The translations under genes were made by a program, and so were the position numbers. The notes under the pieces are model-generated. The model was not told the origin of the DNA, searched no databases, and saw only the letters and a list, made by a program, of their open reading frames with translations. From a virus (Duplodnaviria > Caudoviricetes), in the IMG/VR virus record IMGVR_UViG_3300046103_001526, positions 1-32,125 of that record: 32,125 nt of DNA. The stretch is one strand, 5' to 3'. This document shows positions 1 to 32,125 of this stretch, in pieces (positions within the stretch are counted from its first letter, which is position 1; the number at the start of each line of letters is the position of its first letter).

Positions 1-252
1 GGTAGACATCCTGTAGCAAAAACAGGTAATGCAACAATATGGATTGCAACGGATAGGTTATTTAGTATTGGTAACGGGGCGTCAGCAAGTTCGCAAAGTA
101 TGGCTTTAGAAATATTAAAAAATGGTAATGTAGTTTTACCAGGAGTAATTCCTTTAAGTTTTGCAAGCGATACACAAGCGGCCGCGGGAGGTGTTCCTAT
201 TGGCGGGTTGTATCACAAAAATGGAGGTCAAATACATATAAGATTAACATAA
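1..252 (+). CDS. C-terminal end of tail fibre/structural protein (5' truncated)
   Basis: Frame 1 is open from base 1 to TAA at 250-252: GRHPVAKTGNATIWIATDRLFSIGNGASASSQSMALEILKNGNVVLPGVIPLSFASDTQAAAGGVPIGGLYHKNGGQIHIRLT. DRLFSIGNG..ALEILKNG and FASDxxAAAGGVPIGGLY resemble fibre C-termini of Bacteroidota phages (recalled). Confidence 0.65.
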   Translation, partial: GRHPVAKTGNATIWIATDRLFSIGNGASASSQSMALEILKNGNVVLPGVIPLSFASDTQAAAGGVPIGGLYHKNGGQIHIRLT

Positions 253-258
253 AAAAAA

Positions 259-384
259 ATGAATTTAGGAGACATAAAAATGTATGCTTTAAATATTAGC
301 AGCTTAGTTTTAAAGTCACCTAACGGAACAGCTTATACAATAACAGTATCAAACGCAGGAGCATTAGTTGTAACTGCAGTTTAA
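259..384 (+). CDS. 41-aa small ORF, possibly chimeric (below ORF-track cutoff)
   Basis: ATG at 259 after an A9 run, TAA at 382-384: MNLGDIKMYALNISSLVLKSPNGTAYTITVSNAGALVVTAV. Fills the gap between neighbouring genes. Confidence 0.55.
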   Translation: MNLGDIKMYALNISSLVLKSPNGTAYTITVSNAGALVVTAV

Positions 385-408
385 TCTTAAATAATAAAAT
401 TAAATTAA

Positions 409-639
409 ATGGAAATAAGAAAAATATCCATTGGTGCAGATTATAAATCTAGCGCTATGCATTATATAGTTAATCAAGAAGTTTTAGGGGGTAATTACGT
501 AATACATGTAATTAAATATAACGAAGATTTAAACTCAATAAAAATATGGGTAGAGAATAGGAAAGGAGAAATACTCTTATGGAAAGAATTTAACTCTAAT
601 ATGCCTGTATCAATTGAATATAATATAAACTTCGAATGA
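409..639 (+). CDS. phage hypothetical protein (76 aa)
   Basis: A-rich leader; its TGA overlaps the next ATG (ATGA at 636-639). Confidence 0.8.
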   Translation: MEIRKISIGADYKSSAMHYIVNQEVLGGNYVIHVIKYNEDLNSIKIWVENRKGEILLWKEFNSNMPVSIEYNINFE

Positions 640-1202
640 AATCACCTTTCTACTTTATTGTAAAACCAAAAAACGATAGAAGGTATGATAACACAAAAAA
701 CATTGGAGGTATTGATTTTATAACAAGCACATCCAAGGAAGACCATACCTCATCAAATAGATACGCAATAGTTATTGAGACACCGACAAACTATACAGGC
801 CCAATAACAGCAGGAGACACTCTTTTAGTACATCATAATGTATTTAAGTACTACAATGATATGAAGGGTAAAGAAAAGAGCGGAAAAAGCTTCTTTAAGG
901 ATGATTTGTTTTTTATAGACTACGACCAATTTTTTATGTATAAGAAAAATGAAGAATGGGAAGCTCATTCTAAATACTGCATGATTAAGCCTATTGAAAA
1001 GGAAGGTAATAATTATCTTAAAACTCATGAAACTGAAGAGCCATTAGTTGGATTAGTTAAATACCCTAACAAATATTTAATTAATAAAGGCATCAATAAA
1101 GGAGATAAAGTTTCTTTTCAACCAAATAGTGAATACGAATTTAATGTTGATGGAGAAAAATTATACAGAATGTTTGATAGCAATATAACATTAATTATGT
1201 AA
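636..1202 (+). CDS. GroES-like co-chaperonin, two tandem Cpn10-like domains
   Basis: Domain 1: FIVKP...GGI...AIVI...ITAGDTLLVHH. Domain 2: CMIKP...GLVKY...INKGDKVSF..EYEFNVDGEKLYRMFDSNI, resembling the GroES C-terminal pattern GD.V.F...E..VDGE.Y..M.E.DI. Confidence 0.7.
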   Translation: MKSPFYFIVKPKNDRRYDNTKNIGGIDFITSTSKEDHTSSNRYAIVIETPTNYTGPITAGDTLLVHHNVFKYYNDMKGKEKSGKSFFKDDLFFIDYDQFFMYKKNEEWEAHSKYCMIKPIEKEGNNYLKTHETEEPLVGLVKYPNKYLINKGINKGDKVSFQPNSEYEFNVDGEKLYRMFDSNITLIM

Positions 1203-1203
1203 A

Positions 1204-1482
1204 ATGGATGTAGATAAAATTAAATTACAAATAATAAAAGCAGGCGAAAAAGCTGTTAAACAGTTGATTAAAGTTGCGGAAGAGGATATAATAAAATATG
1301 GAGATGATGATGAGCTTGCTGCAGATAAGTTAAAAAATGCAGCAGCTACAAAAAAATTAGCTATATTTGATGCATTTGAAATACTAACAAGAATAGAATT
1401 AGAAAAAAATTTAATAGAGGGAAATGATTCATCATCTCAAAAAAAATCAGTAGAAGGATTTGCAGAACGAAGATCAACATAA
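1204..1482 (+). CDS. putative terminase small subunit
   Basis: 92-aa helical protein directly upstream of, and overlapping, the large terminase; assignment is by synteny. Confidence 0.5.
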   Translation: MDVDKIKLQIIKAGEKAVKQLIKVAEEDIIKYGDDDELAADKLKNAAATKKLAIFDAFEILTRIELEKNLIEGNDSSSQKKSVEGFAERRST

Positions 1483-3706
1483 ATTAATACAAGAAATAAA
1501 AAATTATATTCCTAACTCAGTTATAGCAACTAAAAACAAAAACAAAAGCTGGGAATATGGTTATAATGAAAAGTATGACGTTATAGTAATATCTAAAACG
1601 GGTCAGATTAATGATATTATAGAAATATCAGGATTAATTATTGCACTTCCAAAACCTCCACAAAAAATACATTCAAGAAGTAAAATCAAAAAAGAACAAT
1701 ATTGGAAGCCAGACGAATTGCCTAAGGAACTAATTAAAGTTAAGTCTATATTTCAATGGCATGACGCACCAACTTCTTTTAAAAATAAACACATTGACTA
1801 TATTGAAAGTCAATTTGATAAAAGAGAAGAAGGTTTTTGGTTTATGAATAATGGAATTCCTACATACATTACAGGTTCTCATTGGATGTATATTCAACAC
1901 ACAAAAATAGATATTGGATTACCAGAGTATAGAGATGCTAATAGAGTATTTTATTTACATTGGGAAGCTTGTAAAGCTGATAAAAGAAGTTTTGGTCAAG
2001 ATTATTTAAAAATAAGGCGTTCAGGATTTTCTTATATGGCTAGTGAGGAAGCTAGTAATATAGGGACAATTAGTAAAGATGCTAGGATAGGTATATTATC
2101 CAAAACAGGTACAGATGCTAAAAAAATGTTTACAGATAAAGTTGTACCTATAGTAAATAATTATCCCTTCTTTTTTAAACCTGTTCAAGATGGTATGGAT
2201 AAACCTAAAACAGAATTAGCGTTTAGAGTTCCTGCTTCTAAGATTACAAAAAAAAATATGTATTTAGAAGACCAAGATGTTGTTGAGGGATTAGATACTT
2301 CTATTGACTGGAGAAATACAGGTGATAACAGTTATGATGGGGAAAAACTAAAATTACTGATTCATGATGAATCTAAGAAATGGGAGAAACCAAATAATAT
2401 TTTAAAGAACTGGAGAATTACAAAAACTTGTTTACGTTTAGGTAGTAAAGTTATTGGAAAATGTATGATGGGGTCTACTGCAAATGCATTAGAAAAAGGT
2501 GGTGACAATGGTAAAAAGCTATATTATGATTCTGATGTAAAAGATAGAAATCGTAATGGTCAAACTAAAAGCGGGTTATATTCACTTTTCATCCCTATGG
2601 AATTCAATATGGAAGGATTCATAGATAGATATGGTATGCCTGTTTTTAAAACTCCTGAAAAACCTATTTTAGGAATTGATGGAGAATACATAAAACAAGG
2701 AGCTGTAGATTATTGGGAAGCTGAAGTTGATAGTTTAAAAAATGATGCTGATGCATTAAATGAATTTTACAGACAGTTTCCAAGAACAGAATCCCATGCT
2801 TTTAGAGATGAAAGCAAGCAATCTCTTTTTAATCTTACCAAGATATATCAGCAAATTGATTATAATGATTCTTTAATTAAAGATAGATTTGTTACTAGAG
2901 GTTCTTTTTCATGGAAAGATGGAGTTAAAGATACTAATGTTATTTTTTCACCTAATAATAATGGAAGATTTTATGTTTCTTGGACACCTCCAAAACAATT
3001 ACAAAATAAATATAGAATAAAAAACGGAGTTAAATTCCCTAGCAACGACCATATGGGTGCGTTTGGATGTGATAGTTATGATATTTCAGGAACAGTTGGT
3101 GGTGGTGCTTCTAATGGAGCTTTACACGGAATGACTAAGTTTCATATGGATGAAGGACCTACTAATGAATTTTTTTTAGAATATGTTGCTAGGCCTCAAA
3201 CTGCAGAAATATTTTTTGAAGATGTATTGATGGCCTGTGTATTTTACGGAATGCCTATATTGATTGAAAATAACAAACCTCGTTTATTATATCATTTTAA
3301 AAATAGAGGTTATAGAGGATTTAGTATGAATAGACCTGACAAGGTATATAATAAATTATCAAAAACAGAAAAAGAATTAGGTGGAATGCCTAACAGTTCT
3401 GAAGATATAAAACAAGCCCATGCAGCAGCTATTGAATCTCATATTGAAAAACATGTTGGATTTGATTTAACTGAAACATTTAGAGACTCAGACCAAATAG
3501 GTTCAATGTATTTTACTAGAACATTAAATGATTGGGCTAGGTTTGATATTAGCAATAGAACAAAGTTTGATGCATCAATTAGTTCAGGGTTAGCTATAAT
3601 GGCGAATCAAAAGAATATGTATCAACCCATTAAAAAAGAATCAAAAATAAAACTTAACTTTGCAAGATATGACAATAAGGGAAGTTATAGCCAAATTATA
3701 AGATAA
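1460..3706 (+). CDS. terL: terminase large subunit
   Basis: Walker A-like KIRRSGFS, Walker B LLIHDE, motif III-like GSTAN, nuclease acidic motif FGCDSYD, ILIENN and a late FD. Precedes the portal. The only available start is TTG. Confidence 0.92.
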   Translation: MQNEDQHKLIQEIKNYIPNSVIATKNKNKSWEYGYNEKYDVIVISKTGQINDIIEISGLIIALPKPPQKIHSRSKIKKEQYWKPDELPKELIKVKSIFQWHDAPTSFKNKHIDYIESQFDKREEGFWFMNNGIPTYITGSHWMYIQHTKIDIGLPEYRDANRVFYLHWEACKADKRSFGQDYLKIRRSGFSYMASEEASNIGTISKDARIGILSKTGTDAKKMFTDKVVPIVNNYPFFFKPVQDGMDKPKTELAFRVPASKITKKNMYLEDQDVVEGLDTSIDWRNTGDNSYDGEKLKLLIHDESKKWEKPNNILKNWRITKTCLRLGSKVIGKCMMGSTANALEKGGDNGKKLYYDSDVKDRNRNGQTKSGLYSLFIPMEFNMEGFIDRYGMPVFKTPEKPILGIDGEYIKQGAVDYWEAEVDSLKNDADALNEFYRQFPRTESHAFRDESKQSLFNLTKIYQQIDYNDSLIKDRFVTRGSFSWKDGVKDTNVIFSPNNNGRFYVSWTPPKQLQNKYRIKNGVKFPSNDHMGAFGCDSYDISGTVGGGASNGALHGMTKFHMDEGPTNEFFLEYVARPQTAEIFFEDVLMACVFYGMPILIENNKPRLLYHFKNRGYRGFSMNRPDKVYNKLSKTEKELGGMPNSSEDIKQAHAAAIESHIEKHVGFDLTETFRDSDQIGSMYFTRTLNDWARFDISNRTKFDASISSGLAIMANQKNMYQPIKKESKIKLNFARYDNKGSYSQIIR

Positions 3707-6142
3707 ATGGAAGATGTAAAAATAGCAATTAATCCAACTGGATTTCCAAATCAATTTTCTTCTGACAGTGAAAAGAAAAGCTACGAGTTTGGGTTGCAGA
3801 TAGGTCAAGCTATACAATACGAATGGTTTAGACAGGATGGTGGCCAGAGTAGGTTTTATAACCAATGGGCTGATTTTCATAGATTAAGATTATACGCAAG
3901 AGGAGAACAGTCAGTTCAAAAATATAAAAATGAACTAGCTATTGATGGAGATTTAAGTTATTTAAACTTAGATTGGACACCTGTTCCAATTATACCAAAG
4001 TTTGTAGATATAGTTGTTAATGGAATGGCTGATAGGCTTTTTAAAGTAAATGTTTACGCTCAAGATGGAATGTCTTTGGACAAGAGAAGTAAATATCAAG
4101 TACAATTAGAAAAAGATATGTTAGCTAAACCTGTAATGAAACAGGTTCAAGAACAAACAGGGATAAATACTTTTGCAACTTCAGAAGAAGATATTCCAAA
4201 TACATCTGAAGAGTTGGCTCTTCATATGCAACTAAAATACAAACCTTCTATAGAAATTGCTGAAGAAGAAGCTATTAACACGGTATTAGATGAAAATAGA
4301 TACCATGATATAAAAAAGCAACTTTATTATGACCAGACTATTTTAGGTATTTCAATGTGTAAAAACTCATTTCAACCTGGAGCTGGGATTAAAATAGATT
4401 ATGTAGATCCTGCAAATGTTGTTTATAGTTATACAGAAGACCCTAATTTTAAAGATTGTTTTTATTGGGGAGAAGTTAAAACACTTCCTATTACAGAGTT
4501 AAAGAAAATTGACACAAGTTTGACTAGGGCTGATATGGAAGAAATATCAAAATATAGTCAAAGTTGGTATGATTACAATAATTCCGCTCAATACTATAAT
4601 AACAGTTTATTTAGTAATGATAGTGCTACAGTTTTGTTTTTCAACTATAAAACTACAAACACTTTTACTTATAAGAAAAAAATAAATGCATCAGGAGCTG
4701 AAAGGGTAATTGAAAAAGACGATACATTTAACCCTACTCCTGAAATGATGGATGAGGGTAATTTTGAAAAAGTATCTAAAACAATAGATGTTTGGTATGA
4801 AGGTGTTATGGTTATGGGTACGAGCATTTTAATAAAATGGGAAATGTCTGAAAACATGGCTAGACCTCAATCAGCATCTCAAGAAGTTTATCCGGAATAT
4901 ATAGCTTGTGCCCCTAGAATGTATAAAGGTGTTTTAGAATCTGTAACTAGACGTATGATTACGTTTGCTGATTTAATTCAAATGACTCACTTGAAGTTAC
5001 AACAAGTAATTTCTAGAGTTGTTCCAGATGGAGTATTTATAGACGCAGATGGTATTAATGAAGTTGACTTAGGGACTGGTAATGCATATAATCCTGAAGA
5101 CGCTCTTAGAATGTTTTTCCAAACAGGTAGTGTTATTGGTAGAAGTTATACTCAAGATGGAGATTATAATCAAGCAAAAGTTCCTATTCAACAATTAAAT
5201 AGTAATTCAGGTCAAGGTAAAATTCAAAGTTTAATAGGTACTTACAATCATTACTTATCTATGTTAAGGGATGTTACTGGATTAAATGAAGCAAGAGATG
5301 GTTCTACACCTGATTCTTATTCCTTAGTTGGATTACAGAAATTAGCAGCATTAAGTAGTAATACCGCTACTAGACACATATTAGATTCAGGACTTCAAAT
5401 TACAGAAAGATTATGTACTTCTTTATCTAGTAGGATTGCAGATATGTTACAGTACTCTGATTTTAGAGAAGAGTTTGTAAACCAAATAGGAAAATTTAAT
5501 GTAGGTATACTAGATGAAATAAGTAAACTTTATTTAAGTGATTTCGGTATTTTTATAGAAGTAGCACCTGATGAAGAGCAACAAAAAATGCTTGAACAAA
5601 ATATTCAGATGGCACTTCAAAGAGATTCTATTAATTTAGAAGATGCTATTGATATTAGAGAGATAAGAAATTTAAAGCTAGCTAATCAAGTTTTAAAATT
5701 AAAAAGAAAAGCAAAGCAGGATTTAGAACAACAACAAAAATCAGCAGCAACTCAACAGCAGGCTCAAATAAATCAACAATCTCAGCAAATGGCTGCTCAA
5801 ATGGCTGCTCAAAAACTTCAGATGGAAACTCAGGCAGCTATGCAAATAGAAGGAGCTAAAGCTGATTTCTCTGTTAAAAAAATGAGAGGTGAAGCTGCTA
5901 TTAAAGCTGAACTAATGAATCTTGAATTTGAGTTACAAATGAAATTAAAAGGAGTTGAAATTGAAGGATTAAAATCTAGAGAACTTCAACGTGAAGACGC
6001 TAAGTCTGATAGAATATCACAATCGAGTACAGAGCAATCAAAGTTAATAGAACAAAGGAAAAATAATTTACCTCCTGTAACTTTTGAATCTAATGAAGAT
6101 AGTTTAGATGGCTTTGACTTAGCAGAATTTGAGCCTAGATAA
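3707..6142 (+). CDS. portal protein
   Basis: 811 aa directly after TerL; PIIPKFVDIVVNG and TGLNEARDG motifs and a Q-rich coiled-coil C-terminus, as in crAss-like portals. Confidence 0.85.
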   Translation: MEDVKIAINPTGFPNQFSSDSEKKSYEFGLQIGQAIQYEWFRQDGGQSRFYNQWADFHRLRLYARGEQSVQKYKNELAIDGDLSYLNLDWTPVPIIPKFVDIVVNGMADRLFKVNVYAQDGMSLDKRSKYQVQLEKDMLAKPVMKQVQEQTGINTFATSEEDIPNTSEELALHMQLKYKPSIEIAEEEAINTVLDENRYHDIKKQLYYDQTILGISMCKNSFQPGAGIKIDYVDPANVVYSYTEDPNFKDCFYWGEVKTLPITELKKIDTSLTRADMEEISKYSQSWYDYNNSAQYYNNSLFSNDSATVLFFNYKTTNTFTYKKKINASGAERVIEKDDTFNPTPEMMDEGNFEKVSKTIDVWYEGVMVMGTSILIKWEMSENMARPQSASQEVYPEYIACAPRMYKGVLESVTRRMITFADLIQMTHLKLQQVISRVVPDGVFIDADGINEVDLGTGNAYNPEDALRMFFQTGSVIGRSYTQDGDYNQAKVPIQQLNSNSGQGKIQSLIGTYNHYLSMLRDVTGLNEARDGSTPDSYSLVGLQKLAALSSNTATRHILDSGLQITERLCTSLSSRIADMLQYSDFREEFVNQIGKFNVGILDEISKLYLSDFGIFIEVAPDEEQQKMLEQNIQMALQRDSINLEDAIDIREIRNLKLANQVLKLKRKAKQDLEQQQKSAATQQQAQINQQSQQMAAQMAAQKLQMETQAAMQIEGAKADFSVKKMRGEAAIKAELMNLEFELQMKLKGVEIEGLKSRELQREDAKSDRISQSSTEQSKLIEQRKNNLPPVTFESNEDSLDGFDLAEFEPR

Positions 6143-6169
6143 GCTTAAATTATTTATTAAAAATAATAT

Positions 6170-6177
6170 TAACTTTG
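6170..6177 (+). promoter_or_regulatory. Bacteroidota sigma70 -7 box TAACTTTG
   Basis: Matches the TAnnTTTG consensus in the intergenic region, 16 nt before ATG 6194; no clear -33 element. Confidence 0.55.
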
Positions 6178-6193
6178 TAAAAAAATAAAAATT

Positions 6194-6865
6194 ATGGCAA
6201 CTATACCAGCTGGACAAAAATTTCATACAGTTTCAGCACACGTAGACACTACGAATAAAGGATCGGCTCAAGCAAACTCAGACAGAGAAGTCTTTACAAT
6301 GCAGGACATTGAAGACAGTGTAGGAGGTGGCTTAGTCACTAGTTTAACAACAACAGGTGATAGTGGTGCTGCAACATTAGTATCAGGAGTTTTAAATATT
6401 CCTGAATATACTGATACAGTAACTAGTTTAACAACAACAGGTGATAGTGGTGCTGCAACATTAGTATCAGGAGTTTTAAATATTCCTACACCAAATTCTG
6501 CTCCTTTAGTATGGAGCGCTCAGTTAGCTCAATCAAGCACAGGTAATCCAGCACCACAAACAAGAGCTGTTGATACTTTAATTGGTAACTTTGGGGGAGG
6601 GTTTAGAGATGTTGAATTTACTAGAACAGGTGTTGGTACGTATAAGGCTAGAGTTATTTATACAGCTAATAATACTAGTGTTACTAAACTTACTCTAGTT
6701 TTTGGAGACTCCATATGTAGAATAACAGGATCATCACAAGGATCTGGTAGTGGTATTAGCTATAGGGAATGGACTTTTGAAACACCAGGGTTTGACGGTG
6801 TGCTAAGTGATGGCTTATTACTAGGAAACAATGGTGGTTATACTACAATAACTTTGTATGCTTAA
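6194..6865 (+). CDS. Thr/Gly-rich virion accessory/decoration-like protein with internal repeat
   Basis: 223 aa; contains VTSLTTTGDSGAATLVSGVLNIP twice and a beta-rich C-terminus (FTRTGVGTY). Lies between portal and scaffold. Confidence 0.6.
   Translation: MATIPAGQKFHTVSAHVDTTNKGSAQANSDREVFTMQDIEDSVGGGLVTSLTTTGDSGAATLVSGVLNIPEYTDTVTSLTTTGDSGAATLVSGVLNIPTPNSAPLVWSAQLAQSSTGNPAPQTRAVDTLIGNFGGGFRDVEFTRTGVGTYKARVIYTANNTSVTKLTLVFGDSICRITGSSQGSGSGISYREWTFETPGFDGVLSDGLLLGNNGGYTTITLYA
6338..6487 (+). repeat. perfect 66-bp direct repeat (6338-6403 and 6422-6487; period 84)
   Basis: ACTAGTTTAACAACAACAGGTGATAGTGGTGCTGCAACATTAGTATCAGGAGTTTTAAATATTCCT occurs twice in frame. Confidence 0.95.
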
Positions 6866-6905
6866 AATATTAAATTAAATATTAACTTTATAAAAATCAA
6901 ATCAA

Positions 6906-7997
6906 ATGGAATTTCAAGTAAAAGAAGTAAATCCCGTAGAAGAAAAATCAGTACAGGAAGTAGAAGCAAATTTACTTAACAAACACAATGAAGAACAACA
7001 AGTTGATTCTCAGGAACAAGAAATTCCTAAAGAAGATATTGTAGAGCCTGTTGCGGAAGCTCAGGAATTAGAGTTAAAAGATGAAGATGTTCTTTCATAT
7101 ATTAAAAATAAATATAATAAAGACATAGGGTCTGTAGATGAATTATTTTCTCAAAGAGAAGAATCGGAATCATTACCAGAAGATGTGTCTAAATATTTAG
7201 AATACAAAAAAGAAACTGGTCGTGGGTTTAAAGATTTCGTAAAAGTTAATAACGATTATGATGATTTAAATGATGACCAAATATTAGCAGAATATTATTC
7301 TTTAACTGAAGAAGATTTAGACTCTGAAGATATTCAATATTTAATGGAAGAGAGATTCTCTTACGATGAAGATATTGACGATGAGTCAGAACAGAAGAAA
7401 AAGAATATAGCTAAAAAAAGAGAGCTTTCTAAGGCAAAAAAGCATCTTAATACTTTAAAAGAAAAATATAGAACTCCTCTTGAGTCAAGTGGGAATTCTC
7501 TTTCAGATGAAGAATTAAATGAAATAACGTCTTATAGAGAATATGTCCAAAATTCTAAAACTACTACTGAGGCTAATCAAAAAAAGAGTGAGTATTTTAT
7601 GAAGAAGACTAATGAAGTTTTTAACCCTGAATTCAAAGGTTTTGAGTTTAACGTAGGTGACAAAACAGTTAAGTATTCTGATGGAGATGCAAACGAAATG
7701 AAAGCTAAACAAGTTAATCTTGATAATTTTGTAGGTAAATATACAGGAGAAGATGGTTTAATTAATGATGCTTATGGTTGGCATAAATCAATTAGTGCTG
7801 CAATGAATCCAGATCGTTTTGCTCAATATTTTTACGAGCAAGGAAAAGCTGATACCATTGGTGATGTTTCGAAGAAAAGTAAAAACATTAACATGCAGGT
7901 AAGGCAAACTCCTCAATCAATTGGTGATACAGGTTTTAAGGCACGACAGGTTTCAAGTGAAAGTGGAAAAGGATTAAGGATTAGGAGTAAAAAATAA
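6906..7997 (+). CDS. putative capsid scaffolding/assembly protein
   Basis: 363 aa, very acidic, with coiled-coil character and a basic C-terminal tip; immediately upstream of the major capsid gene. Confidence 0.65.
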   Translation: MEFQVKEVNPVEEKSVQEVEANLLNKHNEEQQVDSQEQEIPKEDIVEPVAEAQELELKDEDVLSYIKNKYNKDIGSVDELFSQREESESLPEDVSKYLEYKKETGRGFKDFVKVNNDYDDLNDDQILAEYYSLTEEDLDSEDIQYLMEERFSYDEDIDDESEQKKKNIAKKRELSKAKKHLNTLKEKYRTPLESSGNSLSDEELNEITSYREYVQNSKTTTEANQKKSEYFMKKTNEVFNPEFKGFEFNVGDKTVKYSDGDANEMKAKQVNLDNFVGKYTGEDGLINDAYGWHKSISAAMNPDRFAQYFYEQGKADTIGDVSKKSKNINMQVRQTPQSIGDTGFKARQVSSESGKGLRIRSKK

Positions 7998-8023
7998 TTA
8001 TTAAAAATTTAAAAAACAACAAA

Positions 8024-9442
8024 ATGGCAGTACAAGCAGTACCAGGTTTTGACTTGCAACCAAGTTCAGAACAAGTCTTATTACAGACAAATTATATTAC
8101 TAACTTTGATTTCTTAAATCAGTATCTTCCAGATACTTACGAAAAAGAATTCGAACGTTATGGAAACAGAACAGTAGCATCATTCTTAAGAATGGTAGGT
8201 GCTGAAATGCCTTCTAACTCAGATCTTATCAAATGGGCAGAGCAAGGAAGATTACATACTAAATATACGAACGTAACTTCAGCAGCAGCAGCAGCAGCAG
8301 GTACGGCTGTATTGACAATTAATGATGCATTAGTTCCTGGAACAGGTTCTATCGCTCTTAGAGTTGGTCAAACAGTAATGATATCTGATAGCACAGCAGC
8401 TTCAACGCTTAGTAACAAAGCGATTATAACTGCAGTTGATATTGCAAATGCAACAGCTACAGTAGCTTACTACGAAGTAGCAGGTCAAGCAGTTGCAGCA
8501 GGTGTACAATGTTCTTTATTTATTTATGGTTCAGAATTTCAAAAAGGTTCTATCGGAATGCAAGGTCAACTTGAAGCTGATGATTCTATTTTTGAAAACT
8601 CTCCAATTATCATTAAAGACCATTACGCAGTTTCTGGTTCTGATATGGCTCAAATTGGGTGGATTGAAGTAACAACTGAAAATGGTGCAACAGGATTCTT
8701 ATGGTATATGAAATCTGAGCATGAAACTAGACTTCGTTTTGAAGACTATTTAGAAACCGCTATGGTTGAAGCAGTACCTGCTGAAGCTGGTTCAGGAGCA
8801 TCAGCAATTGCAGAAGGAATTGCAAGTGGTGTAGGTAACAAAGGTTCAGAAGGACTTTTCTATGTAGTTGAAGAAAGAGGAAATGTATGGAGTGGTGGTA
8901 ACCCAACAGCTCTTGCAGATTTTGATGCTATTATACAAAGATTAGATAAGCAAGGTTCTATTGAAGAAAATGTGCTTTTCGTAAATCGTGAATTTGGATT
9001 TGACATTGACGATATGTTAGCATCACAAAACTCTTATGGAGCAGGTGGTACTTCTTATGGTTTATTTGATAATGATAAAGACATGGCTTTAAATTTAGGT
9101 TTCACAGGATTCCGTAGAGGTTATGATTTTTACAAAACAGATTGGAAATATCTTAATGACCCAACTATGCGTGGTGATATTGTTGGTGGTTCTATTAATG
9201 GGGTATTAGTACCTGCAGGTTCTACAACAGTATATGACCAAGTGTTAGGTAAAAATGCTAAGAGACCATTCTTACACGTTCGTTATAGAGCTTCAGAAAC
9301 TGAAGACAGAAAGTATAAGACTTGGATTACAGGTTCAGCAGGTGGAGCAGCTACTTCTAGCTTAGATGCTATGGAAGTAAACTTCTTATCTGAAAGAGCT
9401 TTATGTACTTTAGGTGCAAACAACTTCTTTATCTTTAAATAA
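8024..9442 (+). CDS. major capsid protein
   Basis: 472 aa, strongly biased codon usage (GCA/GGT/TTC/CGT), position after the scaffold, followed by a terminator. Confidence 0.85.
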   Translation: MAVQAVPGFDLQPSSEQVLLQTNYITNFDFLNQYLPDTYEKEFERYGNRTVASFLRMVGAEMPSNSDLIKWAEQGRLHTKYTNVTSAAAAAAGTAVLTINDALVPGTGSIALRVGQTVMISDSTAASTLSNKAIITAVDIANATATVAYYEVAGQAVAAGVQCSLFIYGSEFQKGSIGMQGQLEADDSIFENSPIIIKDHYAVSGSDMAQIGWIEVTTENGATGFLWYMKSEHETRLRFEDYLETAMVEAVPAEAGSGASAIAEGIASGVGNKGSEGLFYVVEERGNVWSGGNPTALADFDAIIQRLDKQGSIEENVLFVNREFGFDIDDMLASQNSYGAGGTSYGLFDNDKDMALNLGFTGFRRGYDFYKTDWKYLNDPTMRGDIVGGSINGVLVPAGSTTVYDQVLGKNAKRPFLHVRYRASETEDRKYKTWITGSAGGAATSSLDAMEVNFLSERALCTLGANNFFIFK

Positions 9443-9461
9443 GATATAGATATTATTTAAT

Positions 9462-9489
9462 AGGGGGATGCTAACCCATCCCCTTTTTT
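9462..9489 (+). terminator. rho-independent terminator after major capsid gene
   Basis: GGGGATG-ctaacc-CATCCCC followed by TTTTTT. Confidence 0.85.
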
Positions 9490-9510
9490 ATTAATTTTAA
9501 TTTTAATCAA

Positions 9511-10254
9511 ATGAGAAAAAAAGCAGAAACCTTTGTAGATAAAACCTACAAACTTACAAGAGACAAAGCTCCATTGAGCTACACAATTCCAACAAGAAAT
9601 ACTAAAAGAAGTAGTTTATTATACTTTGATGAACAAACAGGACAAAACAGGTCTATGCGTTATGCAAAAAATCAAAAAAGTATTTTTGAAGATGAGCAAG
9701 ACGGAAATATTCTTTTAGAACCTATTATTTTTGAAGATGGATTCTTAAGAGTCCCAAAAGAAAATCAAATTTTACAGAAATTTTTAGCACATCACCCTTT
9801 AAGTGGTCAATCATTTGTAGAGGTAGATAAAGAAAAGGATGCTAGTTTAGATGTAGAAGAAATGGATTTATCTTTAGATGCACAAGTTTTAGCTAAAGAT
9901 TTAGATCTTGAAATGCTAGAAACTATTGCGAGAGTAGTAATAGGATTAAGAGTAGATTCATTAACATCAGCTGAATTAAAAAGAGATGTTAGAATGTTTG
10001 CTAAAAGATATCCAAATGAATTTATGGAATCTTTAAATGACCCATTATTAAAACTTCAAAATAAATGTGCTGCATTTTTAAATGAAGGGTTATTAGTTAT
10101 AAAAAACCAAAAAGATGTTTATTATAATATAAAAGGAAATAAAAATAAACTTTTAACTGTGCCGTATGGCGAAGACCCATTGTTTATTTTAGCTTCATTT
10201 CTTCAGAGTGATGAAGGATTAGAAGTTCTAAAAATATTAGAATCTAACTTATAA
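9511..10254 (+). CDS. phage protein downstream of capsid gene (247 aa), function unknown
   Basis: Long ORF with A/T-rich leader, flanked by terminators. Confidence 0.8.
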   Translation: MRKKAETFVDKTYKLTRDKAPLSYTIPTRNTKRSSLLYFDEQTGQNRSMRYAKNQKSIFEDEQDGNILLEPIIFEDGFLRVPKENQILQKFLAHHPLSGQSFVEVDKEKDASLDVEEMDLSLDAQVLAKDLDLEMLETIARVVIGLRVDSLTSAELKRDVRMFAKRYPNEFMESLNDPLLKLQNKCAAFLNEGLLVIKNQKDVYYNIKGNKNKLLTVPYGEDPLFILASFLQSDEGLEVLKILESNL

Positions 10255-10260
10255 CAATCA

Positions 10261-10295
10261 AAGAGGCTTCAAAAAAAGAAGCCTCTTTTTTTTTT
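10261..10295 (+). terminator. rho-independent terminator
   Basis: AAGAGGCTTC-aaaaaaa-GAAGCCTCTT perfect 10-bp stem running into a T tract. Confidence 0.9.
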
Positions 10296-10296
10296 G

Positions 10297-10304
10297 TATA
10301 TTTG
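10297..10304 (+). promoter_or_regulatory. Bacteroidota sigma70 -7 box TATATTTG
   Basis: Consensus TAnnTTTG directly after the terminator, 16 nt before ATG 10321. Confidence 0.6.
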
Positions 10305-10320
10305 TCAAAAGATTTTATAG

Positions 10321-11253
10321 ATGTCAATAATAAATACAGTAAGGGCTACGGTTCTTTCGATAGCCAATAAAAACAACTTTGGGTATATAACTCCAAACGA
10401 CTTTAACCTATACGCAAAACAAGCTCAATTAGATATATTTGAAGATTACTTTTATCAGTATAATTCATGGCTTGTAAAACAAAATGCAAGAGTGTCTGGT
10501 AGTGGGTATGCAGATATTGTAAAAGGGTTGGTAGAAGTTTTAGATTATTTCTCTTTAACAAAATCATTAATAAGTTCTAATGGTTATGATTTTACATTAC
10601 CGGAAGATTATTATCTAATAAATAAAATAAATTACTATCCTAATTTAAGAACATCAGGTTCAGTAACAGGGGGAACTGGTTCAACACTTATAGATACAAA
10701 TGCTTTATTTATTACTAATGGAGTTAAGCCAACAGACTTACTAGCTAATTCAACTAATTCAGGAGAAATACTTAATGTATTAGCGGTTACAAATGAAACC
10801 ACATTAGTTTTAAGTGGGAGCATTAGTGTAGGTGATGTTTTTACAATTGTAGCAAATAGCAGTATTACAGAAGTAGAAAGAGTTTCGCAAAATAAAATAT
10901 TTTATTTAAATGCAACTCCATTAACAGCACCAAGTACTTCATTTCCTGCTTATGTTTTAGGAGGTAATAACATTACAGTTTACCCTACACAACAACTTGT
11001 AACAGGAACTGTTCTTTCTCAATACATAAGATATCCTAAAGATCCTAATTGGACTTATCTTGACCTTATATCTAATGGAGAACCTTCGTTTAATGAAACA
11101 GCTGCAGATTATCAAGATTTTGAATTACCAATTTCTGACCAAACAAATTTAATAAATAAAATATTACAATATGCAGGATTATCTATTAGAGATAAAGATG
11201 TAATGAGTTTTGGAAAAATAGAAGAACAAGAAGCAAACCAACAAGAAGGATAG
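10321..11253 (+). CDS. head-tail adaptor/ring protein
   Basis: 310 aa; GYITPNDFNLYAKQAQ N-terminus and YIRYPKDPNW, resembling crAss-like ring proteins; synteny. Confidence 0.65.
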   Translation: MSIINTVRATVLSIANKNNFGYITPNDFNLYAKQAQLDIFEDYFYQYNSWLVKQNARVSGSGYADIVKGLVEVLDYFSLTKSLISSNGYDFTLPEDYYLINKINYYPNLRTSGSVTGGTGSTLIDTNALFITNGVKPTDLLANSTNSGEILNVLAVTNETTLVLSGSISVGDVFTIVANSSITEVERVSQNKIFYLNATPLTAPSTSFPAYVLGGNNITVYPTQQLVTGTVLSQYIRYPKDPNWTYLDLISNGEPSFNETAADYQDFELPISDQTNLINKILQYAGLSIRDKDVMSFGKIEEQEANQQEG

Positions 11254-11256
11254 ATT

Positions 11257-12180
11257 ATGGCATATTTAACAGATTACCAATATTACGAAAATGGAGGACT
11301 AAACCCTGAGAATGAGAATTGGGGTTCATATCAATACATTTCATTAAACGATATAGTAAATAACTTTATGGTTATGTATGTTGGAAATGACAAACTAATT
11401 AATAATGTAGAAAGATATAATATTATATTTCACGCAAAACGAGCTATACAGGAATTAAATTATGATTCCTTAAAAGAAATAAAAATATTAGAATTAAATG
11501 TCTGTGATTCATTAAGATTTATATTACCACCAGACTATGTAAATTGGGTTAGAATATCAATGTACAGAGGAGGTACGTTACTTCCTTTAACTGAGAATAT
11601 CCAAACAAATTGGAGTAGTGCATATTTGCAGGACAATAATTGTAAAATTTTATTTGACGAAAATGGAAATATTCTAAAACCAGAAAACTCTACAATAGAC
11701 AATGATAGGATAACAGGAAGTAAAAAAAGTATATACTTAAATGAACAAAGTAACTACAATGGACAAGAAGGTTATTTTTACAATGGCATATGGTATTTTG
11801 AATACCCTATAGGTGGTAGATTTGGATTAAATACTGAAACAGCAAATGCAAATCCTACATTTAAAATAAATAAAAAATCAGGTGTAATTAATTTTAGCTC
11901 TAGCATGGCTGATGAGTTAGTCGTTATTGAGTATGTTTCAGATGGAATGGAAGGTGGAGACGATGCTGAGGTAAGTGTAAATAAATTATTTGAAGAGTTT
12001 ATTTATTCTTATATGAAATTTGTAATATTACAGAGCAAATACGGTATACAAGAGTACATTATAAATAGAGCTAGAAAAGAGAAATCAGCACTTCTAAGGA
12101 ATGCAAAGTTAAGATTAAGCAATATACACCCAGGGAGATTATTAATGAATCTAAGGGGGCAAAATAAATGGATAAAATAG
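11257..12180 (+). CDS. tail ring/tubular protein
   Basis: 307 aa; LPPDYVNWVRIS and IEYVSDG motifs; lies between the adaptor and muzzle genes. Confidence 0.6.
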   Translation: MAYLTDYQYYENGGLNPENENWGSYQYISLNDIVNNFMVMYVGNDKLINNVERYNIIFHAKRAIQELNYDSLKEIKILELNVCDSLRFILPPDYVNWVRISMYRGGTLLPLTENIQTNWSSAYLQDNNCKILFDENGNILKPENSTIDNDRITGSKKSIYLNEQSNYNGQEGYFYNGIWYFEYPIGGRFGLNTETANANPTFKINKKSGVINFSSSMADELVVIEYVSDGMEGGDDAEVSVNKLFEEFIYSYMKFVILQSKYGIQEYIINRARKEKSALLRNAKLRLSNIHPGRLLMNLRGQNKWIK

Positions 12181-12181
12181 T

Positions 12182-15100
12182 ATGCCTAAGATTCAAAAGA
12201 ATTTCATAAAAGGAAGAATGAATAAAAGTGCTGATGAACGAATTGTTCCTCAGGGCGAATACATTGATGCTTTAAATGTTAGATTAGGTTCTACTGAAGG
12301 AACTGAAATTGGAGCTGTAGAAAACTCAAAAGGGAATGAACTTTTGGTTTCTTTAAAATATAATAATCAACTTTTAACAGAAGCTAGATGTATAGGTGCA
12401 TATGAAGATGGAGCTAATGAAACTATTTATTGGTTCGTAACATCACCAACTGTTGATATGATAGTATCATATAATACTACATCTTTTGTTTTATTTTATC
12501 ATGTAATTTCAACAACTTTATTAAATTTTGATGAAAAATTTTTAGTCAATGGAATTAATCTTATAGGTGATTTATTATTTTTTACAGATAATTTAAATGC
12601 TCCAAGAAAAATAAATGTTACTAGAAATTATTTACAACCAATTGCAGGTGTAGACCAAATTACAGAGCAAGATATAGGTGTTATTTTAGCACCGCCTTTA
12701 AACGCCCCAACTATAGACCAATTTCAATTAGGAGGGGGAGAGAATTTTATGGAAGACCTTTTTTTAAGTTTTGCATACAGATGGCAATATGAAGATGGAG
12801 AATACTCAGCTATATCTCCTTTTTCTCAAACTGCTTTTTCTCCAGGACCTTTTGAAATAGACTATAGTACCTATGATAATTCCGCAATGATTAATTCATT
12901 CAATAGTGTAAATATTGGATTTAATACAGGTGGTAAAAATGTAAAAAGTGTTGACCTTATTTTTAAGTTTTCAACAAGCCAAACAATTAATGTTATTGAA
13001 AGATTCAATAAAGTTGACCAAGGTTGGCTAGATAATCAATCGCAAACTATTCCTTTTACAAACAAGAAGATTTATACATCGTTACCTGAAGAACAATTAC
13101 TAAGGTTGTATGACAATGTTCCTAGAAAAGCACAAGCTCAAACAATAATGGGTAATAGATTAATGTATGGAAATTACATTGATGGATATAATATTACAAA
13201 TGAAAATGGAAAAGATGAATATAAACAAAAAAGGAATGATGGAAAAGAAATTTATTTAGATTACAATTTAGATTTAATTTCAGAAACACTAACTACAGAT
13301 GAAATATCTGCAACAGATAGTGCTGTTGTTTACTCAATAGGACCTTCTGAAACTGTTAACGCAGCAAAAATTTCAATTGATTTCGGAGGAGATGGAATTG
13401 ATTTAGTTCAAGGGTCTCAGATAGGAATTGATTTTAATTATAGAAGCAGTCAATACGGTGGAGATGCAAGTTATGATGATGGAACTCAACCTGAAAATTT
13501 ATTTGAATACACATTTTTATTTAACTTACAACAAGATTACGCTAGCGTTTATGCTTTAGCATCTAGCCCTGAGTTTATTACGGCTATACAAGAGTTTGTA
13601 GCTCCTATTGATTCAAGCTGTTTTGAATACCAAGGCACAGGAGGTGTAAGAGGAACTTCAGTAACTGATATTTATAACTGTGGTATTCTTGCTAAAAACA
13701 AACCAGAATGGCAATATGAAGGTTTTGGAGTTACTAATAGTAGTCAAGGTTTTCAGATAGAAACTTCTCAAGGAAGTGATGTAATTAGCATTACAATTCC
13801 TGCTTTGAAATTTCAGAAATACGACACATCAGTACAACCTCCAACAGCTTTAGGAATATATGCTTATGAATATTTAACATCAACTTCAGCGACTGGATTA
13901 TATGCTTTAGACTCTTCAAAACAAAGTTTACATAGTAATAGAGATTATGAAGTTGGAATTGTATATATGGATGACTACGGGAGAAGTAGTACCGCATTAG
14001 TAGACACGGCAAATACAGTATACATACCTTGTGAAGGTTCTGTTACTAAAAACAATATTAGAGTTACTTTAAATAACTACGCTCCTTATTGGGCAACTAA
14101 GTATAAGTTTGTAATTAAAGAATCTAAAACAGGATATAGAACAATATATTCAAATATATTTTATACTGAAGCATCAACTGGTAATGTTTGGTTTAAACTT
14201 GAAGGCGACAATAGAGACAAAGTAAAGAATAACGGAAATTTATATGTAAAGTCTGATACAAATGGACCTGTTCTTAGGTGTACAAAAACTAAGGTTTTAG
14301 AATTTGAAAGTAAAGTTGAAGATTTTCTTTGTAATAAAGATATAGATGGTGAGCTTTTACCAGATAGTCAACCTTGTGGACAATCTCCAGGAACTTATAT
14401 GTTATTAAAACCCTCTGGATTTGCAGCAAGTGCTCCTGAAAATGCTTTTATAGAAGAAAAAGCAGGATGTAAAGGAAGTTACTGTACAGTTAAAGCTAGT
14501 GCATATATAGATAATCCAGACACAACTGGCCCTACGGACGTGTTTATCCCTTATGATATACCCGCAGGTAGTATTGTTAGATTTTATTTTAGAGCCAATA
14601 GATTTAAAAGAGGTAGTAAGTGCGGTAGTAGGACTTATGATTATGACAAAAGATTTACAGCTTCTCAAGATTACGATAGCTTATATGATTTTGTTTTAGG
14701 TGATAATATTGATTTAACTAATGGTGTTTCAGGAGGTTCAGATGATACTATAAATACTGTTGTATTTGATGAACAATTATATGCGTTTAATGTAAACCCT
14801 CAACCAAATCCACAACCAGGAGTAAACACAATATTTTTTCAACAAGACGCAGCAGATGGTAGAATGTTTTTATGTTTTAGAAATGGAACACCTAATTGTA
14901 GTAGCCCGAATAAAAGAAATTCTTACGGAGACATTGAGTTAGAAGTTCAAAGAGCTACTACATTAATGATTTTTGAGACAGAACCAATTCAAGCAAATGA
15001 TGAATTGTATTATGAAAATGAACAAACTTTTGATATTGTGGATTCATTTCACCAATCAGGAACAAGTGATACAGACCAAAACCAAAATCTTACTCAAGCA

Positions 15101-17011
15101 GCAGTTATAGATTTAACTTTTTTTAATTGTTATGTATTTGGAAATGGAGCTGAAAGTGATAAGGTTTTAGATGCACTAGTAAATCCTGTTTTATCTTTAG
15201 GTGATAAAGTTACTTCAGTATCTCAAGAACAATTTAAAGAGTCAAATAGATTTGGTGATATAACATATAGTGGAGTATTTAATCAAGAGAGTAATTTAAA
15301 TAAGTTAAATCAATTTAATTTGGCTTTAGCTAATTTTAAAACATTAGAGACATCATATGGTCCTATAAGAATACTTCATGCAAGACAAACAGATATTTTA
15401 ACATTACAAGAAGATAAGATATCCTATGTATTGGTTGGTAAAAATTTATTATCTGATGCTGCAGCAGGAGGAGCTATAACATCTGTTCCTGAAGTACTAG
15501 GAACTCAGTTAGCTAGAATAGAGGAATTTGGAATTAGTAATAATCCTGAAAGCTTTACCTCGTATGGATATGATGTTTATTTTACAGATGCTAAAAGAAG
15601 CTCTGTAGTGAACTTAAAGGGAGGTTCTAAAGGTGGGGCAGGTGATAAATTGTCAATTATATCTCAAGTAGGTATGAGAAGTTGGTTTAGAGATTTGTTT
15701 GTTGATTCTTTTGCAACTCAGAAATTAGGAGGGTTTGACCCTTATATGAACGAGTTTGTATTAAGTAGTAATACTCAATCTATACCTACACCTCCAATTG
15801 AAAGAAATTGTGGATACCAATTAGATATAAATAATTCATTATCTCCTTATATAGCTACTATAGATTTTACAACAATAATTGGTGATGTTACTTTTGATGT
15901 AGCAAATAATTCAAATAGTGTAAATATTGAAGTTACATATGATGGAGCATCAGTTCTTGACCAAGTAGTTGCATCAGGTGGCGGACAGGTTACTTTTAAT
16001 AAACCAACATCATACCCTACAACAGCTAATGTAACAGTTACACCTGTATCAGGAGCAGACTCATATTCAGTGATATTTAATTGTCCAATAGCTAATACAT
16101 TAACAGTTAAACAAATTGTTGTAAATTTTGAAGGAGAAGTTAGTTTAACAACAACAACTAGATACAAGTGGGAAATAGGTACAGATGTTAGTCCATATAA
16201 TACTAATTCTATTGTATTAGAAGATGATGGTATTTCTTTATTTAAAACTCAAACAGGACAAGAATCTTTTGGTACAATACCTGCAAATAATTCTACAGTA
16301 ATAATGCAGAGTAGACAAAATGCAGGTCAGAGTTATGATTTTGATCCATTAACAGACAAATTTAAATATTTAATTTCAAATGCTAATTATGAGGAAAGTG
16401 ATATAAATACTTTATTGCCATTATTAAACACAGCTACACCTATAACAGGTGGTCCTTTAAATTATGAATCTTCTTTTAATTATTCAAATAATGATGAAGG
16501 TGATTTTTTATATTTAGTATGGGACTTAAGAGACCCAAATTCTATTGAATTATGTTACAGCGCAACAAGCGCAACAGACTCATGCTGTAGTTGCATTCCT
16601 GACGCTACTCTTCAATTATGGTTTGACAGACGCGCTTGCGACAATTCTGTACAGTTTAGTTATGTAACTGCAGCTTCAGCTACCGCTGGTAAGTGCGGAA
16701 TGGATTCTTTTTTTACTAATATAGTTCAGCAAAATTATGCCCTTAGTGCATGTGGCTCCACTGCAAATACCAAATATTTTTCTGCGGATGGGATTAATGT
16801 AGGTACTCAATTGTATAACACTACTGGTGTTCTTACTGGGTTTTATTTATATAGAGGAAGCCTAAACGGTCCGTCAGATATAATTTCTTATTACTTAGAC
16901 CCTACTAACAACGCTTATAATGTGCCAAATGATTGGTATATTATTCAAGTTGATTCAACTAAAAAAATATCCTCAATAACACAATACAATACAATAAATT
17001 GTATTCCATAA
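12182..17011 (+). CDS. tail stabilization/muzzle (nozzle) protein, N-terminal part plus accessory domains
   Basis: 1609 aa. Starts F.KGRMNK..DER.VP.GEY.DALNVR; contains LLFFTDNLNAPRKIN, FAYRWQYEDGEYSAISPFS and EFGISNNPESF..YG..VYFTDAKR, typical of crAss-like/P22 gp10-like stabilization proteins. Confidence 0.75.
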   Translation: MPKIQKNFIKGRMNKSADERIVPQGEYIDALNVRLGSTEGTEIGAVENSKGNELLVSLKYNNQLLTEARCIGAYEDGANETIYWFVTSPTVDMIVSYNTTSFVLFYHVISTTLLNFDEKFLVNGINLIGDLLFFTDNLNAPRKINVTRNYLQPIAGVDQITEQDIGVILAPPLNAPTIDQFQLGGGENFMEDLFLSFAYRWQYEDGEYSAISPFSQTAFSPGPFEIDYSTYDNSAMINSFNSVNIGFNTGGKNVKSVDLIFKFSTSQTINVIERFNKVDQGWLDNQSQTIPFTNKKIYTSLPEEQLLRLYDNVPRKAQAQTIMGNRLMYGNYIDGYNITNENGKDEYKQKRNDGKEIYLDYNLDLISETLTTDEISATDSAVVYSIGPSETVNAAKISIDFGGDGIDLVQGSQIGIDFNYRSSQYGGDASYDDGTQPENLFEYTFLFNLQQDYASVYALASSPEFITAIQEFVAPIDSSCFEYQGTGGVRGTSVTDIYNCGILAKNKPEWQYEGFGVTNSSQGFQIETSQGSDVISITIPALKFQKYDTSVQPPTALGIYAYEYLTSTSATGLYALDSSKQSLHSNRDYEVGIVYMDDYGRSSTALVDTANTVYIPCEGSVTKNNIRVTLNNYAPYWATKYKFVIKESKTGYRTIYSNIFYTEASTGNVWFKLEGDNRDKVKNNGNLYVKSDTNGPVLRCTKTKVLEFESKVEDFLCNKDIDGELLPDSQPCGQSPGTYMLLKPSGFAASAPENAFIEEKAGCKGSYCTVKASAYIDNPDTTGPTDVFIPYDIPAGSIVRFYFRANRFKRGSKCGSRTYDYDKRFTASQDYDSLYDFVLGDNIDLTNGVSGGSDDTINTVVFDEQLYAFNVNPQPNPQPGVNTIFFQQDAADGRMFLCFRNGTPNCSSPNKRNSYGDIELEVQRATTLMIFETEPIQANDELYYENEQTFDIVDSFHQSGTSDTDQNQNLTQAAVIDLTFFNCYVFGNGAESDKVLDALVNPVLSLGDKVTSVSQEQFKESNRFGDITYSGVFNQESNLNKLNQFNLALANFKTLETSYGPIRILHARQTDILTLQEDKISYVLVGKNLLSDAAAGGAITSVPEVLGTQLARIEEFGISNNPESFTSYGYDVYFTDAKRSSVVNLKGGSKGGAGDKLSIISQVGMRSWFRDLFVDSFATQKLGGFDPYMNEFVLSSNTQSIPTPPIERNCGYQLDINNSLSPYIATIDFTTIIGDVTFDVANNSNSVNIEVTYDGASVLDQVVASGGGQVTFNKPTSYPTTANVTVTPVSGADSYSVIFNCPIANTLTVKQIVVNFEGEVSLTTTTRYKWEIGTDVSPYNTNSIVLEDDGISLFKTQTGQESFGTIPANNSTVIMQSRQNAGQSYDFDPLTDKFKYLISNANYEESDINTLLPLLNTATPITGGPLNYESSFNYSNNDEGDFLYLVWDLRDPNSIELCYSATSATDSCCSCIPDATLQLWFDRRACDNSVQFSYVTAASATAGKCGMDSFFTNIVQQNYALSACGSTANTKYFSADGINVGTQLYNTTGVLTGFYLYRGSLNGPSDIISYYLDPTNNAYNVPNDWYIIQVDSTKKISSITQYNTINCIP

Positions 17012-17020
17012 AAAAATAAA

Positions 17021-17734
17021 ATGAGTATAGTAAATAAATATATTGATTCTAATAACTTTTTAACAGCTATTTCGGTTTATAACGAAGAAGATTTAATTAC
17101 CTTAGCTCCAGATGGTTATTATCAAAATAATGGAACTTATAGAAGGCAGTTAAATGGACTTCTAGGTCCTTCAGTTTTATGTGAAAGCTGTACACCTGCT
17201 ATATCTTGCGGTAGTACTGCTACCCCAGGAGGTTCTGGTATATCTGATATTTCTGTTAATCTAGAACCTAATGGAGGATTAATAGCATTTCTTGTTGAAG
17301 GATCTAATTCTTATCCCGATAAATTCGAGATATATCACGGTGCTGATGGAGGTAGTGGTGTTACTGTAGCGGCTAATAAAAAGGCAACATCAAACAAAAA
17401 TGCAAATACTAACTTTGGCCCTTTTGATAATATTTATGGAACATCACCTAGTAATACTATTCCTACGGAAGCTCAGGCTGATACGTTGCCTCAATTTATA
17501 GCTTCGGACGTTAGTCCAGTAACAAGACAAACGGAATTTAATACTGCAACCGGATATAGCGTACCTAGTATGACGGTAGACGGAAAGGTTTATCAGCAAA
17601 TAGTTTGGTGGGAGTATTTAAGTTCTGATTACAACGTAAGCACTAATGCTGTATTTAGAATAACAGCTCCTAGTGATGTAAGTACCGTTTGGACTGTTTA
17701 CAGACTTTGCTGTCCGGATAATAATTGTACATAA
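17021..17734 (+). CDS. Cys-containing putative tail accessory protein
   Basis: 237 aa; APDGYY...RRQLNG.LG...CESC N-terminal motif and beta-rich body; inside the tail cluster. Confidence 0.6.
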   Translation: MSIVNKYIDSNNFLTAISVYNEEDLITLAPDGYYQNNGTYRRQLNGLLGPSVLCESCTPAISCGSTATPGGSGISDISVNLEPNGGLIAFLVEGSNSYPDKFEIYHGADGGSGVTVAANKKATSNKNANTNFGPFDNIYGTSPSNTIPTEAQADTLPQFIASDVSPVTRQTEFNTATGYSVPSMTVDGKVYQQIVWWEYLSSDYNVSTNAVFRITAPSDVSTVWTVYRLCCPDNNCT

Positions 17735-17744
17735 ATAAATAAAT

Positions 17745-18515
17745 ATGGAAAATTACACATTAACATATAGTGAGTCAGTTCAAGGATGGCCTTCGTTTTA
17801 CAGCTACAATCCTGATTTTATTTTAGGTATGAATCAATATCTTTATACTTTCAACGGGGGTAACCTTTACCGCCATAATACGAACGAGCGTAGAAATAAT
17901 TACTATGGAGCTGATTATGACTCTAGTATAACAGGAGTATTTAATCAAGAGCCTACAACGACAAAAGTTTTTAAAACTATTGAATTAGAAAGTGATGCTG
18001 CATGGGATTGCTTATTGCTATCTGATTTAGGAAAAGGATATATGCCTGCTTCTTATTTTGAGGAAAAAGAAGGTGGTTTATTTGCTTATATTAGAAGGAT
18101 AAGTGACTCAAAAAACTTTGATTTAAGGTCAACACAGGGTATTGGTAATTTCTTATTAACATCGGGTACTTCTCTTGGAACTATAACTATTGAGTTTTCA
18201 ATTTCAATAAGTAACATTATAAATTACGGAGATAATGTTTATTACAAAGACTTACTTGGGACAGGTGAAATAAAAAAAGTAGGTAAAATTACAAACATAA
18301 GTTCTAATAGAAAAACCATTGAAGTAAATGCTGTTGATTTAGAACCTGCAGGTACAAGTATTCCTACAGGAGCTTATATTTTTACAACTAAAAACAGTGT
18401 AGCAGAGTCATATGGTACTTTAGGGTATTATTTACAATTTACATTAACAAATAGTAATACTAATGCTGTAGAGTTATTTACAATAGATGCTGATGTGTTT
18501 AAAAGTAATCCTTAG
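17745..18515 (+). CDS. probable C-terminal part of muzzle/stabilization protein encoded separately
   Basis: Begins YTLTYSESVQGWPSFYSYNPD...YTFNGGNLYRHN; has KVFKTIELES, FEEKEG and GYYLQFTL, motifs I recall from the C-terminal region of single-chain stabilization proteins. Confidence 0.6.
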   Translation: MENYTLTYSESVQGWPSFYSYNPDFILGMNQYLYTFNGGNLYRHNTNERRNNYYGADYDSSITGVFNQEPTTTKVFKTIELESDAAWDCLLLSDLGKGYMPASYFEEKEGGLFAYIRRISDSKNFDLRSTQGIGNFLLTSGTSLGTITIEFSISISNIINYGDNVYYKDLLGTGEIKKVGKITNISSNRKTIEVNAVDLEPAGTSIPTGAYIFTTKNSVAESYGTLGYYLQFTLTNSNTNAVELFTIDADVFKSNP

Positions 18516-18522
18516 TTTTTCG

Positions 18523-18531
18523 TATATTTGC
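18523..18531 (+). promoter_or_regulatory. Bacteroidota sigma70 -7 box TATATTTGC
   Basis: Consensus match within a 20-nt intergenic gap; the box ends 5 nt before ATG 18536. Confidence 0.6.
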
Positions 18532-18535
18532 GTAA

Positions 18536-18946
18536 ATGAAATTTACTGTAAGAAAATTAAATAAAACAGATTACCAAGATATACTAGTTAAATGGTGGAG
18601 TGATTGGAGATGGACAGCACCTCCAAAAGACTTTTTACCAGACGATGGGGAAGGTGGTTTTATTGTGTATGATGGAGATACTCCTGTATGTGCAGGTTAT
18701 ATTTATTTAACAAATTCTAAGGTAGGTTGGTGTGATTGGATTATATCTAATTTCGAATACAAAAACAAAAAAAATCGCAAAGAGGCTTTAGTTGAATTAA
18801 TTGGAGTTTTAACAAATACTCTTAAATTAGCCAAATGTAAATACTCTTATGCATTGATAAAATCTAACTCATTAATAGAGCATTATAAAAAGAATGGTTA
18901 TATTGAAGGAGATAGTTACAATAAAGAAATGATAAAAGGATTATAA
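18536..18946 (+). CDS. GNAT-fold (acetyltransferase-like) protein preceding ejection genes
   Basis: VRKL...DY; GFIVYDGDTPVCAG; LIEHYKKNGY C-terminal GNAT-like motif. Position matches GNAT-like genes ahead of podovirus internal virion genes. Confidence 0.6.
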   Translation: MKFTVRKLNKTDYQDILVKWWSDWRWTAPPKDFLPDDGEGGFIVYDGDTPVCAGYIYLTNSKVGWCDWIISNFEYKNKKNRKEALVELIGVLTNTLKLAKCKYSYALIKSNSLIEHYKKNGYIEGDSYNKEMIKGL

Positions 18947-18947
18947 T

Positions 18948-19898
18948 ATGGCAGCATTTACAACAATAGCAGCAGCAACAGTATCAATAGGTGGTTCTGT
19001 AGCAAAAGGAATATTAGCTGGAGATGCAGCAACAGATGCAGCTAGGCAAGCAGGAAGACTTAATCTTGAAAAAGATAGGTTAGAGAAAGAGGCTGTAGCT
19101 GATTTAGAGCAAAATTTTTACGATGCACTAAGAGCTAACACAGATATATACGACAAGCAACTTCAGACAGGTAATGCAATGGGTGCTCAAATTTTAGAAG
19201 CAGTTCAAGAAGGAGACCAAAGAGGAGTAGCTGCGGGAGCAGGAAAAGTTAAACAAGTTCAAGACGCTACTTTAGGCGCTACGGCAGATAAATTTGCAGC
19301 TGAAAAATCAGAGATAGATAAACTAAAGGCAGCAGCAGGAGAAGCTTCCGCTGAAGAAATAGCAGCACTAAAAGATGACAGAGCAGCAGCAGCAGGAGTG
19401 CAAGCAGATGCATTAACTCAACAGGCATCTGATTTAAGTGGACAAGCAACAGGATCTTTTATAGATGCAGGAGTCTCAGCCTTAGGGGTAGCAGCAAATC
19501 TTATGGGTAAAAATGCCATGGGTAAAGCAGCTCAAAAGCTAGTAGACTCAGGTAAATACTCAACTCTTTCTGAAGCAACAAAATCTTTAGGTGGTCTAGA
19601 TAACAAAGCATTAAGAGCAATTGCCAAAGGTGGTGAATTTATTCCAAAGGCAGATTCAATAGTAGCCCCAGTAACGACAGTAGACCCAGCTGCTACAACA
19701 GACTATACATATAATACACCTACAATGGACGCAGATTTACCAGAAGGTTTTGGAAACCCAATATTATCTCCGCAATTTTCAAACCAAATTGATAATACCT
19801 TTTTAGGTGGATTTGGAGAAAAAATAAAATCAATAGGTTCAGATGTAAAAGATACGAGCTTAGATTTTTTAAATAAACTTAAAAATTATTTTAAATAA
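18948..19898 (+). CDS. putative ejection/internal virion protein 1
   Basis: Ala/Gly-rich hydrophobic N-terminus, coiled-coil middle, second hydrophobic patch (FIDAGVSALGVAANLMG). Confidence 0.6.
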   Translation: MAAFTTIAAATVSIGGSVAKGILAGDAATDAARQAGRLNLEKDRLEKEAVADLEQNFYDALRANTDIYDKQLQTGNAMGAQILEAVQEGDQRGVAAGAGKVKQVQDATLGATADKFAAEKSEIDKLKAAAGEASAEEIAALKDDRAAAAGVQADALTQQASDLSGQATGSFIDAGVSALGVAANLMGKNAMGKAAQKLVDSGKYSTLSEATKSLGGLDNKALRAIAKGGEFIPKADSIVAPVTTVDPAATTDYTYNTPTMDADLPEGFGNPILSPQFSNQIDNTFLGGFGEKIKSIGSDVKDTSLDFLNKLKNYFK

Positions 19899-21856
19899 TG
19901 GCAGGTAACGCATTAACAGCAGCAATGTTTTCTGTAGGGAAAGGGAACACAGGAGTAGGAAAACCAACAACAACTTTATCAGCAATTGATAAAGGAATAA
20001 CAGATGTTGGAACATGGGCAAGCGGTATAGAAGCTGAGAAACAAAAACTAAAAACAGATACTGCTAAAAAATATAGAGAAGCGGAGTTAAAAGCATATGA
20101 GAATATGCCTTCTAATGAAACGGAAAAAGCTAATATGATTAAAGGTTTGGCTTCTTACAAAGACCAACTCTATATGAATATGAAACTGGTTCAAAATGGA
20201 AACATTGACTCTAAAGATAATTTAATTTTTCAAGAAAACGGAAAGCAATCTTTTGACATATTATCTCAAGTAATTAAAAATTATGGTGAAGAAAGAGATT
20301 TAACCATGAAAAGAGCTAAGGGTTATACTGATAAAGATGGAACAGTAGTTCCTCCTACAGCAGGTGGCGTAGAAGCTGCCTTACAAGATCTTCAGTCAAG
20401 ACTAGGAAATCCTCAGTTCAGCGAAATTACTTTTGATGAAAAAGGTATGGGTGGAGTTACATTTTTTGAAACTGAAATTGATGAAGAAACTGATACTAGA
20501 GTTATAAAAAGAGATTCAAAAGGAGAACCTATTATTCAAAAAGGAATGGGTAGTCTAAGTGTTTTAGCTTTTAATAAAGGTAGAAATCAAAGAGCTGAGA
20601 GAGTTTATTTAGATAAAGCAGCTCAAGGCTTTATAGGTGAAGAAACAGCTTTAGGTCAAGCCTATCAGATAATGGAAGGGATTAATAAAGGAATGGTTGG
20701 TAATGTTACAGATGACCAAAGACAAAAATCAAGAAATCAATTAAACCAATTATTAGACCAAGCCGCAAGTACAATTACTTCTAGTAATGATAGTGTATCT
20801 AGTATTTTATCAGATAACGGCCCTTTAGAAGAAAGAAGTACACCTATTAACTCAATTCAAGCAGAAGAGTTAAAGTCTTCAGGAGTTAATTTGGATGAAC
20901 AAATTAGCTATAGTTATATTGATTCTACTGGAAAAACTCAAACAGGACAAAAAAGTAAATACATTATTCAGAAGGTTAGTCAAAACAATCAGATTGTATC
21001 TGTTTTAAGTGCTGAAGATAAGCAGGCTGCTGTAAATATGGCAAAAAGTCAATTATACTCTCAACTAGGTAGAAAAGTAGATGCTGGTACAGCGGTTAAA
21101 ACATTTGACCCAAATAGTGCATCAAGTAGGGCAGGTAATAAAATAGACAGAGAGAACCAAGGGACAGTCGACCTTATAGACCAAGCCGCTACAGGTAACA
21201 AAAATAGTTTGGATGCTTTGGTCGCTGAAAACAGCAACGTGGTATCAGCTTACGATATTTCAGGGACAGAAGGTAATCTAATGTTATCATTTATAGACAT
21301 GGATGGAAATACTCTTGCGCCAATTCCATTAAGCGGTTTAGGTAAAGATGCAGGTAAGCAAATTGCAGCACAGCTACAATTAAAAGCGCAAATATATAAC
21401 GATAAATCTACTCTAAAAAAGGAAAAAGCTACAGGTAAAATAGGTAATTATCAAACTGTAACTAAAGACTACAAGGGACTCGGTAATCTTGATTTAGGAG
21501 TTACAGAAGTAGGTGGTATAAAAAGAGCAGGAACTGCAGCAGAATTATTTGCAGAAACTATTAAAGATGACCCTGACGAAGATGAAGTTACTGGCGTAGC
21601 AAATACTATAATACAAAAGGCTATAAAAGAATATGGCTTAGATAGTAATATAAACGTATCGTTTAAAGAAACAAAGTTTGGGTATAAGGACAGATACGTA
21701 ATTACAGTAGATGGTGTAGATTACGAAAGCCCAGCAGCTTCATCTAGTGATAATCATGTATGGCTTCAAAAGAACATGGATAAAGTATTAAGAGGAGAAA
21801 AACCTAGTGGTAATGAAGCAAAGGTAAAAACAGACCAATTTGGAAACAAAATATAA
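19898..21856 (+). CDS. putative ejection/internal virion protein 2
   Basis: 652 aa, TAATG coupling to the previous gene; synteny. Confidence 0.55.
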   Translation: MAGNALTAAMFSVGKGNTGVGKPTTTLSAIDKGITDVGTWASGIEAEKQKLKTDTAKKYREAELKAYENMPSNETEKANMIKGLASYKDQLYMNMKLVQNGNIDSKDNLIFQENGKQSFDILSQVIKNYGEERDLTMKRAKGYTDKDGTVVPPTAGGVEAALQDLQSRLGNPQFSEITFDEKGMGGVTFFETEIDEETDTRVIKRDSKGEPIIQKGMGSLSVLAFNKGRNQRAERVYLDKAAQGFIGEETALGQAYQIMEGINKGMVGNVTDDQRQKSRNQLNQLLDQAASTITSSNDSVSSILSDNGPLEERSTPINSIQAEELKSSGVNLDEQISYSYIDSTGKTQTGQKSKYIIQKVSQNNQIVSVLSAEDKQAAVNMAKSQLYSQLGRKVDAGTAVKTFDPNSASSRAGNKIDRENQGTVDLIDQAATGNKNSLDALVAENSNVVSAYDISGTEGNLMLSFIDMDGNTLAPIPLSGLGKDAGKQIAAQLQLKAQIYNDKSTLKKEKATGKIGNYQTVTKDYKGLGNLDLGVTEVGGIKRAGTAAELFAETIKDDPDEDEVTGVANTIIQKAIKEYGLDSNINVSFKETKFGYKDRYVITVDGVDYESPAASSSDNHVWLQKNMDKVLRGEKPSGNEAKVKTDQFGNKI

Positions 21857-21865
21857 TAAAAATAA

Positions 21866-24800
21866 ATGGATAAATTAAAAGCTCTTTACGAAAGCTATAT
21901 TGAAAAAGGATTGTTAAGTAGTGAAACTACTTTTGAGCAGTTTTCTTCAGCAAGTTCAGATATACAAGATGGATTATATAATCAAGGTGTTGAAAATAAA
22001 ATAATAAGTTCTTCAACAGATGTTAATACATTTAAATCTGCTTGGGCTGAAAAAAAAAATCCAATCGTTACTCCTTCAGATGGGGAAGAGGTTCTTACGG
22101 AATCTACTACCGAAACAGAAGTACAAGATGGTGTTTCGGATTCTTTAGAAGTAAACGAAGTAGTTGAAGAGGGTGTAATTAACGAATCTCAATTAAACTT
22201 TGGAGACCAAACAGGCCCTATTGTAGAAGAAAAAGAAGAAGTTCTTATACCTGATGCTCCTAATAGAAAAGGTGTATTAGAAAATAAAGATGGTTCTGTA
22301 TCTACACATAAAATGAGAACAGAAACTGATGGCCAAGGTAATTGGTTTTCTTTTCCTACAATATTTCAAAATGAAGATGGAAGTTTTGTTGACATGTCTG
22401 AACAGGCGGAACAGGATTGGGAGTCCGTATATAAAGAAGCAAAAAAAAGAGGAGAAGTTGTTGATTTTTTAAAAGATAAAGAATCGGCAATTGCTTATGG
22501 AGAAGGTTCTTGGAAAGAAAGATACAATTCTAAAAAAAACTTATTAAAAAAAGACTTTGAGTTATTATTAGAAAAGGTAAATAACCCCAATAGAGAAAAA
22601 GCTCCAGATATAAATACAGGAGGAGGTATTACAATGGGAATGAGTATGCCTGGTGTAGTTCTTGATTTAGATGTAGATGAAGAATTAAGATTAAAAATAG
22701 AATCAGACCCTAATATTCAAAAAGCATTATCTGTAGGATACATAAAAAAATCAGATGTAACAAAAGCATTAAAAGGAGACGTAAAATCTATAGAAAAACT
22801 TCAAGAACTTTCAGTGAAATCTATTGAAGATAACACTTTAAAACTACAGAGTGACGAACTTAAACCTTATGATGTTTATTCAGAAACACAAAATTATATT
22901 GAAACAAAAGAGGAAAAAGCAATAAAACAAAACGCTGTAAATGCAGTTAATGCTTTTGATACAGAAACAAAAACTCTTTTAGATTCAAATCCGAATGCTA
23001 CTGAAGAAGAAATTCAATCTATATTTAACAGAGAAGGAGCTCCGACAGAAGAGCAGTATGAGATTGCAGAAAATTCTGATTATCAACAAACAGGTTTTGA
23101 GGATGAAGATCTTGGTAGAATGTATAACCAAGAATCTCTTAAAAAATTATCAGATAAAAACGATAAGTTTAGTATAGCTGGTTTTAATGGTTACTTAAAT
23201 AAAAAAGGATTTAAAGAAAGATATAATCAGTTACTTGAAGATGAAACTATTGCTGAAGATGGTACAAGTTACGATTACACAGGTAATTATAATCCAACAT
23301 TAGCAGCAGAAAAACTTAAGTATGATTATTTAAAAAATTATCTTGCTGAAGCTGACATGCAAAGAATCGAAAAAGAAGTTTTAGATTATAAGATAGCAAA
23401 CAATGGTAAGAATCCATTTTTACATGGTGATACTGATAAGATAAACCTAAAACCTTCAGTTAGTACAGAAGACCTTGGTGAATATATGGGTGAGGAATTT
23501 AAAAGCCTTGCAGCTGTTGTAAAAAAACAAAAACTAGAAACCAAAGAAAACTATCAGACAGAAATTGAAGGAGGTTCAGGAGGAAGTAATTCTCAATGGA
23601 TTTTTGATATGGGGTCTCAAGGAGGTCGCTCTATAGATAATAGGGCAAATAGTTTTGCGGAGGGAGCTTATGGATGGGTAGGAATGGATTCTTTTTCTGA
23701 TGAGATTCAAATGAATCAAGCTGAAACAGAACTTAATAGAGATGATATGCTTAGGTACACATATGCAAGTGGTAGAAGTGCTTTTGCTAATGGTAGAGAA
23801 TATCTAATTGATGATAGAGGAGAGATATATGATTTAGATTTAAAGATAAGAGTTAGTAGTGTTTTAGAACCTGAACAGATAAAAGAAATAAAAAAACAAG
23901 TACAGATAAATGGAGTTAAAACAAGTAGTTTTAGTGGGACAGGTGCAGCGGTAACAACAGCAGGTGTGGCTTCTGATATGCTGCTTCAGATAGCTCTTAC
24001 TAGAGGTGTGGGAATGGCGGGACAAACTATTAAAGGTATAGCTGCTGCTTCTAAATATAAACAAGGTAGAAGTATAATAAGTTTATTAGAAAAAGTACCT
24101 ATGAAGGCTTCAACAGCATCAGCTATGATTGCTCAGGGAACTTTAATGGGAACTTCATTGTCTTCAGATGTAAGAAAACAAGCTTTAGCTGCAGGAATGT
24201 CAAATGAAGAGGCAAATGAATTAGCATCAAGTGCAGGTATGCAGGGTTATGCCCTAGGAGTTATAACAGCCCCTATATCTACTCAAAAGATTGCTATGGA
24301 TAAAATCTTTGGAACAAAAGTAAAAGAAAAACTTATCCAAAAAACTATAGATACATATGCCAGAGGAGCAGGTATTGAAGCTTCTAAAAATATTTTCAAA
24401 AAAGGGTTAGATGGTATAATAAGAACTGTACCTGTATACTTTAAAGAAGGTGCTAAGGAGTTTGTTCAAGAAAATATTCAACAAGCAGGACAGGCTTATG
24501 TTATTGGTTCTGATATAAATGAGCAAGCAGGTCAAGAAATAATGAAGGATACCATTAGTATGGATGACTTTATGAATACCTCTATAATATCTTTAACAGC
24601 TGGTATGTTAATGCCTTTTGCAGGAGATGTGCAAACAGGAGCGGTTAGAGCTTATAAAATGAGAGGTAAAGGTTTTCAGGCTGTAGACCAAATGAAATCA
24701 TTGGCTTTAATGGCTAATGATTCAGATAAAACAAAACAACTTTTAGATTCACAAGTTAAGAAAGGAGTATACACGCAAGAGCAAGTGGATAATGTAATGG

Positions 24801-27800
24801 CTGATGTAGATATATACAGAAGCACAATAAATGGTATGCCTCCAAACTTAAGCGCAGAGACATCTTTATTGGTTATGAGTGACTTAGCTGAGATAAAAAA
24901 ACTTGAAGCACAGAAAGCCTCACAAGCCCCTTCTTTTGCATATAGAAATGATGCAAAAATACAGCAATTAAAAAATAGAATAATTAAGAACAGTAATTTT
25001 GATTTTGTAGATAACAAATCAAAACAAAAGTTAATGGATGAAGCAGCTAAAGAATTAGTTGCTGAAAAAGAATCTAGTGGTGAAAAAAACTATTCTATAG
25101 ATAACTCTCAAATTAGAGCTAAAGCTGTAGAGAACTTTAATAAGTTATCACCAGAAGAAATGCAGGCGATAGCTTTTCCAGACCAAATAAAAGAAACAGA
25201 AACTAAAACAGATAAAGATGCCATTCAAGAGCCAAGCACAGAGGAGCAAGTGTTACCAAATGAAGAAACAAGCGGAGTCGATGGGGCAATCACCGAAGTG
25301 GGACTGCAACAAGTGGGAGAAGGAGTCGTTGAGTCAGACACTACCCAAGAGGTTGAAACCGAGAACGTACAAGAAACTACCGACAAAGCTAGCGACACGA
25401 CTACGGAGACAGATACTGAACAGTTAGCGGATACCCCACAAGTATTTGGGGACAATCCTCTTACTTCTATAGAAGTGTCAGAAAATTATAATGATATAGG
25501 TAAACAGAGAAGAGATAAACTTAGGGTTATCGCTCAAATGGAGCTTAATAATGAAATAACTACTGAGGAACAATTAGATCTTAGAGAGGAGTCTTTTAGG
25601 AATATGAAAAAAGCTACAGAATCTTTTAAATCTAAAACAAAAACTACGCAGACAGATACTACTTCTGAAACAGAAGTGATGAGTGTGAACAAGGATAATA
25701 AGATTGAATCATTTGCTAATAGATTAGTAGATGGTGAATCTACTCAGGAGTTTGGTGATGAAGCTCAACAGTTTTATGCGGAGAATCAATCAGATATAGA
25801 TGAGTTAGTTACACAGAAAAGAAAAGATGTTCCTAAGAATGAATCTAAAACAAGAAGACTAGCTACCAAGATAGCTAATGGGGATACTAATTTTTCTAAT
25901 GAACAAATAGATTTATACGCTTCAAATGAAGCAGATGTAAAAGCTGAGGTAGAATCTATTTCTAAGACCAACAGTCAAACTGTAACAGAAGATACTTATA
26001 AGAGTATTTTAAAATCTGTAAAGAGTACAACTAGAACTGACAAAGCAAAGCAGGAGGGAGAAAATGCTCAACGTAAAAGATTTTGGAAATCTTGGAATAA
26101 ATCAGCAAGACTTGCAAAAAAAGATTTAAAGACTAAAAGAAAAGAACTTAATGACCAAATTAAGACTTACGCTAAAGGTAAGAAAGGAACTATTACTGCT
26201 GCACAAACTAGAGCAGTTGTAAACAAAGTTAATAGTGTAAACCTTGACAATGAATTAGCTGTACAAGAATTAATAGATTACTCAGAGAAAGTTTTTAATA
26301 ATGCTGATTTTGCAGTTAAAGAACAATTAGCTATAAAGCTTAATAAACAAGTTACCACAAGATTAAATAAAGGTAACTATGGTTTAAGTCCAGATATTGT
26401 ATCAAGATTGACTACTATTTTAAATACACCAATTAAACAATTGACTAGTGAGAATATAGATTCTTACAATGATTTTTTAAGTAATCTTAAAAAACAAAAA
26501 GAAAACGTAAGAGTTGATGAACAGTTGGTAATAGACTCTCAGAATATGGCTGATGCTTTATATGTTGAAGGTAACCAGTACGTAGATGAAGAGGTTGAAA
26601 CTAAAAAAACTAAAACTTTAAAAAGTGTAGTTGATAAAATAATTAATGAAGATGTAGATGGCGAAACTTTAATTTCAGAGGATTCTAAGTTTATTGAAAA
26701 CGATTTAGATAAATTAGATTCATTTACATTACAAACTCTTATTGATAAAATTAATAATGCAGAGACTGATGAAAACCAAGAACTTGTACAGGCTGCTAAT
26801 GATTTTGCAGAGAATAGACAAAAGGCTTTAACACGAATAAAGTCTAGGTCTAAGGGAATAAGTTTAAAAAGTTTAGATAATACAACTAAAGAGGCAGGAG
26901 ATGTAGATGTGTTTAAGAATATTAAAGATAGTGACTTGATTGGGTTAACAGGTAAGCAATTAGACCTATTAGAAATAACACTTGAAAATATTAACGATGG
27001 ACATTACACTCACGCTGCAAATAAACTTGGACAGTCTGTAAATAGTAGGGCTTATAATATGAGACCAATGATTGCTAAGTATGGTAAATTAAAAAATAAA
27101 ATAGGTATGTTTAGAGGTAGGGCAGCTGCTTCTTTAAAATCTACATTAAAAGGTTCTAAATCTACACCATCTTTAGAAATTGCTAGAAGTAATCCATTAT
27201 CTGTAATAGATAATGCTTTTGGTAACTTTGATAATAATACAATTCGAAACAATTCTTTTGAACCAACTGCTACAAAATATTCTGCATTTAAAACCTTTAC
27301 AGGAAGACTTACAGATAAGCTTGATGCTGTAGAAAAAATAATAGCTCCTACATTAAAAGAAGGAACTAATCCAGCTATAACAAGAAGGTTTGAAATAACA
27401 ACATATTTATTAGCAAAAGAATATGAGTCTAATAAAGGTAACGATGGTGTTGCAGAAGCAAATGCATTTATAGATAAGACAATAGAAAAATTTAATGATG
27501 TAAATTCTGACAGCAACTACACTCAAGCTGATATAGATATACTACTTGCTATTAAGAAAAAGTATAGTGACAATGGTGTAATTACAAGTAAGAAAATGGA
27601 TGAGTCTTTATCTCCAAAAGTAAAGAAAGCTATAAAACTATTAGAAGAAGTTTATGGTGCTTTAGGAGATAAGCAAGCGTATGCTACAAGTATTGTTAGA
27701 GGTAATAAATTAGACTTACTAAACAATTATGTTCATCATAAGGTAGATGCAGCAAACGATAAAGATGATTCACAGTTATTAGCACAGAAAACTTATTTTG

Positions 27801-29614
27801 CGCCAAGCACAAGCACCGAATCTAAAACATCTATAGGCAGAACTAAAGGAGCAAAAGCAATTGACTTTGATCCTGTTTCTACTGCTCTTAGAGGATTAAG
27901 AGCAACCGGTTTAGATTTCTTTTTAACTAATGAAATTCAAACATCTAGAAAAGCCTTTGGTCAATTAACAAAAATAAGTCAAGAAAATAATGCATCAGAG
28001 GATGTAATAGAAGCTACACAATCTTTAAGTAGAGTATACAATGAATCTATTGAGAATGTTCTTGCTAGTAATTTCAGTACAGATGTTATTGGTGGTAAGT
28101 ATTTTGATATGGCTAAAAGAGTTGGTTACTATAGTACGTTAGCATCTGTCCCTAGATCTGTTGCGGAATTAGGAAGTAACTTAACGTTTGGATTATTAGA
28201 TTCCCCACTTCAGTTAATGCAGGGGATGACTAAATACGGTAATCTATCATTAATGCAAAACGGATTATCATTTGCCGAAAACGTAGGTTCAACTACTGTT
28301 AGTAAAAATTGGGGTTCAGAAATACTAGGAGGTTCTAAGGCAGAACAAGGAGGAGTAGTCAGAAATAAAAAGCCTGCAAAGAGAGCATCAAACAGTAATC
28401 TTAAAAGCTCTCTTCAGTATGGTAAAAGAGCTACGGATACTTTTGGAAAAGGAGTTGAGTTATTAGCAGACACCTTATTAAGTACTCCTGATAAAATGAT
28501 TTCAAGACCTTTATTTTTTGGTACGTTTGCTAAAACATTCAAACAGGAAACTGGTCAAGACATGGATGTTGATAAGATATCAAATAATGACCAAGAGTAT
28601 ATGACTAAGTATGCTGATGCTATCAAGGCTGCTAAAATTGCTGCTGATAAGAAAGTGACTCAAGCTGCTACATCTAATGACCCATTTAGTGGGGTATTGA
28701 AAAATCAACTTTCAGATACAGATAATGGTTTCATGATATATTACAAAACAATAAACTCATACATGTCTAGATTCTCTATTAATGAATTTGCTACAGCAAG
28801 ACAAGCAGTAGCTTCTATGATTGGACAGGGAGAGGAAAGTGCTATTAAAGGTGGAGCAAAACTTGCAGGAGTTATGACACGAATGAGTCTGTATGTTGTA
28901 ATGTATAAGGCATTTGCTTCTATGTTTAATGGTATGTTAGGATTAGATGATGAAGACGAAACAGACTATAAAGAGTTAGGTATAAGACAATTAGCAGGGG
29001 CAGGTGTTTCTTTAATAACAAGAGGAGCTTCAGGTAACGTGCCTATGATTCCTATAAATTACGGTATAGAGTTATTAAATGAAGAGTATGGAGAACAGCT
29101 TGGGTTGTGGTCAGATAAAGATGGAAAAGGTTATAATTCTTTCAAGCATTCAATTATTTTTAGTGTAATAAACCAACAAAGTTTAGAGAGTAAAGGATTT
29201 TTTAAATCTGCTGCAAGTGTTTTAGCAGGGCCTCTTAGTCCTCAAGTAATGGCCGCAGGTCGAATAGCTGAATTATTAATTGCTATGAAGGCTGGAGGTA
29301 CTGCAGGAGATAAAGCAGCTAAGAAGTTCTTTTCAGAAAGAACTGCAATAGAAGCAGCAGGTATTGTAGGGGCAATGCCTTTTTACAAAGACCTTAGAAG
29401 ATATTTTATGGCTGAAGATTGGTCTAAGATAAAAGAAGCAAAAGCAGCAAATGAATCTGATAAAGGACTTACTTATGAAGAACTTAAAATTTTTAATCCA
29501 AGAGCCGCAGAGAAACTTAAGAGAGACAAAAAATCAGCCAATAAAAAATACAAATCTACAAGTGCATACCGAAAAGTAAAAGCAATGGAAGACAAACTAA
29601 AAAAGTTTAAATAG
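21866..29614 (+). CDS. giant putative ejection/DNA-transfer protein (2582 aa)
   Basis: Last gene of the virion operon; mostly helical with acidic linkers, Gly/Ala-rich hydrophobic segments and an EFVQENIQQ motif; no recognisable catalytic motif. Confidence 0.65.
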   Translation: MDKLKALYESYIEKGLLSSETTFEQFSSASSDIQDGLYNQGVENKIISSSTDVNTFKSAWAEKKNPIVTPSDGEEVLTESTTETEVQDGVSDSLEVNEVVEEGVINESQLNFGDQTGPIVEEKEEVLIPDAPNRKGVLENKDGSVSTHKMRTETDGQGNWFSFPTIFQNEDGSFVDMSEQAEQDWESVYKEAKKRGEVVDFLKDKESAIAYGEGSWKERYNSKKNLLKKDFELLLEKVNNPNREKAPDINTGGGITMGMSMPGVVLDLDVDEELRLKIESDPNIQKALSVGYIKKSDVTKALKGDVKSIEKLQELSVKSIEDNTLKLQSDELKPYDVYSETQNYIETKEEKAIKQNAVNAVNAFDTETKTLLDSNPNATEEEIQSIFNREGAPTEEQYEIAENSDYQQTGFEDEDLGRMYNQESLKKLSDKNDKFSIAGFNGYLNKKGFKERYNQLLEDETIAEDGTSYDYTGNYNPTLAAEKLKYDYLKNYLAEADMQRIEKEVLDYKIANNGKNPFLHGDTDKINLKPSVSTEDLGEYMGEEFKSLAAVVKKQKLETKENYQTEIEGGSGGSNSQWIFDMGSQGGRSIDNRANSFAEGAYGWVGMDSFSDEIQMNQAETELNRDDMLRYTYASGRSAFANGREYLIDDRGEIYDLDLKIRVSSVLEPEQIKEIKKQVQINGVKTSSFSGTGAAVTTAGVASDMLLQIALTRGVGMAGQTIKGIAAASKYKQGRSIISLLEKVPMKASTASAMIAQGTLMGTSLSSDVRKQALAAGMSNEEANELASSAGMQGYALGVITAPISTQKIAMDKIFGTKVKEKLIQKTIDTYARGAGIEASKNIFKKGLDGIIRTVPVYFKEGAKEFVQENIQQAGQAYVIGSDINEQAGQEIMKDTISMDDFMNTSIISLTAGMLMPFAGDVQTGAVRAYKMRGKGFQAVDQMKSLALMANDSDKTKQLLDSQVKKGVYTQEQVDNVMADVDIYRSTINGMPPNLSAETSLLVMSDLAEIKKLEAQKASQAPSFAYRNDAKIQQLKNRIIKNSNFDFVDNKSKQKLMDEAAKELVAEKESSGEKNYSIDNSQIRAKAVENFNKLSPEEMQAIAFPDQIKETETKTDKDAIQEPSTEEQVLPNEETSGVDGAITEVGLQQVGEGVVESDTTQEVETENVQETTDKASDTTTETDTEQLADTPQVFGDNPLTSIEVSENYNDIGKQRRDKLRVIAQMELNNEITTEEQLDLREESFRNMKKATESFKSKTKTTQTDTTSETEVMSVNKDNKIESFANRLVDGESTQEFGDEAQQFYAENQSDIDELVTQKRKDVPKNESKTRRLATKIANGDTNFSNEQIDLYASNEADVKAEVESISKTNSQTVTEDTYKSILKSVKSTTRTDKAKQEGENAQRKRFWKSWNKSARLAKKDLKTKRKELNDQIKTYAKGKKGTITAAQTRAVVNKVNSVNLDNELAVQELIDYSEKVFNNADFAVKEQLAIKLNKQVTTRLNKGNYGLSPDIVSRLTTILNTPIKQLTSENIDSYNDFLSNLKKQKENVRVDEQLVIDSQNMADALYVEGNQYVDEEVETKKTKTLKSVVDKIINEDVDGETLISEDSKFIENDLDKLDSFTLQTLIDKINNAETDENQELVQAANDFAENRQKALTRIKSRSKGISLKSLDNTTKEAGDVDVFKNIKDSDLIGLTGKQLDLLEITLENINDGHYTHAANKLGQSVNSRAYNMRPMIAKYGKLKNKIGMFRGRAAASLKSTLKGSKSTPSLEIARSNPLSVIDNAFGNFDNNTIRNNSFEPTATKYSAFKTFTGRLTDKLDAVEKIIAPTLKEGTNPAITRRFEITTYLLAKEYESNKGNDGVAEANAFIDKTIEKFNDVNSDSNYTQADIDILLAIKKKYSDNGVITSKKMDESLSPKVKKAIKLLEEVYGALGDKQAYATSIVRGNKLDLLNNYVHHKVDAANDKDDSQLLAQKTYFAPSTSTESKTSIGRTKGAKAIDFDPVSTALRGLRATGLDFFLTNEIQTSRKAFGQLTKISQENNASEDVIEATQSLSRVYNESIENVLASNFSTDVIGGKYFDMAKRVGYYSTLASVPRSVAELGSNLTFGLLDSPLQLMQGMTKYGNLSLMQNGLSFAENVGSTTVSKNWGSEILGGSKAEQGGVVRNKKPAKRASNSNLKSSLQYGKRATDTFGKGVELLADTLLSTPDKMISRPLFFGTFAKTFKQETGQDMDVDKISNNDQEYMTKYADAIKAAKIAADKKVTQAATSNDPFSGVLKNQLSDTDNGFMIYYKTINSYMSRFSINEFATARQAVASMIGQGEESAIKGGAKLAGVMTRMSLYVVMYKAFASMFNGMLGLDDEDETDYKELGIRQLAGAGVSLITRGASGNVPMIPINYGIELLNEEYGEQLGLWSDKDGKGYNSFKHSIIFSVINQQSLESKGFFKSAASVLAGPLSPQVMAAGRIAELLIAMKAGGTAGDKAAKKFFSERTAIEAAGIVGAMPFYKDLRRYFMAEDWSKIKEAKAANESDKGLTYEELKIFNPRAAEKLKRDKKSANKKYKSTSAYRKVKAMEDKLKKFK
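22050..22167 (+). other. candidate slippage site (A10) and -1 frame extension of 35 aa
   Basis: A10 at 22050-22059. The -1 frame is closed by TGA at 22048-22050, then reads KKK-SNRYSFRWGRGSYGIYYRNRSTRWCFGFFRSKRSS to TGA at 22165-22167. Confidence 0.5.
25218..25427 (+). CDS. nested +1-frame small basic protein (MPFKSQAQR...) overlapping the giant gene
   Basis: ATG with A-rich leader; N-terminus and KWEKE..LPKR resemble a small phage protein family as I recall it; host-frame third positions become GC-rich across this interval. Confidence 0.6.
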   Translation: MPFKSQAQRSKCYQMKKQAESMGQSPKWDCNKWEKESLSQTLPKRLKPRTYKKLPTKLATRLRRQILNS

Positions 29615-29622
29615 ATTATTTT

Positions 29623-30654
29623 TTAAAATATATGAGTTAATCTTGCTACTTGTCCATGGTCTTTTGAATGTATGAAACCCTCTACAGCTTTGATACCTCC
29701 AACACCATATCCTTTTCTATGATGCCAAGAGTCAGAGCCACTTGGAGATCTTAATGATTCAACTGTAATTCCATGGTAGTCTTTACTAGACTTGTGGTGT
29801 ATATGGTGTGTATAGACATAACGATGTTTTGTTTCTGCCCACCAATGAGAAAACTCATTAGCCATAATTAAAGGAAGGTCAGCTAACTTAGCTCCATCTC
29901 CATGAGTAGTACCTATAAGGTTGTTACCGTATTTAAATCCTTTTCTATGTGCTATTGAGCAATCAAAAGTAATATTCTTACTCTTTCTAAACCATGACTG
30001 TATTGAGTCTGATAACATAAATCCAGAAATGTAATCGTGATTACTTGGATTGTATACAAAATGAACATCAGCTACAGCTAATAATGTCTCTATAACGTCT
30101 ATGTATAATTGTTTTGCTGTAAGGAAATTTTCATACCACATACCATCAGTATCTTGAGGTGTTCCTGCAGTAGTTTTTCTATGAGGTTCATCTATATGAA
30201 GTATGTCATTACCTCCAACAAATAATATCTTATCAATATTAAACCCATTAGATTTCTGAATTATTCCATTGACCCCTTCTTTAACTCTTTTAACAGCTAT
30301 CTGAGAATTATAATCTTCTCCTGTTTCAAATGATGAAGCTAATTTACCAATATGTATATCAGCAGGATCAACTACTAACAAATGAGATTCACTCTTCTTA
30401 GTTCTTTTTATTTTTGGATATGAAGGCGAGTGTTTATCCATCGCCTTAATCATATCCTCCCGAACAGTATCTAATGAAATTCCTTTATTTTTTACATGCA
30501 AAGAAAAACTTTTACCCTTATACCAATAATGATTAACTGAATTCATTGGTATGCCACTAACTTCGCATTCAACTTGCAAAGCTCTGTGTTGTGTAATTAT
30601 TTCATTTTCTTCCTCTGATAATCTTGGTCTATACTGGTCTTTTTTATAGCTCAT
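29623..30654 (-). CDS. calcineurin-like metallophosphoesterase
   Basis: Motifs in order: DIH(IGK), GNDILH, SNHD, THGD, HHIHH. Confidence 0.85.
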   Translation of the reverse strand: MSYKKDQYRPRLSEEENEIITQHRALQVECEVSGIPMNSVNHYWYKGKSFSLHVKNKGISLDTVREDMIKAMDKHSPSYPKIKRTKKSESHLLVVDPADIHIGKLASSFETGEDYNSQIAVKRVKEGVNGIIQKSNGFNIDKILFVGGNDILHIDEPHRKTTAGTPQDTDGMWYENFLTAKQLYIDVIETLLAVADVHFVYNPSNHDYISGFMLSDSIQSWFRKSKNITFDCSIAHRKGFKYGNNLIGTTHGDGAKLADLPLIMANEFSHWWAETKHRYVYTHHIHHKSSKDYHGITVESLRSPSGSDSWHHRKGYGVGGIKAVEGFIHSKDHGQVARLTHIF

Positions 30655-30832
30655 CTTCTGATAGTTTTTGTGTTTCTTTTAAAGTTGATTGAAGTTCTTT
30701 GATATTTTCCTGAAGAGAAATATAATCTTCATCCATTAAAGATTCATACATATCGTCAGTAAGTGAGTTTATTTTATTCATTAAATGATTAATGAAATTA
30801 ATAGAATTGTAATCTGTTTTCTTGATAGCCAT
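30644..30832 (-). CDS. small acidic helical hypothetical protein (62 aa)
   Basis: Overlaps the start of the phosphoesterase gene by 11 nt; preceded by a promoter-like sequence. Confidence 0.7.
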   Translation of the reverse strand: MAIKKTDYNSINFINHLMNKINSLTDDMYESLMDEDYISLQENIKELQSTLKETQKLSEDEL

Positions 30833-30846
30833 AACTTATTGTTTGT

Positions 30847-30876
30847 TAAATATATAAAAAAAGAATAATAAAACAA
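30847..30876 (-). promoter_or_regulatory. putative promoter TTG-N19-TATATTTA
   Basis: Minus strand: TTG (30876-30874), 19-nt spacer, TATATTTA (30854-30847); one mismatch to the Flavobacterium TTG-N19-TAnnTTTG consensus. Confidence 0.5.
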
Positions 30877-30906
30877 CAAAAAGTTATTAACTATGTACGA
30901 ATTATT

Positions 30907-31287
30907 TTAATTATTATTGTAAGAATCTTGTTGTTTCTCACGTAATTCTATTGTTAACAACTCCTTTTCTAAATGCATTATCTCTTTTCTTATACGGTCA
31001 GCCCTTCCTCCAGACAATAAATCTAGGCATCTATTGTAGTTGTGTCTAAATTCCTTATCTACTTCTAATAAGTCTTGAGCACTCTTATATCCAAATATTA
31101 TAGTTGCATGGTCATTATTAAATACCCTTGCTATTCTTTGATAAGTGTAACTATATATATCTCTAAAAACTGTATAAGCTAATCTTCTGGCATCAACAAC
31201 ATCTCTTTTCCTACCTTTCTCAGTAATGTGAGATACTTTTAAAATTGTTTCAATGGTCTCTATAACTAATTGTTCTTGTTTATTCAT
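30907..31287 (-). CDS. stand-alone DnaA C-terminal (domain IV) helix-turn-helix protein
   Basis: GRKRDVVDARRLAY...YTYQRIARVFNNDHATIIFG parallels DnaA domain IV (R.R....ARQIAMY...S...IG..F..RDHTTV.HA); coiled-coil C-terminus. Confidence 0.75.
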   Translation of the reverse strand: MNKQEQLVIETIETILKVSHITEKGRKRDVVDARRLAYTVFRDIYSYTYQRIARVFNNDHATIIFGYKSAQDLLEVDKEFRHNYNRCLDLLSGGRADRIRKEIMHLEKELLTIELREKQQDSYNNN

Positions 31288-31296
31288 AATTGTTTT

Positions 31297-31404
31297 TTAT
31301 TTAAATTTTAATGCTGCGTTTATTAAAAGTGAAATCATAGAAAAGATAACAATACCTATTAAAATAAATTGTAATATCTCTAATGTTTTTTTTGTGTTTC
31401 TCAT
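31297..31404 (-). CDS. 35-aa single-transmembrane peptide (below ORF-track cutoff)
   Basis: MRNTKKTLEILQFILIGIVIFSMISLLINAALKFK*; A-rich leader; ends 9 nt before the next ATG. Confidence 0.55.
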   Translation of the reverse strand: MRNTKKTLEILQFILIGIVIFSMISLLINAALKFK

Positions 31405-31418
31405 AATTTGTTTGTATT

Positions 31419-31485
31419 AAAAAAGTGATGCAGCCATACTCTTGTTCACTAGCGACAGTTAATATAAAAGTCAGCTGCACCTACT
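31419..31485 (-). other. structured intergenic element/terminator-like
   Basis: Minus strand AGT(A)GGTGCAGC pairs with GCTGCATCACT, enclosing about 38 nt, followed by a T run. Confidence 0.5.
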
Positions 31486-31800
31486 TTATTTTATATATTG
31501 ATTAAGGTTAATGAAATCTAAATAGTTATCTAGTTCTATCTTATGGATATCTATAAGTATTACAGGAGAATCCTCTGATTCTTTAAAATATTCTAATAAA
31601 AAGAAAACTGGATTGTTATCTTTATCATTAACATTACCTGCTATAAATTCAATTTCACCATCAGTAGTTTCTACTTTAGGCATACTATCTATTTTATGAC
31701 CTATGATATTTGGTAAATCACCTTTGAATTCTCTTATTTGTTTTAAGAACCATTCATCTAATTCAAAATCATCCTCTGTATATTTCTGTTTCAAGTCCAT
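31486..31800 (-). CDS. acidic hypothetical protein (104 aa)
   Basis: ORF overlapping the 3' end of the VRR-NUC gene. Confidence 0.7.
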   Translation of the reverse strand: MDLKQKYTEDDFELDEWFLKQIREFKGDLPNIIGHKIDSMPKVETTDGEIEFIAGNVNDKDNNPVFFLLEYFKESEDSPVILIDIHKIELDNYLDFINLNQYIK

Positions 31801-32008
31801 GTTTTTTTAATTCTTTTAATCTATACTCTTGTAAGGTAGACACCCTACCTTTTGGTGTTTTTACTTCTGAGAAAATTACTCCACAATTAGGAGGTATAGC
31901 TACTATATCAGGTATTCCATTCTTATTGGTTTTAATAAGCTTGATAACATAATAGCCTTCTGCTTCTAATTGGTCAATTCTTTTCTTCTGTATCTGTTGC
32001 TCTGTCAT
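31769..32008 (-). CDS. VRR-NUC domain (PD-(D/E)XK) nuclease
   Basis: MTEQQIQ...GIPDI...FSEVKTPKGRVSTLQ..RLKEL...G, the typical phage VRR-NUC pattern. Confidence 0.88.
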   Translation of the reverse strand: MTEQQIQKKRIDQLEAEGYYVIKLIKTNKNGIPDIVAIPPNCGVIFSEVKTPKGRVSTLQEYRLKELKKHGLETEIYRG

Positions 32009-32125
32009 TCCATAAGTTATTTTCTGTTAAATATGCTGGATTCATCATTGGAATCCACATATCATACGGCTTTCCGAATATCCAATTCGTTTGACGATAC
32101 TCTCCTAATGTTTCTTTAATCATTA
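31974..32125 (-). CDS. hypothetical ORF, possibly 5' truncated
   Basis: Open frame MIKETLGEYRQTNWIFGKPYDMWIPMMNPAYLTENNLWNDRATDTEEKN* from 32123 to TGA at 31976-31974; may start outside the window. Confidence 0.45.
   Translation of the reverse strand, partial: MIKETLGEYRQTNWIFGKPYDMWIPMMNPAYLTENNLWNDRATDTEEKN

Follow-up and report, generated by a model that had tools for sequence, protein, structure and literature searches.

The question raised by this locus is whether a run of ten adenines (A10) near the start of a very large phage gene acts as a switch between two reading frames, and whether the frame hidden beneath the gene contributes to a second, short protein. The stretch of DNA analysed (32,125 nucleotides, hereafter the window) is a piece of a Bacteroidota podovirus, with GroES, terminase, portal and virion genes present. 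Its terminase matched only Elemovirus, Cellulophaga, Tenacibaculum and Maribacter phages and one freshwater genome (87 records), MW202828 being the best match (72.6%), and the window represents an uncultured relative. In Elemovirus, Pachyviridae and Pervagoviridae, which are Bacteroidota podoviruses as well, the terminase is 33-46% identical to that of the window and the gene order, including GroES, is the same. The gene carrying the run (21866..29614; this and all further features are on the plus strand) encodes 2582 aa and comes last in a trio of variable genes that ends the structural module, the two before it encoding 316 and 652 aa (18948..21856). The same three-gene layout is found in Elemovirus, Pachyviridae and Pervagoviridae, where several of the genes are annotated as virion proteins. 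PHROG 32588 (function unknown) covers residues 1769-2570 of the giant product. In an earlier reading, made from the sequence alone (the sequence-only reading), the gene had been called a giant ejection gene; its position as the last and largest of the block that closes the structural module agrees with that name. A Pfam search of the giant gave no match, and a BLAST comparison revealed no likeness to the giant of phage phi18:3. Going by gene position only, the product is likely an internal virion or ejection protein.

The putative slip site (22050..22059) occupies codons 62-65 of ORF 21866-29614, read as Glu-Lys-Lys-Asn, and is the single A10 of the window, the next longest A runs being an A9 at 251 and an A9 at 2248; it is thus the longest A run, as had been claimed. 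A TGA (22048..22050) shuts the -1 frame at the 5' edge of the run, after which this frame encodes a tail of 38 aa followed by a stop (22051..22167; open at 22051-22164, TGA at 22165-22167). The tail contains neither Met nor Asp or Glu, and frame reading returned the same peptide, and the same lack of a start codon and of acidic residues, as had been reported at the outset. The observation that zero-frame Asp and Glu codons here avoid following T-ending codons also stood up, in that only the last of the 11 such codons in the stretch does so, creating the stop. One added A would join the 62-residue N-terminal domain (21866..22051; acidic, pI 4.4) to the 38-residue tail, giving 100 residues. Net charges are -5 for the N-terminal part, +12 for the -1 tail and -8 for the zero-frame linker that it overlaps.

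A first search with residues 1-100 of the giant as query returned 17 loci, and A10 with an open -1 frame was present in 17 of 17. Because this query contains the site, an unbiased sample was drawn by means of a conserved 136-aa gene 3 kb upstream (18536..18946; PHROG 17252), which served as a run-independent anchor for collecting relatives. Among the best 80 of 104 relatives by this gene, 19 end before the site and 61 (49 distinct tips on the anchor-gene tree) reach it; all 61 have exactly A10, in frame and at giant codon 41-116, followed by a -1 frame open for 35-45 codons. Neither runs broken by AAG (0 of 61) nor randomly placed -1 stops were encountered, and the conservation of run and open frame that the sequence-only reading had proposed to look for was found in independently collected loci. 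The genome contigs reaching the site had both features in three of three cases, and the giant genes of Elemovirus, Pachyviridae and Pervagoviridae also possess an A run and a related tail, whereas their giant bodies cannot be aligned pairwise with that of the window. Searches seeded from more distant phages gave A11 (L147), A9 followed by G (L156) and A10 (L170-L172), as well as one locus (L148) that breaks off at codon 68 with no run up to that point. A scan for run-containing patterns produced 19 matches, one of which (L136) was not a cassette and was discarded. For statistics, a non-redundant set of 77 cassettes was pooled (74 A10, 2 A11 and 1 A9), filtered for a run and an in-frame giant and thus excluding L136 and five A9 records, the unbiased figure being the 61 of 61 given above.

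No ATG is present upstream in the -1 frame in any of the 77 cassettes. The run is read as Glu-Lys-Lys-Asn in 47 cassettes and as x-Lys-Lys-Lys in 27, with a length of 10 in both phases, and its codon phase changes at least 5 times on the tree. The sequence before it is not conserved, belonging to about 11 unrelated N-domain types with 24 changes (anchor-gene tree, 49 tips), and contigs of public sequencing runs match the window from 22047 onward only. As judged from these sequence comparisons, the A10 run is the border of a module.

Selection on the hidden frame was assessed by a recoding control, in which the zero-frame protein was kept and codons were redrawn from giant-gene usage. For the window, a -1 frame of at least 38 codons arose in 3 of 2000 recodings (p 0.0015), and the +1 frame of 31 codons had a recoding p of 0.047; at random giant-gene positions, a -1 frame of at least 34 codons occurred in 0.9% of cases. 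Across the 77 cassettes, the median recoding p was 0.006 for the -1 frame and 0.11 for the +1 frame, and frame lengths were 19-48 codons (sd 4.8) and 5-64 codons (sd 11.4), respectively. Use of all three frames, considered because the initial 17 loci seemed to have an open +1 frame, was rejected on account of this wide length range and the lack of significance over the 77.

The distribution of changes over codon positions pointed in the same direction. In 63 alignable cassettes, changes at zero-frame codon positions 1, 2 and 3 numbered 208, 267 and 210 (aligned on the -1 frame), and parsimony changes with the cassette aligned on the zero frame numbered 173, 225 and 192, compared with 400, 216 and 1047 in a control gene and a maximum at position 3 in all four N-domain sets. 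The most variable position of the cassette is thus zero-frame position 2, which is the wobble position of the -1 frame, with the exception of one of four cassette subsets, in which position 3 was slightly ahead (35/46/51). Two -1 glycines are kept in 63 of 63 main-clade tails, and the zero-frame residues beneath them vary. The first (22099..22101, in Tyr-Gly) lies over a rare, G-ending zero-frame codon, mostly ACG, and the second (22138..22140, in Phe-Gly-Phe) limits the zero frame to TCG, TTG or GTG. The invariant glycines therefore impose G-ending zero-frame codons (ACG, TCG, TTG) that are rare in giant genes, and the rare codons noticed in the linker at first sight were confirmed as such, ACG making up 6% of Thr, TCG 2.6% of Ser and TTG 11% of Leu codons elsewhere in giant genes.

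Composition gave a more graded picture. Tails contain 4.3 Gly versus 1.5 in recoded controls, and the excess of aromatics is modest over the family (8.3 versus 6.2 residues, median p 0.13), with 10 versus 5.7 (p 0.004) in the window tail. There was no Arg excess of tails over background -1 frames. The caveat attached to the original proposal, that -1 frames of such text are inherently Arg-rich, consequently holds for Arg (15.8% in tails versus 15.1% in background) and does not extend to Gly (13.1 versus 4.5%) or aromatics (25 versus 15%). By its codon-position signature the -1 frame is under purifying selection, and since that signature coincides with conservation in 61 of 61 loci, the suggested isoform of about 100 aa (62 + 38) is well supported as a selected product.

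It is very improbable that there is no second product at all, the run simply coding for a needed Lys-rich stretch and the open frame reflecting an RNA or DNA element (a structure, an antisense terminator or a promoter). Such a reading would draw on the fact that -1 frames of text rich in Asp, Glu, Ser and Thr are naturally rich in Arg and aromatics, and on the fair length of the +1 frame in many cassettes (median 31). However, Lys is coded by AAG in 26% of cases elsewhere and never in the run, and variation tracks the codon structure of the -1 frame; of 282 in-frame motifs elsewhere in these loci whose codons could give ten A's, only 7 are written that way. Conserved RNA structure around A10 was not detected by RNAalifold on 30 cassettes (0 pairs), and single-sequence folding was at shuffle level (window z 0.37; mean z near 0 up- and downstream in the 77 cassettes), on which grounds RNA structure as the cause of the conservation was rejected. 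A minus-strand GC-rich hairpin abutting the T run was found in 0 of 77 cassettes, and a minus-strand terminator or promoter was rejected as well, with none above chance and no terminator match. The run is a genuine and highly conserved site of recoding, followed by a hidden domain under selection, whose expression, mechanism and function are dealt with below as proposals only.

The tail is predicted to be a small beta-sheet. The AlphaFold2 model, built with 43 tails as input, had three antiparallel strands (residues 7-12, 15-22 and 25-31; pLDDT 76.6), in the first two of which large hydrophobic residues alternate, with basic residues at the ends and turns. Nine to ten tail positions are large hydrophobic in 92-100% of tails, and in distant clades the sequence pattern suggests two to four such strands. 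A homo-trimer prediction, with a score of 0.02, spoke neither for nor against such an assembly. No known family or fold was matched by the window tail in Pfam or Atlas, and the best scores elsewhere were weak (PDB E 0.98, Foldseek E 2.6, VIA Z 2.9), 38 residues being too short to exclude any. The N-domain is predicted to form two helix-loop-helix repeats (pLDDT 85); fold and family searches with it gave nothing significant, and the two best viral matches to the model were unnamed proteins of 1314 and 1386 aa (TM 0.75-0.77; E 0.34 and 1.4).

When 1.84 billion proteins were searched with a profile, 26 matches resulted, each a protein of 76-127 aa with the tail at its end; 24 of them consist of N-domain, Lys run and tail. 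In a smaller set of database proteins the fused tail was present in one of seven and a +1 end in three, and nine of ten fused-tail proteins looked up were singletons. Because +1 versions also exist, the fused-tail proteins are most simply regarded as contigs with one A too many; they are therefore not evidence of expression, and all that follows from them is that the tail is not met in any other setting.

As for the mechanism, a frame switch by slippage of the host RNA polymerase at A10, yielding two products, is on balance probable. In some of the transcripts one A would be added, and these A11 transcripts would encode the 100-residue isoform, with its 62-residue N-domain and 38-residue basic, aromatic tail, while unslipped transcripts would give the 2582-residue giant. 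According to the available text of two sources, runs of at least 9 A or T trigger slippage of bacterial polymerase, the Shigella spa13 run being A10 (PMC5009743, PMC6260861), and poly(A) slippage by the E. coli enzyme is lower than that on poly(T) (PMC6260861). The run of the window meets this length inside coding sequence, and is kept across homologs in both codon phases. The polymerase is favoured over the ribosome because no conserved RNA structure was detected and the length of 10 is fixed in two phases; the sequence upstream of the run differs among 11 N-domain types. No phage RNA polymerase was named among the 20 ORFs scanned in the window, and as the window is the only part of the genome examined, one could be encoded elsewhere. 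Public RNA runs provided assembled contigs only, and the RNA contigs begin at the run or miss it; neither a transcript with an added A nor a transframe peptide was seen in the material covered. Runs with only a small share of the locus count as evidence of neither habitat nor expression.

The same isoform could also come from the ribosome, by a -1 shift or slide on the A's (A_AAA_AAA, tandem tRNA-Lys) with no 3' structure involved, an alternative that we hold to be possible and rather doubtful. The heptamer A_AAA_AAA lies inside the run in both phases; according to the available part of PMC4066793, ribosomes are proven to shift to -1 on it in an IS cluster if it is followed by a stem-loop. In L156, A9 plus G gives the classical ribosomal A_AAA_AAG, the selection detected concerns the -1 frame only and not +1, and stimulator-free low-level shifts are used by some tailed phages (PMC5009743, in the text available). 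Against the ribosome, no structural stimulator accompanies the A10 cassettes, a stem-loop or pseudoknot 5-9 nt downstream being absent from the A10 group, and ten A's are kept though seven suffice, with no AAG interruption in the 61 loci though the heptamer would tolerate or prefer AAG.

A sister group reaches a similar tail with a signal of undoubtedly ribosomal type, a point in favour of the ribosome. A scan for the tail DNA motif without the run gave 30 matches, of which 29 were unrelated chance matches and one (L180) was real. In L180, G_GGA_AAA takes the place of A10 at the start of the giant gene, and three relatives have this heptamer in common with it, as well as a 6-nt spacer and a predicted pseudoknot. 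All 13 pairs of the pseudoknot, which is predicted in L205-L208 only, are formed in each of the four sequences (52 of 52 cells), with one double change per stem; this count rests on 4 sequences and is reached by 66 of 500 shuffles, so that the shuffle control is not beaten. A profile of the A10 tails ranked the four -1 tails of this group 1, 2, 3 and 8 of 2812 sequences (E 0.002-0.31), and the giant bodies of the group cannot be aligned with that of the window. From these comparisons, two recoding devices appear to lead to one kind of product, and the similar tail behind heptamer and pseudoknot speaks independently for the tail as an actual product.

Among named phages, A10 is in frame in Elemo E6-9C, phi38:1, Calle_2 and Gundel_1, and A11 is in frame in MW202828. 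Five further records (phi13:2, phi18:3, phi19:3, phi46:3 and Panino) have A9, so that the giant is no longer in frame with its start codon; in these records it is annotated in split or truncated form. The four Baltivirus records presumably derive from 454 sequencing. Panino was sequenced on MinION only and assembled with Canu, according to the available part of PMC11590407, and a JGI contig whose sequence around the site resembles that of phi18:3 on visual comparison carries A10 and keeps the frame intact. On the basis of these two cases, an A9 run that leaves the giant out of frame was rejected as the natural state, and the A9 runs in the five GenBank/RefSeq giant genes (Baltivirus, Panino) are probably under-called homopolymers. 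The five records are also what would speak for a tract hypermutable at the DNA level (phase variation), in which the short protein would come from members of the population with A11 in their genome, together with the single public contigs that encode the fused or the +1 form as ordinary ORFs. This is highly improbable: besides the sequencing history of Panino and the phi18:3-like contig, an in-frame A10 is present in 61 of 61 consensus contigs, two DNA runs from independent studies have no indel at the run (contig level), and a genome fixed at A11 would lose the giant, which is probably essential.

If the polymerase does slip at the run as proposed, the short isoform might join the giant in a fixed ratio through their common N-domain, which would serve in targeting or self-association, and the tail, with one aromatic face and basic edges, might grip an anionic membrane surface (outer membrane or LPS) and so anchor the ejected complex. 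A fixed-ratio association with a tail binding the host envelope is the weakest part of the proposal and falls well short of an even chance. In RefSeq, phi18:3 gp123 (the giant body and positional counterpart) is annotated from MS/MS, and gp122, which carries the N-domain, is hypothetical only, with no MS/MS note; this speaks weakly against an abundant virion isoform. Peptide strings of the gp101 N-terminus or tail were absent from the 4 supplement files of PMC13288928 that were available. Alternatively, the isoform could have its role within infected cells and not be an envelope-binding part of the virion: it might be an adaptor or chaperone of assembly, comparable to lambda G/GT, or bind DNA and help to load the giant into the procapsid. 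Such a cytoplasmic adaptor, chaperone or DNA-binding role is possible without being probable, and about as likely as the envelope role. In line with it, the annotation of phi18:3 virions records no MS detection of N-domain peptides, a net charge of +12 and a small predicted beta-sheet would suit DNA or a protein groove equally, and the tail is found nowhere but behind N-domains of this kind (26 of 26 matches, 76-127 aa). Yet the isoform shows no likeness to known chaperone or DNA-binding families, and a strand number varying from about two to four between clades would be awkward for one specific protein or DNA-sequence partner.

The most inclusive reading of the locus, offered tentatively and more doubtful than probable, is that of a mobile recoding cassette in Bacteroidota podoviruses, made up of a polymerase slip site (exchangeable for heptamer plus pseudoknot) and a hidden beta-sheet mini-domain and swapped among unrelated N-terminal targeting domains and giant ejection proteins. 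Its product would be an unannotated virion pilot protein of about 100 residues acting on the outer membrane of the host, and the cassette would provide a first instance of programmed transcriptional slippage in a tailed phage.

In lambda G/GT (tail chaperone) and T7 10A/10B, -1 ribosomal shifts near the end of a short or capsid gene lengthen the product and set a fixed ratio of two morphogenesis proteins with a common N-terminus. Unlike lambda G/GT, where the short gene directly precedes the tape-measure gene of a long-tailed phage, the site described here lies at codon 62 of 2582 in a podovirus-type module, the product is shortened and there is no tape-measure context; unlike T7 10A/10B, it is not at the end of the major capsid gene, both gene and position being different. 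A closer setting is that of genes 39/40 of Alteromonas virus vB_AspP-H4/4, where a -1 shift is likewise predicted at a podovirus internal virion protein gene; in that T7-like phage the shift was proposed to join an endolysin ORF, giving a longer product, and the available part of the source has neither an A10 nor a short aromatic tail (PMC5658483).

Programmed transcriptional slippage in bacteria is represented, in the available text of two sources, by Thermus thermophilus dnaX (9-base run), Shigella spa13 (A10) and mxiE, and Citrobacter tssM (PMC6260861, PMC5009743). These genes share with the present case a run of 9-10 A/T within the gene and two proteins with a common N-terminus, dnaX also producing a short and a long form. 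The present case differs from them in belonging to a tailed phage, in a minor product whose short, apparently folded domain of 20-48 residues is itself selected and lies over the linker of the giant, and in a cassette that moves between unrelated N-domains and giant bodies. The potyvirus P3N-PIPO is similar in that one extra A opens an overlapping -1 frame fused to the N-terminal part of a long protein, and dissimilar in being made by an RNA virus with its own polymerase at a GA6 site, as opposed to a DNA phage most likely relying on the host polymerase (PMC5009743, in the text available). A literature search, with most subscription papers outside its coverage, returned no description of an A10 site or of polymerase slippage in these phages and no tailed-phage example, and the mechanism, if true, would add polymerase slippage as a recoding route.

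A small protein that current annotation lacks, and one of whose domains falls in no known family, is predicted for a large and widely occurring group of phages from marine and fresh waters, cultured models (phi38:1, phi18:3, Elemo, Gundel and Calle) included. Infection proteomes already exist for these models, and the small-protein claim is therefore directly testable. The analysis also suggests that five GenBank/RefSeq giant genes have been split by homopolymer error.

Several public-run contigs (from several runs) match the window only across 22047-22215, that is, over the A run, the -1 tail and a short stretch after it, and on both sides their sequence differs from that of the window. As judged from these matches, window 22047-22215 is a recombination module. 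In some giant genes of relatives (L031, L060 and L067), the N-terminal domain type occurs again right after the linker, 3' of the cassette.

In the records of phages phi13:2, phi18:3, phi19:3, phi46:3 and Panino (L115 26268, L120 7507, L121 10250, L122 8313 and L118 18750) the run is A9, and in all five the giant gene is split or truncated. These A9 runs are probably homopolymer under-calls; A10 is present in contig L174, which by eye reads like phi18:3 over the cassette region. Two database proteins with the tail (P0021 and P0022) have an unusual N-terminal part or lack the Lys run, and are possibly chimeric or deleted contigs.

Elemovirus-type tails (L113 19021 and L170-L172) have 46-48 residues and a fourth strand-like segment; those of phi38:1, L112 and L156 have 19-27 residues and about two such segments. 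Giant-gene cassettes with a G_GGA_AAA heptamer, a 6-nt spacer and a predicted H-type pseudoknot were found in loci L205-L208 (about 4096-4160; L208, 4048-4110) and in L180 (2430-2520). The end of the -1 tail that follows heptamer and predicted pseudoknot is nearly identical to that of the A10 phage L112.

A9-A10 runs also lie directly 5' of start codons in relatives, as A-rich leaders (L027 7956, L029 9186, L045 9196, L024 13388, L051 13374 and L063 8289), where the other frames are shut after 3-17 codons. The terminase gene of the window contains A9 (2248-2256), with the -1 frame shut after 12 codons. Upstream of this gene, a phage-encoded GroES-like co-chaperonin (636-1202) occupies a position before terminase common to the window, Elemovirus, Pachyviridae and Pervagoviridae. 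Between two structural genes, A7, a short hairpin and T10 (10271-10295) look like a candidate bidirectional terminator.

Follow-up and report, generated by a model that had tools for sequence, protein, structure and literature searches.

The question raised by this locus is whether the gene for a giant phage protein holds, in its +1 frame, a second and much smaller gene, as an earlier note on the sequence had proposed. The window, by which we mean the whole stretch of 32,125 nucleotides that was analysed, is a partial phage record (53% complete) in which terminase, portal and structural genes are present. Its terminase large subunit and portal genes (1460..6142, plus strand) relate it to the cultured Bacteroidota phages Elemovirus (45% portal identity), Callevirus and Baltivirus. 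A scaffold-like gene (6906..7997, plus strand) lies between the portal gene and the presumed major capsid gene; it has no nested ORF here, and its homologues (33% identity to that of L035) carry a nested copy in another branch. Elsewhere in the window, a separate 256-aa gene at 17745-18515 matches the Pfam family crAss_MUZ_C (crassvirus muzzle C-terminal domain, E 2e-14), a GroES-like gene (636-1202) precedes the terminase gene, and on the minus strand a small gene (30907-31287) encodes a DnaA C-terminal helix-turn-helix.

The host gene (21866..29614, plus strand) stands at the end of the structural module and encodes 2582 aa. Neither a Pfam domain nor a D-x-D-G-D motif was found in the protein, and its C-terminal 804 aa had no match among cultured phages. 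It is presumed to be a virion protein that is ejected, on the grounds of its position, its size, its synteny with phi18:3 gp123 and Elemovirus gp18, and the precedent of polyvalent proteins. For large polyvalent and DarB-like phage proteins, whose genes are found in company with virion genes, packaging and injection have been predicted (PMC5512222). Among the giant host proteins of GC-rich phages, five match phrog_11358 and one (L173) a DarB-like PHROG, whereas the sole match of the window's giant protein is phrog_32588 (unknown function), and the accessible parts of PMC5512222 contain no mention of a nested gene.

The small frame and its start

Between 25218 and 25427 on the plus strand, an intact ORF of 69 codons lies in the +1 frame of the giant gene, with start and stop both inside the host coding sequence; position, frame and encoded peptide are all as the earlier note had them. 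The product would have 69 aa, a mass of 8.2 kDa, a charge of +14 and a pI of 10.5. Its ATG falls in host codon 1118 (GAT), and in the host frame the overlap (25217..25426, plus strand) reads as an acidic low-complexity linker, with 20 D/E and a single K/R among 70 residues. Host codons ending in G/C, put at about 31 in the first reading and said to exceed the flanks, were counted at 30 of 70, against 17% in the remaining giant gene and at most 20 in every other 70-codon window of it. The longest +1 stop-free run of the giant gene, 78 codons, is the one with the nested ORF, and when host codons were resampled by the gene's own usage (20,000 trials), the frame was open and the ATG kept in 0.62%. 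Taken alone, this figure is modest evidence, because the giant gene also holds a +1 ORF of 60 aa (at 22995), and it is the comparative evidence that decides. The lack of +1 stops in the overlap, and of any T before AA, AG or GA, results from the selection of copies and was left out as evidence.

Translation in Flavobacterium is favoured by A at -3, -6, -12 and -13 (PMC6847099). The likely initiation region of the nested gene (25198..25217, plus strand) is of this Bacteroidota type and has no Shine-Dalgarno sequence: the A-rich context with A at -3 is present as quoted at the outset, and A is also found at -6, -12 and -13. At least three of the four key adenines precede 92 of 120 low-GC nested copies, as against 960 of 6,941 other +1 ATGs in the same hosts; the A at -3 alone is less marked (62% of nested copies and 34% of other +1 ATGs). 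The GC-rich phages have instead Shine-Dalgarno-like GGAG/AGGAGG motifs inside the host gene. RNA contigs from three metatranscriptome runs (share of words 0.05-0.08) covered scattered pieces only and do not bear on translation or its level.

The A-rich runs found upstream of the ATG in many copies could also be read as sites of programmed frameshifting into +1, by which the giant protein would gain an alternative basic C-terminal tail. Such an origin is very improbable, since the conserved part starts exactly at Met-Pro-Phe, the same as in free-standing genes, the initiation signal fits the type of host, and a +1 stop lies 9 codons upstream of the ATG in the window and directly before it (zero codons) in L067, L071, L075 and L077. 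We put the probability that the nested gene is translated from its own internal start at roughly 93%, judging from sequence.

Selection on the overlap

The overlap had been taken by the earlier note to be dual coding. When rates in both frames were compared, the proposed selection on the +1 frame was borne out: pN/pS over the overlap was 0.36 (95% CI 0.29-0.44) in +1 and 1.37 in the host frame, the inner frame being under purifying selection. Across five groups analysed through disjoint pairs, values were 0.16-0.34 in +1 against 0.95-1.71 in the host frame, and in the flanks the relation was reversed (0.92-1.29 in +1 against 0.24-0.60 in the host frame). With a nucleotide, and hence frame-neutral, alignment from which the first 13 codons were removed, pN/pS was 0.41 (0.33-0.50) in +1 against 1.41 in the host frame for the window's group, 0.18 against 1.11 for the scaffold group, and 0.57 (0.44-0.75) against 1.25 for five non-independent pairs including the window. 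The host frame of the overlap is under no purifying selection beyond staying open. The dual coding is in this sense one-sided.

The first sample was picked by the peptide, and ascertainment was checked by three other samplings, based on the host C-terminus, the host motif and the capsid. Sampling by host C-terminus gave five intact loci out of seven, three of the seven contigs being also in the first sample. Sampling by the host motif with codons left free gave 62 loci, every one of which has the ATG and an open frame (42-68 codons), so that start and frame are kept in these relatives as the proposal of a gene implied. In 49 distinct sequences of this motif, many of which share ancestry and thus represent fewer than 49 independent events, Ala is encoded by GCC 49 times (13% elsewhere in the same genes), Val by GTG 49 times (11% elsewhere) and Glu by GAG 49 times (34%). 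First codon positions vary there while host synonymous sites are fixed, and the host residues alternate between D/N/Y, I/V/L, E/K and S/P.

The DAIQE/NAIQE linker, named at first reading as a recurrent element of such proteins, does recur in related giant proteins and always carries a +1 ATG; in the long ORFs of the loci, each of the 92 distinct DAIQE-type motifs opens a Met-Pro frame in +1, which in one case is truncated where the contig ends. Since host synonymous sites are also fixed, the acidic linker is, as far as comparison of sequences can tell, the shadow of the small gene, and a recurrent 'motif' of giant virion proteins is explained as an artefact of the other frame.

These data also bear on the explanation that there is no second gene, and that a conserved host motif (e.g. 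a protease site), a signal in DNA or RNA, or chance has produced the pattern. Chance long +1 ORFs do occur in the giant gene, like that of 60 aa at 22995, and the sampled relatives share ancestry. However, variation falls on the host residues and spares the host synonymous sites, a signal acting on DNA would not free every third base of the +1 frame, and there are thousands of free-standing homologues; of all the explanations considered, this is the most improbable. That the giant phage gene contains a real nested gene is highly probable.

Sampling by the presumed capsid protein covered 35 of 80 records, those of at least 19 kb. Exactly one match was found in 20 of the 35, namely 19 intact nested +1 copies and one pseudogene. 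Eight of the 15 records without a match were examined (two in part): four have a whole giant gene with no detectable copy, and in the others the giant gene is missing from the fragment. The nested gene is common but dispensable: because it is absent from these four whole giant genes and from phi38:1, phi18:3, phi13:2 and Gundel_1, where no copy was found, it is not required for this virion type. The phage group with the nested gene accounts for an estimated ~13,000 capsid-gene matches in IMG/VR.

Two nearly identical records (L086 and L087, at ~8020-8170; 38% and 71% complete), which are the remaining two of the seven loci sampled by host C-terminus, hold a natural pseudogene, in which an in-frame host deletion takes out the nested ATG and ~17 codons and a stop is gained at the conserved Cys; the records have no other copy. 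Where the family is absent, giant genes contain further +1 ORFs (38-69 codons) that begin in an A-rich context within linker-like regions and are possibly different nested genes. They are sited at codon ~813 of L419, ~900 of L423, ~676 and ~958 of phi18:3 gp123 (L314), and ~727 and ~1013 of phi13:2 gp127 (L317).

Homologues, host genes and age of the family

The window peptide has no Pfam or PHROG match, and a single-sequence word-index search with it returned nothing; a profile search later succeeded. A tblastn search matched the peptide to 68 Elemovirus records, where the matching DNA lies under a gene labelled 'structural protein'. In a cultured Elemovirus grown on Flavobacterium sp. BAL314, the copy (NC_055853.1 52379) has 42 aa, goes unannotated and lies within gp18 (3694 aa) in its +1 frame. 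In IMG/VR, confirmation succeeded for 109 of 599 candidate stretches; of the 80 that were retained, 71 are nested in +1 and 9 free-standing. A profile built from 67 copies matched 3,744 called proteins among 8,000 candidates scored; the free-standing homologues expected at the outset thus exist in large numbers, with free loci in IMG/VR as well. With a broader profile, 463 of 600 scanned stretches were confirmed in IMG/VR, where ~6,700 pattern matches are estimated, and 221 of 372 among genome contigs. The best 80 viral and best 80 genome-contig copies include 27 and 18 nested in +1, and 2 in +2, counts in which a few are chance frames in GC-rich DNA and from which contig ends hide a few nested ones. 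The nestings in L180, L287, L289, L304 and L308 are probably such chance frames and were left out of the host groups, the apparent nesting in L180 being an upstream extension of the terminase frame.

The gp48 gene of Streptomyces phage FlowerPower, matched weakly in sequence, is a free copy, and a free member of 34 aa, unannotated in the record, lies among the structural genes of phage C75C1 (L091:6001; OQ984151.1 34579). Relatives occur among ordinary bacterial genes in Acidobacteriota and Gemmatimonadota contigs, and a structure search gave weak links to proteins of Harvfovirus (E 0.008) and Terrestrivirus (E 0.017). PHROG 1375 (unknown function) was weakly matched by 5 of the 67 members of alignment A1 and 12 of 30 further relatives (best E 3.4e-5), the window peptide differing from them in that it has no match. 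The nearest named clusters in a language-model search were those of Pfam DUF3008 (PF11450), at a score of 0.86, below the tool's 0.9 mark; its HMM at gathering threshold matched 0 of 67 members, and it is kept as a lead only. In the literature searched (titles and abstract openings, with subscription papers mostly outside the scope), neither the family nor its nesting is described; phage proteomics supplements could hold the peptide. Nested copies are invisible to gene callers, so virion proteomics on annotated proteins could not have seen it.

With the overlap masked, the nested hosts form four groups unlinked by BLAST and 4 singletons. The groups comprise 82 Bacteroidota-type giants, 38 scaffold-like proteins whose genes lie between portal and capsid genes, 6 giants of GC-rich phages and 4 other giants; the missing BLAST link among giants does not prove non-homology, while the scaffold-like gene is clearly a different gene. 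All well-supported nested hosts are virion-module genes. A complete scaffold-nested genome has one copy only, and likewise the other checked records except G043. There, a truncated duplicate of the nested start, 13 residues long (L012:4326-4367), lies 675 bases upstream of the intact copy with the host frame kept, as if a recombination event had inserted a module and left this scar.

The tree built from 40 giant C-termini is midpoint-rooted and has long branches that meet. In it, five phages whose giant gene is directly followed by a free copy group with two copyless ones in one branch (99/98), the 'none' row of L061 being a split host with a nested copy upstream. Lying among nested lineages, this branch hints tentatively at a nested ancestor from which the gene escaped in some phages and was lost in others. 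Directly after the nested stop, a host segment (25427..25675, plus strand) is hypervariable by comparison with close relatives, with 24-38% identity and varying length, as against 59-83% in the other bins examined.

In the -1 reading of the small gene, a stop can arise only where a T in third position is followed by AA, AG or GA. Synonymous change is therefore able to open this reading; hence the nesting is always +1. Of 119 free copies, 21 already have an open -1 reading, though some of these are probably nested copies truncated at contig ends; the reading is near-neutral and polar, with a median charge of +2. Kept open via third codon positions alone, it would yield a polar and, here, acidic spacer, of a kind that large modular or scaffold proteins may tolerate. 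The small gene is very probably the older occupant and the host linker its by-product.

The internal same-strand +1 overlap is shared with phiX174 E within D, an overprinted gene. Classical overprinting typically has a new, narrowly distributed gene as its inner +1 frame (PMC8227390). Here, in contrast, the inner gene is more widely distributed and more constrained, and by the phylogenetic criterion of the same source its wider distribution makes the host linker the new frame. A classical de novo overprinted gene was rejected in view of the 3,744 called homologues and the free copies in unrelated phages and bacterial contigs.

Nested genes of tailed dsDNA phages are known mainly from spanins. 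Rz and Rz1, two membrane subunits of one lysis complex, are described as always nested with each other, the small +1 gene lying wholly inside another, sharing DNA with a flexible linker and often being missed by annotation (PMC6139136). The nesting in +1, the flexible host linker and the annotation miss are common to lambda Rz/Rz1 and to the present case, but members of the present family occur in both states, free-standing and embedded, the latter in four host groups without a BLAST link to one another, and no lysis role is evident. In its accessible parts, the spanin survey reports embedded and separated forms, but none of its families combines embedded members with overlapped or separated ones (PMC6139136); one gene family in free, embedded and lost states is the case that it sought and did not find. 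A spanin identity was rejected for both genes: by inspection, the inner product has a charged N-terminal helix without a hydrophobic signal stretch or lipobox, as well as no Pfam or PHROG match, and the outer one is a protein of 2582 aa at the end of the structural module, not a small i-spanin in a lysis cassette.

A wider reading, which we offer as a possibility well short of even odds, would see in these observations an old family of small basic DNA-binding peptides of phages, giant viruses and soil bacteria that behaves as a portable, frame-preserving cassette. It would have been swallowed independently by at least four unrelated virion genes, with a single copy moving between them, escaping, and marking a module-swap junction of giant ejected proteins. 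If true, this would mean a hidden head-core protein in very abundant aquatic Bacteroidota phages, and textbook overprinting reversed.

The product and its possible role

The predicted structure is a helix hairpin (residues 6-22 and 30-38) followed by a basic tail and a third helix (57-68), with a pLDDT of 83.5 and a pTM of 0.45, and that of a free relative is predicted likewise. By sequence or fold, no relatives were found among solved structures (best Z 3.6), a result that is no proof of a new fold. F3 and Q8 are invariant, and W33, L42 and P43 near-invariant. Cys12 and Cys30 (window 25229-25310) are concordant in 255 of 255 copies, 66 having both and 189 neither, a pattern that may reflect one lineage; the pair is a candidate disulfide or metal site. 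Net charge has a median of +13 in nested and +11 in free copies, and the window peptide (69 aa, ~30% of them Lys/Arg, +14, pI 10.5) is small and strongly basic, as a virion core or protamine-like protein would be. The microvirus J protein is a small basic genome-binding virion peptide. With it and with baculovirus P6.9 the family shares its short length, its richness in Lys/Arg and a small conserved hydrophobic part, an analogy of composition only; no sequence or fold match of the nested family to peptides of the J/P6.9 type was found.

Terminase, portal, scaffold or head protease genes adjoin 12 of the 67 free loci, or 12 of the 29 with a named neighbour, and the remaining 17 of 29 have other genes beside them (nucleases, replication, tail); this count used 112 of 115 neighbours, and L230 is probably a cut scaffold-nested copy. 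Free copies in L063 and L066 also lie beside head-type genes of these four kinds. Among bacterial copies, 2 of 25 (L294 and L306, both Acidobacteriota contigs) lie beside Ku and uracil-DNA glycosylase in one case and an ATP-dependent DNA ligase in the other, and most others have unrelated neighbours. A copy on a viral contig (L154) is located after a ligase gene.

Our preference, at slightly less than even odds, is for an accessory DNA-binding peptide inside the phage head, DNA binding being suggested by charge alone. An internal start on late structural mRNA would give rise to the basic peptide, of which the conserved N-terminal helix hairpin may anchor or sort it and the variable Lys/Arg tail may neutralise or protect packaged DNA. 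It would thus belong to the core as an accessory protein, synthesised together with scaffold, portal or giant cargo protein. Giant viruses have no HK97-type head, and since they and bacterial contigs have relatives, the conserved core cannot be specific to this capsid; across phage, bacterial and giant-virus settings, the common ligand is more likely nucleic acid than one capsid protein.

The same breadth of settings would suit a product that is not packaged and acts in the infected cell as a small nucleic-acid-binding factor (on phage or host DNA, or on ribosomes), in late takeover or in protection against host defence. Besides the giant-virus relatives, this explanation can draw on bacterial-contig relatives without phage neighbours, including the two beside Ku and uracil-DNA glycosylase or a ligase, on a patchy presence typical of accessory genes, and on the 17 of 29 named neighbours that are non-head genes. 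It is nevertheless unlikely, given that nested copies are confined to virion-module genes in all four host groups and that unrelated phages repeatedly have free copies between terminase, portal and scaffold. Placement within the giant gene or immediately behind it, or else between portal and scaffold, would be natural for a protein-binding assembly adaptor that loads the giant cargo protein or organises scaffold and portal, nesting coupling its synthesis to the partner; the acidic host linker and the scaffold are charge-complementary to the peptide, and the invariant and near-invariant residues offer a conserved surface. However, BLAST finds no link among the hosts, between which the gene moves, so that no fixed partner is evident, and the bacterial and giant-virus relatives are without such partners; we consider an adaptor a little less likely again than the cell-acting factor. 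The accessory DNA-binding peptide of the head is the reading that we favour.

Distant relatives (P0123-P0160) have GPRGG/GPKGG-type tails, SPKK-like repeats or Cys-rich ends, and those with GPRGG tails we take to be giant-virus-like proteins. A cluster look-up of 10 giant-virus-like relatives gave no useful names, and five short motifs had no match in the searched supplements of the Melbournevirus virion study (PMC13365592). Melbournevirus MEL_368 was rejected as a relative, being a histone doublet according to that study. In four loci (L204:6001, L219:6001, L221:6001 and L262:6001), the N-terminal part of the family opens longer proteins of 225-926 aa, so that it can act as an N-terminal module.
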